DNA from: Promethearchaeota archaeon
Lineage (GTDB): Archaea; Asgardarchaeota; Lokiarchaeia; Sigyniarchaeales; SOKP01
Length of the DNA stretch: 64,000 bases
Direction: 5' to 3'
Assembly: GCA_016926735.1 (NCBI GenBank)
Contig: JAFGOA010000071.1
Coordinates: 10,064-74,063, forward strand
In this document: positions 1 through 64,000 of the stretch, in pieces
Layout of the letters: the number at the start of each line of letters is the position of its first letter
Position numbering within the stretch: the first letter of the stretch is position 1
Translations under genes and position numbers: made by a program
Notes under the pieces: generated by a model
The model's database searches: none
Seen by the model: only the letters and a program-made list of their open reading frames with translations
What the model was told of the DNA's origin: nothing

Positions 1-474
1 AAATTTACAAATAGATTCTTTCTTAGGTAAAATACAGCTATTAGAGAAAGGACAAAATAATAGATTGAGTTTCTCCTTTTTTCTATTAATTTCAAGCATA
101 ATAAGGTAAGTTAAGATATTATCCAATTCGTTTGAATCTATATTGGATTCTTTTATTGTAGATACTAATTTTCCAAAGTCATAAATTAGATTTAAATCAG
201 ATATTTGTTCCAGATTCTTTTTTATTGTATTATTTTTATCTAATTCTTGTTTTTTATTTCTTATCCTTTTAATAAAATACTCATCAAGAAAAATATTTTT
301 ACCTTTTTCAATTTCAAAAAGATAAAGCAATTTATTGAAATATTCTTCTATTATAAGCTTTATTTGGCTATTGATTTCATCCGTATTGGATTGGTTAAAC
401 TCTATCTTTAGATTTATAAATATAAATTCTATATATTCATCTAATTTTTCCTTATTTTTATTCCCATCGGTCAT
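1..474 (-). CDS. Hypothetical protein, 3' end truncated by window edge
   Basis: Not in the ORF track. ATG at 474 (minus) gives MTDGNKNKEKLDEYIEFIF..., open to position 1 (...CPFSNSCILPKKESICKF). Confidence 0.65.
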   Translation of the reverse strand, partial: MTDGNKNKEKLDEYIEFIFINLKIEFNQSNTDEINSQIKLIIEEYFNKLLYLFEIEKGKNIFLDEYFIKRIRNKKQELDKNNTIKKNLEQISDLNLIYDFGKLVSTIKESNIDSNELDNILTYLIMLEINRKKEKLNLLFCPFSNSCILPKKESICKF

Positions 475-535
475 AACTTTAGAATTACTTTATCTTTAAA
501 AATACATTCTTCTCGAATATTTAAATTTTATTTTC

Positions 536-751
536 TTATTCATAATCGAGAATATATGTATATTTAGCGAGATTAAATTTTTCAAACTTTATATCTCCAT
601 TAATCTTTTCTCTTATAGGAAATGGAATTTTAACAACATAATCATAGTCTTTAATATAATAATTATTATAGATAATTTCTTGTTGTTTATCAATATCAAT
701 GAACTTACTTAAGTAAAAAAGAATATCTTTTCTAAAAGGAATATATACCAT
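536..751 (-). CDS. Small hypothetical protein or gene fragment
   Basis: 71-aa ORF, co-oriented with the ORF at 1-474; no recognisable motif. Confidence 0.3.
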   Translation of the reverse strand: MVYIPFRKDILFYLSKFIDIDKQQEIIYNNYYIKDYDYVVKIPFPIREKINGDIKFEKFNLAKYTYILDYE

Positions 752-1013
752 AAATTATCTTTCACTCTCCCCATTTCTAATATTCTATAGGAAAATTATC
801 CGAAATTCTACTTTTTGAAAAATTAATTGGTTTTTTGTTTTTGATACATCCAAAATGATAGAAATGATATTTATTATTTTTGAAAATCGACAATAATATA
901 AAAAAATAAAAAAAAATAAGAGTGAATTAAGGTAATGAAAGATAATTATAAATTAGGATTAAAAGTCTCATTAAGTTTTAATATTAATAATACGTTTTAT
1001 GATGATATAATTC

Positions 1014-2027
1014 ATGAGTGATTGGTTTAAAGTTTTTAAGTATAATCCTATAGATCCATTATTAGAATCAAATAATGATGCAATTAAATATTTTACACGA
1101 CGAGATCTATTGGATGAAAAAGTGGATTCTATAGAAAAAATATGGGAATTACCTGAAGTTCAAAAAATTTTGAAAAAACAACAAAAAAATGGTTCATGGA
1201 AATCCAATAATCCAAACCAAAAAAAATATCCATTAGTAAATTATAATTTAATTGAAACGTGGAAGCAATTTAGATTTTTAGTTCAAATGTATCAAATGAA
1301 TAAAACCCATCCTTCAATTAAAAAAGCAGCAGAATATATATTTTCCTGCCAAAAAGATGAGGGAGATATTCGAGGAATCTTAGCAAATCAATATGCAACA
1401 TATTATACAGGTGCTTTGATGTTTTTATTAATTAAAGCAGGATATTCAGATGATCTTCGTATTGAGAAGGGATTTCAATGGTTAATCTCTGTTCGACAAA
1501 ATGATGGGGGATGGTTAGCATCTCCATTAATGTCTGTTGATCGATATCATATATCAGATTATTACATATTCGTAAGTGAACATAAAACGTTGAAAGATCA
1601 CGATCCTACAAGCCCTTCTTCTCATAATTGGATAGGAATGATTATTCGCCCATTTGCGGTTCATCCTAAATATAAAGATTCAATCATAGCAAAAAAATCA
1701 GCAAAATTACTTAAATCTATGTTTTTTAAAGCAGATCCAAATTATACATCATACCAAAAAGCAGATTATTGGATTAGGTTTCAATATCCCTACTGGTGGA
1801 ATCATTTAGTCGCAGCTTTAGATTCAATTTCTCTTATTGGTATTTCAAAGGATGATAAAGATATTGCTAATGCATTGAAATGGTTTATTACAAATCAGAA
1901 AGAAGATGGATTATGGTTATTAAATTATGCTAAAAAACAACCTAAAAGTTATTCTCTTAAAGCCAAGCAAGAACAATTATGGATAACTTTTAAGATATGC
2001 CAAATTTTCAAACGTTATTTTAAATAG
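1014..2027 (+). CDS. Prenyltransferase/squalene-cyclase (QW) repeat alpha-alpha toroid protein
   Basis: Repeated QxxxGxW-type motifs: QQKNGSW, RQNDGGW, NQKEDGLW. Confidence 0.75.
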   Translation: MSDWFKVFKYNPIDPLLESNNDAIKYFTRRDLLDEKVDSIEKIWELPEVQKILKKQQKNGSWKSNNPNQKKYPLVNYNLIETWKQFRFLVQMYQMNKTHPSIKKAAEYIFSCQKDEGDIRGILANQYATYYTGALMFLLIKAGYSDDLRIEKGFQWLISVRQNDGGWLASPLMSVDRYHISDYYIFVSEHKTLKDHDPTSPSSHNWIGMIIRPFAVHPKYKDSIIAKKSAKLLKSMFFKADPNYTSYQKADYWIRFQYPYWWNHLVAALDSISLIGISKDDKDIANALKWFITNQKEDGLWLLNYAKKQPKSYSLKAKQEQLWITFKICQIFKRYFK

Positions 2028-2411
2028 AGATTTTATCTTTCTGTTATTTTTATTAGAATATCTGTCTTGAGTTGTCTCATAATCTCTATTCATGAAATCT
2101 TCAGGAAGTGATTTAGAAAAAAGATTTTAGAAAGAGAACCAAAATTTAATTTTTTTATTTAGAGGCTTATTCAAGTTTTTTGTTATAGATGGAGTATCAA
2201 GAATATTAGCTGTATAATAATGAGAAAGATTAAATTATGAAACATTTTTAAGAAAAAATAGTGAAATCTTAGATAATTTGGATAAATTTCTTTATAGCTT
2301 TTAGGATTTTTTCTAAAAAGATCTACTCCATATATTTCACATTTTTTTGTAATAGTCATTTTATAAAAAATATCTCTAAAATATTTTTGATAATAGAGAT
2401 CTCAAAAAAAA

Positions 2412-2443
2412 AGGTTCAAAAAATGAACCTGCAATTTTATATA
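2412..2443 (+). promoter_or_regulatory. Palindromic operator next to a TATA-like box upstream of the surface-protein gene
   Basis: AGGTTCA-AAAAA-TGAACCT (2412-2430), a perfect 7-bp inverted repeat, followed by TTTTATATA (~2435-2443). Confidence 0.5.
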
Positions 2444-2521
2444 TCGAGATAAAATTTAATGAATTATATTGATAAAATATATTTTTAATGTAAAATAAGG
2501 ACAAAGTAAGGAAATCCTTAA

Positions 2522-4810
2522 TTGAATAGAAAAATGATTAATAAAAAAATATTTGGTATATTTACTTCATTGCTCATCATTATTAGTTCAGTTGCAGCTG
2601 CATTCTTTTTTTTTTCATTTTCAAATACAATCGACACAATTGACCCAACAGTGAAAATAGAGAGCCCTCATAATAATATTTATGATAACTCCACACAATT
2701 AATAAATATAACAGCATCGGATGATTTAGCTATTGATTCAATTTGGTATAATTGGAACAATACTAATATGATTTATACATCTCCGCATTACATTACTTTT
2801 AATGAAGGTTTGAACACTATCCATGCGTGGGCTAATGATTCAGCAGGAAATATTGGACATAGTTCTGTTATATTTATCATTGATACTATATCACCATTAG
2901 TGCAAATAACAAATCCTGTAAATACTACTTACAATAATGCTACACAATTACTAACTATAACGACTTCAGATAATATTGCTATCGATACCATTTGGTATAA
3001 CTGGAATGGCACCAAAGTGATTTATAACTCTCCGCATTCCATCACCTTTAATAAAGGTCTGAATACTATTCATGCTTGGGTTAATGATTCAGTAGGGAAT
3101 ATAGCAACAACTTCTGTTACATTTACTATTGATATTCCGCCTGTAATAGTTAAAATAGAGAGTCCTATTAATAAAATCTATTATAATCCTAAACAATTAC
3201 TAAACATTTCAGCATCTTCAGACGATTATACTATCGATACCATTTGGTATGTTTGGAATTGTACCAAGGTGATTTATAACTCTCCGCATTATATTACTTT
3301 TAACGAAGGTTTGAACACTATTCATGCGTGGGCTAATGATACAGAGGGACATATAGCAACAGCTTTCGTAACATTTACAATTGATGCAATAGATCCCAAT
3401 CTAACATTTACTTCTGTTTGGAATACAATATTAACAAGTTCTGGTTCCAGTAATAGCACTCAAGTTAAATTACCATTGGAATTTAGTGGAACTTATAATT
3501 TTACAGTAAATTGGGGTGATGGAAAGATAGAGTCTATTACAAGTTGGAATCAAACAGGAGTAACTCATACATATGCGCTTAGTGGCATTTATACTATTAA
3601 AATAAATGGTATATTGGCCGGTTGGAATTTTAATAATGGAAGAGATAAATTAAAATTGCTCAAAATTGCAGAATGGGGCGATTTACGATTAGGAAATTCA
3701 GGAAATTATTTTTATGGATGTTCTAATTTAAATCTTACTGCTTGTGATACATTAGGGCTCATAGGAACAACAACACTTTATCAAGCATTTAGTGAATGTA
3801 GTAAACTTGGGGATACTGGTAATATGAGCAGTTGGGATGTTTCAGGTGTTAAAGATATGAGCTACATGTTTTATTTAGATACATCATTCAATCAGGATAT
3901 TTCTAATTGGAACGTTTCAAGTGTTACAAACATGGAATTAATGTTCTATGATGCTACATCCTTTAATCAAGATATCGAAAAGTGGGATGTTTCCAATGTT
4001 CAAAATATGTTTGCTATGTTTTATTTTGCTACATCATTCAATCAATCTATAGGAGATTGGGATGTTTCCAATGTTGAAAATGTACAGGCTATGTTTTATT
4101 TTGCTACATCATTCAATCAAGACATTAGTGATTGGAATGTTTCGGGTGTTACAAATATGGCTTGGATGTTCTATGGTGCTAATTCTTTCAATCAAGATAT
4201 TGGTGATTGGGATGTTTCCACTACAACAAGAATGGATATGATGTTCTATGGTGCTAATTCTTTCAATCAAAATATTGGTGATTGGAATGTGTCAAAAGTG
4301 ACTACTATGACTGGTATGTTTTATTGTGCTAATTCTTTCAACCAATCTATAGGAAATTGGGATGTTTCTAATGTAAAATATATGTCTTATATGTTCTATG
4401 GTGCTAATTCTTTCAATCAAGATATTAGTGATTGGAATGTCTCTCGGGTTACTAGTATGAGTACCATGTTTTATATGGCATCTTCTTTCAATCAAGATAT
4501 TGGTAATTGGGATGTTTCGAGTGTTAAAAATATGGGTTGGATGTTCTATCATGCGTCTTCCTTCGATCAAAATCTTGGTAATTGGAACGTTTCTAATGTT
4601 GAAGACATGGATAATATGTTCGATGGAATTACTTTATCAACCAATAATTATGATAACCTATTAATTGGATGGTCTAAATTGACTTTGAAAAGGGGAGTTT
4701 CTTTTGATGGAGGTTATTCACACTATAGTACGGGTGAAGCATCTGATGCAAGAACGTATATTAAAGATACTTTTGGTTGGTATATATATGATGGTGGACA
4801 AGTTCCTTAA
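2522..4810 (+). CDS. Surface protein: N-terminal TM anchor, 3 Ig-like repeats, PKD-like segment, DUF285/BspA-type repeats (likely start ATG 2534)
   Basis: Hydrophobic N-terminus; 3x 'IxSPxN...IWYxWN...GLNTIHAWxND'; 'VNWGDG...THTY' PKD-like motif; 11x 25-aa 'FNQDIxxWxVSxVxxMxxMF' repeats. Confidence 0.88.
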   Translation: MNRKMINKKIFGIFTSLLIIISSVAAAFFFFSFSNTIDTIDPTVKIESPHNNIYDNSTQLINITASDDLAIDSIWYNWNNTNMIYTSPHYITFNEGLNTIHAWANDSAGNIGHSSVIFIIDTISPLVQITNPVNTTYNNATQLLTITTSDNIAIDTIWYNWNGTKVIYNSPHSITFNKGLNTIHAWVNDSVGNIATTSVTFTIDIPPVIVKIESPINKIYYNPKQLLNISASSDDYTIDTIWYVWNCTKVIYNSPHYITFNEGLNTIHAWANDTEGHIATAFVTFTIDAIDPNLTFTSVWNTILTSSGSSNSTQVKLPLEFSGTYNFTVNWGDGKIESITSWNQTGVTHTYALSGIYTIKINGILAGWNFNNGRDKLKLLKIAEWGDLRLGNSGNYFYGCSNLNLTACDTLGLIGTTTLYQAFSECSKLGDTGNMSSWDVSGVKDMSYMFYLDTSFNQDISNWNVSSVTNMELMFYDATSFNQDIEKWDVSNVQNMFAMFYFATSFNQSIGDWDVSNVENVQAMFYFATSFNQDISDWNVSGVTNMAWMFYGANSFNQDIGDWDVSTTTRMDMMFYGANSFNQNIGDWNVSKVTTMTGMFYCANSFNQSIGNWDVSNVKYMSYMFYGANSFNQDISDWNVSRVTSMSTMFYMASSFNQDIGNWDVSSVKNMGWMFYHASSFDQNLGNWNVSNVEDMDNMFDGITLSTNNYDNLLIGWSKLTLKRGVSFDGGYSHYSTGEASDARTYIKDTFGWYIYDGGQVP
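2636..3390 (+). repeat. Three ~250-bp intragenic Ig-like domain repeats
   Basis: Recurrent DNA such as 'atttggtataa', 'ctccgcatt' and 'gaacactat.catgcgtgggctaatgat'. Confidence 0.8.
3825..4625 (+). repeat. 75-bp tandem coding repeats (DUF285 type), 11 units
   Basis: 'ttcaatcaa...tgggatgtttc/tggaatgt...atgttctat' recurs every 75 bp. Confidence 0.9.
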
Positions 4811-5076
4811 AATTTTTCTTTCTTTTTTTTATAACTAATAATAGTGGGAAAATATTACAGAGACTTAAAATCTTTTATAAAGATAATAATTTATCAATAT
4901 ATTACAATCTTTAAATAATAAGTTCTGAACTTTCCTCCAATAATTTGTAATATTCAATTAAAGATTTTCTGATTGAAAAATTATTAAAATTTTTACGATA
5001 TAAATATCTAAATGATAAATTTTGTGCCGAATGTGTATATAATTTAAAAAAATACTGAGAAAAATATCTATTTCCC

Positions 5077-6123
5077 TTATAATTCGAATTCCAAGATAAT
5101 ATGTCTTCTTTCCCTTGAAGCTGCACAATAATTTATTATAAAATTAATTATTTCTTGATTATCAATATTACAAAATCCGGAAGTGTAGATAGGCATTTTT
5201 TCTTTATTTCTTTTCAAAAGAGTTGTCATTAATTGAGTCCATATAAACGGTAGTAATCCTTTCCTCCGATATTTTTTATCAATAACAATATGTTCAAAAC
5301 TTATTATTTGAGGATTAAATGGATTTGGTGCCACAAATCCACAAGCAATCACTATTTTTGTAGGACTATGAATAGTAATCCATCCCATATTATCTAAAAA
5401 ATTTCCACTAAAAAGATATTTTATAATAATTTCTGCATTTAAAAGAGTTTTTGGAGTTATTTGAGAATTTTCAGGCATATTTTCATTATGTAATCTAATA
5501 AAATCATCTTTATATTGTCCAATTTCTTTACTTCCTATCATAATAAATTCAAATTCTTGTTGAAGCTCATTAAAATTATCCATTTCTAATTTTTTTATCT
5601 CTGAAATATAAGTATCTATAATTTCTTTTTCAATAAATCTATTTTTCTTGAAAATTTCTAAATATATAGGAGGATCGATTGGCCGTGCGATTGAAAGTTC
5701 TGTTTTGCTTCCCTCTACCATGAAACCAAATCCAAATAAAATTGTAGGAATATTGATGGGACCTCGGATAGTTATGAAACTATTCTTTTTCGCATAATCT
5801 AAAATTGTTCCTAATAACAACTGAATGTTATGTTTACTATGATCATATACTCTAAAAAATCCAAAAAATAGAGTTGATTCTTCACTGTAAAGGAGTGACA
5901 TGCCAATTATACTCTCAAAATCAAAAAGAGATTCTTTATTATGTTTTTTATAAAGAATAATTGCTTTGGAATTATATTTTTCAAGGGTAAATTTAATAAC
6001 ACTTCTGAATTGAGGTAAAATGGGTATGCTTATACCTAATTGTAAAAACTTGACTATCTGATGTATAGAATCCTCAATAATTATTTTTTTCAAAAAATCA
6101 CAAAGATAACTTAATTTTTCCAA
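5077..6123 (-). CDS. GNAT-fold protein (YghO-like, probably tandem GNAT)
   Basis: 'LFFGFF', 'IRGPIN', and an acetyl-CoA motif 'IDKKYRRKGL'. Confidence 0.6.
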   Translation of the reverse strand: MEKLSYLCDFLKKIIIEDSIHQIVKFLQLGISIPILPQFRSVIKFTLEKYNSKAIILYKKHNKESLFDFESIIGMSLLYSEESTLFFGFFRVYDHSKHNIQLLLGTILDYAKKNSFITIRGPINIPTILFGFGFMVEGSKTELSIARPIDPPIYLEIFKKNRFIEKEIIDTYISEIKKLEMDNFNELQQEFEFIMIGSKEIGQYKDDFIRLHNENMPENSQITPKTLLNAEIIIKYLFSGNFLDNMGWITIHSPTKIVIACGFVAPNPFNPQIISFEHIVIDKKYRRKGLLPFIWTQLMTTLLKRNKEKMPIYTSGFCNIDNQEIINFIINYCAASRERRHIILEFEL

Positions 6124-6214
6124 AAATATATAATATAGCCATATTAGCTTAATAAAGTTTATATATTGAATTAGATAATAATAATGTAATTAATAAATAA
6201 ATAGATAATATAAA

Positions 6215-6937
6215 ATGGATTGGTCTAGATATTTTGTTGTGTTAATAACTCAGGCTCTTGCTGCCCTTTTCTTTATTATAATTATTTATAAACTTTTAAA
6301 AAGAAGAAAAGATCAATCCTCTATATTGTTAAGTTGTTTTTATTTATCATCTACTTTAGCCTTTATAATGAATATCATAGTGGTCACTTTAATATTTTCT
6401 AATAGTAATCTCGCAAACTTAATTAAAACATTTTATTTTCTCTTATCTTTTCTGATATTGTTTGGATTTGCTTTTTTAGTTATATTTATCTTAGATCTAT
6501 ATTATGTTCAATCATTAATTAAATCAATTAAAGTTCAAGTCTTTATCTTAATATATGCTATTTTCTCATTTTGTGTTTTTTATATGCCTGGTGCGTTATC
6601 ATTCATAGGGGATGAGTTCACACTTCAATATAGTTTTGAATTATCGATTGTATTGTATATCTTTTCTACTTTGACTAGTATATTGCCTTCTATAATATTC
6701 ATACAAAAAATTTTAAAATCAATAAAGCATCCTTCATTAAGGAAAAAATATAGACGATTTACGTGGGGTTTATTCGGAGTATATTTGGATTTATATGGAG
6801 CTATTTTATATAATACATGGCATAATCCTATTTATAGATCAATATGGGGCATTCTTACAACATTTATATTGTTGTCTTCTGCTTATCTGATATATATTGG
6901 AATTGGTAGAGATATATCTCCATCAGATAAATTGTAG
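6215..6937 (+). CDS. Polytopic (~7 TM) membrane protein, HisKA_7TM-like, standalone
   Basis: About seven hydrophobic segments; basic loop 'LRKKYRRF..G' before TM6. Confidence 0.65.
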   Translation: MDWSRYFVVLITQALAALFFIIIIYKLLKRRKDQSSILLSCFYLSSTLAFIMNIIVVTLIFSNSNLANLIKTFYFLLSFLILFGFAFLVIFILDLYYVQSLIKSIKVQVFILIYAIFSFCVFYMPGALSFIGDEFTLQYSFELSIVLYIFSTLTSILPSIIFIQKILKSIKHPSLRKKYRRFTWGLFGVYLDLYGAILYNTWHNPIYRSIWGILTTFILLSSAYLIYIGIGRDISPSDKL

Positions 6938-7071
6938 TATAATATAAAAAGATTTAAAGACATATTTTGCTAAAATTTATTTTTTACATTTACTATAGGA
7001 ATATCCAATCAAAACTATTCCTATTATTATGAATAGTAAGACAAAAAAATAATATTCCAAATAAATCTTAT

Positions 7072-7659
7072 CTATAAATGTTTTATTAGTTTTTCAATTA
7101 TTTTAATAACTTTATTTGCCGTTTCTTTTAGGATTTCTGTAAGTTGGAATTGAAAAAAAGGTAAGTCTTCATTGTTATTAAGTTCGTCTACAGTTAATTC
7201 ACCATTATTATATAGGATCAACTCAGTAAACCCATCCATACTTTTAGGTACAAATCCTATCATAAATACATCTAAAGGATTAATTTTTGTTAAAAGATAA
7301 TCGATAATCACATGGATAGGTACAGTATGTGAGGATATTGGAACAAGAGATTCCATATTATTACGTTCAATAATTACAATAGTACCTGGTTTTCCTTTAA
7401 AATTACATGTATCTAGGATTATAAGAACTGAGGGATTAAAATTAATAATATCATTTATTCGAGACATTGGATCTATACTTGTGTTTATAAATAAAAATCT
7501 TTCATTATTTTTATCAAGAAGTTTTGTTATTATATATGGTCCTACACCATCATCTTGTAATTTTTCTTCTCCTATTCCTAAAAAAACAATTCTTTGCGCG
7601 TTTTTAAGACGAATAATGAGTTTATCGTATAATTCATCCATTTTCAAATTACAAAGCAA
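7072..7659 (-). CDS. hycI: Hydrogenase maturation endopeptidase (HycI-like)
   Basis: 'FLGIGE...DDGVG', 'LIILD', 'PGTI', 'SSHTVP' motifs. Confidence 0.8.
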   Translation of the reverse strand: MLCNLKMDELYDKLIIRLKNAQRIVFLGIGEEKLQDDGVGPYIITKLLDKNNERFLFINTSIDPMSRINDIINFNPSVLIILDTCNFKGKPGTIVIIERNNMESLVPISSHTVPIHVIIDYLLTKINPLDVFMIGFVPKSMDGFTELILYNNGELTVDELNNNEDLPFFQFQLTEILKETANKVIKIIEKLIKHL

Positions 7660-7780
7660 ATCATTGGCAATTATTTTTACTATTTATAAACATATAAATA
7701 TATCATTATCCTTTAGAAAATGATAGGTTGATTCTTCTAAAAAAAAAAAGTTTCTTAAAATAAAAAAAAATAAAATGTTA

Positions 7781-8542
7781 CTATTTTTTACACTCGCTAT
7801 ATGAATATCCAATCAGAACAGTGCCAATTATGATTCCTATTGCATTAATAATATAAAAAATTGTGCCAAGGTCAGGAAAGGTATAGCTTAAAAAATTCAT
7901 GGTGATTCCTATCGATAATGAAACTATTCCTATGATAAAAAAATCCCATTTTTTCATAAGCCTAATATCATTTGTTTTGAAAAAAATCCTTATTCTAAAA
8001 ATATAATAGAAAGAAGGAATGATAACCATTATTGCAAAGATTAAATAATAATATAGGGCAAAAATTCCATCCCATTGAGGTTTATTATCGGTGGCTGCAC
8101 TAATATGTATCCCATGAAATATAAAGTAAGAAGGAACTGTTAAAGCAAAAAAAGTAATTATTACTAAAATTTCTACTAATTTTGTTTTTCTTTCTTTCCC
8201 ATTGAATTTTTCATATAAAAGAAGACAACCAATAGCAAGAAAGATTCCCGAACCATAAAGTAAAGTTAATGCAATATAATAAAGGATAATCATTAAGAAG
8301 TCAAATTCTCCTTGGTTATATAATCCAATTATACCATAAACAATATTTATAACCAAAGAAATAATCGCTAAAGTATAGAAAAAACTTAATATAATACTTA
8401 TATAAGTTTTACTCCGCAGTAATATTTTAAAATAAAGAATATATATAGCGATTACTATAAATATCGTATTTCCAATAAACAGTGATAATAATCTTGGATC
8501 AAAATCCATATTAATCAATACTCTTTTCAGTTTCTTTATCAA
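7781..8542 (-). CDS. Polytopic (~7 TM) membrane protein, likely paralogous to 6215-6937
   Basis: About seven hydrophobic segments; 'LMKKWDFF..G' before TM6; similar layout. Confidence 0.65.
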   Translation of the reverse strand: MIKKLKRVLINMDFDPRLLSLFIGNTIFIVIAIYILYFKILLRSKTYISIILSFFYTLAIISLVINIVYGIIGLYNQGEFDFLMIILYYIALTLLYGSGIFLAIGCLLLYEKFNGKERKTKLVEILVIITFFALTVPSYFIFHGIHISAATDNKPQWDGIFALYYYLIFAIMVIIPSFYYIFRIRIFFKTNDIRLMKKWDFFIIGIVSLSIGITMNFLSYTFPDLGTIFYIINAIGIIIGTVLIGYSYSECKK

Positions 8543-8669
8543 TAAGAATAATACTTTAGAATAAAGAATAAATTCTTTTTAAATTATAGTAATTATTAAA
8601 TTACCTTAATTTAATTCTTTTTGATTTTAGTCAACTTCATTAAAAATAGATCATATATTAGATTCAACA

Positions 8670-9278
8670 ATGGAAGATAAATCAGCAGAAAATTTAGAGA
8701 AGGTCCAAATAGAAGGATATATTAAAAAGGGCAAAGTTTTAATCACTAATATAGATGCAGTCGAGGAGTTTTATAATACATCTTATATTGGGAATTTAGA
8801 GGAATCAGAAAATGGGAATAAAATACTGATATTAGATCCAATGGAAGTTCTTCTTCTATGCGAAAGAAAAAGGATATTATTGTGGGAAGATAATGATAAA
8901 AACAAGACCCAATTTGACTTTGAAAAATTACTTACTTATTTCTCTGCTTATGATGATGATTTATGGCAAAAGTATGTTATATATATGGATCTTAGAAGAA
9001 GAGGATATATTGTTCGCTCAGGTTATGGAGAAGGAATAGAATTTCGTGTATTTAAAAGAGGTGCTGATTTTAATGAAGATTCTGCTAAATTTCTTATCTA
9101 TCCTGTGTTTGAAGGTTACCCCATTGAATTACGAGATTTAGATAAGATCTCTCGAGTAGCTTTAAGCTCACGTAAAGATTTAATTGTCGCTACTGTTGAT
9201 AGATTGAGTCGACCAATATATTATAGTGTAAGGAAATTTGAGATTCTTAATAAAGATATAAGTGGAGATAAAAGGTAG
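8670..9278 (+). CDS. endA: tRNA-splicing endonuclease subunit, probably structural (non-catalytic)
   Basis: 'LDPMEVLLL', 'YxDLRRRGYIVRSG', 'FRV', 'RVA..SRK.LIVA.VD'; catalytic Tyr and His appear absent. Confidence 0.82.
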   Translation: MEDKSAENLEKVQIEGYIKKGKVLITNIDAVEEFYNTSYIGNLEESENGNKILILDPMEVLLLCERKRILLWEDNDKNKTQFDFEKLLTYFSAYDDDLWQKYVIYMDLRRRGYIVRSGYGEGIEFRVFKRGADFNEDSAKFLIYPVFEGYPIELRDLDKISRVALSSRKDLIVATVDRLSRPIYYSVRKFEILNKDISGDKR

Positions 9279-9458
9279 AATTTAATTTTTAATATATAAA
9301 AAATACGAAATATTGGATTATATCGTGCTTTTACTAATTTTTCATCCCAAATCTTAGAATAAAATAATTTAAGATAATTATTTTCCCATTCTAATATATA
9401 AATATTTATTAATCTGACTTTTTATTAGAATTTTAAATATTTCTTTAGGTGTCTAGTT

Positions 9459-12400
9459 TTGGAGAAAAATAAAAGGGTTGTTTTGAAGAAAAATAATAAA
9501 ATTCTTTCTATATGTATTATTGTATCGTTTATCATATTAAGCTTTATTATACCGAGTCTTTATAATGCTAACGGTATTATAAATGATGTTCCTAATAAAA
9601 TTGATGATAATTTTGGAAATAATAACATTAAATCATCATATAATCAGATAAATATGTTTGAAGGATATGTAGATCCATTGAATATAACTGATTACGGAAT
9701 TTTATATAATAATAGTCAATCTATATCATTAACTTCTGAAGAAGATATTGTTCTTCCTTATTATTTAGATGGGGTACATTATTGGGAAGCTTCAAAAATA
9801 GAAAATTCGATTACTAATATACAAGACACTCGTGAATGGGTTAATAATAGTGATTTTCTACCAAGAAATACCTATCATGAAGATTTAATAACTCCTGTAG
9901 AAACACCTCATAATTATAATAATAATCATGATTTTTTTCAAACATATTATGAGACCATTGGAAAGGCAGGCGTAGATGCAATTAGAGTTCATTTTGTAAA
10001 TATTTCATTTGATGAAAATGAAGATTATATAGGTATTTTTGGATATTATAGTGGAGAAGTATGGTTTCTTGATACAGGTAATAAATCAGATTTTTTTACT
10101 CCTTGGATATATGAGGATTCTGTAGATATAACTTATTATTCAGATAATGATGCTATAGTTGGTTATGGATGTTATATTGATTATTTTGAATACATTAATG
10201 ATACATCTTCTTATAATAATTCATGGGATTATCATCAATATCATAACAAATTTTCTGAGATAAATAGCTATAGTACTCCTGGTTATGTTGGAAGTAATAC
10301 CGCCGTACAAGTGGGTATGAATAGTGATCCCTTTTATGATGTAAACGAGCGAATTGCTTGTACATATAATCAAAGTGATCTTATTGAAATTTATCAGAAC
10401 CTAACCATTCCAAGGGGAAAGGTTATTGATGGATATATCTCTTTTGACTATTTTCCCGAATCAATTATAAATACTAATAATTTTTATATTTTTCTTGCAA
10501 TAAATGGTAAAAAAATTTACTCAAAAGGATTTCTTGATATAAATGAAGCTGGAGGAAGTCAAATGTGGCATAGTACAGGAAATATTAATATGAAATTATG
10601 GGTAAATACAACAAATATATTTAATGATATTATCGATAACCAGAAAATAAATATTTCTGTAGGTATAAAGAGTAGTAGTTGGACAACTTATTCTGGATAT
10701 TTAGATAGATTTCAACAAGTTGTATGGTTTGATAATGTTTCCTTAGTTTTAACAACTCTAGCTAATTCAACTCAAGAAGATATTAACCTTAAAATTAATA
10801 ATTTTTCATTATTTGAAGATCCTAACAACTGGGGCCATTCTACATTAAATATATCAGACAACTGGGATAAAGAGCATCCAATTACACTTACAATAAATAC
10901 TACCTCTCCTGATCTTTCATTTAAGCTAAATTCTAAAATTTATGGACATCATAATGCAACTTCAAAAAGAAATCAACAAAATGTTGAGGGATTATCATAT
11001 ACCATTTTAAATAATGGTACTATTCTTTGGGAGTTTTATCATAATTTTTACATGCCACCTTTTTATACTGAATTTGAATTTGTAGTAGATAAACCATTGA
11101 ATTGGAAAATTTTATCAATTTTAGATCCTACATTCTTTTCAGTATCTTTCGAAGGGGGAGATACAGGAGATTCTTATGTAAAAGTTAATTCATCAGAAGC
11201 TATATTTCCAGGGTGGTGGAAGATTACAGCAACGTCTCCTAATTATATAGAGATTGAAAACACGGAAATGTCGAAAAATGGAGAATGGAATTTGAATGGC
11301 TTTCTTAAAGATGATATTGCTCAGATAAGAACTCAAATAAATTCTTCTGATGATATACCTCTCGATTTAGGATCTACATTGGTGAATTTAACAATTTATG
11401 ATATAGAAGGTAATGTTTGGTATGAAGAATCACAATCTCCAAATCCTCCTGATGGAAGAGTATTATTCTCCGAAATCGATTTTTCTACAAGGAGCACAGC
11501 ATTTGGAGGAATTTATAATTATACTATATTTTGGACAAATGGTACAGCATTAGGGGGCATTAAATCTTCTTTAACTGTTATTCATGAGAGTTATTTAACA
11601 CTTCTCGAACCTGATGATTCAACTTTCAATGGTAAAGTAGGAGAATTTATTCCAGTGAGGATATGGGCAAGAGATTCTGAGAATAATAATTCTTTAACAA
11701 ATGGAATAATTTCATATAATTGGACAACAGGAACGATGGATATGAGTGAAACTGTCTCAGGTATTTACGATACAATCTTAGATACAGAAGATATTGGTGC
11801 TCTCGGTCTATATCAAATTGTAATTCAGATTAATCTTATTGGATATACTTCGAGCAATCTTACATTATATATTAATTTGGGAGAAGACACAAGTTTGAAT
11901 AGATTACAATCTGATTCTAAAATAATTATCAACTCAAATACGACTATTGAATTTTTCTATGCAGATTTTGATGATGATGGTATTATTGGAGCAACAGTAT
12001 TGGTTAATATTTCAAATCCTTCATATTATTTTGTAAGTGATTTAAATAATGGAAATTATGAAATAGAAATAAATATGTCTTATTTTACATCAATTGGAAC
12101 ATATATCTTAAAGTTCACGTTTAGTGCCCCCGGTTATGAAGAACAATCTCACCTTTATCAATTTTCAATTATTAATGTACCAATTACTACTCCTCCAGGT
12201 CCAAACATATTGCTTTTGGCAATTCTAGGTATTTCTCTTGCGATAATAGGTGCTTTATCAATAGTTAGTATAAGAAGTTATGTACTTTTACCAAGGAAAA
12301 GAAGGAAGGAGTCAGAAATACTCTCTAAAACTCAGAGATTCAAAGACCTAAGAAATATACAAGCTATTGTAATTATTGATAAACTTAGTGGAGTACCAAT

Positions 12401-13046
12401 TTTATCGAAAAGTTATTCAATATTAGAAACTCATAAAAAAGAGTTATTCTCAGGATTTATTCAAGCAATTACGACAATAGGAGAGCAAATAGCTGATGAA
12501 AAAACAGTAAAAGGTACTGATGAAAAGAAAGCGCAAACAACTAAACGAGATCGTATTTTAGAATTAGATTTTAAATATTTCTATTGTCTAATATGTGATA
12601 TCGAGGATATTCGGGTAGTATTAATTCTTAAAGAAAAAGCTTCAAATAGGCTAAGAAATCAAGCTAGAATCTTAGCAGAAGCATTAACACTTCAAATCTC
12701 ACAATATCTACAAGACTGGGATGGATCAGTAAATAAATTTGAAGTGATAATCCCTCCTATTTTAGAAGGATATATAGAAATGTACTATAAAGAAGTATTT
12801 AACTTAAATGATCCAAAATTTATTGGAAAAATAAGGAGAGAAGGACATCTAAATCAAATGGAAATAAGAGTTCTCAATGTTATTGACTCGATAGTAAAAT
12901 TTAGAAATGATTTTTATTTAGAATATGTTCTTAATTCTATTCATGAATCAAACAAGGATAAAGTAATAATAGCATTAGAATCATTAATCCAAAAGCAGAT
13001 AATCATTCCAAAGAAAATAGAAGGAGAATTTACTAAATATTTTTAA
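9459..13046 (+). CDS. Large single-pass membrane protein: CUB-like and Ig-like ectodomain, TM, cytoplasmic longin-like and winged-helix-like domains
   Basis: Signal/anchor at the N-terminus; 'ETPHNY...IRVHF...EDYI...YSD...GYG' CUB-like pattern; TM 'ILLLAILGISLAIIGALSIV' then RKRRK; 'IIDKLSGVPI...LFSGFIQAITT'. Confidence 0.75.
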   Translation: MEKNKRVVLKKNNKILSICIIVSFIILSFIIPSLYNANGIINDVPNKIDDNFGNNNIKSSYNQINMFEGYVDPLNITDYGILYNNSQSISLTSEEDIVLPYYLDGVHYWEASKIENSITNIQDTREWVNNSDFLPRNTYHEDLITPVETPHNYNNNHDFFQTYYETIGKAGVDAIRVHFVNISFDENEDYIGIFGYYSGEVWFLDTGNKSDFFTPWIYEDSVDITYYSDNDAIVGYGCYIDYFEYINDTSSYNNSWDYHQYHNKFSEINSYSTPGYVGSNTAVQVGMNSDPFYDVNERIACTYNQSDLIEIYQNLTIPRGKVIDGYISFDYFPESIINTNNFYIFLAINGKKIYSKGFLDINEAGGSQMWHSTGNINMKLWVNTTNIFNDIIDNQKINISVGIKSSSWTTYSGYLDRFQQVVWFDNVSLVLTTLANSTQEDINLKINNFSLFEDPNNWGHSTLNISDNWDKEHPITLTINTTSPDLSFKLNSKIYGHHNATSKRNQQNVEGLSYTILNNGTILWEFYHNFYMPPFYTEFEFVVDKPLNWKILSILDPTFFSVSFEGGDTGDSYVKVNSSEAIFPGWWKITATSPNYIEIENTEMSKNGEWNLNGFLKDDIAQIRTQINSSDDIPLDLGSTLVNLTIYDIEGNVWYEESQSPNPPDGRVLFSEIDFSTRSTAFGGIYNYTIFWTNGTALGGIKSSLTVIHESYLTLLEPDDSTFNGKVGEFIPVRIWARDSENNNSLTNGIISYNWTTGTMDMSETVSGIYDTILDTEDIGALGLYQIVIQINLIGYTSSNLTLYINLGEDTSLNRLQSDSKIIINSNTTIEFFYADFDDDGIIGATVLVNISNPSYYFVSDLNNGNYEIEINMSYFTSIGTYILKFTFSAPGYEEQSHLYQFSIINVPITTPPGPNILLLAILGISLAIIGALSIVSIRSYVLLPRKRRKESEILSKTQRFKDLRNIQAIVIIDKLSGVPILSKSYSILETHKKELFSGFIQAITTIGEQIADEKTVKGTDEKKAQTTKRDRILELDFKYFYCLICDIEDIRVVLILKEKASNRLRNQARILAEALTLQISQYLQDWDGSVNKFEVIIPPILEGYIEMYYKEVFNLNDPKFIGKIRREGHLNQMEIRVLNVIDSIVKFRNDFYLEYVLNSIHESNKDKVIIALESLIQKQIIIPKKIEGEFTKYF

Positions 13047-13301
13047 TTCTTTTTTTCCCTTTTATATATAATTTATTAAAAGTATATATGTATAATATTT
13101 ATTATCTCCATTTTTTTTATATTTAATGAGATTTGATGAAGAGAAATCAAGGTGTTTTACGAAATCAAAATTAAAAATATAGAAATGAGAAGGATTAATT
13201 ATTTATCTTTCTTTTTATTTAATAAGTTCAATAAAAAACCTTAAAATTAATCTCAATATAATTTTAAGGATGATTAATAAAGACTAATAACACCTAAAAT
13301 T

Positions 13302-14960
13302 ATGAATAGCAAATTCGTATGTGATACATCTGTAATTTTTAATGGTCAAATTCTAAGATTAATTGAGGATGGAGATTTAGGAGAAGTTCCGGAAATCTAT
13401 ATTCCAAATGTTGTAGTAGCAGAGATTGAATATAGATCTAATATTCAAAAAGAAATTGGATTTTTTGGCATTAATGTTTTAAAAAATCTTAGAGAATATC
13501 ATAAAAATAAAGAAATAATTCTGCATGTTTCAGGAGAAAGGCCAACAAGGGATGAAATAAAAATGTCTCCAGGTGGAGAATTAGATGCACTTATAAGAAG
13601 AGAAGCCATCAAAAATAATGCAATATTGATAACAACAGATCGAATTCAAGGAGATATTGGAATATTTGAAGGCTTAGAAATATTTTATGTAAAAGACCGA
13701 ACAGAACCACGTCCTAAAGAGCCATTATACTTAAAATTATTAGAATTTTTTGATGAAAATACAATGAGTGTTCATTTGAAAAGATATCTTCCACCTTATG
13801 CAAAAAAGGGGTCACCAGGTAGATGGCGTCTTGAAAAGATCTCTGAAGAACCAATAAGTAATCAATTAATAGAGGATATTGCTTTAGAAATCGTGGAATA
13901 TGTTCGAGAAGATGAACACTCCTTTATTGAAATTGATAAATTAGGAGCTTTAGTTCTTCAAATGCGAGATTTTAGAATAGTTATTACACGTCCTCCTTTT
14001 TCAAATGATGTTGAAATTACAGCTGTAAGACCTTTAGTTAATTTGACATTGTCAGATTATTCTATTGATTTTAATCTAAGGGAGAATATAGAAAAGGCAG
14101 AAGGTATATTAGTATGTGGTGCTCCAGGAGCAGGAAAGTCCACATTTGCAGCTGCCTTAGCAAATCATTATCTGGAAAGAGAAAAAGTAGTAAAAACCTT
14201 AGAGAGCGTTAGAGATCTGCAAGTAAGACCCGAGATTACTCAATATACTAAATTAGAAGGCAATCTAGAAAATTCAGCAGATATTTTATTGTTAGTTAGA
14301 CCAGATTTTACAATTTATGATGAAGTTAGAACAACAAAAGATTTTGAGATATATACGGATTTTAGATTATCAGGTGTTGGAATGGTTGGTGTTGTTCATA
14401 GTTCTTCAGCAATAGATGCAATTCAGAGATTTATAGGTAGAGTAGAACTTGGAATGTTGCCCTCAATAATCGATACGATAATTTTTATTGAAGGAGGAGA
14501 TATACACACAGTATTAGGAGTTCAAATGACAGTAAAAGTTCCATCGGGATTTAAAGATAAAGATTTAGCTAGACCTGTTGTTGAAGTAAGAGATTTTAAA
14601 ACAAATAAATTGGTATTTGAAGTTTATTCATTTGGACAAGATATTGTATTAAATCCTATTAATCCAATTAAATCAAAAAAGAAATTTAATGAATTTAAAG
14701 ATTTAAAAGAGCAGGAATATGACATTCCTAGAGGAGAAAGAATTAATTTAGATATTCAAGTTAAAAATGATAAAATTCTCATTTCTGCACCTTTAATATA
14801 TGCTTCTACAAATGTACAGATCTTTGCTGAAGGACAACTTATATTCACAGGATCTCTAAGTAGAAATGCTGAAATAAAAGTATCCCTTACTAATATCGAA
14901 TCAAAGAAATTCCTAAAAGCAATAAATCAAAATAAGAACATATATGGGATACCCAAATAA
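13302..14960 (+). CDS. PINc/VapC-family ATPase (PINA-like)
   Basis: N-terminal PIN 'VCDTS'; Walker A GAPGAGKS; Walker B 'TIYDEVR'; 'DAIQRFIGRVELG'. Confidence 0.9.
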   Translation: MNSKFVCDTSVIFNGQILRLIEDGDLGEVPEIYIPNVVVAEIEYRSNIQKEIGFFGINVLKNLREYHKNKEIILHVSGERPTRDEIKMSPGGELDALIRREAIKNNAILITTDRIQGDIGIFEGLEIFYVKDRTEPRPKEPLYLKLLEFFDENTMSVHLKRYLPPYAKKGSPGRWRLEKISEEPISNQLIEDIALEIVEYVREDEHSFIEIDKLGALVLQMRDFRIVITRPPFSNDVEITAVRPLVNLTLSDYSIDFNLRENIEKAEGILVCGAPGAGKSTFAAALANHYLEREKVVKTLESVRDLQVRPEITQYTKLEGNLENSADILLLVRPDFTIYDEVRTTKDFEIYTDFRLSGVGMVGVVHSSSAIDAIQRFIGRVELGMLPSIIDTIIFIEGGDIHTVLGVQMTVKVPSGFKDKDLARPVVEVRDFKTNKLVFEVYSFGQDIVLNPINPIKSKKKFNEFKDLKEQEYDIPRGERINLDIQVKNDKILISAPLIYASTNVQIFAEGQLIFTGSLSRNAEIKVSLTNIESKKFLKAINQNKNIYGIPK

Positions 14961-15163
14961 TTAACAAATATTTTACTATTACTTATTTTTTAATTATTTT
15001 CATAGTTTTAAGTATATACGAATTTTAAGTTATTAAATTCATCCTATATGAGCGTATTTAAAAAATAATAATTTTTTCAATTTTTTTATAAATATAAAAT
15101 TCACTAATTATAAAGGTAAATCTAATTATATTCAAGCTAGATTAACACAAATTTAAAAAAAAT

Positions 15164-15958
15164 TTAGAAGGGAAATCTTCCAGGACCAAATACTCCACCC
15201 CGCATCCTTCTTCCAAGCATAGCTCCTGTCATCATTCCATGTCCATGATGATTATCGTGGAGAACATTATCAATAGAGAGAACAAATCCAACAAGAATAC
15301 GTCTATCCGTTTCGTCATCAAGAACTTTTAAAGCATAAGTATCTTGAAAATCAAATATTCCTCCAAGAAAGATATCTCTCCAGCGATCAGCTTTTTCTAT
15401 TTCAGCCACTATTTTTCCACTTGAAATTTCTATAACTTTAAATGACCAGCCAAGAAATTCTCCTTGTGCTTCATACCATCGATTTCCAAGTGGATCCTCT
15501 AACCAAAACTTAGGTCTGAAAAATGAGGTTATTTTCTTCTTAATTCGAGCAATTTTATTACCTTGAGCATCCATTAAATCTTGAGCACCACGAGCCGAAA
15601 CTATTTTTGAATGAATTGATGCTGAAACAGTACCATCTTGTTCTATTAATTCAATTTTTTTTCTAATATTGAAAAATATTCTATGCATTGTTCCAATAGT
15701 TTTTCCAGTCTCATCATAAATGTCACCACTTCCAAAGTCCCAATATTTCTCTTTTAAAACATAATATTTTCTCCTTAAATCAAATAATCCTAATTTAGAG
15801 GGATCAGATTGTTGAGCAGGTTGAGGTTGTACAGATTGAGTATATACAGGTTGATTTACTACTTCTTGAGCTGGAACTCTTTCTAATTTTCCACCACACA
15901 TCTCACAAAATTTTTGATTTTGATCAGTTATTTCATTTCCACATTCGCTACAATACAT
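15164..15958 (-). CDS. Zinc-ribbon plus LURP-one/scramblase (Tubby-C-like) protein
   Basis: CxxC...CxxCG at the N-terminus, Q/P-rich linker, repeated 'D..G..I..I.KK' beta units, C-terminal helix 'LVGFVLSID'. Confidence 0.78.
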   Translation of the reverse strand: MYCSECGNEITDQNQKFCEMCGGKLERVPAQEVVNQPVYTQSVQPQPAQQSDPSKLGLFDLRRKYYVLKEKYWDFGSGDIYDETGKTIGTMHRIFFNIRKKIELIEQDGTVSASIHSKIVSARGAQDLMDAQGNKIARIKKKITSFFRPKFWLEDPLGNRWYEAQGEFLGWSFKVIEISSGKIVAEIEKADRWRDIFLGGIFDFQDTYALKVLDDETDRRILVGFVLSIDNVLHDNHHGHGMMTGAMLGRRMRGGVFGPGRFPF

Positions 15959-16093
15959 AATTCTATCAATATAATTGGATAATTCATTATTTTTATTCTT
16001 ATAATATTAAAAATGAAAGAACTATTTTTAATTTTTATAGTCCAATTTTTGATATACTTATATAGATATTTAAATGTGGGTTATTTTTAGCTT

Positions 16094-16828
16094 CTATTGA
16101 AATTTATCCAATTTTTCTAATAGAATTTTAAAATTATCAACTAAATCATAATATTCAATCATAGAAATTGGTTCATCTATTTCATCCAATTGATTTAAAT
16201 AATGCGCATCGCTACTAACGGCTATGGGTATCTTAAAGAGGATTAATTTATCAAAAAATAATTCCTTATACTTTGTAGAATAGAATTGCGGATAATTTGA
16301 GTTAAACTCATAGTAGATGTGATATTTGCTCATTATATTTAATAAAATACTCATATCAAAATATATAAAATTAGCGGGATCAAAATGAGCTAATCCGAAG
16401 AGAGGATTTTTTTTTCCTAATTTTTTTTTTTTTCGCCATTCTGAAATAATTTTTTGAACAAATGCTAGTGATTCAGGATTATCTAAGTATTCAAATAATA
16501 TTATATCAAATTCTTTTGGATGTATTAATTTCATAATATAGTTAAAAGAACTTTCTAAATCGATTTCGATTCCTTTTAATATTTTAAGGTTACTTTTAGC
16601 CTTTTTTAAATCCCTATTAAGAATTTCAATTTCATTGAGATAATCATTTATTATATCATAAGAATTTAGAGTCTTTATTATATTTGCTTTCCATGAATCT
16701 GAAAAATGATCTGTTATTGCGATAAAATTAAATTTCAATTCATTTGCTCTATCAACTATTTGTTCCACAGTATTCTTTCCATCTGAGAAATTACTATGAA
16801 TATGCAGATTAATCTTTGGTAAAATCAT
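16094..16828 (-). CDS. PHP-domain phosphoesterase
   Basis: 'LHIHSNFSDG', 'ITDH', 'GIE', 'AH', 'SDAH'. Confidence 0.88.
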   Translation of the reverse strand: MILPKINLHIHSNFSDGKNTVEQIVDRANELKFNFIAITDHFSDSWKANIIKTLNSYDIINDYLNEIEILNRDLKKAKSNLKILKGIEIDLESSFNYIMKLIHPKEFDIILFEYLDNPESLAFVQKIISEWRKKKKLGKKNPLFGLAHFDPANFIYFDMSILLNIMSKYHIYYEFNSNYPQFYSTKYKELFFDKLILFKIPIAVSSDAHYLNQLDEIDEPISMIEYYDLVDNFKILLEKLDKFQ

Positions 16829-16943
16829 TTTTTTTTAGATTTATGGACATTATACCTTATTATTTAACTATCTTATAATTATTTTCTATTTAGGTTTTTA
16901 TAATTTTAGGAAATCTATTTTTCATAAGGAATCTACAAAATAA

Positions 16944-18842
16944 TTATAGATTCTTTAATTCTCTATTAAAATATATTTGAACAGCACTACTGAAGATTAA
17001 AATTATTCCGAATATTGATAATACTGTTGTAAAAATAAATTCACTTCCAGATTTGCTTATATGAGTACCACCTATTCCAATATTCTCAATGTTAATAATA
17101 TCAGTATTTACTAATATAGCAAGGATAAATATAAAGATAGCTGATACTAATAAAATAACACCCATAATTAAATTAATATAGTAGATTAACCTTGTATGCT
17201 TTTTTTCTAATTCAATAATACGTCCCTCTCCTATTGTTATTGCTACTTTTTGTTTATCAATTCTTTTTACAAATGAATATACTATTTCCCTTAGAGGTAT
17301 TATATCGAAAATAACAGTTATTAAGACAAATATTACTATGATAATTAGAATTCTAAGGAGAATAAGATCAAAAATTTCTATCCCAATAGATAAAGTGGAT
17401 GACATTACACTTAAGTTTTTTAATATCCAAATAAAGATTCCTATAATTATAACACTAAAAAATTTTAATCCTGCTATTGTTAAAAGAATAGAAGGACGAT
17501 CAGCTATAGTTAAAAGATAATATAAAAGTCCCACAAGAAAAATAATAATACCGATTAAGATTGCTTCAGCACCACCATTGAAAATAAGACTAAATGCTAA
17601 TATTAAACAGGTTGATCCTACAATACATGGGAGATATGGAAAGAATGGTGCTTTAAATGGACGAGCTAATTCTTTTCTTTTATATCTTAAACTAACTGCA
17701 GCAAAATTAACAAAAGCAAGACCAAAAAAATAAATAAAACTGGTCATTAGCGCTGCTAGTTCAATATCTACTAAAAGAACAATAATAATACTAATTATTG
17801 TTGTGACTATTAAAGAATATATTGGAACATTTCTCTTTTTATCTACTTTTCTCAATTTTGCTGTTATATAATTATCTCTTGCTAAAGCATAAAGTACACT
17901 AATAGCAGATCCTAATGCAGCATTCATAGCTATAAGTGTAGAAATAATCGCAGCAATACCCATAATATAGAAACCAAAATCACCAAGAGTTCCTTTAAGT
18001 ACTCCTGCTAGTAAAATAGGCTCATTAGAAAAGGAATCAGGTTGACCTCCAATATTGATTAATACAACTGAAGTTATAATTAAATAAATTAAAGTTGAAG
18101 AAGTAATCGCAAGGGTATTTATTCGAGGGATATTTTTTAAACGATTTTTAATCTGAGGGTTTAAATATGCTAAATTTGAAGTTATAGAATTAAAACATAT
18201 AAATAGCAGAGAAAATGTTTGCATTATTGCAAAAAAATTAAAATCCGAAAAAATATAGGAGGGATTATAATTAGCAGGATTTGTTTTTGGAGATATAAAA
18301 ATCCCAGAAAATGTAAAAAAAGTAAAAATACTAATTAAAACAATTGTAAGTAATAATAAACTTTTCAAAGCAATTTTTTGAGTTCTAAATACAACTATAC
18401 TAATAAATAAAATTGATAAGAGAGCAATGATCGTTTTTATTGATTCCATAGCAGGAAATATTTGAAAAATAACAAGAGCAAATGATAATGAAGAAAAAAC
18501 GATAGTTCCAATATTAGCAATCCATAAAAATAAACCAATAATAAATGCTAAAAACCCACCTAATCCTTGTTTACTAAAATTATATGCGCCACCAGAAAGA
18601 GGTAAACTTATTGATAATTCAGAATAATTAAGAGCAGTGAGAAAGATCAAAATACCTCCTAATGCAAGACTGATTAATACACCAGGACCGGCTATTTCAA
18701 TAGCATTCCCAAGTAAAAGAAAAATTGAACCTCCAATTCCACAACCTATACCATAAAGAACACTACTCCCTATTCCTAAAGGCTTTTCCATAACATTTTT
18801 ATTGTTTTCAGTAGTTTCTTTTGCTAACTTTATTTTCTTCAA
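16944..18842 (-). CDS. APC-family amino acid permease with extra C-terminal TM helices
   Basis: 'IGGSIF...GP', 'YSEL..S.P.SGGAY', 'YALARD', 'RPFKAP.FP'. Confidence 0.85.
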   Translation of the reverse strand: MKKIKLAKETTENNKNVMEKPLGIGSSVLYGIGCGIGGSIFLLLGNAIEIAGPGVLISLALGGILIFLTALNYSELSISLPLSGGAYNFSKQGLGGFLAFIIGLFLWIANIGTIVFSSLSFALVIFQIFPAMESIKTIIALLSILFISIVVFRTQKIALKSLLLLTIVLISIFTFFTFSGIFISPKTNPANYNPSYIFSDFNFFAIMQTFSLLFICFNSITSNLAYLNPQIKNRLKNIPRINTLAITSSTLIYLIITSVVLINIGGQPDSFSNEPILLAGVLKGTLGDFGFYIMGIAAIISTLIAMNAALGSAISVLYALARDNYITAKLRKVDKKRNVPIYSLIVTTIISIIIVLLVDIELAALMTSFIYFFGLAFVNFAAVSLRYKRKELARPFKAPFFPYLPCIVGSTCLILAFSLIFNGGAEAILIGIIIFLVGLLYYLLTIADRPSILLTIAGLKFFSVIIIGIFIWILKNLSVMSSTLSIGIEIFDLILLRILIIIVIFVLITVIFDIIPLREIVYSFVKRIDKQKVAITIGEGRIIELEKKHTRLIYYINLIMGVILLVSAIFIFILAILVNTDIINIENIGIGGTHISKSGSEFIFTTVLSIFGIILIFSSAVQIYFNRELKNL

Positions 18843-18931
18843 TTTTAGATTTAATTGATTTTTATAGTATAATAATTTAAAATGAAAATTTAAATATATT
18901 TTATATTTAATGAATTTGGTTATAAAAATAG

Positions 18932-20368
18932 TTATGATTTTTCCAGATGAAATACCCCAGAAATTATTGTTAGAATAGCTCCCAATAAAACAATACCAAG
19001 TATTATCTCTGAACTAATATCATTAAAATTAATAAACCCAAGTAATGATCCAATTGTCCAGACTAAGAAAAATATCCCAAAACAAATTAATATTCCACCA
19101 AAAAATTTTGATAGTCTATATATAAGAGATAATACTTCAAGTCTATGAATCCGACTTTCTTTATCTCTTATTTCTTCTTCTTGATTATTCAATTCCACTT
19201 TAAGTTTTTGGAATACTTTTCGAGATTCAGTAATACTATTTTCAATCCTCTCATTTGCAGCTAATAATTTATTATTTTCTTCTTCTATAGCTTTATATTT
19301 TTCATTAAGAGCATCTAATCTTTCCTCTCTTTCTTGATGTTCCGTAGTAGATCTTTCTATTGATTCTTTAAGTTCAATTAATCGTTTTTCATTTGCTATC
19401 TTTAGCGATTCATTATTTTCTATTTCATCTTTTATCTTTATTAATTTAATATTTGCTTCTTGAATTTTCGATTCCAAACCAACAACAATTTGTTGCTTTT
19501 CTGTCATCTGATATTTGTATTTTTCCAATAATTCTTCATAGGTCTTCCTCTGTTCTTTCATTTCTGGAAAACCTTGATTATATTGTTTGATTTGACTATC
19601 AAAATCTTCTAATTTTCGTTCTTTTTTCTCAATCTGATCATTTAGTAATTTTAATTCGTCTTCTTTAGCAGTGATTAGGTTATTCGAATGTTCTAATTCT
19701 ACTTTATTTTTATCAATTGATACCTTGATTGACTCAGTTTCCGCTTTAAGACTTTTAAGTTTCTTCTCGAGAGTGTCAGCTTCTTCTCTCTGTTTCTCGA
19801 GTTCTTTTTCTTTTTCATTAATTTCATCATCTAATTTTGAAGCTTGATTTCTAAGTTGATCTTTTTTTGCGACTTTTTCTTTAACATTATCAGAAAGAAC
19901 AATAAGATCCACTTGTCTTTGTTCATAATTCTTGACTAATTGCTCATTATTCCGTAGAAGTTCTTGATATTCTTCTTCAAGATTTTCTTTACTTTCTTTT
20001 ATAATAGTTAATCGTTCTTCTAAATTTCCTAATTCTTCATTCTTTCTACTATATCTTTCCTCTAAGGCTTTGATTGTCTCTTGGAGAGCATCGTGGTATT
20101 GCCCTCTATTATCTATTTTTTTTTCTATAGATTTAAGTTTTTCTTCCGCATCTTCAATTTCTTTTGAAATTTCATCTATTGCTTTATCATCAATATCTTT
20201 TTTTTCAATTTCTTTTTCTATTTGTTCAATACTATCTTCAAAAGTTCTTAAATTTTTATCAATAATGTCTCTAGAGTCTTTAGCTTTAGATAAAAATTCT
20301 TTATCTATCTTATCAATTTCTTTTTCGATTTTACTATTTTTTTCTTCTTCGTTAAATTCGTCAGTCAT
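18932..20368 (-). CDS. Long coiled-coil protein with a C-terminal TM hairpin
   Basis: About 410 aa of E/K/L-rich heptad-like sequence followed by two hydrophobic helices. Confidence 0.8.
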   Translation of the reverse strand: MTDEFNEEEKNSKIEKEIDKIDKEFLSKAKDSRDIIDKNLRTFEDSIEQIEKEIEKKDIDDKAIDEISKEIEDAEEKLKSIEKKIDNRGQYHDALQETIKALEERYSRKNEELGNLEERLTIIKESKENLEEEYQELLRNNEQLVKNYEQRQVDLIVLSDNVKEKVAKKDQLRNQASKLDDEINEKEKELEKQREEADTLEKKLKSLKAETESIKVSIDKNKVELEHSNNLITAKEDELKLLNDQIEKKERKLEDFDSQIKQYNQGFPEMKEQRKTYEELLEKYKYQMTEKQQIVVGLESKIQEANIKLIKIKDEIENNESLKIANEKRLIELKESIERSTTEHQEREERLDALNEKYKAIEEENNKLLAANERIENSITESRKVFQKLKVELNNQEEEIRDKESRIHRLEVLSLIYRLSKFFGGILICFGIFFLVWTIGSLLGFINFNDISSEIILGIVLLGAILTIISGVFHLEKS

Positions 20369-20765
20369 TTTATTTTAATTTTGGATTATTTAAATTCAAT
20401 ATATTTTTATCCCTAAAAATAAATAGGGACATAAGTTTTTAATATTTATTCTTTATTTATAAAGGGAAAAATTATTTTCATTTCTCTAGAAGGCTTTTTA
20501 TACAAAAAGTTATTGGAATCTATCAAATTTTATCATATTAAAAAATACAATATAAATAATTCTTTAAGAAATATACTTAATTTTAATATTTATTTATTTA
20601 TTTTTTTTTTCTAATATGAAGTTTTTATAATAATTAGGAATACATTGAAAAAATAAAAAATTATATCTAATTTTTTTTATATTCTATACTTTAAAAAAAT
20701 AGTTTATAAAGGATGGAGACCAAAAAATATATTATCTCTTAGTCAATTAACTAAAAAGATGATAT

Positions 20766-21254
20766 ATGAATGAAACAAGAATGGAAATAAATCCCTATGA
20801 TTATATAGAATATTTTGTGGGCCCAACTGCAAATATTGTAAGTATGGATAAAAATGGAAGATTAAATGTGATGGCACTATTATGGAAGCAGATTGGAGAA
20901 TTATGGCACGAACCAATAATAACTATAGCAGTATCTCCTTCAAGATATACTTTTACTCTTCTAACCGAAGGTGTAAGAGAATATACAATTAATATTCCTT
21001 CTAAAAAAATAATGAATTCTATAGAGATAACAGGTTCTCTATCAGGACGAGATATAGATAAATTTGAAAAGGCAAATTTAGAGACAATTCCTGGGGAGAA
21101 AACGCAAGTGCCAACACTTAAGGATTCTTTACTAAGTTATGAATGTGAAATTGTTCATGAGACCGAATCTGGAAATATGGCTCCTCACCACCTCTTTTTT
21201 GGAAGAATTCTAAAAGCTTATGCATCAAAAGAAATTCTGGAAAAAAAGAATTAA
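20766..21254 (+). CDS. Flavin reductase-like (DIM6/NTAB, flavoredoxin) protein
   Basis: 'G..NVM', 'P.I.IAV...RYT', 'INIP', 'G..SGRD.DKF', 'YEC', 'H.LFFG.I'. Confidence 0.88.
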   Translation: MNETRMEINPYDYIEYFVGPTANIVSMDKNGRLNVMALLWKQIGELWHEPIITIAVSPSRYTFTLLTEGVREYTINIPSKKIMNSIEITGSLSGRDIDKFEKANLETIPGEKTQVPTLKDSLLSYECEIVHETESGNMAPHHLFFGRILKAYASKEILEKKN

Positions 21255-21698
21255 TTAGCTTTTTTCAGAACAAGAACATTTTTTTGTATCTAAAATTAAT
21301 TCTCCACAAGGAGATCTTTCTGGATGCCGATATTTTTCACATATTTTATTAATTACATCACATGAAAAGAGAAGATTAAATTTTTCACTCTCAAGATGCG
21401 CTTCTTCTGCAGTTAGACCAAGCTCGTTAAACAATAAAATTTCTAATAATTGAGCATGACGGATTAACTCTTTGGCAAAATTGATACCTTTATCTGTCAG
21501 AGAAATTTCTTTATATTTTTCCCATTTCACATAATTCTGTTTTTCTAATCTTACAATGCAACTATCAATTGTTGAATATCGAATATTGCAATAATTCTTT
21601 GATACCAAAGCATTTTTAATCTCTTTTATTTTTGCAACTTTTTTATTTCGATAAATAATTTTTAATATTTTACAATCTAAATCCGCCATTTTTATCAA
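21255..21698 (-). CDS. DtxR/MntR-family metal-dependent regulator
   Basis: wHTH; 'LT.KG...A..LIRH..LLE.LL...LG....AH.E.EK'; 'HPE.SPCG'. Confidence 0.85.
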   Translation of the reverse strand: MIKMADLDCKILKIIYRNKKVAKIKEIKNALVSKNYCNIRYSTIDSCIVRLEKQNYVKWEKYKEISLTDKGINFAKELIRHAQLLEILLFNELGLTAEEAHLESEKFNLLFSCDVINKICEKYRHPERSPCGELILDTKKCSCSEKS

Positions 21699-21727
21699 TT
21701 ATTATTCTTTTTTCATAATAGTTATTA

Positions 21728-22495
21728 TTAATGAGTATGTGGTAAGATAAAAGTAATACTATACATCATAATAAATCCAAGGATTATTAATGATAATTGA
21801 GAGATAGTATGTTTTAACCCCCATTTTTTATGAAGTTCAGGTGTTAAATCTGAGAGGGCTATATATAAAAAACTTGCTGCCGAGAACGCAAGCATATAGG
21901 GAGTAATAAAGGTAAATGAATCGAAAATATAAAATCCAACTATAGCAGCTGGTATTGTTGTTGATCCTGATAATATATTATAGAGGAATGCTCTCTTCCT
22001 TGAATACCCACTATGTAATAAAATGCCAAAATCACCTGTTTCCTGAGGAATTTCATGTAATATCACAGCAAGCCCTGTTAAAAACCCAGTATTTAGATTT
22101 ATTAAAAAAGCAGCAGCAATCATCAACCCGTCTGTAAAATTATGAAAAGCATCGCCAATCAGAACGATTGGACCTGCTGCTTCATGACCATGGATTTCGC
22201 ATTCACTATCTTGGCATTTTCTCCAAATAATTATCTTTTCCAAAAAAAACAAAAAAATAATTCCAAAGAGTACAGTTATCATAACACTATTTTCATTATC
22301 ATGCTCTACTCCGTGTAGTGCTTCAGGTATTAAACCAATTAAGGCAGATGTAAGCAAAGTTCCGATTGCAAAAGAAATTAAAGAACTAATTAATTTTTTT
22401 TGACGATTATCATTAAACTTAGTGAAAATAGCAGCAGCACTTACAGCACCAATACTTCCTAAAATACTAAATAATATTATATACCAAAAAATCAT
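21728..22495 (-). CDS. ZIP-family divalent metal transporter
   Basis: 'LIPEA', 'GDAFHNFTDG', 'LHEIPQE.GDF'. Confidence 0.93.
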   Translation of the reverse strand: MIFWYIILFSILGSIGAVSAAAIFTKFNDNRQKKLISSLISFAIGTLLTSALIGLIPEALHGVEHDNENSVMITVLFGIIFLFFLEKIIIWRKCQDSECEIHGHEAAGPIVLIGDAFHNFTDGLMIAAAFLINLNTGFLTGLAVILHEIPQETGDFGILLHSGYSRKRAFLYNILSGSTTIPAAIVGFYIFDSFTFITPYMLAFSAASFLYIALSDLTPELHKKWGLKHTISQLSLIILGFIMMYSITFILPHTH

Positions 22496-22521
22496 TTTTG
22501 CTCATTCATTCTTTTCAAAAA

Positions 22522-22583
22522 AAAATTACGACTTAACGTAATTTTATGAAATAGACTATTTAAATATTACGAATGATCGTAAT
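22522..22583. promoter_or_regulatory. Two ATTACG-N6-CGTAAT palindromes flanking a TATA-like box upstream of the ZIP-DtxR operon
   Basis: AAAATTACG-ACTTAA-CGTAATTTT (22522-22545) and ATTACG-AATGAT-CGTAAT (22566-22583); TTTAAATA on the minus strand between them. Confidence 0.75.
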
Positions 22584-22678
22584 TTAATATCGATTAAAAT
22601 AAATATAATTAGTTAAAATTGATCAATAAGATTATTTTTTTAGGGGAATTTACAAAAATTATAAGCAATATAAAAAAA

Positions 22679-23293
22679 CTAAGAGTTTTTTTTTATCATT
22701 TCCACAAAAAATTCATGAATTCTTATATCATTACTTAGTTCTGGATGAAAAGATAATGCTATAATATTATTTTGTCTCACAGCAATAATTTTATCATCAA
22801 ACTTTGATAAGATATTGACTCCAGAATTAATTTTTTTAACAGTTGGAGCTCTTATGAAAATTCCTTTAAAAGGTTTATCTCCCAAAATAGAAATATTTAA
22901 ATCAGCTTCAAAGCTCTCCTTTTGAGCACCAAAAGTATTTCTTTCAGTAATCACATTTAATACTTTTAAGATAGGTTGATTAACAGGACCAACGATTCTA
23001 TCAGATACTTCATTTGACAGAAATACTAATCCAGCACAAGATCCTAAAGTAGGTATTCCATTAGAGATCATCTCTTTCAATTCATTAAATAATCCAACTT
23101 TCTCAGCTAAAATCCCAATTACTGTAGATTCTCCTCCAGGGATTATAATTCCATCAATATTATTTAGATCTTTTAATTGTTTTACTATTATTATTTTTCC
23201 ATCAGAAATATTTCGTTTATTAAATACCTCTTTTAAGATCTCTTCATGAAATCGTATATCTCCTTGTAATCCTAAAATTCCAATAACTAACAT
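22679..23293 (-). CDS. pdxT: Pyridoxal 5'-phosphate synthase glutaminase subunit (start at ATG 23293, MLVIG)
   Basis: 'LQGD..EH-like', 'IPGGEST', 'GSCAG', 'FIRAP', 'FHPEL'. Confidence 0.95.
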   Translation of the reverse strand: MLVIGILGLQGDIRFHEEILKEVFNKRNISDGKIIIVKQLKDLNNIDGIIIPGGESTVIGILAEKVGLFNELKEMISNGIPTLGSCAGLVFLSNEVSDRIVGPVNQPILKVLNVITERNTFGAQKESFEADLNISILGDKPFKGIFIRAPTVKKINSGVNILSKFDDKIIAVRQNNIIALSFHPELSNDIRIHEFFVEMIKKNS

Positions 23294-24231
23294 TATATAT
23301 CTGAACCTCTTGTCTCCCAACGCTCACTCGATGGTTTTGTTTCCATATCAATTCCACCCATTGCTTTATCTTCAGATACCATTTTTTGAGCTTTCAATAC
23401 AATTTCAGGATCATCCCAAAAACTTGTAGCTAAAACTACACTTTCGGCTCTTGATTGAGGATCAGTAGCTTTAAATATACCAGAACCAACAAAAATTCCA
23501 TCACACCCTAAACTCATCATAAATGCAGCATCTGCAGGAGATGAAATACCTCCAGCAGCAAAGATAGTGATTGGTAATCTTCCCATGTTTGCAGTCAATT
23601 GAATGATATCAAAACTTACTTTAAACTCTCGTGAATATTTAATTAACTCAGAGGGTTCATCTTTTGAGGCCGTAATCAATCTTAATTGTTCTTTTATTTT
23701 ATTAAAATGAACAATAGCATGTTTAACATCACCAGTACCCGGTTCTCCTTTAGAACGCAACATACTTGCTCCTTCTTCTATTCTTCTTAACGCACTTCCA
23801 AGATCCGTACATCCACATACAAAAGGTACTTTAAAATCATGCTTCCAAATATGATGTTCCGTATCTGCAGGTGTAAGTACTTCGCTTTCATCTATTGTAT
23901 CTACTCCAGCAGCCTCTAAAATACGAGCTTCACCAATATGACCAATTCTACATTTCATCATAATAGGGATTGAAATATGTTCACGAATCTCATCAAATAA
24001 TGTAACTGAAGCAGTTCTGGCAATACCTCCACTTTGTCTTATATCATAAGGTAATTTATCTAATAACATTACAGCTACAGCTCCAGCTTGTTCTGCTATT
24101 TGAGCTTGTTCTACATTAGTAACATCCATTATTACCCCCTTTTCTTGCATGTGGGGAAAGCCCTTCTTAACTAACCAAGTACTTTGGATTCTATCAATTA
24201 ATTTAACTTGACCTGCATTATAATCTAACAT
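23293..24231 (-). CDS. pdxS: Pyridoxal 5'-phosphate synthase lyase subunit
   Basis: 'GVIMDVTN.EQA.IAE.AGA.AVM', 'KCRIGH', 'DESEVLTPAD', 'FAAGG'. Confidence 0.97.
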   Translation of the reverse strand: MLDYNAGQVKLIDRIQSTWLVKKGFPHMQEKGVIMDVTNVEQAQIAEQAGAVAVMLLDKLPYDIRQSGGIARTASVTLFDEIREHISIPIMMKCRIGHIGEARILEAAGVDTIDESEVLTPADTEHHIWKHDFKVPFVCGCTDLGSALRRIEEGASMLRSKGEPGTGDVKHAIVHFNKIKEQLRLITASKDEPSELIKYSREFKVSFDIIQLTANMGRLPITIFAAGGISSPADAAFMMSLGCDGIFVGSGIFKATDPQSRAESVVLATSFWDDPEIVLKAQKMVSEDKAMGGIDMETKPSSERWETRGSDI

Positions 24232-24392
24232 CTTGATCTTTTTTTATATCTATTGTATTATTTAAAGATAAAATATGATTATTGTTATATTTTACTGTGA
24301 TATTAAATTATGAAAAAAAAGTAATTATATATAATAAATAATGTCTAAGGAAACAATAACAAAATTTTAGATTATTTTTATCATAATGTTAG

Positions 24393-24836
24393 TTATTCTA
24401 ATTCTAAGATAAAACCAAATTTTTTATTTTTATCAAATCCAAGTTTTTCATAGAGCATATGAGCTTGTATTCTATCTTTTGAGGATAACAAGATAATTTT
24501 ATAACAATTCTTATTTTTAGAATAGCCAATAACATAATTTAAAAGTGAGCTAGCATACCCCCTTTTTCTATAATCAGGATGTGTAATTACATTTTCAATC
24601 AAACTAAAATTTCTAGCACCTCTAGTTAAATTGGGGACGATTACAAGTACACAAGAAGTGATAATTTTATTATCATATTCGCCTACAAAGATATCAACCA
24701 AAGGATTTAGGAGACATTCATTCCAAATCTCTAAGATTTCATTATTTATGGTTTTAACTATCTCATTTGGATGTAAATATTTATACAAATCCAATATTTC
24801 TTGTAATTCATTTTCTTTAATCTTTCTAATTATCAA
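24393..24836 (-). CDS. GNAT N-acetyltransferase
   Basis: 'IENVITHPDYRKRGYA', 'CYKI.L', 'YEKLGF'. Confidence 0.9.
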   Translation of the reverse strand: MIIRKIKENELQEILDLYKYLHPNEIVKTINNEILEIWNECLLNPLVDIFVGEYDNKIITSCVLVIVPNLTRGARNFSLIENVITHPDYRKRGYASSLLNYVIGYSKNKNCYKIILLSSKDRIQAHMLYEKLGFDKNKKFGFILELE

Positions 24837-24950
24837 ATTAACTCATTTTTCAATTTTACAAATATAAAAATTATAATCATTTATTTTATGAAAAAATTTT
24901 CCAATTTTAAGAAATAAGGAGATTGATATAAAAAAAATAATAAAAATTAT

Positions 24951-25904
24951 TTAAAAATTTGAATAAACAATAAATTTCTTATCCGAACCAATTGAATATA
25001 TTTCAAAAGATTTACCTTTTTTAGTTTCACAAAACATCTGAATCATTGGAAATAAAAAGATTTTTGTTTCAATTTTCGTATCTTTATCTTTTTCATAAGT
25101 TTTATAATCTGTTCCAGCCATATTAATGGTTTTTTTAATGTTTTTATTCCAATAACCTAATGATGCTTCTGCTTTATTTGATAATTCTTTAAAATCATTA
25201 AATTTTATCCCTTCTACTTGGTCAATAAGCTGATGGAGATCTTTTTCAATTTCTTTTTCATATTTTGTCTTTGCACTACTATGCAATACTGGTTGACCAG
25301 AAACAACTCTTTTGAAAGGGACAGCTTTAATATTATATGTATAGAGGTTTTTACTACCATTACATTCTTTACAAGTTTCTTTAAAATTACCTATAGCAAA
25401 ACAATTATTACAAGGATATTCAAAATCTTTTTTTATTTTATTTTTTTCTTCATCTTCAAATACGGTTATTTTTGTAGAGATTTTTCCTTTTCCATCACAG
25501 GTTTTACATTTTGTTTCATGATAACCTCGACCATTACATTTTGGACAGGATTTGGTCTTTAATGTATTATAAAATGGAACTAATTCTTCTCCATCCCAAT
25601 TATCTTTTATAACATCTTTTTTAAAATTATAAAAAATAATTCTACTTACGCGATCTGCTTTTACGGTTTCTTCTTTTTCTCCTTCTTTAACAGGTTCAAT
25701 AGTTTTTTTGATAGCAAAATATATTGCTGCTTCTTTCATTGTATCTTTTACTGTTTCAGCAGCAGAAATAACATCTAACGAAAAAACAGCACCCTTTGTT
25801 CCAAATTGCTTTTCTAATCCTTTTTTATTCTTTCGATTTGTATCTTGCTTCCATTTTTCGAAAATATCATCTAAATTTGGAGTCTTTATAATAATATCTG
25901 GCAT
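24951..25904 (-). CDS. DnaJ-type CxxCxGxG zinc-finger protein without a J domain (SSUH2-like)
   Basis: CPKCNGRG, CKTCDGKG, CNNCFAIG, CKECNGS; no HPD motif. Confidence 0.65.
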   Translation of the reverse strand: MPDIIIKTPNLDDIFEKWKQDTNRKNKKGLEKQFGTKGAVFSLDVISAAETVKDTMKEAAIYFAIKKTIEPVKEGEKEETVKADRVSRIIFYNFKKDVIKDNWDGEELVPFYNTLKTKSCPKCNGRGYHETKCKTCDGKGKISTKITVFEDEEKNKIKKDFEYPCNNCFAIGNFKETCKECNGSKNLYTYNIKAVPFKRVVSGQPVLHSSAKTKYEKEIEKDLHQLIDQVEGIKFNDFKELSNKAEASLGYWNKNIKKTINMAGTDYKTYEKDKDTKIETKIFLFPMIQMFCETKKGKSFEIYSIGSDKKFIVYSNF

Positions 25905-26066
25905 ATTTCATCAATTTTATTATTGTATTATACTACTTATATTAGTATTTTTAGAATTTATCAATATATTTAAATTAAATATATTTATTTTAAGATAAAT
26001 AATTTTAAGTAGTTTGACTATATTTTTTATAATAAGAAAATAAAAATATAGAAGATTTTTAAAAAT

Positions 26067-26228
26067 ATGTCAGAAGAAGAAAAGCAATCAGTAGAATTCT
26101 TGCTACAATGGATTCAAAATGGAGGATTATCACAGTGGATTGAGCATTATTTAAATGAAGGAGATGAGGCAAAATTGAAAGAGATTAAGGGACTCTATGA
26201 TCAAATAAAACAGATTTTTGGATTCTAA
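26067..26228 (+). CDS. Small 53-aa protein missed by the ORF track
   Basis: MSEEEKQSVEFLLQWIQNGGLSQWIEHYLNEGDEAKLKEIKGLYDQIKQIFGF*; purine-rich coding-like composition; T-rich tract after the stop. Confidence 0.7.
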   Translation: MSEEEKQSVEFLLQWIQNGGLSQWIEHYLNEGDEAKLKEIKGLYDQIKQIFGF

Positions 26229-26695
26229 TCTTTTCTTATTATAATATTTTATGTTCTATTTGTTTTTAATTATATTTTTTATTATTAATTCAATTTAATA
26301 TAAAAAATCTATTTTAAGACAATAAAGAATTAATTATCATTCTCTGAAAGGGATGATTTTAATTCTTCGATTAATACTTTAAAAACTTGATACCATTCGA
26401 TTTTTTTAAAGAATTTATAAACCTCTATTCCATTAAATACATGAACTAATAGGTTATATTAATTCTAACATTCAAGGTTGTATTATATCCTTAATGTTTA
26501 TAATTTTAGACATATTCAATGTCAAAATAAAAATTAGAGAAAATTAAAAAGGGAAAGAACAATGAATAACAGTAATAATCTATAAAATTCATCCTATCTT
26601 TAAAGGGAATGGATTTTTTCGTATTAGTAATGGGAAAATCTTTAATCAATATCGCATTATATATCTAAAGCAACAAGATATAGTTTTTTTATAGG

Positions 26696-29365
26696 ATGAA
26701 AGTAATTCAAAAGGATTTTTTTATTGTTATTAATAGAGATTTAAAGAATAAAGTTGAGAATAAGTATAACGTTAATTTCTTTTATATTAAATCTCTAAAT
26801 AAATTAAAAAAAAAGTCCTTTTCTTATGTATCAAAACCTTTTTTTAATGGAATTATTATTTTGGGTTTAGATTTTAAGAATAAACTTTGTACCTTAAAAT
26901 TTGATAAGATCTCCCCTGATGGAGTTATAAATCCAATAGATCCAAAATTATTTAAAAAATTTTTGTTATCAGATTACAATAGATACGTAGCATTTTCTAG
27001 TTTGGATTCATTAGAATTACAGCCGTTTTTTGAAATGCTCAATAATTTACAATTTGAAAAAGAAAAGATTATAAAATTAACATTTTGTGAATATTGTTTA
27101 GAAAAAAGAGATTTCAAAATACTAAATAAAGGAAATCAGATTAGATCTTTAAATAATCAAATAATATGTTCAAGATGTGCAATGGACATTATATTACATC
27201 GTGCTGAAATAAGAAATCTTTTTTCAGCAAGTAAACTAAATCCAAAATTGAAAAATTTTTTTACACATCTTATTCTTAAATTTAAAGATGTAAAAAAGGT
27301 TATAGAAACGTTTAAACCTGACTTTAATCCAATTAAAAATGAAAATATTACATTATATGATATAGAAAAAGAAATACCAGTGAGTAAAAAATACTTAAAC
27401 ATTAATATTGAAGATCTTGAGCTTTCAGATCCTTTTAAGAAAAATCTCAGAAAAAATAATATAAAAACACTTTTACCTATTCAAGCAATTTCAATAGATA
27501 ATGGTCTTATATCTGAGAAATCAAATCAATTAATTATGGCTCCTACTTCTGGAGGAAAGACACTTATAGGAGAATTAGCAGGAATAAATAAATTAATTGA
27601 AAATCCAACTTCTAAGATGTTATATTTAGTTCCGATTGTTGCTTTAGCAAATATAAGAGATTTAGAATTTAAAAAAAAATATTCTGATTTAAAGTTAAGA
27701 ATAATGAAAAAAGTAGGAGAATCTCTTTTAGAAAAAAAGGATAATGAAAAAATCGAAGATTTGAATCAAGCAAATGTTATTGTAGCGACTTATGAAGCAA
27801 TTGATTATATTTTAAGAAGCGGTAATAAAGAAGTACTTGGAAATATTTCTACAATAATTATTGATGAGATTCAAACACTTATAGATCCAGAAAGAGGTTT
27901 TCTCCTTGATGGCTTCATAGCTAGATTAAAAATAATATTTGATAATGCACAGTATTTATATTTAAGTGCAACAATTGGAGAACCCGAAATTTTGGCAAAT
28001 AAACTAGCAAGTAAATTAATTCGTTATAGAAATCGACCTGTACCCATAGAAAGGCATCTCTTATTATGTCAAAATGATAATATAAAATTAAATTATATTT
28101 TTACACTAACAAAAGAAGCATTTTCAAAAAAATCAAAGTATGGATATAAAGGACAAACAATAATATTTACTCATGCCAGAAAAAAATGTGAATCTATCGC
28201 AAAAAATCTTAGAAATAAAGGATTAAACATAAGATCATATCACTCAGGATTAACAAATGAGGAAAGAAAGATAATAGAATTTGAATTTCAATCTCAAAAG
28301 ATTGCTGGAGTAGTATCTACAGCAGCATTAGCAGCAGGTGTTGATTTACCTGCGAGTCAAGTAATTTTTGAATCTCTTGCTATGGGGATTAAATGGCTTA
28401 CTGTAGCAGATTTTGAGCAAATGCTTGGTAGAGCTGGAAGACTCAAAAAACATGAATTAGGAAAGATATATCTACTCGTCCAACCAGAAAAGATATATAA
28501 TCCACGAATGGATACATCGGAAGAAAATATAGCTATTCGCCTTCTTAATGGTAAAATAAAAGATTTTGAATTAGAGCCAAATGAAGATAGATCACTTACA
28601 GAATTACTCGCATTTATATCAGTATATCCTAATGGAGTTTCTAAAGACCAATTAAATACCTTTTATAAATATTTAATTAATAGTGATTACGAACTAAATA
28701 TTTTAATAAATATGTTATTTGATAAAAAATTGATACAAAAATGGGAGGAAGACAAATTAAAGTGCTTTAAACTGGGAAATGCGATTGCTAAATCGTTTAT
28801 AACAATTGAAAAAAGTATTGAAATAATTAATATGATCAAAAAGAGAACTTATTCTATTAAAGAGATTGTATTAAATCTTAAATCTCTAAGAAATATATAT
28901 ATGTCTAAAAGTACTGTAGCAGATCTTTCAAAGAATGTAAATATGAAATATTTTTCTAATAATTTTTTTAGCGCAAGTATTTTGTCACTAATGGATGCAG
29001 AATATGTAAAGAAACGAAAAAAATTTTCTCAAGAATTTATAAATCTTGTAATAAAATGGACTAATGATATTTTTATTTGCTCCTGTAAAGATAAACCTTA
29101 TTGTGAATGTGGAAGATTAAATCTTGAAAAAATTATCCTTGAATTAAGAACTATAGATAATTTTTCAATTCAAGAAATTCATAATTATCTGGAAGAGAAT
29201 TATAGTATTTTAATATTTAAAGGTGATTTAATAGATTATTTCGATAATTTAATCTATTCATTTGAGAGCATTAAAAATATGGTAGAAGGAATAACAAATT
29301 TAGAAGAATCATATAAAAAAGAACTATTAGAGATTCCGTTAATTATAGAAAATATAAAAGGATAG
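26696..29365 (+). CDS. Archaeal superfamily II DEAD/DEAH helicase (COG1202-like) with a C-terminal Cys cluster
   Basis: APTSGGKT, IIDE, LSAT, YHSG, AAGVD.P, QMLGRAGR; CSC...CECG. Confidence 0.88.
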   Translation: MKVIQKDFFIVINRDLKNKVENKYNVNFFYIKSLNKLKKKSFSYVSKPFFNGIIILGLDFKNKLCTLKFDKISPDGVINPIDPKLFKKFLLSDYNRYVAFSSLDSLELQPFFEMLNNLQFEKEKIIKLTFCEYCLEKRDFKILNKGNQIRSLNNQIICSRCAMDIILHRAEIRNLFSASKLNPKLKNFFTHLILKFKDVKKVIETFKPDFNPIKNENITLYDIEKEIPVSKKYLNINIEDLELSDPFKKNLRKNNIKTLLPIQAISIDNGLISEKSNQLIMAPTSGGKTLIGELAGINKLIENPTSKMLYLVPIVALANIRDLEFKKKYSDLKLRIMKKVGESLLEKKDNEKIEDLNQANVIVATYEAIDYILRSGNKEVLGNISTIIIDEIQTLIDPERGFLLDGFIARLKIIFDNAQYLYLSATIGEPEILANKLASKLIRYRNRPVPIERHLLLCQNDNIKLNYIFTLTKEAFSKKSKYGYKGQTIIFTHARKKCESIAKNLRNKGLNIRSYHSGLTNEERKIIEFEFQSQKIAGVVSTAALAAGVDLPASQVIFESLAMGIKWLTVADFEQMLGRAGRLKKHELGKIYLLVQPEKIYNPRMDTSEENIAIRLLNGKIKDFELEPNEDRSLTELLAFISVYPNGVSKDQLNTFYKYLINSDYELNILINMLFDKKLIQKWEEDKLKCFKLGNAIAKSFITIEKSIEIINMIKKRTYSIKEIVLNLKSLRNIYMSKSTVADLSKNVNMKYFSNNFFSASILSLMDAEYVKKRKKFSQEFINLVIKWTNDIFICSCKDKPYCECGRLNLEKIILELRTIDNFSIQEIHNYLEENYSILIFKGDLIDYFDNLIYSFESIKNMVEGITNLEESYKKELLEIPLIIENIKG

Positions 29366-29391
29366 TATTTTGAAACGTAATAGGCATATTT

Positions 29392-30576
29392 CTAAATTGT
29401 ATGTATTTCAACAATATCCTTATCCTCTAAATCATAATCTAATCCAACCTTCTTTCTCTTTTGTCTGGCATTTTTTCTTATAACAACTGCAAAATCAAAT
29501 AATTCTAAAAAGGTTCTATGAATTTTGTAAGCAACATCTCTAATTTTAGCTTCTTTATTCAAGATTAAAGGTTTTTCAGCAACTTTACCAGAATTCATAG
29601 TATAAATTCTTATTTTTTCTAAAAGATTTAAAACCAGTTCTCCAAAATCTGAAGGAAAATTCTTTCTTACAACACTTGAAGCTATTATTTTAAATTTTTT
29701 AGAATATTTTTTTTTCAATATTTCGAAATTATCTTCTGTATGCGGAAGATCTCCTTTTGTACCAATAATTATTGCTTTTCTATATACTATAGAATGATTT
29801 AAACAATCTACTATTTGCTCTAAGTTTATTCTACCATATATTTTTACAATGCAATTATGAATACCATTTACTCTAATAATTTGTTTAATTTTATCTGATA
29901 ATTCCATACTTTCTTTAGATTCTTTTGTTAAAAATAAGATTTGAATATTATTTGATCCCGTTTTTTCGATATCTATTGAAGGAGGACATTCATTAATTTT
30001 AATATCACCATTACTTAATTCATCAAATAATAAATCAAGTTGTTCATTAATATCCCTCGATAAATCTACGCAAATAGCAATAAGATCACATGAACGAATT
30101 TGTGCAATTATCTCTTTTCCATTTCCTACACCTTTATATGCATTCCTCATAATAGAAGGCATGTCAACTATTTGAAATCTAATCTTTTCATAATTTAATA
30201 TCCCTATTTCTGGTAATGCATTAAAACTACCGATTTTTGTTTTTGCGGCATTTGTTAAATAATTAAGAAGTGAGGTTTTTCCTACACCAGGAATATGATA
30301 ATCACTTATTAGAATAATTTGAATACCCTCTTTCTTAATTGAAAAAGGACTAACAACTTTACTTATAGATTTTTGTTTTTTTTCCTCTAATTGCCTTTTA
30401 AGCTTCGCTAGTTTAGATTTATTCTGAGCAACAATGTTTTCGGTGGCTTTATGTTTTGGGACAATAGATAGAAATTCTTCGAGTCTTTTTATTTGCTCCT
30501 CTATTGTTCCAGCATCTAAATATTTTTGATATGCTGCTTGAGCTTCAGGTCCTATATTAGAAGACAAAATAATCAC
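29392..30576 (-). CDS. DRG/OBG-family GTPase-like protein with TGS domain; degenerate G motifs (likely start TTG, MSSNIG)
   Basis: 'PKHKATE', 'GVGKTS', 'QIVDMP', 'TKGD', 'IRIYT', 'KVGLDY.LED.DIVEI'. Confidence 0.82.
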   Translation of the reverse strand: MIILSSNIGPEAQAAYQKYLDAGTIEEQIKRLEEFLSIVPKHKATENIVAQNKSKLAKLKRQLEEKKQKSISKVVSPFSIKKEGIQIILISDYHIPGVGKTSLLNYLTNAAKTKIGSFNALPEIGILNYEKIRFQIVDMPSIMRNAYKGVGNGKEIIAQIRSCDLIAICVDLSRDINEQLDLLFDELSNGDIKINECPPSIDIEKTGSNNIQILFLTKESKESMELSDKIKQIIRVNGIHNCIVKIYGRINLEQIVDCLNHSIVYRKAIIIGTKGDLPHTEDNFEILKKKYSKKFKIIASSVVRKNFPSDFGELVLNLLEKIRIYTMNSGKVAEKPLILNKEAKIRDVAYKIHRTFLELFDFAVVIRKNARQKRKKVGLDYDLEDKDIVEIHTI

Positions 30577-30587
30577 TCTTTAGATCT

Positions 30588-31049
30588 CTAAAAGATTGAT
30601 CTAAATCGATCCTCTGTTTTAAGTTTTAAATCTCCTAAAATATTATCAATTCTTTCTATAAATTTTTTTTCAAAAAATTTCTTTTTTTTAGAAAAAATAT
30701 CATTGATAGAAAACCGATTTAGAAAATGTTTATTAATTTCTATTAGATGTTTTTTAACTACGTCTGTATCTGTTTCTTTTTCAATAATTGCATAATATAG
30801 TAATGGTTGTTTATTATTATCAGTATTAGCAAGAGGTAAAGAGACGATTTCAGAATAACATACTAATTTAAATGACGCTAATGAAACAACATTTATATCA
30901 TCACCAAAAACTTCAGATGTAAAACTTTCTAAAGCAGAAAGAAATCCAGCTCTTAGATCTGGATCTAATGGATTATCTGAAGCAGAATAATATTGAATTT
31001 CAAAAATATTTCTATTTCCAAGGTTAATTCCTATTTCAAGAACAGCCAT
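30588..31049 (-). CDS. Standalone longin/roadblock-like (profilin-fold) protein
   Basis: Beta hairpin, then helix 'DLRAGFLSALESFTSEVFG', beta strands, helix 'L.EI...F..RF'. Confidence 0.6.
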   Translation of the reverse strand: MAVLEIGINLGNRNIFEIQYYSASDNPLDPDLRAGFLSALESFTSEVFGDDINVVSLASFKLVCYSEIVSLPLANTDNNKQPLLYYAIIEKETDTDVVKKHLIEINKHFLNRFSINDIFSKKKKFFEKKFIERIDNILGDLKLKTEDRFRSIF

Positions 31050-31153
31050 AGTTAATTTTTTTATTTTATTAAAAAATAATATCTAATGTGTTTTAATAAT
31101 TAAAAATTATATATATGTTATAGATAAAGTTATGTTTAAAATTTTTTTTTTTT

Positions 31154-32020
31154 TTATTCCAACCTATGTGACTCTTGATTTGTATATGCGATTAAAGTAT
31201 TTTGCATTAAAGAATGTACAGTCATAGGACCAATACCACCAGGTGAAGGCGTTATTTTACCACATTTATCCAAAACATCATCGAAATCTACGTCACCACA
31301 TAATTTTCCATCAACCCTATTGGTACCAACATCAATAATTATCGCACCTTCTTTGATTTTATCTTTCGTTATATATTTAGGGCGTCCAACAGCAACAATA
31401 AGTATATCCGCTTTTTGCATATGAGATTCTATATCGATTGTGGATGTATGACAGATAGTTACTGTTGCATTTCTTTTTAGGAGCATAAATATTAATGGCT
31501 TTCCAATAAGAATAGAACGATTAATTATTACTACATTCTTTCCTTTTAAGTCAATTTTATAAGATTCTAATAGTGTAATTATACCTTTCGGAGTGCAAGC
31601 AGCTAATTCTTCATTATAGTCAAATAATTTTCCTCTATTTATTGGATGAAACCCATCAACATCTTTGTTGGGATCAATATATTCAATAAACTCGGATGTA
31701 TATTTAGATAATCCATCAGGGAGAGGAAGTTGTAGCAAAATACCATGGATAGTATTATCTCTATTTAGAGTGTCAATTTTTTCAAGTAATTCTTGTTTTG
31801 ATATATTAGCTGATAAATTTATCATAATAGAGGAAATTCCTATATTAGCACATGTTTTGTGTTTAATATTTACATATACTTTTGAAGCAGGATTTTCCCC
31901 TACTAGAATTGTAGCTAATTTTGGCCTTTTTTTATTATTGGCCAATAAAAGGTCAATTTTAGTCTTAAGTTCTAAATTTAGTTCATTAGCAAGCTTATTG
32001 CCATCAAGTATTTTATCCAT
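31154..32020 (-). CDS. folD: Bifunctional methylene-THF dehydrogenase/cyclohydrolase
   Basis: 'ILDG', 'GILLQLPLP', 'KDVDGFHP', 'CTPKG', 'DVG.N', 'PGGIGPMT'. Confidence 0.97.
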   Translation of the reverse strand: MDKILDGNKLANELNLELKTKIDLLLANNKKRPKLATILVGENPASKVYVNIKHKTCANIGISSIMINLSANISKQELLEKIDTLNRDNTIHGILLQLPLPDGLSKYTSEFIEYIDPNKDVDGFHPINRGKLFDYNEELAACTPKGIITLLESYKIDLKGKNVVIINRSILIGKPLIFMLLKRNATVTICHTSTIDIESHMQKADILIVAVGRPKYITKDKIKEGAIIIDVGTNRVDGKLCGDVDFDDVLDKCGKITPSPGGIGPMTVHSLMQNTLIAYTNQESHRLE

Positions 32021-32026
32021 TCCAAA

Positions 32027-33154
32027 TCAGATTTGTCTCCGTTTCCATAAAAAGAATATTAAACCAGCAGTAAATCCAATTGCTACTAAAATGCCTAAAA
32101 GAACATACCAATTAAATTCTACAAGGCCAATTTCACTATTCAATGAATCAAGAGCATTTAAAATTTTTAGAGTTTGATAGGCATTATAGGACGTACTCAT
32201 AGAAGAATTTTGACTTCCAATCCCAGTAGAAGGATCCGAAAATCCACCATCAAGTGTGTTTTGGCGATCTAAAATCCAATTAATTGTTGTAAGTCTATCA
32301 TTATATTCACTTCCAGATACCATTGAGATAATTTTGATATTATAATAGGTGCTCCAAATTACTGTTTGAGTTAAAGAAGTATCTGGTTTATACCCACCAT
32401 TAGAAAGATAAAAACTCTTAGCATATTGAATTATTTTCTCTTTAGTCGTAGAAGTTAAATTATTAAAACTATCTAAGCTATTAAGAGCAAGAACGGCATA
32501 ATTTGTTGATGATATTGACGATACTGCAGTAGAATTTCCTCCAAATCCTCCATCAGTATTATTACAAGTCAATAACCAATTTATATGACTAAGTGCATTG
32601 TTCATTTCTTGATTAATTATCTCATAACATTTAATGCCTAGGAACGTAGATATTACAATCGGATATGAACTTGTATTTGTCATTGAAAACCCACCTGTGA
32701 TGAGATTTGTCTGGTTAAGATAATTGATAATTTTTCCATTTAAACTACTGTTAGAAATGATTATATTATTAATTTGTCCTAAAGTATTGATTGAACTTAA
32801 TAGATAATATAAATCATATAAATCCATGGCATCATCATCAATCTTATAATCTATTATACTTCCAAATAATTCAGATAGTTCTATAGAATCTACATAATAA
32901 TTAATTTCATTAAAGTCTTTCAATATCTCTAATGCATAAAAAGTTGCATCATAGGAGAGAGGACCATCAACTGAATTTGAAAATCCTTCAGAATCTGAGA
33001 TTCTATTGCTTGAGATAAAATCTATCAAATAATTGCTCCTTGATTTTGCTAATGATAAAGGGGTAATTATTAAAAATGATAATAATACGAAGCATATTAT
33101 CAATTTTTTAGTATGTTTCGTTTTCAATCTTGTACAACTTAATTTATCTTTCAA
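32027..33154 (-). CDS. Secreted, C-terminally anchored prenyltransferase-beta-repeat protein
   Basis: Signal peptide; repeats 'TGGF', 'NTDGGFG', 'SNGGY', 'QNTLDGGF' each followed by 'STxYA'-like helices; C-terminal TM then WKRRQI. Confidence 0.75.
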   Translation of the reverse strand: MKDKLSCTRLKTKHTKKLIICFVLLSFLIITPLSLAKSRSNYLIDFISSNRISDSEGFSNSVDGPLSYDATFYALEILKDFNEINYYVDSIELSELFGSIIDYKIDDDAMDLYDLYYLLSSINTLGQINNIIISNSSLNGKIINYLNQTNLITGGFSMTNTSSYPIVISTFLGIKCYEIINQEMNNALSHINWLLTCNNTDGGFGGNSTAVSSISSTNYAVLALNSLDSFNNLTSTTKEKIIQYAKSFYLSNGGYKPDTSLTQTVIWSTYYNIKIISMVSGSEYNDRLTTINWILDRQNTLDGGFSDPSTGIGSQNSSMSTSYNAYQTLKILNALDSLNSEIGLVEFNWYVLLGILVAIGFTAGLIFFLWKRRQI

Positions 33155-33490
33155 AAATTAATCTTTTTAAATTTAGCTTTTAATTAAAAATTAACTAATA
33201 AATCAAAAAAATGACCATTAATTGGGTTTTCAATAATATTAAAATTCAAATAAATTTGAATTAATATTATATAATTCCTCTTATGGCTCTAAATTATTAT
33301 TTCACTTGGTATTGGTTAGAAGTTCTTCATTGATTAAGAATAAATTAAAATTTTATCAATTTCTATTATTATAAAAATACAATTTTTATTATTTGTTTAT
33401 TTAAAAATCAAGGAAGTACAGGTATAAAAGAAAATAGGAAGATATAAAGAATTATTCAATAGAATTAATATAACATATAAAAGATCAGAA

Positions 33491-35029
33491 TTAATAATTA
33501 CCAAAAATCTGCGAGATATCAGTATGTAGGATTTCTTTATTTAATTCAAATTGTTCCTTTGTAACAAATAAATTCCTAAATGAGGGCAAACTTCCCAATA
33601 TTGTCGCACCATTATAGATAGCTAATTGAAGATTATTGGGTATAAAGAATTTTATTCCACTTTTAGAAGAATCCGTATATTCACTAAAACCTATACTTTT
33701 TACTGTTTCTTCTTTTGCTTTTTGAATTTCATTCATCGGGATTTTTAATGCTTCAGTTTTTAAATTATTACCACAAAAAGGACAAAATACTGATTCTTTA
33801 TCCTTTATTTCTTTTTTACATTTTGAACAAGTAATAATATTACTTATTTTATCTTGTGATATGTCTATTTGAATTGTTGGCATCTCCATATTTGCACCAC
33901 ATTGAGGACAATTTTTAATTCCACCTGATAAGCTGACTAATGTACCACATTGTGGACAAGTATCATTTTCTTTTTTATTTCCCTCAATTGGCTTTAATTC
34001 TTCAATTTTCTCATTTTTTTTACTGTTCTTCCCTTTATTTTTAATAGATATACCATATTGAGGTAATAATATATTTAATTCTGCTCTTAATCTTTCTTCA
34101 AAACCACTATGCGAAAGGTTACCTCCAGAAAGTACAATGTGAGATAAAAGAACATCCCAATATTCTTGATCAACATTCTGTAGACAGCTAATAACAGCAT
34201 GTTGAATTCCAGGAGAGTTTGAACCTATCATAGAAGGAGTAAATAGTACTTCTGTTGAATTATAGAGGATATGATCAGGTATTTGTACTTTAGAACCATC
34301 AGGCATATTATATTCGATACTTTCCCCTGTTTTTGCAGGATTATTTGGATCAATTGTAAAATAACAATTCTTTTCTTTTATTTCTTTTATTATTTCTTCT
34401 ACAGCAGAAGATGAAATATTTATACCTTCTCTCATTAATAGTGTTTTAAGATTATTGCTTACATCCATACCTGCTAAATTTAATCGCTGTACAGCTTGTA
34501 AAAGGATTTGCCCGTTAATTATGGGTACAATCCATGTTAATCCATCACCACTTTCAATAACTAAACCAGTAGTAAGACCTACAGAGAAACATGAAAGAAT
34601 TGGAGAAGGCACCATTAATAAATTATGAATTTGATGGGTTTCAAAAAGCACTCTTGCAATAAATTCTTTTATATCTTTTGATTGGAAAGGATCTTCAATA
34701 TAAATAATTGGATAATCTAAAGGATTTTGAATTCTAAGTAGAGTATATAAAATATGATTTAAAATTTGATAATAGCTATCCCAATCCACAATTGACCCAC
34801 GCTGTATTGGATGAGAAATTTTTAGAACACCTCTCATTTTCATTGCATCTTGTCCTATATACACATTTCTTGCATCAACATCAACCATTACTGAGTGATA
34901 TTTTTCAGTTCCAGTTATACAAGGAAAAATGTATCGAGGATTTACTTCTCCAGCAAATCCCACTTTAACATAAGCAGATCCAATATCAATGATGATTGGA
35001 GTCCCTGGTGTTGGTAATGACATTTTCAT
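33491..35029 (-). CDS. Actin-related protein with a double zinc-ribbon insertion
   Basis: 'IIIDIGS..VKVGFAGE..P..IFP', 'HPIQRG.I.DWD', 'TTGLVIESGDG', 'IKEK.CY', 'VLSGG', 'GATILGSL.SF'. Confidence 0.92.
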   Translation of the reverse strand: MKMSLPTPGTPIIIDIGSAYVKVGFAGEVNPRYIFPCITGTEKYHSVMVDVDARNVYIGQDAMKMRGVLKISHPIQRGSIVDWDSYYQILNHILYTLLRIQNPLDYPIIYIEDPFQSKDIKEFIARVLFETHQIHNLLMVPSPILSCFSVGLTTGLVIESGDGLTWIVPIINGQILLQAVQRLNLAGMDVSNNLKTLLMREGINISSSAVEEIIKEIKEKNCYFTIDPNNPAKTGESIEYNMPDGSKVQIPDHILYNSTEVLFTPSMIGSNSPGIQHAVISCLQNVDQEYWDVLLSHIVLSGGNLSHSGFEERLRAELNILLPQYGISIKNKGKNSKKNEKIEELKPIEGNKKENDTCPQCGTLVSLSGGIKNCPQCGANMEMPTIQIDISQDKISNIITCSKCKKEIKDKESVFCPFCGNNLKTEALKIPMNEIQKAKEETVKSIGFSEYTDSSKSGIKFFIPNNLQLAIYNGATILGSLPSFRNLFVTKEQFELNKEILHTDISQIFGNY

Positions 35030-35160
35030 CGATTTTTTAATTAATCAGAATAAAAAATTGTAAATATAATATCTATAAGATTTTACTTTATTATATTTAT
35101 TTTGGATCATTGATATAGTATTTTAATTTTTTCTTTTTATTTAGATTCTATTGTCAAATA

Positions 35161-35592
35161 TTATGTCAAATATTTCATCAGTTTTATTAAGATAGTCTTT
35201 TCTAAGACTAATCCTATTAATTCATTTTTATCATTTACAACAGGAATTCTCTCAACATTATTATCAAACATTTTTTTCAAAGCATCTATTAACATATCAT
35301 TTTGTTTTATAATATACAATTCAGAAGTCATTAGATCTTTTACAAGAGTATTTGGTTTATCTAAAGACATAGCAAAGCGAGCTAGTCTAATATCTCGTTG
35401 AGTAATAATACCAATTAATTTCTTATTATCGTGTGATTCTACAACAGGAAGACCCCCTATATTTTTTCTAACCATTAAAAGTTCAGTTGTGCTAATTTTT
35501 TCATTAGGAGTAATATATAAAGGATCTTCTACCATAATTTCAGAAATTTTTAATTTTCCAAATTTTTGAAGAGTTTTATCTTCTTCTGACAT
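35161..35592 (-). CDS. CBS-domain pair protein
   Basis: 'IGGLPVV...LIGIITQRD' and 'RIPVV...LIG'. Confidence 0.9.
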   Translation of the reverse strand: MSEEDKTLQKFGKLKISEIMVEDPLYITPNEKISTTELLMVRKNIGGLPVVESHDNKKLIGIITQRDIRLARFAMSLDKPNTLVKDLMTSELYIIKQNDMLIDALKKMFDNNVERIPVVNDKNELIGLVLEKTILIKLMKYLT

Positions 35593-35657
35593 GTTCTTTT
35601 ATTCCATACTTTTAATATATAAAAATAAAATAAATCGCATATTCAACTATAATAAAT

Positions 35658-36107
35658 TCAATAAAGTTTTTTTAACTTTTGTTCTAATTTTTTTTCAAGA
35701 ATAAAAACTTCTTCAATCATATTTTTATAGAGAGCTAATAGAGATTTTCCCCATTCATTTAATTCTACAGTACCTCCACCCCCAACACCACCTTTGTGTG
35801 TAATAACGGGAGATAAACCGGTACGATTTTCAATTCTTTTTAATATATTCCAAGAATATTTATAAGAATAATTACATTTTTCAGCAGCTTTAGATAAAGA
35901 TTTGATTTCATCTTTTTCTATTGCTTCTAATAAATTTGCCCATCCTTTACCCAATATACTAATATCTTCAAACTTTAACCAAAATTTTAAACCAAAATTT
36001 ATTTTCTTTTTTAGTTCTAATATATTTTGGGGATTATTCATGTTAATCATAAAAACAGATAATTGATATAAATTATTAATTTTACTATAAACATCACTTA
36101 AAATCAA
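35658..36107 (-). CDS. ModE-family winged-helix regulator (no TOBE domain)
   Basis: 'G.G...LLEAI...SLSKAA...SYK..W..L..IE', 'GGVGGGGT.L'. Confidence 0.82.
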   Translation of the reverse strand: MILSDVYSKINNLYQLSVFMINMNNPQNILELKKKINFGLKFWLKFEDISILGKGWANLLEAIEKDEIKSLSKAAEKCNYSYKYSWNILKRIENRTGLSPVITHKGGVGGGGTVELNEWGKSLLALYKNMIEEVFILEKKLEQKLKKLY

Positions 36108-36299
36108 TGATTTTTAATTAAATTTATCCATATTAATTCTAATTTTAATCCATATTATTTAAATTTGTAAATCCATTGAAATGAATTCATTTTTCAAACA
36201 ATTAGTTCAAATGAAATTTCGAGTAATTTTGTCCTAAAAAGAAAAGAAAATAAAGAAAAAAATGTTTACAAATATAAAGAATTAAAATAGGTTAGATAA

Positions 36300-37043
36300 T
36301 TGTTTTTCACTGGTTCGATAAAAAAAGGGAAAAAGGTCATAGATGATTTATTTTTTTTCCCTGAAACTCAAATGTTAGATTGTAATCAATATTTAATTGA
36401 CAATAGAGAAAATGATGAATTAATTTTATTTGATGCAGGAAATGGAAAATCCTTAGAAGCTTTATTTGAAGGTATGAAAAATATTGGTTATGACTATAAC
36501 AAAATAAAAAAAGTATACCTGACACATGAACATGTAGATCATGTACTTGGAGTATATGAATTGTTAAAAAAAATGAATGATAAACCGCCTGAAATATATG
36601 CATATGAAAAAACGGCAAAGATTTTAAGAGAAGGTAATGAATCTGAGATTATACCAGCAGGATTAGGGATAACATCGCATATGTTAGGCGTAGACATTAA
36701 ACCTATTAATGTTATAGATATAAAAAATAATGATCAAATTATTTTAAATTCTGAATTCTCATTTAAAATATATTTTAGTCCTGGACATTCCCAAGGATCC
36801 ATTGTTTTTTATGAACCGGAAAAGAAAATATTAATACCAGGAGATGTTGTCTTTACTGGTGGTAGCTTCGGCAGATATGATTTTCCAGGAGGATCTCTTA
36901 ATCAACTTCAGAAATCAATAGATTTTATTAGTAACTTGGATGTGATATATCTATTACCAGGACATATGAATATAAGTGATAATGGAAACGAACAAATTGA
37001 ATATTCTAATAAAATGGTTCATTCAATGAGCGGATATTTCTAA
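36300..37043 (+). CDS. MBL-fold metallo-hydrolase
   Basis: 'DAG', 'THEHVDH', 'PGHS', 'GD', 'PGH'. Confidence 0.9.
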   Translation: MFFTGSIKKGKKVIDDLFFFPETQMLDCNQYLIDNRENDELILFDAGNGKSLEALFEGMKNIGYDYNKIKKVYLTHEHVDHVLGVYELLKKMNDKPPEIYAYEKTAKILREGNESEIIPAGLGITSHMLGVDIKPINVIDIKNNDQIILNSEFSFKIYFSPGHSQGSIVFYEPEKKILIPGDVVFTGGSFGRYDFPGGSLNQLQKSIDFISNLDVIYLLPGHMNISDNGNEQIEYSNKMVHSMSGYF

Positions 37044-37202
37044 AATTATAATCAATATTTTTGAGATCTAAATGATATTTTAGAATAATTTATTTTTTCA
37101 TAGAAGGCTATAACAAATATTATATATATTTATATGTTTATATTATTTTAATAAATTCTAAATAAATATTAATTAGAATAATATATCTATGGGTAAAATA
37201 AT

Positions 37203-37859
37203 ATGTCTAATGAAAAAAAAGTAGACGAAGTATATTTAAGAAATTATCCTAAAGTAATCTTCTTTTGGCCAGTATTCTTCACTTCTTTTATATTGTGGAT
37301 TATACAATGGGTAATAGGAGATATACCAAATAATATTTTGGGATATTTTTGGGCAGCAATGTTCTTCATCAATATTTTTGTTGTTGCTTTTGATTTTTCA
37401 TCAACAAAGTTCTTTATTCTTGTGTTAGTTATTGTAATAGCTTTGGTAATTATAATTATATGGCTTTTACCTAACATAGAAATACACCCAGGTGTTGAAT
37501 TCAATTTAGGTTTAACTTGGCAATTCTATCTTACAATGACTTTAATGTTAGGTCTACCTTTAGGAATGGTTGTTTTAAATGCCTATTTTAGTTATTATAA
37601 AGTTGAGAGAAATGAAATATACCATAAAAGTGGAATCTTTAGTTCTGCTGAAAGATTTCCGGTATCTAATTTAAGAATAAAGAAATCGATCCCAGATGTT
37701 TTTGAATTCTTATTTTTACGTGCTGGATCAATGGTGTTAATCCCGGGTAGATCAGAGGATGTAATAAACTTACCTACAGTACTAAATATAAATAAAAAAG
37801 CAAAAAGGATTGATGATCTCTTAAGTCATGTTTCTGTAGAACCGGATGAAGTTGATTAA
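37203..37859 (+). CDS. Membrane protein (4 TM) with a C-terminal PH-like soluble domain
   Basis: Four hydrophobic helices, then 'Y.V...I....GIF...E......GS' pattern. Confidence 0.6.
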   Translation: MSNEKKVDEVYLRNYPKVIFFWPVFFTSFILWIIQWVIGDIPNNILGYFWAAMFFINIFVVAFDFSSTKFFILVLVIVIALVIIIIWLLPNIEIHPGVEFNLGLTWQFYLTMTLMLGLPLGMVVLNAYFSYYKVERNEIYHKSGIFSSAERFPVSNLRIKKSIPDVFEFLFLRAGSMVLIPGRSEDVINLPTVLNINKKAKRIDDLLSHVSVEPDEVD

Positions 37860-37941
37860 ATTTTTATCTGATTTTTTTTATTTTTTTTTTATATAAATGT
37901 TAGATTTTATATCCTACTTTTTTATATAAATATAGCTCATT

Positions 37942-40746
37942 TTGCACGCAAAATTCTTATTGAATTTACAATTAAATTATAAAAAGGTTAATATGATAAA
38001 TATGTTTAATATTGAAGATTTTCAAAACTACTCAATAATCATCCCAATTATAAAAAAAATTAATAAATATTTAGAAAAAGGAAAACATTCAAATATTTCC
38101 CCTCAAATTGAAGAATTAAAAAGGTATTTAGATCATGATACTTTAAGCGTACCTATTACATATATATTTAGTGTATTAGCTGAGAATTATCCAGAGTTAT
38201 TTAATCTTGAGCTTATTGATAAAATTGAACCTTTAGTCTATTCTGACAATATAAAATTAAAATTAAATTCGATATCAATTTTGGGTTTCTTTATTTTAAA
38301 TAATCCTGAGCTTATAGATATAAAATATTTCTCTTTATTCACTAAATTACTCAATACCGAAAAGAAAGATATAAGAGAGAATTGCTATTATTTTCTACAG
38401 AGGATGTTCAATATTGATCAAAGAAAATTATTAAAATTTATGGATAATTTACTTGAAGCTTTAGAATTAGAAATATTGGACTCAAAGTTAGAAGATATAA
38501 TTATTATTCTTAATTTTATTCAGAATTGTGATAATTTTAATTTCAAACAACTATATACATTAAGAAAATTATCGAAATCAATTATTACAGAGATTTATGA
38601 CGATTCAGATTCAGATCTTAAATCAATTCTGAATAATCTTTTAAAAAATAAATATCAAGAGTTAATAGGAGTAAATTTTGAAGATATCAATAATAATGAT
38701 CTATTATCATTGATAAACAAAACATTTATCCAATTAAAATATGAATTTAACAATGATTTGAAGAAAGAAAAACAGATTGAATTCAAAGATTATTTGAAAA
38801 AATTTAAAAAAAATGTTCTTAAAGAAAAAGAGATATACTTTTATTTTAAAGATCAAGAAAAGCAGAATATTTATCTTTTTGAACTAGAGAAAGAAAAAAC
38901 AATTGATTTCTTCAATCAAAATTGTAAATTATCATATCAAGAGATTATTAATCAATTCCAAAAGGTTTTAGATGATTCAAATCTCCAATTATTTGTAAAA
39001 ATGCTATTAAAATTAAAGCATATTAGTGGTTTTCTTTCAGAATTTAATTTCTATCCTTCAAACTATATTATTACTGAATTAACTAATTCTCTAAAAGAAG
39101 TTGGATATATTGAATTGGATAATTATAATTATTTACCAATAGATTTTATTATAGAGAATATTAAGAAAATCTCAAATGAGGCAAACTATAAAATACTTGT
39201 TGGAAAAGAAAAAAAAACATTTCATGTACTTTCGAAAATTACAGAAAAAATTAGGGAAATAGCAGCTAAAGAAACATGTATTAATTTAAAGACATATCGA
39301 GACCAATTTACTGAAAAGTCATTTGTAAAAATTATAAAATCTCTACCAAAAGATTATTTAACAAGCTATCATAAAGGTTCAAGCTGGCTTACAAATATTG
39401 GAAAGTATAAATTTCTTAAAGAGCTAGAAAATTCTAAGATAATAGGATTTTTCGATATTGAGAAAATAAAAGAAAAGCTAGATATAACTGAAGATTTAAT
39501 TCGAGAAATTTTTAATAATGAAATAGATATACGTAGTGGAGTATGGAATAAATCGCAAGATATCTTTTATTATTCAAAATATATAAAACAAAAGGTTGAA
39601 GATATAAATCAAATTAAAGATCCTCAAGAAAGAGTAGATAGAATAAATAAATTATCAAGAGATCTTAACATAGAAAAGGAAAAAATTATTGGTAAAATTG
39701 ATGAGAATATAGAATTAATCGGAGAAGAAATAAAGAATCAAGATCAAATCCGTATTCCAGAATATATAGAAAAACTAGGTATGGATTATAATGATTTTAT
39801 GCATTATATTGATAGTTTGGGCTTAAATTATCTAAAAAGAGCTGATTTTCTCATATTCAATCCTTTAAAAATTGAAAATGCTAAAAAAGAGATAACACAA
39901 TTAATTAAAAGAGACATTCAAACATTAGATTTTATTTCTTTGGATAATTACGATATGAATTCTACAATTATAAAAGAAATCTTAAAAGAATTACAGAATA
40001 TAGAAGAATTTAAAGGAATAGTATACGAAATGGAAAATGAAAAAAAGTTCTATACCCAAATAGGATTGAAAAATATGATGCTCTCAAACATATTTCTATT
40101 TTCTTTCCACGATTTCTTTTATGGTAAAACATTAGATGATAATGAAATATCAATCCTTTTAAACCTTTTTTATGACCTTAATAAACAAGGAAGATTAAAG
40201 GGAACATTTAATAAAGCAACATTAACCTTTTCTAGCGATGAAATCGTATTTGCAAAAGATTATAACAGTAATTTAGATCAATTCAGATTCATGGTTGATA
40301 ATTATATTAAAAAGTTTAATTCTGAATTTAAGAAAATTAAACCCATTTTAAATAAAGAAACAGCTATAATTCCACAAGAAATAAAATTAATACAGGATGC
40401 TATTCTAAGAATAAATGAGAATTATATATTTTGGAAAAGTAAATTAGATGCATATATAACAAGAGTACATAAAAAATTATTAGAAGATCAGGGTATTTCT
40501 TTGAAAAAGTTTAATTCTGTGTCATATACTGGAATGGATAAGAAAGATATAAAATCATTTGCAGATGATATTGAAGTTAAAGAATTAATGGATAAATTCA
40601 ACTATTGGATAAGTCTTTTCAATAAATTAGAATTGAAATATCAAAATGTAATATTCTATCAAAAAAGATATTTAAATAATCCAGATGATCAAGAATCTAA
40701 TCAAAATTTACTAGAATTAAGAAAAGAATTAAATTTAACACAGTAG
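37942..40746 (+). CDS. Large protein: HEAT/ARM-like N-terminus, repeated winged-helix-like units, C-terminal helical bundle (start probably ~37992-38001)
   Basis: 'LL......IRENC' helical repeats; recurring 'G.I.L/G.F.I', 'ISG...FYP', 'GRLKGTFN...TF'. Confidence 0.6.
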   Translation: MHAKFLLNLQLNYKKVNMINMFNIEDFQNYSIIIPIIKKINKYLEKGKHSNISPQIEELKRYLDHDTLSVPITYIFSVLAENYPELFNLELIDKIEPLVYSDNIKLKLNSISILGFFILNNPELIDIKYFSLFTKLLNTEKKDIRENCYYFLQRMFNIDQRKLLKFMDNLLEALELEILDSKLEDIIIILNFIQNCDNFNFKQLYTLRKLSKSIITEIYDDSDSDLKSILNNLLKNKYQELIGVNFEDINNNDLLSLINKTFIQLKYEFNNDLKKEKQIEFKDYLKKFKKNVLKEKEIYFYFKDQEKQNIYLFELEKEKTIDFFNQNCKLSYQEIINQFQKVLDDSNLQLFVKMLLKLKHISGFLSEFNFYPSNYIITELTNSLKEVGYIELDNYNYLPIDFIIENIKKISNEANYKILVGKEKKTFHVLSKITEKIREIAAKETCINLKTYRDQFTEKSFVKIIKSLPKDYLTSYHKGSSWLTNIGKYKFLKELENSKIIGFFDIEKIKEKLDITEDLIREIFNNEIDIRSGVWNKSQDIFYYSKYIKQKVEDINQIKDPQERVDRINKLSRDLNIEKEKIIGKIDENIELIGEEIKNQDQIRIPEYIEKLGMDYNDFMHYIDSLGLNYLKRADFLIFNPLKIENAKKEITQLIKRDIQTLDFISLDNYDMNSTIIKEILKELQNIEEFKGIVYEMENEKKFYTQIGLKNMMLSNIFLFSFHDFFYGKTLDDNEISILLNLFYDLNKQGRLKGTFNKATLTFSSDEIVFAKDYNSNLDQFRFMVDNYIKKFNSEFKKIKPILNKETAIIPQEIKLIQDAILRINENYIFWKSKLDAYITRVHKKLLEDQGISLKKFNSVSYTGMDKKDIKSFADDIEVKELMDKFNYWISLFNKLELKYQNVIFYQKRYLNNPDDQESNQNLLELRKELNLTQ

Positions 40747-40752
40747 AATTGA

Positions 40753-41037
40753 CTACTTTCTCTCTTTTTCTAATTTTGTGATAAAATCATCAATATCAAT
40801 TGTAGAACTAGGTTTAATTTTATAACATCTTGGGTTTACAGAACCATTGATTTCTAATACGCCATTTTCTTCGAGTAATGCTAAAGATCTCCAAATAAAG
40901 TTTATTTTTGATCGATTTGATGATTTTATTTTATTATGTCTTCTAATTCGTTTTGTATTAACCATATTTACATTATTCTCTATAAGTTTATTAATTGCTT
41001 CTAATGTTTCTCTTACGTTTTTTAAAAAAAAATCCAT
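40753..41037 (-). CDS. Small winged-helix protein
   Basis: 'RSL..LEE.G.LE.......Y.I' wing motif. Confidence 0.65.
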   Translation of the reverse strand: MDFFLKNVRETLEAINKLIENNVNMVNTKRIRRHNKIKSSNRSKINFIWRSLALLEENGVLEINGSVNPRCYKIKPSSTIDIDDFITKLEKERK

Positions 41038-41315
41038 TTTTTCAAAAGCCCCTTTTCATAAAGTAGCAATAATTGAACTAATAAAAAATAATTTCAATTA
41101 ATACAATTTGTAAGTATTATAAATTATTTTTACTCAAATATAAATATTTTTGATTAAGAAATCAAATTTATCTAATTCTAGAAAAGATTGATTTTATAAT
41201 TATATTATTGATAAATAGAAAAAATTAAATAATATTTTAGCTTTCTGGAAAAGCAAAATGAATATTTTTAGTTCTGAAAAAAAAAATTATAGGAAAATTC
41301 TATAGATAATTTAAT

Positions 41316-42920
41316 CTAATGCCTAAATACTCTTTTTCCACAAAAGATTAAAGCACAATTAAGTTCATTTGCTCTTTTAATAACCATTTCATCCCTTATG
41401 GACCCACCAGGATTAATAATTGCTTTTGCTCCGGCTTCTACTGCCGCTTCTAATCCGTCAGGAAATGGAAAAAATGAATCAGTCCCCATAAAAGAGCCTT
41501 TCATAGATTCTTCATGTCCAAATTCTCGTGCCTTTTGGGCCGCTAATTTTACTACATGAACCCTACTTTGCTGACCCGCTCCTATTCCGATAGAATATAT
41601 TCCTGTGTCATATATTTGGGCAAAACACGCAGAATTGGATTTTGCCCATTTTGATACTTTGTAAGCAAAAATTAAAGCTTCTTTCTCAATTTCATTGACT
41701 TGTTTTTCAGTTACAACATTCCATTCTTTAATAACAGGTTTATGATCATACTCTTCTACTAACATACCTCCTAATGTTGATCTAAATTCAAGGTTATTAT
41801 AAATTTCTTCTCTTTTTGTCATAAAATTGTCAAATTGTAAAATTCTTAATTGTTCTTTAGTTTTTAAAATTTCAAGTGCCTCAAATTCAAAAGAAGGAGC
41901 CATTAATACTTCAATATAGATATTTTTTTTATTAACAATATAATCAGCAACCTCAGTTGTTAAGGGTTGATTAACACCCCAAATTCCACCAAAAGCAGAA
42001 AGTGGATCACAACTAAATGCCTTTTCAATAGATTTTAATTGACTAATTTTATCTAATGCCATTCCATTAGGAGAAGTATGTTTTAATATAGCAGTTACAT
42101 GATTATCTATATCAAAATCTAATAACATTTGAATGCAAGCATCAATATCTAAATAATTATTGAATGAGATAGTTTTTCCTCCTAGTTGCTTAAAAGAATG
42201 CAATCCATACTTTGCAGAAGTATCTTTATAATAAGCTGCTGCTTGATCCCAATTTTCTCCGTATCTACAATCTTGTACTTTCTCGTAGATTTTAATAATA
42301 GTATTATTCAGTTTAATATTAGGATTAAAGTATTTCTGAAGATAATTAGCAATCTCCGCATTATAATCCGCCATAATTGTGAAAACATCTTGTGCTAATG
42401 AAGCTCTCATATTATCTGATATTTTTCCATTATTTTCTCTTAGTTCTTTTATAATAGAATCATAATAATTTGGATTTGGAACAACAACGACGTCAGGAAA
42501 ATTTTTTGCAGCTGATCGAATCATAAGAGGACCTCCAATATCTATCATCTCTAAAGCTTCATTTAAAGTAGTATTTGGTTTTGAAATCGCTTCTTTAAAC
42601 TTATAGAGATTGCATACTATCATATCAATAGGAAGAATATTATTTGTTTTAGCATCTTGTGTATCTTTATCATTATGTCTTCTATAAAGAATACCTCCCT
42701 CAATCTTAGGATGAATCGTCTTAACCCTTCCATCAAACATTTCAGGCGATCCTGTAAATTCAGATATTTTTATAAAATTGATATTATTTTCAGCTAATAT
42801 TTTTCCTGTTCCACCAGTAGAAAGAATTTCTACATTGAATTCATTTGATAAAACCTTTGCAAATTCAACAACATCTTTTTTATCATAAACACTTATTAAT
42901 GCTCTTTTAATCTCTTTCAT
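41316..42920 (-). CDS. purH: Bifunctional AICAR transformylase/IMP cyclohydrolase
   Basis: 'RALISVYDK', 'STGGT', 'GRVKTIHP', 'IDIGGP', 'RYGEN', 'KH.SP.G', 'PGGSIRD', 'R.FRH'. Confidence 0.97.
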   Translation of the reverse strand: MKEIKRALISVYDKKDVVEFAKVLSNEFNVEILSTGGTGKILAENNINFIKISEFTGSPEMFDGRVKTIHPKIEGGILYRRHNDKDTQDAKTNNILPIDMIVCNLYKFKEAISKPNTTLNEALEMIDIGGPLMIRSAAKNFPDVVVVPNPNYYDSIIKELRENNGKISDNMRASLAQDVFTIMADYNAEIANYLQKYFNPNIKLNNTIIKIYEKVQDCRYGENWDQAAAYYKDTSAKYGLHSFKQLGGKTISFNNYLDIDACIQMLLDFDIDNHVTAILKHTSPNGMALDKISQLKSIEKAFSCDPLSAFGGIWGVNQPLTTEVADYIVNKKNIYIEVLMAPSFEFEALEILKTKEQLRILQFDNFMTKREEIYNNLEFRSTLGGMLVEEYDHKPVIKEWNVVTEKQVNEIEKEALIFAYKVSKWAKSNSACFAQIYDTGIYSIGIGAGQQSRVHVVKLAAQKAREFGHEESMKGSFMGTDSFFPFPDGLEAAVEAGAKAIINPGGSIRDEMVIKRANELNCALIFCGKRVFRH

Positions 42921-43261
42921 ATTTATTTCAAAAATTATAATATTATAATCATATCTTGAAGCAAATAATATATGAATTGAATTATTTTGCTCTGGTTATA
43001 ATTAATATTGCTTAAAATAAAAAATAACCTTCTAATTATTTATAAAAAAAATATGTATTATTATAGAAATTTAGCAATTAATTCGAATAATATAAATCTA
43101 ATAGTTTTAAATACATTGTTTTATTGGAAATAGTTTTTATGATTGAATAAATGTCTGTTAAAGACTTTAATTTATTTAAAAAACGATTTCCACTTCTATA
43201 AAAGCTATCTATAATAATAAAGACTTATAATAATAGTTTAAATAAATGATATTTAATAAAT

Positions 43262-44113
43262 ATGGTAAAATTTGGACTGAATATTCCTAATTTTGGAAGT
43301 TATTCGAATATTAATAATTTAATAAATTTAGCTATTACTGCTGAAAAAGCTGGATGGGAGGGATTTTTTTTATGGGACCATATATATCTTTCTACAAGAT
43401 TAGAAAAAAATAAACAAATTGGTATTCCATTTGTAGATCCTTGGGTTGCTCTTACTGCAATTGCTATGGTTACAAAAAATATGAAAATTGGTACATATGT
43501 AACTCCACTCCCTCGTCGCAGACCTTGGAAATTAGCAAGAGAGGTCGTTTCTCTTGACTGTTTAAGTAGAGGTAGATTAATACTAGGGATAGGATTAGGT
43601 GCACCAGATTTTGAATATGAAGGATTTGGAGAGGAAAAAAATATAATTACTCGAGCAAAAAAATGTGATGAAGGATTAGAGATCATAAAAGGATTACTTT
43701 CAGGAAAGGAATTCTCTTATAAAGGAAAATTTTATACAATAAAAACGGTTATTTTTAAACCAGAACCCTATAACGGAATAATTCCAATATGGATAGGTGG
43801 GAGATGGCCTAATAAAAAACCATTAGAGAGAGCCTCAAAATATAATGGATTTTGCCCCATTAGTGCTAGTTCAGAAAAGCTTAGTCCAAATGACATAGAA
43901 GAGATTGTAAATCTCATAAAAAGTTGTAGAAGTGATATCAATAATTTTGATGTTGTAATAGCTGGAGAATTACCTTTAAATAAAACCGAAGCAAAGAAAA
44001 TTATCTATCCATTTATAGAAAGCGGAATAACATGGTGGTTGGATTCTATTAATGATTGGAGAGGAACATTAGAAGAGATGGAAGAGTATATATCGAATGG
44101 ACCAGCTAAATAA
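43262..44113 (+). CDS. LLM-class flavin-dependent oxidoreductase
   Basis: 'AE.AGW.G.FLWDH', 'DPWV.L.AIA..T', 'LD.LS.GR..LG.GLG', 'PIWIGG'. Confidence 0.9.
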   Translation: MVKFGLNIPNFGSYSNINNLINLAITAEKAGWEGFFLWDHIYLSTRLEKNKQIGIPFVDPWVALTAIAMVTKNMKIGTYVTPLPRRRPWKLAREVVSLDCLSRGRLILGIGLGAPDFEYEGFGEEKNIITRAKKCDEGLEIIKGLLSGKEFSYKGKFYTIKTVIFKPEPYNGIIPIWIGGRWPNKKPLERASKYNGFCPISASSEKLSPNDIEEIVNLIKSCRSDINNFDVVIAGELPLNKTEAKKIIYPFIESGITWWLDSINDWRGTLEEMEEYISNGPAK

Positions 44114-44134
44114 GATCTTTTAAAAAAATGTGAA

Positions 44135-45613
44135 TTAATAATATGATATATTATCTAATAAATCATGAGGTCTAGCTTCTCTTTGACCGGCGTAAGATAC
44201 AATCCCAATTTTAACATTTTTCATGTTTTCTATAGAGGTTGCACCAGCATAGATCATTCCATTTTTTAATCCTTGCTTTAAAGTCTGTATTACAGATGAT
44301 AATCCTCCAACAAAAGGAAGATAACTTGAAACACCCTCAGGAAGTAATTTAGATCCTTCTACATACCGATCAGAAACAAATCCAATATCTCTTGCATTTT
44401 GACTACCCATTCCTCTATAAACTTTAACTTTACGTCCTTGAATTGTATCAATATAACCGGGACTTTCAGTACACCCCGCAAAAAAATGACCAGACATAAT
44501 TAAACTGGCACCAACAGAAAATGCTTTAGGAATGTCTCCTGGATTTTTAAACCCTCCATCAGCTATTAAACTCATCTTAGGGTTGTAATCTTGAATTGCA
44601 TCAGCAACTTCCGCAGTTGCGTATAATGTAGGTGCTCCTACTCCTGTTTGAATAGATGTAGAACAGATTGATCCTGAACCCATACCAACTTTAATTCCTA
44701 TGAATTTATCAGAATCAAAATCGCATTTTGTTAATAGATGCTCTGCGCCCTCATAAGTTCCAATATTTCCTAATACAAAATCAGAATCAAGAAAATTCAT
44801 TAATTCCTTGACACCAAGTATATCTTTTTCCTTGTAAAATTCTGCAACATCTGTAAAAAAAATATCAACATATTCATCTATGTTTTTCAGTTTATTTTTT
44901 GCTTCACTTGATTCGGGTAATTTAGGACTTATTGCCAGAGCACAAAGAAGTCTACCTTCTTTATCTATAGAAGCATATGGAAATTCTGGTTTTAAATCTT
45001 TTTTTGTAATAAGGCCTTTAAGATACCCATTTTCAATAATCGGTAATTTTTCTATTCGATTTTTATAAAGTATTTCTAAAGCTTCTTCTCGAGAAGATTC
45101 ACGTTCTATAGAAATAAGATCTTTTGTCATATAATCTATTAATTTTCCTGATTTTACTCTATCTTCTGTGAATGGAATATCTCTTTTGGTAAGAATACCT
45201 TTTACCTTATTCTCACTATCTATCACAACTAAACCACTTATTCCTTCTTGTTCCATTAGTGTTTTTGCTTCAAGGATGGATGCATTTATATCAATTGTAG
45301 CTACATCTCTTATTACAAAAGATCTGGCTCTTTTTACATTCTTGCACATTTTTAATTGTTTATCATAAGAACAATTGCGATGTAATACCCCCAAACCACC
45401 TAATAAAGCCATTCTTATTGCCATTTCATCTTCTGTGACTGTATCCATAGCAGCAGATATAATTGGAATGTTGAATTTATATTTACCTAATTTTGTGGAA
45501 ATATCAACATCATAGGTTTTTGTGAACCCTGGTAGAATCAATACATCATCAAAAGTAGCAACTATCTCTTTATGATGAACTTTATTACGAAAATAATCTG
45601 ACATTTTATTCAC
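44135..45613 (-). CDS. guaB: IMP dehydrogenase with CBS domains
   Basis: 'TFDDVLILP', 'SAAMDTVTE', 'KVGMGSGSICST', 'IADGG', 'YRGMGS', 'PEGV'. Confidence 0.93.
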   Translation of the reverse strand: MNKMSDYFRNKVHHKEIVATFDDVLILPGFTKTYDVDISTKLGKYKFNIPIISAAMDTVTEDEMAIRMALLGGLGVLHRNCSYDKQLKMCKNVKRARSFVIRDVATIDINASILEAKTLMEQEGISGLVVIDSENKVKGILTKRDIPFTEDRVKSGKLIDYMTKDLISIERESSREEALEILYKNRIEKLPIIENGYLKGLITKKDLKPEFPYASIDKEGRLLCALAISPKLPESSEAKNKLKNIDEYVDIFFTDVAEFYKEKDILGVKELMNFLDSDFVLGNIGTYEGAEHLLTKCDFDSDKFIGIKVGMGSGSICSTSIQTGVGAPTLYATAEVADAIQDYNPKMSLIADGGFKNPGDIPKAFSVGASLIMSGHFFAGCTESPGYIDTIQGRKVKVYRGMGSQNARDIGFVSDRYVEGSKLLPEGVSSYLPFVGGLSSVIQTLKQGLKNGMIYAGATSIENMKNVKIGIVSYAGQREARPHDLLDNISYY

Positions 45614-45930
45614 GATATAAGTTATTAATTAAGAAAATTTTTAGATTAAAATATTATTATAAAAATATTTCTTCTTACTCTATTAAAGTTTATTATAATT
45701 TATCTAAAAAAATCTCTTTAGCTAAGATAGAAGGAGATTTCAAAAAAATTTAACTGTTTTTCGAATCAGATAATTATCAAGTTTTATATATTGTTATTTT
45801 TGATTACACCTAAATTACTGATTCTGAGCTTGAATTCATAGAATAAAATATTTAAAAAAATAAATAAATAAAGTAATATCTGGTATGTTAGTATATTGAG
45901 ATATTGACTTTTTCAATTTAAAAGTTTGGG

Positions 45931-46995
45931 TTATTTTGTAAATGTAAAGCACGTTACAGGAGTTGCAGTTTTTATATTTTTTCCACCTGCTTCAGTAATA
46001 AATCTTAAGAACTCTTCTTTGGTAAAGAATCCATGTGCACCTTTAATTGTTTTAATATGGAGATCCATATATTTGTTTGCAAAAGGTATAAGCACTTGAC
46101 CTCCGAAGATTAAGCTCCCTGGTTTAGCAACCCTAATGATTTCCTTCAATGCTACCTTTGGATCTGTCCAGTGAAGAACTTGTGAGATATATATTATATC
46201 AAAAGTATTATCCTCGAAAGGTATGTCCGTAACGGAGCCCAATTCAAACTTTTTCGGAAAATAAGGACGATATGACTCGATTTGCTCTTTAGTATAATTC
46301 AAATGTGTTTTTAAGCGCAATTCAAATTCATTTTTAGCAATATCTAAGAGCCCTTCATCGGAATCAATACCGAAAATTTCCATATTTGTTCCTGGATAAA
46401 AGCATTTCTTTTTTTCATAGTAGCTCCAAATTACAGTAGTACCGAAACCATTTCCACAACCAACATCAAGGAATTTGCCAGTATAATTCAAAGCTTTGGA
46501 AAATTTAAAAGTAGATCCTCTTGCTATTTCATACATCTTGAGGCCTAATGCAACATCCCAATTAAATAATTGAAACCCCTTAGAAAAGCTAGGAGCACCA
46601 CCTTTTAATCGCTGTGGAATCACTTTAGCAAAACTACTTAGTACATCAACAGCTGAATCATTAAATACTTTAGGGATTGTAAATTTATCCTCAACTTCAC
46701 CTATAACTTGGTATTTCGACGTCTCTTCATTAAATATAATTGTTTCATCCTCGGTCAAAGTGTCTAGAACATATTGAAGAAATTCTCTATCTGTATACTT
46801 ATAATTTTCAGCGATCTCATTAATTGTTCTTGGAATAGCAAGAAAATTAAACCAATCCTCACCTTTTTCACCGAAGACTCGAATTACATTACCTCTATAA
46901 AAGTTATATATATCACGGGTTACTTTCTTTAAAGATGCTCCTACTTTTGCAACTGATCCTATCATAAATAGATATGTATTTAATTTCTTAGACAT
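45931..46995 (-). CDS. Class I SAM-dependent methyltransferase with an N-terminal HTH-like region
   Basis: 'FLDVGCGNG', 'PFEDNTFD', 'LHW.D....KEI.RV.KPG'. Confidence 0.85.
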   Translation of the reverse strand: MSKKLNTYLFMIGSVAKVGASLKKVTRDIYNFYRGNVIRVFGEKGEDWFNFLAIPRTINEIAENYKYTDREFLQYVLDTLTEDETIIFNEETSKYQVIGEVEDKFTIPKVFNDSAVDVLSSFAKVIPQRLKGGAPSFSKGFQLFNWDVALGLKMYEIARGSTFKFSKALNYTGKFLDVGCGNGFGTTVIWSYYEKKKCFYPGTNMEIFGIDSDEGLLDIAKNEFELRLKTHLNYTKEQIESYRPYFPKKFELGSVTDIPFEDNTFDIIYISQVLHWTDPKVALKEIIRVAKPGSLIFGGQVLIPFANKYMDLHIKTIKGAHGFFTKEEFLRFITEAGGKNIKTATPVTCFTFTK

Positions 46996-47187
46996 ATTAT
47001 CACTTCTTTTTTCTGACTTTTGGTAATAATAATCTAATAATTTTTATATAAAAATATTGCTAGTAATAGCAGGAAAAAACAATTTAAAACACAATTTACA
47101 AAAAATTAATAGTCGGAAAACTATTATATTAAAACCAAAACCCTATTAAAAATTAACAATAAAATTCCAAAATTTATTCCAATTATT

Positions 47188-47316
47188 AACCTTTCAGTTT
47201 GAGGAAAGGCCAGCCCTAAGGTTATCGGACTGTTCGCTTGTCACAGAGTTCAAGACATATTTTATATGTAATATCTTTCTAATTACTTCTACAGTCTTGA
47301 AGGACGTTATCCCACA
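47188..47316. ncRNA. Candidate structured RNA or regulatory element (unidentified)
   Basis: GC-elevated island in an AT-rich intergenic region; stems CCTTTC/GAAAGG, AACCTT/AAGGTT, TTCAAGAC/GTCTTGAA with inner GTAAT/ATTAC. Confidence 0.4.
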
Positions 47317-47623
47317 ATATTTGAAATAATATACAAAATACTTTTAGATATAAGGATTAGATTTGAATTTTAGTTTTTATTCTGTACAATTTAAAAAATT
47401 TTTAAAAGTACGATTAAATAATCTATATCAGTTTATTTACAATTAAAAATTACTTTTTATTCATTTCTATGTTAAATACTAAAAGCACTAATTTAAAAAA
47501 CAATTTTATATCTTATATTATAAATCATAAAAAAATTTTGAGAAATTATATAAAAAGTAAATTTCCTAATAGATAATTCTATAATAAAAATTTAAAAGCT
47601 ATGAAAAAGAGAGTATTAAAAAT

Positions 47624-48703
47624 ATGAAACTTATAGGTTTAAATCTTGGAGGATTTTTTTCACAAGTTGATGAATATACAGAAGAACATCTGAACAATTT
47701 TATCAGAGAAGATGATATTAAACAAATAAACAATTGGAATTTTAATTGTATCAGATTACCAATTGATTTTAATTTCTTTGAAATTCAAAAAGAAGAATAT
47801 AAGTATAGAGAAGATAGAATAAAAAGGATAGAAAATGTACTAACATGGACTCAGAAATACAATATGACTTTGATTTTTGATCTTCACAAAGCCCCAGGTC
47901 ATACATTTGAAGCAAGAGAGGATAGAGAAAATACAATATGGAATATAGAATCTGAAAATAGAAAAAGATTTTTAAGAATATGGGATTATCTGGCAGAAAG
48001 ATTTAAAGATCAAGAAAATATAATTTATGAAATACTAAATGAACCAGTTGCAAAAAAAGAAGATTTATGGTATAAGCTTGCTAAAGATGCTATTAAAGTT
48101 ATAAGAAATAGAGATGAAAAACATGAAATTATAATTGAATCAAATTTATGGGGAAAAACAGACTGTTTTAATAGTATGCCCCTTTTTAAAGATGATAAGA
48201 TCATATACAGCTTTCATTATTATCAACCTCATTGGGTTACTCATCAGACAGCGGAATGGATTGCTTTTTATATAAAAGATATACATAGAAAAAAGGAATA
48301 TTATCCAGGAAAAATTGAAATACCCCCGGATAAGTATAACATGCTTGGAGATAATTTTTATTTACAACGATTTAAAGAAGAGCATGGCTATTATTGGGAT
48401 AAAGAAAAAATGTTATCAACAATACAACCAGTACTAGATTTTAGAGAAAAATATGATGTACCAATTTTTTGCGGTGAATTTGGAATTATAGCCAAAGCAG
48501 ATCCAGAAGTAAGGAAAAATTGGATTGAAGATCTGATGGCAATTATGAGAGAAAATAAAATATCCTACACATATTGGACTTATAAAAATATGGATTTTGG
48601 GTTATTCGACTTTACTGAAAAATATAAAAATAATCAGAATTACCAAAATGAAAGAAGATTAGACGAAATAACACTAAAAGCAATTCAAAACGGAACTTTT
48701 TAA
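47624..48703 (+). CDS. Glycoside hydrolase family 5 (CelC-like), cytoplasmic
   Basis: 'G.NLGG', 'IRLPID', 'DLHKAPG', acid/base 'ILNEP', 'SFHYY', nucleophile 'CGEFG'; no signal peptide. Confidence 0.92.
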   Translation: MKLIGLNLGGFFSQVDEYTEEHLNNFIREDDIKQINNWNFNCIRLPIDFNFFEIQKEEYKYREDRIKRIENVLTWTQKYNMTLIFDLHKAPGHTFEAREDRENTIWNIESENRKRFLRIWDYLAERFKDQENIIYEILNEPVAKKEDLWYKLAKDAIKVIRNRDEKHEIIIESNLWGKTDCFNSMPLFKDDKIIYSFHYYQPHWVTHQTAEWIAFYIKDIHRKKEYYPGKIEIPPDKYNMLGDNFYLQRFKEEHGYYWDKEKMLSTIQPVLDFREKYDVPIFCGEFGIIAKADPEVRKNWIEDLMAIMRENKISYTYWTYKNMDFGLFDFTEKYKNNQNYQNERRLDEITLKAIQNGTF

Positions 48704-48866
48704 TATTTACTAATTTTATTTTTGCTTAATTTTATTTTTTTTGAAGGATTTTTAAGGATATTGAGAAAAATTATATTTCAAATATTTTTTTTTTAATGAA
48801 ATATTTTAAATTTTAGCAACAAAAGAATATCTTATTTTATCAAAACTACATAATGTTAAAAAAATA

Positions 48867-49460
48867 ATGAGACCAAATAAAGAAGTTATTTATTGTTTTA
48901 AAATTGTTATTTTGGGAGGAGGTGGAGCTGGAAAAACTTGTCTTTTTAATAGATATTGTTTTAATTCTTTTAATATGAATACAGAAATGACAATTGGTCT
49001 CAATTTTCATTCTACATATTTAAATATTGCACTTGACGAAGATAAAAGTTCAAATTCTAATGATAAATGCATAGTTAACTCCATATTTGATTTTGGAGGT
49101 CAAGAAAGATTTAAATCGTTAATTCCAAGATTATTAAATGGTACAGATGGAGCAATGTTAGTATTTGATTTAACTAGTTACTCATCATTTCAACAATTAG
49201 AGAATTGGTATAACCTTTTAGAATCAAAAATAGGAGGAAAAATACCTATTTTATTAATAGGTAGTAAAAGCGACTTATTAAAAACTACTTCAGAAATGGA
49301 AATAGTGCAAAAAGATGTTATCCAAGAGATGATAAAAAAAAATGATTTAGAAGGTTTTTTTAAGACATCATCTTTAGAAAATTATAATGTATTAGATGCA
49401 TTTAAGGAATTAAATAGGTTAATGTTGAAAAATAACAATATCAAAGCAAAGATCGAATAG
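48867..49460 (+). CDS. Rab/Ras-like small GTPase
   Basis: G1 GGGGAGKT, G2 MTIG, G3 DFGGQERF, G4 SKSD, G5 KTSS. Confidence 0.9.
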   Translation: MRPNKEVIYCFKIVILGGGGAGKTCLFNRYCFNSFNMNTEMTIGLNFHSTYLNIALDEDKSSNSNDKCIVNSIFDFGGQERFKSLIPRLLNGTDGAMLVFDLTSYSSFQQLENWYNLLESKIGGKIPILLIGSKSDLLKTTSEMEIVQKDVIQEMIKKNDLEGFFKTSSLENYNVLDAFKELNRLMLKNNNIKAKIE

Positions 49461-49554
49461 TTTTTTTAAAAATATACCACAATTTTCACACATTGTGTAT
49501 ATATATTATATAATTTCCACTTTTATAAGAATATTGATATATAAAAATAGTATA

Positions 49555-50622
49555 TTATGTTTCAAAAAGATAATCTGTAAAATTATTGAAAAATTCTTTT
49601 TGTTCCCTATTCAGATCAGGATATATTTCCTTTAGAGATAATTTCGCTTCAAAAACTAAATTTTTTGCTAATTGTTCTGCAATTTTTATTACTTTTGTCT
49701 CCTTAAATATATTATAAACAATTTCAACATCATTTTCATTAAGTACATCTTTTCTATAGATTTCATTTAGAATCTTTGATTGATCTTCATTTGTATTTTT
49801 AACTGCTAAGATATATATAATTTTTTTCTTTTTTCCAATAATATCTTCTTTAATATCAATTATATCATCTTTTATTGCATGTGCTTGTCCAATTTTTAGC
49901 ATAGCATTAGATAAAGGTTTTATTTGATAATGGAGATTTCCATTTGCTAATATCGCTCCTATTCTTACAGCTTTATCAAAAGTTCTAGCACGTTCCATTT
50001 CTGCTATAGTCAAATACTGCTCTAATGACATAGTGATGTGATGATATTGCATATATTCTTCTATAATTTGACCTTTTAAAATGCTATCCATTGCTTCAGT
50101 ATATTCATCTATCGCCATTATTTTTAATTTCTGTGGAAAATTAGAACTTCTTATAATATCTAAACCCAACAGGTAAGCATATGTTCCACCTAAAATTCCA
50201 ATATCTTTTCCATATTGTTCCCAATCTTTTGAACTTGTTGAAACGTCTTCATTCTTATAAAGATTCTTTATTTCTTTTTTAATTTGTTTGTGAAAAGTAG
50301 ATGAACCTCTTCTAAAGGCATCATCGTCTATTAAATCATCTTGTATAAGATGAGCATTATGTAAAAGCTCAATAGACATAGAAACTTTCCTAATTTCTTT
50401 AATTTGCTCTTCCAAATACATTGGATTTATAATTCCATTAAAAGCTTCGATTAATAAAATAGAATGAAGACGTTTTGCGTTTTTATTGAGGATAAATTCC
50501 TCAAATTCCGTTAAAAAATCACCAAATAAGATATCATCTTTTCTTTTATTGAGAATTCTAAAATATTTAATTAATTCTCTATCTATTATCTTTTTTTTTG
50601 AATCTAATAACTTTCTAATCAC
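49555..50622 (-). CDS. Polyprenyl diphosphate synthase family protein (divergent)
   Basis: FARM 'LIQDDLIDD..RRG', 'GQ', SARM 'IKDDIID'. Confidence 0.82.
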   Translation of the reverse strand: MIRKLLDSKKKIIDRELIKYFRILNKRKDDILFGDFLTEFEEFILNKNAKRLHSILLIEAFNGIINPMYLEEQIKEIRKVSMSIELLHNAHLIQDDLIDDDAFRRGSSTFHKQIKKEIKNLYKNEDVSTSSKDWEQYGKDIGILGGTYAYLLGLDIIRSSNFPQKLKIMAIDEYTEAMDSILKGQIIEEYMQYHHITMSLEQYLTIAEMERARTFDKAVRIGAILANGNLHYQIKPLSNAMLKIGQAHAIKDDIIDIKEDIIGKKKKIIYILAVKNTNEDQSKILNEIYRKDVLNENDVEIVYNIFKETKVIKIAEQLAKNLVFEAKLSLKEIYPDLNREQKEFFNNFTDYLFET

Positions 50623-50900
50623 ATTATCACGATATTAATAAAGATTCTTATCTATCAATATGATTTAAATTACTTAAATATCTTTTTTATGATTTCTTCT
50701 TTTTTTTTATAATTCCTATAACAATTGAATTATATCATTATAAATCATACATATTATTTCAATTTTAGTAATTGGAAGAGACTATCAAGAAAAAAAAGCT
50801 TCAAAAAAAGAGAAATTCAACAAAAAAAAAAGACCATAAATTTATTTACAATAATTTTTTTTTTAATTGTACTTCTATTAAAAAATTAAAGGTTTTTGTT

Positions 50901-51407
50901 TTGAAGATAGGTGTTATATCAGATACTCACGATCATTTACCCAATATTAAAAAAGCAGTAGATATCTTTAATGAAAAAAATATTGATGCTCTTATTCATT
51001 GTGGGGATTTTGTTTCCCCTTTTACCTTTAGGGTATTTGATGATTTGATTCCATCAATAAAAAATAATTTTTATGGTGTCTTTGGAAATAATGATGGAGA
51101 CAGAGTAGTATTAAAAGAAATTCTTGGTCAAATTTGCCATCTTGTGGGAGTTGAGTTAATTTCAGAATTTAATGGAATTAGAGTTTATGCAACTCACATG
51201 CCTAATAAAGAGACTGTGGATTCAATCGCAAAATCAGGAAATTTTGAAATAGTATTATATGGACATACTCATTCATCACTTGTTAAAAAGTATGATAATG
51301 GTGTTTTAGTTGTTAACCCAGGAGAATGCTGTGGTTATTTAAGTGGAAAGGCAACAATAGCTATTGTTGATACTCATATAGTTAATGCTGAAATTATTGA
51401 ACTTTAA
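50901..51407 (+). CDS. YfcE/MJ0936-type metallophosphoesterase (start TTG 50901 rather than 50772)
   Basis: 'KIGVISDTHD', 'HCGD', 'GNND', 'GHTH', 'VNPG'. Confidence 0.9.
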   Translation: MKIGVISDTHDHLPNIKKAVDIFNEKNIDALIHCGDFVSPFTFRVFDDLIPSIKNNFYGVFGNNDGDRVVLKEILGQICHLVGVELISEFNGIRVYATHMPNKETVDSIAKSGNFEIVLYGHTHSSLVKKYDNGVLVVNPGECCGYLSGKATIAIVDTHIVNAEIIEL

Positions 51408-51452
51408 TTTTTTTTTCGTTAAAAATATAGAGTTTCTTTTATAATTAATCAT

Positions 51453-52646
51453 ATGACATTACCATTAGATAATATTCGTATTATAGATCTTAGTAGGATG
51501 CTTCCAGGACCTTATTGTAGTATGATTTTAGGGGATTTAGGAGCTGAAATAATACATATTAGAACCCCTAATCATCCTAATCCAGATATTCCTGTTTTCT
51601 ATGAAAAAAATGGGAAGAAAATTAATGCTTTTGAATCTATTATAATGAGAAATAAAAAATCAATAACACTTGATTTAAAAAGTGAGGAAGGGAAAGAAAT
51701 ATTTTGTAAATTAATTGAAAAATCAGATGTAATTTTAGAGTCTTTTAAACCAGATATAACAAAAATTTTATGTATAGATTATGAAACTCTTTCAAAAATA
51801 AATAGAGGCCTTATATATTGTTCTTTAACAGGATTTGGACAAAATGGCCCTTATAGAAATTTGGCAGGACATAATCTTAATTATGTTGGATTGTCAGGAA
51901 TCTTGGATTTAAATAGAGAACAAGCACGCTCTAAAAATGAAGAACATGAGAATTATCCTATTCCTCCAGGATCTCATTCAGCAGCTATAAGTGGTGCTTA
52001 TTCTGCAGCAATAGGAATTCTAAGTGCTATTATTGAACGAGAGAGAAATCCAAAAAAAGAAGGACAATATATTGATATAGCAATGTTAGATAGTGCATTT
52101 TCAATAATGCCAATAATAGCAGCATTTAATTTTTCCAAAATTCCAAATCCTTTGCATGGTTCAGCTCCTTATTATCAAATATACAAAACTAAAGATAATA
52201 AATTTCTAACAATAGCTTCTTTTGAACAAAAATATTGGAAAAGATTATGTGAAATATTGGGACGCTCAGATCTATTGAATAAACAATTTGCTCAAAATGA
52301 AGAAAAAGAAGATCTCTATAATGAACTTCAAAAGGAAATATTGAAAAAAAATCAGAAAGAATGGGAAAAAATACTTACATATAAGGATACATGCGTTTTT
52401 CCGATTAAAAATTTTAATCAAGCTTGTGAAGATCCTCAAATTAAATCGCGAAATATGATAATTGAGAGGAATTATCAAGATTTTGGAAAAATAAAGATGA
52501 TTAACTCTCCAATAAAATTTTCTCGTACACCGATTGAAATAAAATCTTTAGCTCCTAAATTAGGAGAGCATACCGAAAAAATATTGAATGAATTAAAATA
52601 TACAGATGAAGAAATATCAATCTTAAGAAAGAAAAATATCATTTAG
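51453..52646 (+). CDS. CaiB/BaiF family III CoA-transferase-like protein
   Basis: 'LSRMLPGP...LGDLGAE', 'RNKKSI.LDLK', 'LTGFGQ.GPY', 'GQYID.AM.D', 'P.LGEHT'. Confidence 0.9.
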   Translation: MTLPLDNIRIIDLSRMLPGPYCSMILGDLGAEIIHIRTPNHPNPDIPVFYEKNGKKINAFESIIMRNKKSITLDLKSEEGKEIFCKLIEKSDVILESFKPDITKILCIDYETLSKINRGLIYCSLTGFGQNGPYRNLAGHNLNYVGLSGILDLNREQARSKNEEHENYPIPPGSHSAAISGAYSAAIGILSAIIERERNPKKEGQYIDIAMLDSAFSIMPIIAAFNFSKIPNPLHGSAPYYQIYKTKDNKFLTIASFEQKYWKRLCEILGRSDLLNKQFAQNEEKEDLYNELQKEILKKNQKEWEKILTYKDTCVFPIKNFNQACEDPQIKSRNMIIERNYQDFGKIKMINSPIKFSRTPIEIKSLAPKLGEHTEKILNELKYTDEEISILRKKNII

Positions 52647-52805
52647 AGATTTTTGCTTCTAATACTCTCGTTTTACGATGATTCAATCATTATAAATTTA
52701 AAAATCTAAAATATGTACTATTTGACCATAAATTTATTTAATATTTCTATTATTATATCATAGAGTAACTCTTATTAATTACCTTAAATCATCACTTTTA
52801 GTATT

Positions 52806-54383
52806 ATGTCAGAAGAATTAAACAACACAAAAAAAGAAATTGGGTCAGAAAAAGAAAATAAAGAGAAGCGTGAGGATGAAGTTCTTGAGGATACAGAATC
52901 CGAAAAGGCAGTAGTAATACAAGCAGAAGTATATAAGACTATTATTTTGTATGCCAGTCGATATGCGAATAGTGCGATTCCACCTTCCGAATGGAAAGAA
53001 ATATATGGGGTCTTAATTGGCTATATTGATGATGATTTTGTTCATGTCGAAAGAGCAGAGGCTTTAACTTTCGGACATGATACGGACGTACATTTAGATA
53101 ATAGACATTACACATTTATAGCTCAAATCGATGAAGAACTTTATAATGAAGGTAAGAAAAATCATATCGTAGGTTGGTTCCATTCTCATCCAAATTTAGG
53201 TTTATTTTTTTCTGATGTAGATTTAAGAAATCATTTATTTTTTCAAACCCATAAAGATGGAATAGGATTAGTATTTGATCATACATTATTAGGAAAAAAA
53301 AAAATAGAGAAAGTTGAGGGGACTCCACATACAATAAGTAAATATGATACGGGATTCGAAATATACAGAATAACGGATATAACTATGAATCCAGATGATC
53401 CCAAGTTTAGTGAGAATTATCATAGTGTTGATTATATAGTGAAAGGTCTAAATAAATTCTTTTTTGCAAATGTTTTGAATGAATTATCAGCTTTAGTCAG
53501 TGCAGGAAAACCATTACAATCGGCTTATGGCGAGGATTTTACATTAGAGTCAAACTATAGAGGTAATTCAAGTTCAAATTATAAAGACCCCGCTAAATTG
53601 TATGATAATAATACCTCTTTTAGTGAAAAAGTATTAGATAAAATACCCATAAAAGATAATATTTCTTTCAGTGGTGATGACTTATTTTATAATAACCCTT
53701 CTAAGAAAGAAAATAAAGATATAGAAATTAGAGAACACGCTGAACAGTTAATATTTGAGGGAACACAATATTTTGAGAAGAAAGATATTGTTGATGGTGT
53801 TGAAAGATTTGAAAAGGCAATAAAAAAATATGAAAAAATTGGAGAAAAAGAAAAAGTATTTGAATTACTAAAAAAATTATCCGAAAATTGTATCTCAAGT
53901 GATCATTTATATTTAGCAGAAGAGTTTGCTACTCGGTTAATGAATTTGTCAAAAAAAACGGATTATTTATTTTACCAAGGAGAAGCTAATTATTTATTGG
54001 GATATTTATTATTAAAGAAAGAAGATGATGAATTTTTAAGCGAAGGACTTAAAAAAATAAGGGATGCTGCCATAATATTTGAGAAAGTGGAAGATTATAT
54101 AGGTGCTGCTACTTGTTTTCATAAAATAGGTAGTACTTATCAATCAAGACTAAATAAATTAGATAATTGTTGTTTATTTTACAGAGAAGCTATAGAAAAT
54201 TATAATAAAGCAATAATTAAGAACCATCCAAATAGAAAATCTTTATGGTCAAAGCCAGAGATTTTAACAGACAAAATACTTGAATTAAAGAATATTATTG
54301 AAGAACTATTACCAAGATTAGAACATCAAGGAATTAGGGATAAAATACAAAACGATTTAGAAGCTATTAACTATAATTTCTAA
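52806..54383 (+). CDS. JAMM/MPN+ metalloprotease fused to TPR/SNAP-like repeats
   Basis: 'E.YG.LIG' ... 'VGWFHSHP......FSDVD'; C-terminal 'A....E....GAA.C..KIG..Y' helical repeats. Confidence 0.85.
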   Translation: MSEELNNTKKEIGSEKENKEKREDEVLEDTESEKAVVIQAEVYKTIILYASRYANSAIPPSEWKEIYGVLIGYIDDDFVHVERAEALTFGHDTDVHLDNRHYTFIAQIDEELYNEGKKNHIVGWFHSHPNLGLFFSDVDLRNHLFFQTHKDGIGLVFDHTLLGKKKIEKVEGTPHTISKYDTGFEIYRITDITMNPDDPKFSENYHSVDYIVKGLNKFFFANVLNELSALVSAGKPLQSAYGEDFTLESNYRGNSSSNYKDPAKLYDNNTSFSEKVLDKIPIKDNISFSGDDLFYNNPSKKENKDIEIREHAEQLIFEGTQYFEKKDIVDGVERFEKAIKKYEKIGEKEKVFELLKKLSENCISSDHLYLAEEFATRLMNLSKKTDYLFYQGEANYLLGYLLLKKEDDEFLSEGLKKIRDAAIIFEKVEDYIGAATCFHKIGSTYQSRLNKLDNCCLFYREAIENYNKAIIKNHPNRKSLWSKPEILTDKILELKNIIEELLPRLEHQGIRDKIQNDLEAINYNF

Positions 54384-54502
54384 ATTATCTTTTAATTGAC
54401 ACCCTTTTAAAATAGTATCAATATATTAAGAGAGATATTAATTAATCAAAAAAAATATATTTTAAGCTTAATTTTTATACATACTATTTTTGGTGATAAA
54501 TT

Positions 54503-55204
54503 ATTCCTCGAAGAAAACAAAAATTAAAATTTTCAAGAAAATATGCTTGTAAACATCTCAAACCTATGGGTAATGTATCAACTAGCTTACAACCTTTATG
54601 CAGTTGCCCTGAAAGAAAACTAATACTTGGAATGAGAGCATATGTTTGTCAAGTATGCGAACTCTATGAGCAAACAAGTACAAAAATAACAGAAGTATAT
54701 CAATCAAGTAAAAGTAAAGCAGAAAAAATAATAAAAGAAAAAGCAGCAGAAGACCTTGAAGTTGCTGAAATAAAAATAGATGAAGATATAGATTTATCAG
54801 TAGAAGAATTTGAAGAAGAAGAGGAAATCAATGAAAAATTCGAGAAAAGAGAACCTGGAAAGAAAATAGAGGAAGCAGAAGAATTTACCGAAGCAGAATG
54901 TCCCTTTTGTGGAGAATTATTTGAAAATCTTGCTGGTCATATTATGAATTGTGAATTTGCTCCTGAAGATGTAGATATAAAAGAGTATCTACCATCAAGA
55001 TCTAAGAGAAAAAAGAAGAAAAAAGAACCAACAGAAGATAAAGAAAAAAAAGAACAAAACAAGAAAATATGCCCTTACTGTAAAAATGGTTATGCAAGAT
55101 TAGGACGTCATTTACCTCATTGTGAAAAGAGACCTGAGGATGCTGATGAAGAAAAGGAAAAATTATACTCAGAAGGAAAGATAGATATAAATGAATTTAA
55201 TTAA
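54503..55204 (+). CDS. Multi-zinc-finger protein (N-terminal Cys/His cluster, acidic linker, two C2HC fingers); probable ATT start
   Basis: CPFC-x9-H-x3-C and CPYC-x9-H-x3-C; the frame is open upstream of ATG 54566 to ATT 54503, preceded by GGTGA. Confidence 0.75.
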   Translation: MPRRKQKLKFSRKYACKHLKPMGNVSTSLQPLCSCPERKLILGMRAYVCQVCELYEQTSTKITEVYQSSKSKAEKIIKEKAAEDLEVAEIKIDEDIDLSVEEFEEEEEINEKFEKREPGKKIEEAEEFTEAECPFCGELFENLAGHIMNCEFAPEDVDIKEYLPSRSKRKKKKKEPTEDKEKKEQNKKICPYCKNGYARLGRHLPHCEKRPEDADEEKEKLYSEGKIDINEFN

Positions 55205-55215
55205 CTGAAATAAGT

Positions 55216-56139
55216 ATGCCATTAAATGACAGTATTTATTATTGTCAACCTGTTTATAGACCCCCTTCAGAAGCAAACTCCCTTTTAATACAATTAACAG
55301 AGGGATGTACATATAGGTGTATTTTTTGTGTATCTAATCTCAGAAAACACTTTAAAATTAGAACTTTTACTGATATCAAAAAAGATTTGGAGATTGCACG
55401 AAAATTATATGGTTCTCAAGTTAAGAGAATCTTTTTTTTAGACGGAAATGCAATGGTCACACCCTTTCAAGAATTAAAAACCATCTTAAATTATGCAAAT
55501 ATAATTTTTCCAAATATAGAAATAATCTCTATGTATGCCCATTGTAAAGATATATTAACAAAATCGGAATTAGAATTAAAAGAACTTTCTGACTTAGGAT
55601 TAAGAATGTTATATGTGGGGTTTGAATCAGGATATAATGACTTACTAAAAAAAATAAATAAACAAGCAACTAAAGAAGACTACATAAAAGCATCGCAGAA
55701 ATTATTTAAAGCAAATATTACTCTTTCAGCAACTTTGATTAATGGATTAGGAGGAGCTAAAAATCTTGAAATATCAAATAAACATGCTATAGAATCAGCA
55801 AATCTTATTAATGCAATTTGCCCCTCTGATAGTCGAAAATGGTATATCTCATTTTTGACTTTAATGATTCCATCAGGAACAATAATATATAAAAATAAAT
55901 CAGAAAATAAATTTATAGAAATGACATCGGAAGAGATTTTAAATGAATTAAAGTTGTTTATTCAAAATATTAAATTTAAAAATTCTAATGCTAATTGTAT
56001 ATTCCGTGCAAATCATGCATCAAATTATTTACCTATAAAAGGAATTTTAATAAGAGACAAAGAATACATATTAAAAACAATAGATTATGGAATCGCATAT
56101 AAAGAAAAATTAAGACCTGAATATTATCGTAGATTATGA
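55216..56139 (+). CDS. Radical SAM protein (YRPPSEA family)
   Basis: 'YRPPSEA', CTYRCIFC (CxxxCxxC), 'FFLDGNA', 'YVGFESG', 'FRANHASNY'. Confidence 0.9.
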   Translation: MPLNDSIYYCQPVYRPPSEANSLLIQLTEGCTYRCIFCVSNLRKHFKIRTFTDIKKDLEIARKLYGSQVKRIFFLDGNAMVTPFQELKTILNYANIIFPNIEIISMYAHCKDILTKSELELKELSDLGLRMLYVGFESGYNDLLKKINKQATKEDYIKASQKLFKANITLSATLINGLGGAKNLEISNKHAIESANLINAICPSDSRKWYISFLTLMIPSGTIIYKNKSENKFIEMTSEEILNELKLFIQNIKFKNSNANCIFRANHASNYLPIKGILIRDKEYILKTIDYGIAYKEKLRPEYYRRL

Positions 56140-56219
56140 TTGTTTTTAATGAGTTTTATTTAGAGTTATACTTAGCCGATTAAAAAAAAAAAACAAAAAT
56201 ATAATGTATTAAATAATTC

Positions 56220-56504
56220 TTAGAGGATCTTTTCATTTTCAGGAGTTTTAAACTCGATTCCCTTCTCTTTAAGATACTTAGGCTTTTTATCACCCGGCCA
56301 ATAACAATTTACAAAAATCCCTGTTACAATGAAAAGTACACAAATAACAATATATGCTACATAATTTTCTCGTGGAAATATTACTAACACATAATCAATC
56401 CATTTAACCATAAATTCCCCGATTGGTGTTACTATTGGTTTTAAAAATCCAATTATTGCTCCAATAATATCTGCTAATCCTTGCAAAAATTCTTGTAGTA
56501 TCAT
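56220..56504 (-). CDS. Small membrane protein
   Basis: Amphipathic N-terminal helix plus one TM; ATGA overlap with the upstream gene. Confidence 0.7.
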   Translation of the reverse strand: MILQEFLQGLADIIGAIIGFLKPIVTPIGEFMVKWIDYVLVIFPRENYVAYIVICVLFIVTGIFVNCYWPGDKKPKYLKEKGIEFKTPENEKIL

Positions 56505-56983
56505 TTATCCTCCCACCTCGCTTCTCTTATAGTTTTTCTATTTACTGTAAAATCAACAAGATCATAAATTTTAATCGCAATAGTTAAGAAATAAACACCC
56601 ATATAAACCAAGACTAAATCTTGTACTAATAAAACAACAAAACCAAATCCAGAAATATCAATTTGTATATCAGTCGCTCCTGAGAATTTATAACTCCACA
56701 TATAAAGACAATTTATAAGAACTTGAATTAAAGCAAAAACTCCTTTCCTTATTGATTGTTTTGGAGACGAGTAGGTAAAAAATGCACATCCACTTATTAA
56801 TAATCCAAAAGCAACAATCCAAAAGCTAATAATTTCATATCCTTGTTGAGTTAATTGAATAGCATATCCTTCTATTGATAGTTGTCTTATATAACCAAAA
56901 GTGAGAAGTGGAACTACGATTGTTATAACCGTATAGATCCCCATAAAGATAAATCCTTTTATCATATTCTTTGGCGCGCCCAT
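56501..56983 (-). CDS. Membrane protein (4 TM)
   Basis: Four hydrophobic helices; GGTGA ribosome-binding site upstream. Confidence 0.75.
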   Translation of the reverse strand: MGAPKNMIKGFIFMGIYTVITIVVPLLTFGYIRQLSIEGYAIQLTQQGYEIISFWIVAFGLLISGCAFFTYSSPKQSIRKGVFALIQVLINCLYMWSYKFSGATDIQIDISGFGFVVLLVQDLVLVYMGVYFLTIAIKIYDLVDFTVNRKTIREARWEDK

Positions 56984-56997
56984 AATAATTTCACCTT

Positions 56998-57501
56998 TTA
57001 AGGATAGATTCCAAAATCAACTACGTGTATTTCAAATTGAATAAGATCTAATGAATAATAGCCATAAACCGTAATATTTGCTAAAATGCTATTTAATGTT
57101 GAGAAAGCTGGAACTGTAAAACTAGTAGCATTATATTCAAAAATTCCAGAATTACCACTTTCTATATTTCCAAAATTTTGGCTTCCAGAATAAATAATAA
57201 CCGTAGAGGATCCATCATAAGTCATCTCAAGTATAAATTCTATCTCAAGATTATTTAAATCAAAATATCCAACATTATTTATACCAATAGGAATATTGAT
57301 ATACCATGTATTGGGAGCACCCGTCACATTATAAGAGATAGAATATCCTGAAGGAGGTACTTGTATATTATTTGAATCAGATAAAATATTAACAGCTGAT
57401 AATCCTCCTAGAATGGTAACAACAGATAATGATAGGGTTAGTAAAAGAATAAAGATCCTCATAATCCATCTAAATACTCTCGCTGCTCTCATATTCATCA
57501 A
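56998..57501 (-). CDS. Membrane-anchored LEA_2/WHy-like beta-sandwich protein
   Basis: N-terminal TM; 'I.I.N.GYFDL.NL.I' resembles the LEA_2 NPN motif region. Confidence 0.6.
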   Translation of the reverse strand: MMNMRAARVFRWIMRIFILLLTLSLSVVTILGGLSAVNILSDSNNIQVPPSGYSISYNVTGAPNTWYINIPIGINNVGYFDLNNLEIEFILEMTYDGSSTVIIYSGSQNFGNIESGNSGIFEYNATSFTVPAFSTLNSILANITVYGYYSLDLIQFEIHVVDFGIYP

Positions 57502-57648
57502 AAGAACTTTTTATTTTTTTTAAATTAAATTCTAACAGAAAAAATAAAATTAACAATAAGAAGACTATTTTGACTTATAAATTTTATATTTTTTAGAATC
57601 TTTTATTAAATAGTTAATTTATTTTATCAATCATCTTATAAAATTAAA

Positions 57649-59565
57649 ATGTATAATATAACAGAAAAAATCTTAAATGAACATCTTGTTGAGGGAGAAT
57701 TAACTCAGGGAGAAACAATAGGAATAAAAATAGATCAAACCTTAACTCAAGATTCTACTGGTACAATGGCTTATTTAGAATTTGAGGCAATAGGTATTCC
57801 ATCAGTAAAAACAGAACTTTCTGTAAGTTATATTGATCATAATATTCTTCAAACAGATTATCGAAATATGGATGATCACAGATTTCTCCAAAGTGCAGCT
57901 GAGAAATATGGAGTATATTTTTCTCGACCAGGAAATGGTATTTGTCATCAATTACATTTGGAAAGGTTTGCTAGACCGGGTAAAACATTACTAGGGAGTG
58001 ACAGCCATACACCAACTGGAGGGGGTGTAGGTATGATCGCAATTGGTGCAGGAGGACTAGATGTTGCTGTTGCTATGGCAGGAGAACCCTATTATTTAAA
58101 AGTTCCAAAAGTAATTGATGTACATCTTATTGGGAGATTACCAATGTTCGTTTCAGCAAAAGATATTATATTGGAAGTTCTAAGGAGAATTGGAGTAAAA
58201 GGAGGATTAAATAAAGTTTTAGAATATACAGGATCCGGAGTAAAATCTTTGTCTATTCCTGAAAGAGGAACAATAACAAATATGGGAGCAGAGACAGGAG
58301 CTACAACCTCTATATTTCCCTCAGATGATATTACAAAGCAATTTTTAGAGGCTCAAGGTAGAGGCGATGATTGGAAATTATTAGAACCAGATAATGATGC
58401 TCAATATACAGAAAGAATAGAAATAAATTTAAGTGAACTTGAACCTCTTGTTGCATTACCACATAGTCCTGGAAATATAAAGAAGGTCAGAGAAATCGAA
58501 GGATTACCAATTCAACAAGTATGTATTGGTAGTTGTACTAATTCGAGTTTAAGAGATTTAAAAATAGTAGCTAATATACTTAAGGATAATATAATAGATA
58601 AGAATATAAGTCTAACAATATCTCCTGGATCAAGACAGGTTGTTAATCATTTAATTAATACGGGAGAGATGAATCTTCTTATTAAATCTGGAGCGAGAAT
58701 TCTTGAAAATGCTTGCGGACCCTGTATCGGAATGGGACAAGCACCTTCATCAATGAGTAAAACACTCCGTACTTTTAATCGAAATTTCTTTGGGAGATCG
58801 GGTACTAAAGATGCAGAAATATACTTAGTAAGTCCAGAAACAGCTGCTATATCTGCTTTAAAAGGTAAAATAACAGATCCAAGATCTTTTAAGGGAAAAA
58901 TTGATATTAGGATGCCTGATAAGTTTATCATAAATGATAATATGATAATTCCTCCATCAAAAGAAAATATTGAAGTTGAACTTATAAGAGGACCAAATAT
59001 CAAACCTTTACCATCATTTTCACCATTAGAAAAGAAATTAGAAGGAGAGATTCTAATTAAAGTAGGAGATAATATAACAACAGATCATATACTTCCAGGA
59101 GGAACAAATATATTACCTTTAAGAAGTAATATACCAGCAATTAGCGATTATATATTTAATTTTGTTGATAAAGAGTTTCCAAAAAGGGCATTAGAAAGAC
59201 AAGGAGGATTTATAATTGCTGGAGAGGATTATGGTCAAGGATCAAGTAGAGAGCATGCAGCAATAGCTCCAAAATATCTTGGAGTAAAAGCAGTTATCTC
59301 TAAATCATTTGCGAGAATGCATCTGGATAATTTGGTTAACTTTGGAATTGTGCCTCTTATTTTTAAAAATCCAAATGATTATGAATTATTGGATATAGGA
59401 GATAGAGTACAGATTGAACTTGATAAATTTACCTTTGAGAATCTACAAATAATAAATATGACGAAAAAGAATTCAATTCCATTAGAACATGATTTAAGTA
59501 AAAGACAAATTGATATTTTAAAAGCAGGTGGAAAATTACCTTATATAAAAAATAAACAATTTTAG
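57649..59565 (+). CDS. Aconitate hydratase (short archaeal/Aquifex-type aconitase family)
   Basis: 'QDSTGTMA', 'GICHQ', 'DSHT', 'IGSCTN', 'CGPCIG', 'NRNF', 'TTDHI.P', 'YGQGSSREHA'. Confidence 0.92.
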   Translation: MYNITEKILNEHLVEGELTQGETIGIKIDQTLTQDSTGTMAYLEFEAIGIPSVKTELSVSYIDHNILQTDYRNMDDHRFLQSAAEKYGVYFSRPGNGICHQLHLERFARPGKTLLGSDSHTPTGGGVGMIAIGAGGLDVAVAMAGEPYYLKVPKVIDVHLIGRLPMFVSAKDIILEVLRRIGVKGGLNKVLEYTGSGVKSLSIPERGTITNMGAETGATTSIFPSDDITKQFLEAQGRGDDWKLLEPDNDAQYTERIEINLSELEPLVALPHSPGNIKKVREIEGLPIQQVCIGSCTNSSLRDLKIVANILKDNIIDKNISLTISPGSRQVVNHLINTGEMNLLIKSGARILENACGPCIGMGQAPSSMSKTLRTFNRNFFGRSGTKDAEIYLVSPETAAISALKGKITDPRSFKGKIDIRMPDKFIINDNMIIPPSKENIEVELIRGPNIKPLPSFSPLEKKLEGEILIKVGDNITTDHILPGGTNILPLRSNIPAISDYIFNFVDKEFPKRALERQGGFIIAGEDYGQGSSREHAAIAPKYLGVKAVISKSFARMHLDNLVNFGIVPLIFKNPNDYELLDIGDRVQIELDKFTFENLQIINMTKKNSIPLEHDLSKRQIDILKAGGKLPYIKNKQF

Positions 59566-59710
59566 CATATTAGATTTATATCACCATTAACTTTTCTCAA
59601 TTAATTCTTTTTTTTAATCTATAAAACAGATACATAAATAAAATTTATAGTATTTATCTAATTAATTTTATAATTTTTAACAAAAAAAAATATCTTAATT
59701 TTGAAATAAA

Positions 59711-62581
59711 ATGGAATCTAAAGAATTAAACGCACATGTCTTGGAAGTTGAAAAAGTAGTAAAAGAAATTGATTCAAATATAGATTCTGGTCTTACTGAA
59801 AATGAGGTAGAAATACGACTTGAAAAATTTGGATTGAATGAGCTTATTCAAACAAAAAAAGTCTCTGCTATGGAGATTTTCATAGGACAATTCAAAGATT
59901 TTCTTGTATATCTTTTATTTTTTGCTATTGGTGTTTCATTAGCAGTAGGTTTTTATGAATTATCAAGAGGTCATAAGCCTACTGAATTTATGGATGCCTT
60001 AGTAATATTTATTATTCTTATTGTTAATGCTGTCTTAGGGTTCTATCAAGAATTTAAAGCAGAAAAAGCAGTAGAAAGTTTAAAAAAAATGGCTCCTCGA
60101 AATGCAAAAGTTAAACGTGGGGGAAAAATAAAAGAAATATCAGTTAGTCATGTTGTGCCAGGAGATATAATAAAGCTTGATGAAGGAGATAAAATCCCTG
60201 CTGATGCTCGATTGACAAAGGCATATTCTATGTATGTAGATGAAGCAATTCTTACTGGAGAGTCACAACCAGTCGAGAAGGATCTTAAACTCTATGAAGA
60301 AAAAACAATGTTAGCAGATCGAAAAAATATGGTCTATAGTAATACAATTATTACACGCGGAAATGGAGAGGCAATTGTTGTAAGAACTGGAATGAAAACT
60401 GAAGTAGGAAAGATTGCTGAAAAGATCCAAGAAGAAGAGCCTGAAAAAAGTCCTTTCCAAAAAGAAGTTGATCGATTTGGTAAATTACTTGGAATAATAA
60501 TTATGATTATTTGTGCTGTTGTTTTTATTTTCGAACTTATTGTAATTTTAGCTACAGAAGGAGTAGTATTTACGGATGAAGAAATAAATGAAATTGTTGA
60601 AGCATTAGCACTTGCGATAAGTCTCGCTGTTTCGGCAGTTCCAGAAGGATTAATTGTAGTTATTACAGTTGTAATGAGTATAGGAATGCGAAAAATGGCA
60701 GAAAGAAATGCTTTAGTGAAAACATTAACAGCTGTAGAGACTTTAGGGAGAGTAAATATCATTTGTTCTGATAAAACTGGAACATTAACTAAAAATGAAA
60801 TGACTGTTAAAAAAGTATTTCTCGGTGGAATAGAGTATGACGTAGAAGGAGTAGGATATGCTCTTCAAGGAAAAATGACAAATAATTCTGGAGAAATAGT
60901 TAAATATGAGGGAGATAATTATTTAACCAAATATTTAGAAGTCTGTCAATTATGTAATAATTCGATTGTTGCTTTAAAAGAAAATGATCCAATCAATACA
61001 GATGTAATAGGAGATCCTACTGAAATTTCATTGATGGTATTAGCTCAAAAAATGGGGTTGAATCCTAGAGCAGAAAAACTCGATGAAATACCATTTAATT
61101 CTGATCGAAAGATGATGTCTGTCGTTGTTAAAATAAATGGGGAAATATTTTCCCTTATTAAAGGTGCTCCAGATGTACTTATGAAAAATGCTGAAAAAGC
61201 ATTATATGATGGTACAATTAAACCTTTCTCAGAAGTGCAAGATAAATATATAGCTAAAAACACAGAATATGGAACAGGAGCATTACGTGTATTGGGGTTA
61301 GCTTATAAACCATTAAGAGAAAATTATCAGAAAGAGGAAATCGAAAAAGATTATATCTATCTTGGATTGGCAGGTATAATAGATCCTGCTCGAGATGAGG
61401 TAAAAGATTCTATTCAAGAAGCCAGAATGGCTGGTATTCGAACAATTATGATTACCGGAGACCATAAAATAACTGCCATCGCAATTGCAAAAGAGATAGG
61501 ATTAACAGATAGAGAAGATGCTATTTCTGGAGCAGAAATGGAACAAATGTCGGAAGAAGAGCTTATTCAAAGAGTTGAAAAAGTTGATGTATTTGCCAGA
61601 GTTACTTCTGAACACAAACTTCGGATCCTTAAAGCACTAAAATCTCAGGATTATGTTGTATCAATGACAGGTGATGGTGTTAATGATGCTCCAGCAGTTA
61701 AGGGTGCTAATGTTGGTGTTGCTATGGGTATAAAAGGAACTGAAGTCACTCAAGAAGCAGCAGATATGATCTTATTAGATGATGATTATTCCACTATTGT
61801 TAATGCTATTGAAGAAGGTAGAGGTATCTTTGAAACTACTAAAAGTTTCTTTAGATATATGCTTAGTGCTAATTTTGATGAAATAGTTATGGTGTTAGTG
61901 GCTTTTATTCTTATGAAAATAGCAGCTAATACATTCTTAGCTATTCCACTTCAACCAATCCAGATTTTATGGCTAAATATAGCAACAGATGGAATTCCAG
62001 CTATGGTACTTGGACTAACACCAACAGATCCTGACGTAATGAAATTTAAACCACGTAAGGGTTTCAATATGATTCATGATATAAAGAAAATGATAATATA
62101 TGCTGCTGTTATTGCATCAGTACTTGATGTTATGTTATATGTTATTACATGGTCAGTATTAATGCCAATGTTTACAGATCCTACTTCAATTTTATTTGAT
62201 CCTCGTTTAGTTGCTAATGAAGCAAAACAAATTGCTACTGCTCAAACAATTGTATTTACAAGTGTAGTATTTTTTGAATTATTCTTTGTCTTTGCTTGTA
62301 CTTCTTCCTATCGACCATTTTGGGAATTTAGAAATAAACATTTATTCTGGGCAACAGGACTTTCATTTACATTGCATATTTGTGTGTTATTCATACCCGG
62401 TTTGAATGATGCATTTCACGCGGTTCCTCTAGATAGGTGGTTTTATTGGGTACCTGTATTTTTAGGTTCATCAATATGGATCCTACCTGCTGAAGAAATA
62501 AGAAAGTATATAGCACGCAGGAAAATGCATAAAAGTGAAGCATTTCAAAACAGTCTTGTTTCATATCATAGAACTAACTAA
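59711..62581 (+). CDS. Cation-transporting P-type ATPase (P2A, Ca2+-like)
   Basis: TGES, PEGL, DKTGT, KGAP, TGD, GDGVND, 'QILWLN..TD'. Confidence 0.95.
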   Translation: MESKELNAHVLEVEKVVKEIDSNIDSGLTENEVEIRLEKFGLNELIQTKKVSAMEIFIGQFKDFLVYLLFFAIGVSLAVGFYELSRGHKPTEFMDALVIFIILIVNAVLGFYQEFKAEKAVESLKKMAPRNAKVKRGGKIKEISVSHVVPGDIIKLDEGDKIPADARLTKAYSMYVDEAILTGESQPVEKDLKLYEEKTMLADRKNMVYSNTIITRGNGEAIVVRTGMKTEVGKIAEKIQEEEPEKSPFQKEVDRFGKLLGIIIMIICAVVFIFELIVILATEGVVFTDEEINEIVEALALAISLAVSAVPEGLIVVITVVMSIGMRKMAERNALVKTLTAVETLGRVNIICSDKTGTLTKNEMTVKKVFLGGIEYDVEGVGYALQGKMTNNSGEIVKYEGDNYLTKYLEVCQLCNNSIVALKENDPINTDVIGDPTEISLMVLAQKMGLNPRAEKLDEIPFNSDRKMMSVVVKINGEIFSLIKGAPDVLMKNAEKALYDGTIKPFSEVQDKYIAKNTEYGTGALRVLGLAYKPLRENYQKEEIEKDYIYLGLAGIIDPARDEVKDSIQEARMAGIRTIMITGDHKITAIAIAKEIGLTDREDAISGAEMEQMSEEELIQRVEKVDVFARVTSEHKLRILKALKSQDYVVSMTGDGVNDAPAVKGANVGVAMGIKGTEVTQEAADMILLDDDYSTIVNAIEEGRGIFETTKSFFRYMLSANFDEIVMVLVAFILMKIAANTFLAIPLQPIQILWLNIATDGIPAMVLGLTPTDPDVMKFKPRKGFNMIHDIKKMIIYAAVIASVLDVMLYVITWSVLMPMFTDPTSILFDPRLVANEAKQIATAQTIVFTSVVFFELFFVFACTSSYRPFWEFRNKHLFWATGLSFTLHICVLFIPGLNDAFHAVPLDRWFYWVPVFLGSSIWILPAEEIRKYIARRKMHKSEAFQNSLVSYHRTN

Positions 62582-62655
62582 TATTAATTAATAATAATTT
62601 TTCTTTATTTTTTTCTTTTTAAATTTAGAGATTACAGAAATAGACTATTAGTTAT

Positions 62656-63738
62656 CTAAGATTCATCAAAAATCTTGAAGAAATGCCCAATTCCTATTAA
62701 TTTAAAGGTATCTATTACATTCTTATTATAAAGAGCAGAAGTTTCTATAAAGAAGCTTCTCAGATCTTCTGCTTTTTTCTTTCCTTCTTCTGTTGAAATC
62801 TGGCGTTTTCCATCCAAATCAAGTTTATTTCCAATAATAACAAACGGTATGTCTCCAAGTTCTTTTTTGGCATCTTTAAACCAAAAATCTATACTTTCAT
62901 CAAAAGTTTCCCTTCTTGTTATATCATAGACCACAAACACACAATTTGCACCAGTGTAATATTCATGTCTAACGCGCTTAAAAAATTCTTGTCCAGCATA
63001 ATCATATATTAGAAAATTAATAATTTCATCTTTAAATCCTTGAATACAATATTTTTGCATTGAAATATTCATTCCTATTGTAGGTCGATAATTGGTTGTT
63101 TGTTCTTTATTCAGAAAACTATTTACAAGAGTCGTTTTACCAACTGAAGCTGAACCAAGTATAATTAATTTAAAATTAACATCTACTTTTTTCTCTCTTG
63201 AAATATGATGTTTTAAAATAACATCTTCAGCCAATGGTTCTGATTCTTTAACTTTATATTTTTCTAAAAATAGGTCAAATTCTCGATAAATATTTAATTT
63301 TGGAATATCTAAGGAATTATATTTAACATCAAAACTCCCTTCAAGTATTTGGGCAATCTTTTCAACCACCAAATATGCAATTGGAAAAACTCTATTTAAA
63401 TCTGCTTTATAATTACAGACACATACCATTACTGCTTCCGGACCAGCTTCAAGAAATATAATGCGATGATCAGGAGTGTCAAATGACCCCGTACCAAAAT
63501 TTTTGATATCATATTGCATAGATATTCTTTTAAAAAGATTATCAACTAACCCAGATATAGCGCCATAGACTTCTTCCATATCTTTTTTATGATTACTATC
63601 TTGAGATAATTCATTTAATTCATATTTTGAAATTAATAGTCCCTCTCGATTATAGAGAAAAACCAATTCAACATCATACCCGGATTTAATAAAATTTTTT
63701 AATAATATTATGATATCTTGTTCTTTATTAACACTCAT
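62656..63738 (-). CDS. Roadblock/LC7-like domain fused to a Rab-like GTPase
   Basis: N-terminal 'LVFLYNREGLLIS...GAISG..'; C-terminal GSASVGKT, PTIG, DYAGQE, NKLD, ETSA. Confidence 0.85.
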   Translation of the reverse strand: MSVNKEQDIIILLKNFIKSGYDVELVFLYNREGLLISKYELNELSQDSNHKKDMEEVYGAISGLVDNLFKRISMQYDIKNFGTGSFDTPDHRIIFLEAGPEAVMVCVCNYKADLNRVFPIAYLVVEKIAQILEGSFDVKYNSLDIPKLNIYREFDLFLEKYKVKESEPLAEDVILKHHISREKKVDVNFKLIILGSASVGKTTLVNSFLNKEQTTNYRPTIGMNISMQKYCIQGFKDEIINFLIYDYAGQEFFKRVRHEYYTGANCVFVVYDITRRETFDESIDFWFKDAKKELGDIPFVIIGNKLDLDGKRQISTEEGKKKAEDLRSFFIETSALYNKNVIDTFKLIGIGHFFKIFDES

Positions 63739-64000
63739 GAAAATTCTTCGTTAAAATATTTGAATTTTAATATTATAATTTTTTATCTTTTATTCTTTAA
63801 ATAATAGAAAAGGTATTATTTAAATAATCAGTTTAAATAAGTCTGTTTTTGAAAAGATTAATTAATATTAATCTCTAATTTAAAAAATCAATTTTATCCG
63901 AACTTAATTTTTTTTTCAATATTTGCATCATTTTAAAATCAGAATTGAAATATTTTTTCCATAAAACTGAAATAATAAATAAAAAAAAAAATAATTATAA

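Follow-up and report, generated by a model that had tools for sequence, protein, structure and literature searches.

Actin-related proteins (ARPs) of Asgard archaea are often cited in support of a regulated pre-eukaryotic actin cytoskeleton, and none of them has an assigned activity. In Ca. Lokiarchaeum ossiferum, Lokiactin filaments occur along the periphery of the cell and inside protrusions, and three non-Lokiactin actin homologues ("ARPs") are encoded and transcribed below the Lokiactin level, according to the accessible part of PMC9834061, where no mention of an insert or of zinc ribbons was seen for these ARPs. Likewise, no actin or ARP with a zinc-ribbon insert was found in the accessible portions of the published literature, and supplementary tables (e.g., Asgard COG lists) could already contain such an architecture. 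The protein described here, ZnARP, is encoded in a 64,000-nucleotide stretch of lokiarchaeial DNA (the window) and represents a real, order-wide, undescribed variant of Asgard actin-related protein, specific to one order of Lokiarchaeia. Lokiactin from the same genome (L001:1474-2619, 381 aa) has the same fold as ZnARP, with 36% identity over the core, and the two proteins share a similar D-loop (KY.S.M.DV), hydrophobic cleft, and nucleotide loops. However, Lokiactin retains the Q137 and H161 of actin and has no insert, whereas ZnARP has Ser/Thr and Trp at these positions and a 133-aa insert. The features of the gene, in positions of the window, are as follows.

33491..35029, reverse strand: whole ZnARP coding sequence, 512 aa plus stop, ATG start
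34058..35029, reverse strand: N-terminal part of the actin core, residues 1-324 (HMMER; pLDDT mostly >90)
34853..34903, reverse strand: D-loop equivalent KYHSVMVDVDARNVYIG, residues 43-59 (aligned with the D-loops of actin and HC1 actin)
34604..34606, reverse strand: S142, equivalent of actin Q137 (alignment; Thr in 68, Ser in 49, and Ala in 3 of 120 homologues)
34532..34534, reverse strand: W166, equivalent of actin H161 (alignment; Trp in 118 and Ser in 2 of 120 homologues)
33659..34057, reverse strand: insert of 133 residues (325-457) within subdomain 3, in the loop between helix K and strand 15
33899..33958, reverse strand: zinc ribbon 1, CPQC-x12-CPQC (C358, C361, C374, C377), in every clade member examined
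33773..33829, reverse strand: zinc ribbon 2, CSKC-x11-CPFC (C401, C404, C416, C419), invariant in its own family
33491..33658, reverse strand: C-terminal part of the actin core, residues 458-512 (HMMER; pLDDT 83-92)

The N-terminal part of the core spans subdomains 1, 2, and 4 and most of subdomain 3, up to helix K and "LLPQ", and the C-terminal part comprises strand 15 ("IKFFIP") and the subdomain 1 helices. ZnARP matched the Pfam Actin profile (PF00022) at E 2.2e-70 (237.8 bits vs a cut-off of 27) in two stretches flanking the insert, and its AF2 model (pLDDT 79.1, core mostly >90) gave actin-normalised TM-scores of 0.90-0.93 against actin chains. Profile score and fold thus place ZnARP in the actin family, confirming the original prediction of a near-complete actin fold in an actin-related protein other than a bona fide actin. 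The top solved-structure match was 9wc4_A ("HC1 actin", 2.8e-69), and conventional actins and Arp1 followed at about 1e-63. The whole actin fold is kept together with the phosphate-binding and adenine-binding loops, and the segment previously noted as D-loop-like did align with the actin D-loop, with flanks strongly conserved within the family and low pLDDT at residues 49-53.

The HMMER alignment matched ZnARP residues 2-324 to actin up to residue 323 and residues 457/458-502 to actin from 325/326 onward (to 372), so that the insert is flanked by the residues corresponding to actin S323 and K326. An insertion of about 130 aa between "ELNILLP" and "IKFFIP" (~33660-34060), at actin ~322-326 in subdomain 3, had been noted from the sequence alone, in agreement with the measured length and site. 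The insert is ordered as linker, ribbon 1, linker, ribbon 2, and a last linker with a terminal acidic-aromatic motif, FSEY. At the DNA level, the direct repeat D2 corresponds to the two CPQCG knuckles of ribbon 1. The two conserved CxxC...CxxC knuckle pairs suggest that the insert belongs to the zinc ribbons by structural class, and zinc binding is predicted. The knuckle pairs and their spacing match those of DZR (PF12773) and related archaeal zinc-ribbon domains, from which ZnARP differs in having its ribbon domain nested inside an actin fold. DZR scored 26.2 bits vs the cut-off of 27.3 on the ZnARP of the window and 32.6-42 bits, above that cut-off, in sister-family members. PF12773 was contained in the precomputed domain list of P0002, which is identical to the ZnARP of the window, and DZR and/or related zinc-ribbon families were listed for 120/120 homologues. 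A word-based search with residues 340-440 among proteins of 30-280 aa yielded 23 candidates, none of which scored as a stand-alone homologue of the insert. In the AF2 model the linkers were disordered (pLDDT <50) and the ribbons reached 68-76, compatible with beads on a tether.

The proposed CPQC..CPQC and CSKC..CPFC ribbons held across the family, with all eight ribbon cysteines invariant in 120 aligned homologues. All 120 listed homologues had lengths of 499-523 aa and the same architecture, and relatives were encoded in 130 species genomes. Within the family of the window, full-length relatives were present in 127 of 134 other genomes and were not found in seven, one of them 100% complete, suggesting that ZnARP may be dispensable. 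Diverged forms (33-46% identity) occurred in 15 of 19 sister-family genomes, always with ribbon 1 and in some members without ribbon 2, and among them are proteins named from both cultured Lokiarchaeia; the only hits in other orders and classes were at the Lokiactin level. The presence of the insert in close and distant relatives indicates that it is no assembly artefact. An insert-less 385-aa paralogue of the clade was considered as a counter to insert conservation and set aside, as it occurred in one of 135 family genomes, beside a full-length copy. An artefactual or chimaeric origin of the insert, or a decaying gene, therefore has next to no probability, given the intact open frame, the shared architecture and wide distribution, the invariant cysteines, and the monophyly of the clade.

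At the nucleotide site, ZnARP lacks both residues with which actin positions the attacking water. The original by-eye alignment had set Q137 against "PSPILS" and H161 against "GDGLTW", and the proper alignment gave S142 and W166 as the equivalents, with replacement throughout the family, i.e., Gln at the first position and His at the second in 0/120 homologues each. In addition, the equivalent of actin D154 is E159. Residues D11, G13, K18, G156, G158, and G301/G302 were kept in 120/120 homologues and K213/E214 in 118-119/120, and ZnARP would be expected to bind nucleotide and to hydrolyse it slowly or not at all. The loss of both residues argues for slow hydrolysis, and since actin with a mutated Q137 retains the ability to polymerise, the catalytic changes in ZnARP do not imply a non-polymerising protein. 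In the sister families, the H161 position is N/H/F/S/T/Y, D157 can be Cys, position S14 carries Glu or Gln, and the model of subdomain 2 has low confidence. The change at S14 and the poorly modelled subdomain 2 indicate that ZnARPs may not all bind nucleotide or have a working D-loop.

In the phylogenetic tree, the ZnARP clade was monophyletic (SH-aLRT 100) and Lokiactin formed a separate clade, also with SH-aLRT 100, whereas the deep nodes were unresolved (35 of 77 inner branches open). The sole neighbour of the ZnARP clade, weakly supported (support 89), was an ARP paralogue of its own genome (L002). The tree contained no named Arp1-10 (10 representatives were looked up, of which four were named, all eukaryotic actins), and within it no orthology to a eukaryotic ARP class was seen. 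P0312, named as a Ca. L. ossiferum protein and equal in sequence to the G138 orthologue, falls in the ZnARP clade, is 39% identical to the protein of the window, and has ribbon 1 only. The published primers for UYP44711.1 encode two peptides, both of which are present in P0312, indicating that the ZnARP family is already in the published tree as an "ARP" and was assayed by RT-qPCR; by this primer-peptide identification, P0312/UYP44711.1 is among the lower-transcribed ARPs in the accessible part of PMC9834061. Across the order, ZnARP showed 33-60% identity vs 89-100% for Lokiactin, so ZnARP evolves much faster than Lokiactin and in the manner of an accessory protein. Judged on sequence, ZnARP is thus no bona fide actin or Lokiactin, lacking the catalytic Gln137 and His161 (S142 and W166), the extreme conservation, and the grouping with Lokiactins.

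The position of the insert at the surface facing the next subunit and the loss of both ATP-splitting residues point to a putative accessory protein, not a filament builder. We take actin 322-325, from F-actin models, to participate in the longitudinal contact of the filament. Insert residues at the equivalent site would occupy this subdomain-3 contact, and the addition of the next subunit at the barbed end of ZnARP would be blocked or altered. The generic IIa-IIb contact is stated in the accessible part of PMC5597319. ZnARP is tentatively proposed, with somewhat less than an even chance, to be a nucleotide-binding accessory subunit of the Lokiactin cytoskeleton that does not form canonical F-actin-like homopolymers. 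ZnARP would use its pointed-end face (subdomains 2 and 4 and the flanks of the D-loop), its hydrophobic cleft, or both to dock on a subunit of Lokiactin or on the end of a filament, and display the zinc ribbon(s) as a tethered binding module for a partner; a putative role as cap or adaptor is plausible, and the nucleator role also named in the original prediction is likewise putative. The interface comparison, based on residue ranges from the literature and small numbers of positions, showed that pointed-face segments had a mean top-residue frequency of 0.83-1.00 in the family and were 43-60% identical to Lokiactin vs 35% overall, and that the barbed-face cleft segments were also conserved (0.89). 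The conserved cleft is also compatible with self-assembly of ZnARP. Indeed, the conservation of both faces and the resemblance of the D-loop to that of Lokiactin would suit filaments of ZnARP itself or co-polymerisation along Lokiactin filaments, a second specialised polymer with the ribbons as surface docking sites, particularly as the long flexible linkers could let the ribbons swing clear of the longitudinal contact and the catalytic losses do not abolish polymerisation in actin. This alternative is nevertheless unlikely, because part of the longitudinal contact is replaced by the insert, the least conserved interface segments were the adjacent subdomain-3 contact 283-294 (0.60, 3/12 identical) and the W-loop (0.68, 2/8), and ZnARP evolves fast compared with the polymer-forming Lokiactin. 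Moreover, the filaments imaged in Ca. L. ossiferum were attributed to Lokiactin and the ARP transcripts were lower, according to the accessible part of PMC9834061.

Besides Lokiactin, the genome of the window encodes two further ARPs, two profilin matches, and five gelsolin-domain matches; no match to PF05856 (ARPC4) was obtained in it, which is uninformative as the control was also blank. Two neighbouring genes on the same strand, one on either side of ZnARP, are as follows.

32027..33154, reverse strand: prenyltransferase-like alpha/alpha-toroid protein, directly downstream of ZnARP (Pfam PF00432, 2.8e-21)
35658..36107, reverse strand: ModE-like winged-helix protein, 149 aa (NCBIfam TIGR00637, E 2.6e-11, below its cut-off)

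ModE-like homologues were in the flank at 72 of 80 family loci and four of six distant loci (directly upstream in three), and alpha/alpha-toroid homologues at 71 of 80 and five of six, respectively, so both adjacencies are conserved across the order. Within the family, however, the whole 13-kb region around ZnARP is syntenic, making adjacency there weak evidence. The small upstream helix-turn-helix (HTH) gene would fit a non-cytoskeletal ZnARP, a stable ATP-bound scaffold of a nucleic-acid or transcription complex like the nuclear ARPs, with ribbons binding DNA, RNA, or protein, possibly together with the ModE-like protein. Zinc ribbons commonly bind both nucleic acid and protein, weak sub-threshold matches included RNA polymerase subunit P and TFIIB-type ribbons, and the loss of catalytic residues resembles that in non-hydrolysing nuclear ARPs. 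In its extreme form, this reading would make the two proteins a ParM/ParR-like positioning pair; a ParMRC-like arrangement was rejected, as a search of 33100-36400 gave no iteron-like array. A nucleic-acid role is quite unlikely, since the insert, with 22 K+R vs 18 D+E, is not markedly basic, no known DNA-binding zinc-ribbon family was matched at its cut-off, the region upstream in the window has an 11-nt tandem pair in place of an iteron-like repeat array, and the synteny weakens the adjacency, with a CBS gene separating the HTH gene from ZnARP in the family of the window.

The downstream neighbour, whose sequence reads as having a hydrophobic, signal-like segment at the N-terminus and a membrane anchor at the C-terminus, raises the alternative that ZnARP links Lokiactin to the envelope through this surface protein. 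Parallels are the haloarchaeal multi-zinc-ribbon proteins that anchor FtsZ to the membrane, as stated in the accessible part of bioRxiv 10.64898/2026.07.16.738847, and the peripheral and protrusion-borne Lokiactin filaments reported in PMC9834061. Such a linker is improbable, however, given that the membrane protein has a predicted cytoplasmic tail of only ~6 residues, that its gene and that of ZnARP are 336 nt apart in the window, that no amphipathic helix for membrane binding could be recognised within the insert, and that FolD, an unrelated housekeeping gene, is equally syntenic.

A strongly conserved KLDRKEKKL[LI]KKT...VESEYG segment, reminiscent of beta-thymosin/WH2, is present within the insert in the sister family to which both cultured Lokiarchaeia belong, whereas an LKKT-like motif is absent from the ZnARP of the window and its family. 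The motif is kept as a lead only, since no WH2 or thymosin family was listed for this insert at E up to 10 and the motif helices in the AF2 model of P0290 reached a pLDDT of only 57-73. At its boldest, the accessory reading would make ZnARP the first prokaryotic built-in regulator of actin filament ends, docking by its pointed face while the insert caps or templates, i.e., a one-polypeptide analogue of Arp2/3 or capping protein, in which the sister-family motif could recruit or sequester Lokiactin monomers; this is a long shot, and if true, ARP-based control of filament ends predates eukaryotes. More generally, ZnARP is distinctive in being near-universal in one order, occurring in both cultured Lokiarchaeia and thus being experimentally tractable, bearing its peculiarity at a filament contact, and having lost the hydrolytic residues. 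These features make it a concrete, testable candidate for an archaeal ARP that modulates Lokiactin or links it elsewhere.

Among eukaryotic systems, Arp3 is likewise an actin-fold subunit with lineage-specific inserts, one of which is presumably located, as in ZnARP, near the barbed end in the helix K / strand 15 loop, and it acts on actin filaments without forming any itself. No phylogenetic link between ZnARP and Arp3 was found in the tree, which contained no named Arp1-10. Unlike ZnARP, Arp3 has a short insert with no known zinc ribbon and keeps the catalytic Gln and His; it works within the seven-subunit Arp2/3 complex. The nuclear Arp5 and Arp8 are non-polymerising, weakly or non-hydrolysing actin-fold scaffolds whose large inserts bind other macromolecules, but their insertion sites differ from that of ZnARP, they are not known to carry zinc ribbons, and they are eukaryote-specific subunits of chromatin remodellers. 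The decoration of the actin fold with nested domains, a hallmark of eukaryotic ARPs, thus arose in archaea too.

The gene encoding the zinc-ribbon actin-related protein (ZnARP) and the insert that distinguishes the protein were placed as follows.
33491-35029, minus strand: ZnARP open reading frame, intact, 512 codons, ATG start
33659-34057, minus strand: ZnARP insert, residues 325-457 (133 residues), from the HMMER alignment to actin

The actin fold of the original prediction was borne out by a Pfam Actin match in two stretches (E 2.2e-70, 237.8 bits; cut-off 27) and by matches to 166 distinct solved-structure chains (E up to 0.001), headed by 9wc4_A, 'HC1 actin' (2.8e-69), and followed by conventional actins and Arp1 (~1e-63). 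Its D-loop-like segment was also recovered, as KYHSVMVDVDARNVYIG (residues 43-59) aligned with the D-loop of actin. ZnARP residues 2-324 pair with actin up to residue 323 and those from 457/458 onward with actin from 325/326, and residues 325-457 are therefore an insert, which replaces two actin residues in the helix K / strand 15 loop of subdomain 3. This agrees with the predicted insert site and paired zinc ribbons, the eight CxxC cysteines being laid out as C358-x2-C361...C374-x2-C377 and C401-x2-C404...C416-x2-C419, with zinc-ribbon profiles just under cut-off in the window protein (DZR, 26.2 vs 27.3; Zn_ribbon_3, 26.1 vs 27). Alignment likewise confirmed the proposed replacement of actin Q137 and H161, their equivalents being S142 and W166, and D154 corresponds to E159. 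In all its details, the original observation held.

Of 8000 candidates scored in a word-indexed search, 296 proteins matched at E up to 0.001, and the best 120 of these (499-523 aa, 55-100% identical) all combined PF00022 with one or more zinc-ribbon families. When the window protein was aligned with 119 of these homologues (120 sequences, excluding the identical database copy P0002), all eight cysteines were invariant, as were D11, G13, K18, G156, G158, and G301/G302, and K213 and E214 were retained in 118 and 119 sequences, respectively. The Q137 position was occupied by T (68), S (49), or A (3), the H161 position by W (118) or S (2), and the D154 position by E (118) or D (2). A one-genome-per-species scan revealed a relative encoded in 130 genomes, with the 80 matches kept spanning residues 1-3 to 509-512 in nearly all cases. 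HMMER over 1.84 billion representatives returned one at 55% identity and then a few at 39-46%, which carried four CxxC motifs at the same insert site (one further representative had two), and below this tier identity fell to about 28-37%, the level of ordinary actin-domain proteins. ZnARP is a conserved family and not an accident.

The AF2 model built on the 120-sequence alignment (pLDDT 79.1, pTM 0.72) placed the actin core mostly above 90 and the ribbons at 68-76, with linkers 333-351, 384-397, and 425-455 almost entirely below 50, and Foldseek retrieved actins only (TM 0.90-0.93, normalised to target). Inserts across the whole clade have in common LPxLG as the exit motif, a short hydrophobic stretch ahead of ribbon 1, ribbon 1 itself, a [TQK]-I-x-I motif after it, and an acidic-aromatic [SE]-E-[YF] before core re-entry. 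A protein search found no stand-alone homologue of the insert. In the sister-family clade, the last linker of the insert contains a strongly conserved segment in 36 of 43 aligned rows (A3 alignment, with P0290, P0312 of Ca. Lokiarchaeum ossiferum, and relatives; e.g., residues about 441-476 of P0290): KLDRKEKKL[LI]KKT[SA], followed after about five residues by EL..L....VESEYG. This segment bears some resemblance to the beta-thymosin/WH2 LKKT motif; it had no Pfam WH2 or thymosin match and showed an AF2 pLDDT of 57-73. The window's own family lacks it and retains only [SE]E[YF].

For function, the established features are the fold, the kept nucleotide loops, the lost catalytic pair, and the zinc ribbons tethered at the helix K / strand 15 loop. 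In F-actin models, actin 322-325 and 283-294 (subdomain 3) touch subdomain 4 of the same-strand neighbour, and the D-loop enters the cleft formed by subdomains 1 and 3. The longitudinal contact in its generic IIa-IIb form is given in PMC5597319. A soft comparison over such interface ranges and few positions indicated good within-family conservation of the pointed-face segments and of the cleft, both of which are also more Lokiactin-like than average, with the subdomain-3 contact 283-294 and the W-loop the least conserved interface segments. Because of this pattern and the features of fold and insert, we tentatively favor ZnARP as an ATP-bound, hydrolysis-poor accessory ARP working with Lokiactin, though this stays short of probable. 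Such a protein would engage Lokiactin via its own pointed face and/or cleft, its own barbed face would be unable to take a subunit normally, and the zinc ribbon(s) would be presented to a binding partner. The Q137/H161 substitutions argue for slow hydrolysis only, and inability to polymerise does not follow. That ZnARP builds its own polymer decorated with ribbons is considered unlikely.

The gene neighbourhood bears on two further explanations.
Same strand: ModE-like winged-helix protein, CBS-pair protein, ZnARP, prenyltransferase-like alpha/alpha-toroid protein, FolD

Every neighbour recurs in 53-75 of 80 family loci, which is general synteny. Of six more distant loci, 4 have a homologue of the ModE-like HTH gene beside ZnARP, 5 one of the toroid membrane protein, and 4 one of FolD; the CBS gene did not recur there. 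The ModE-like protein (149 aa) matched NCBIfam at E 2.6e-11, under its cut-off, and the insert has little excess of basic residues (22 K+R vs 18 D+E); a non-cytoskeletal scaffold partnering nucleic acids or this adjacent protein seems quite doubtful. The toroid protein has signal-like and anchor segments, and a role for ZnARP as a membrane linker together with this adjacent surface protein is considered improbable. The source genome also encodes Lokiactin, two other ARPs, two profilin matches, and five gelsolin-domain matches. The most divergent of its actin homologues (G000:C202:7157-8254; 389 aa, 149 bits to Pfam Actin) shares a contig with a gelsolin-domain ORF about 5 kb away (G000:C202:13118-13306). 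Other features observed around ZnARP were as follows.
35152-35174: perfect tandem pair of the 11-nt word TGTCAAATATT, 12-nt spacing, spanning the CBS gene stop codon and lying ~125-145 nt ahead of the ZnARP start; a possible regulatory site
37993-40746, plus strand: 917-aa ORF without Pfam or NCBIfam match, homologues flanking 53/80 family loci
37203-37859, plus strand: 218-aa ORF without Pfam or NCBIfam match, homologues flanking 61/80 family loci
29392-30162, minus strand: 256-aa ORF limited to the C-terminal extension and TGS domain of a DRG/Obg-like GTPase; as called, it lacks the N-terminal GTPase part, so the gene may be split or its start miscalled

Among 400 surveyed genomes of the phylum, 127 of 134 other own-family genomes had a ZnARP match at E <1e-110, and the remaining seven had Lokiactin-level matches only (about 1e-63). 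Rechecking five of these seven with a closer query found only Lokiactin and other ARPs, and one of the five is 100% complete. Sister families of the same order had matches in 15 of 19 genomes (1e-83 to 1e-129; 36-46% identity; open frames 489-566 aa long). In other orders of the class (seven genomes) and all other classes, the strongest matches reached only about 1e-65 to 1e-74, and coverage of the other-class matches listed ended at about residue 328, the Lokiactin level. In public records, a partial clade protein (P0137) is labelled as from a Firmicutes MAG and several full-length members (55-58% identical) as Hod-, Hermod-, Thor-, Odin-, or Heimdallarchaeota, which are probably binning or naming inconsistencies rather than wider distribution.

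A quick IQ-TREE analysis of 80 rows comprised 17 ZnARPs, 6 Lokiactins, two other own-genome ARPs, and 55 unnamed representatives (340-480 aa), leaving out 89 representatives outside 340-480 aa, mostly longer multi-domain or fused proteins, and including no named Arp1-10. In this tree, the ZnARPs formed one side of a single branch (SH-aLRT 100); their sole neighbour was the own-genome 371-aa ARP (support 89), with deeper nodes not separated. Names were found for four of ten representatives looked up, all eukaryotic actins. The first split inside the clade comprised the one-ribbon forms G279 and P0126, and another one-ribbon form, that of genome G138, was placed among two-ribbon forms, so ribbon 2 was lost at least once. 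Identity across the order was 33-60% for ZnARP vs 89-100% for Lokiactin. Of 21 other family genomes searched, 7 (G257, G239, G237, G233, G268, G256, and G277) had an additional Lokiactin-like gene with 81-84% identity to the main Lokiactin, the product of a recent duplication of actin in this family. One paralogue has a reduced insert.
L121:2473-3630 (G195:C37), minus strand: insert-reduced ZnARP-clade paralogue, 385 aa, in 1/135 family genomes

It is 46% identical to the window protein over residues 11-327, with the insert cut to ~12 residues, and lies next to a full-length copy in its genome; given the 88% completeness and 7% contamination of this genome, the contig is possibly foreign to it.

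A literature search, with supplements and subscription-only papers outside its scope, found no description of the ZnARP insert, and ZnARP is an Asgard ARP variant that we did not find described. Public ZnARP sequences bear the labels 'zinc ribbon domain-containing protein' or 'actin-related protein'. Both cultured Lokiarchaeia have named members, P0290 (557 aa, Promethearchaeum syntrophicum) and P0312 (499 aa, Ca. L. ossiferum), and these organisms allow ZnARP to be tested directly, which gives it moderate to high interest. P0312 contains both peptides specified by the RT-qPCR primers published for GenBank UYP44711.1, which identifies the ZnARP clade as one of the three 'ARPs' in PMC9834061. 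In the available part of that paper, which makes no mention of the insert, this member already sits unremarked in the published tree, and ARP transcripts of Ca. L. ossiferum are lower than those of Lokiactin.
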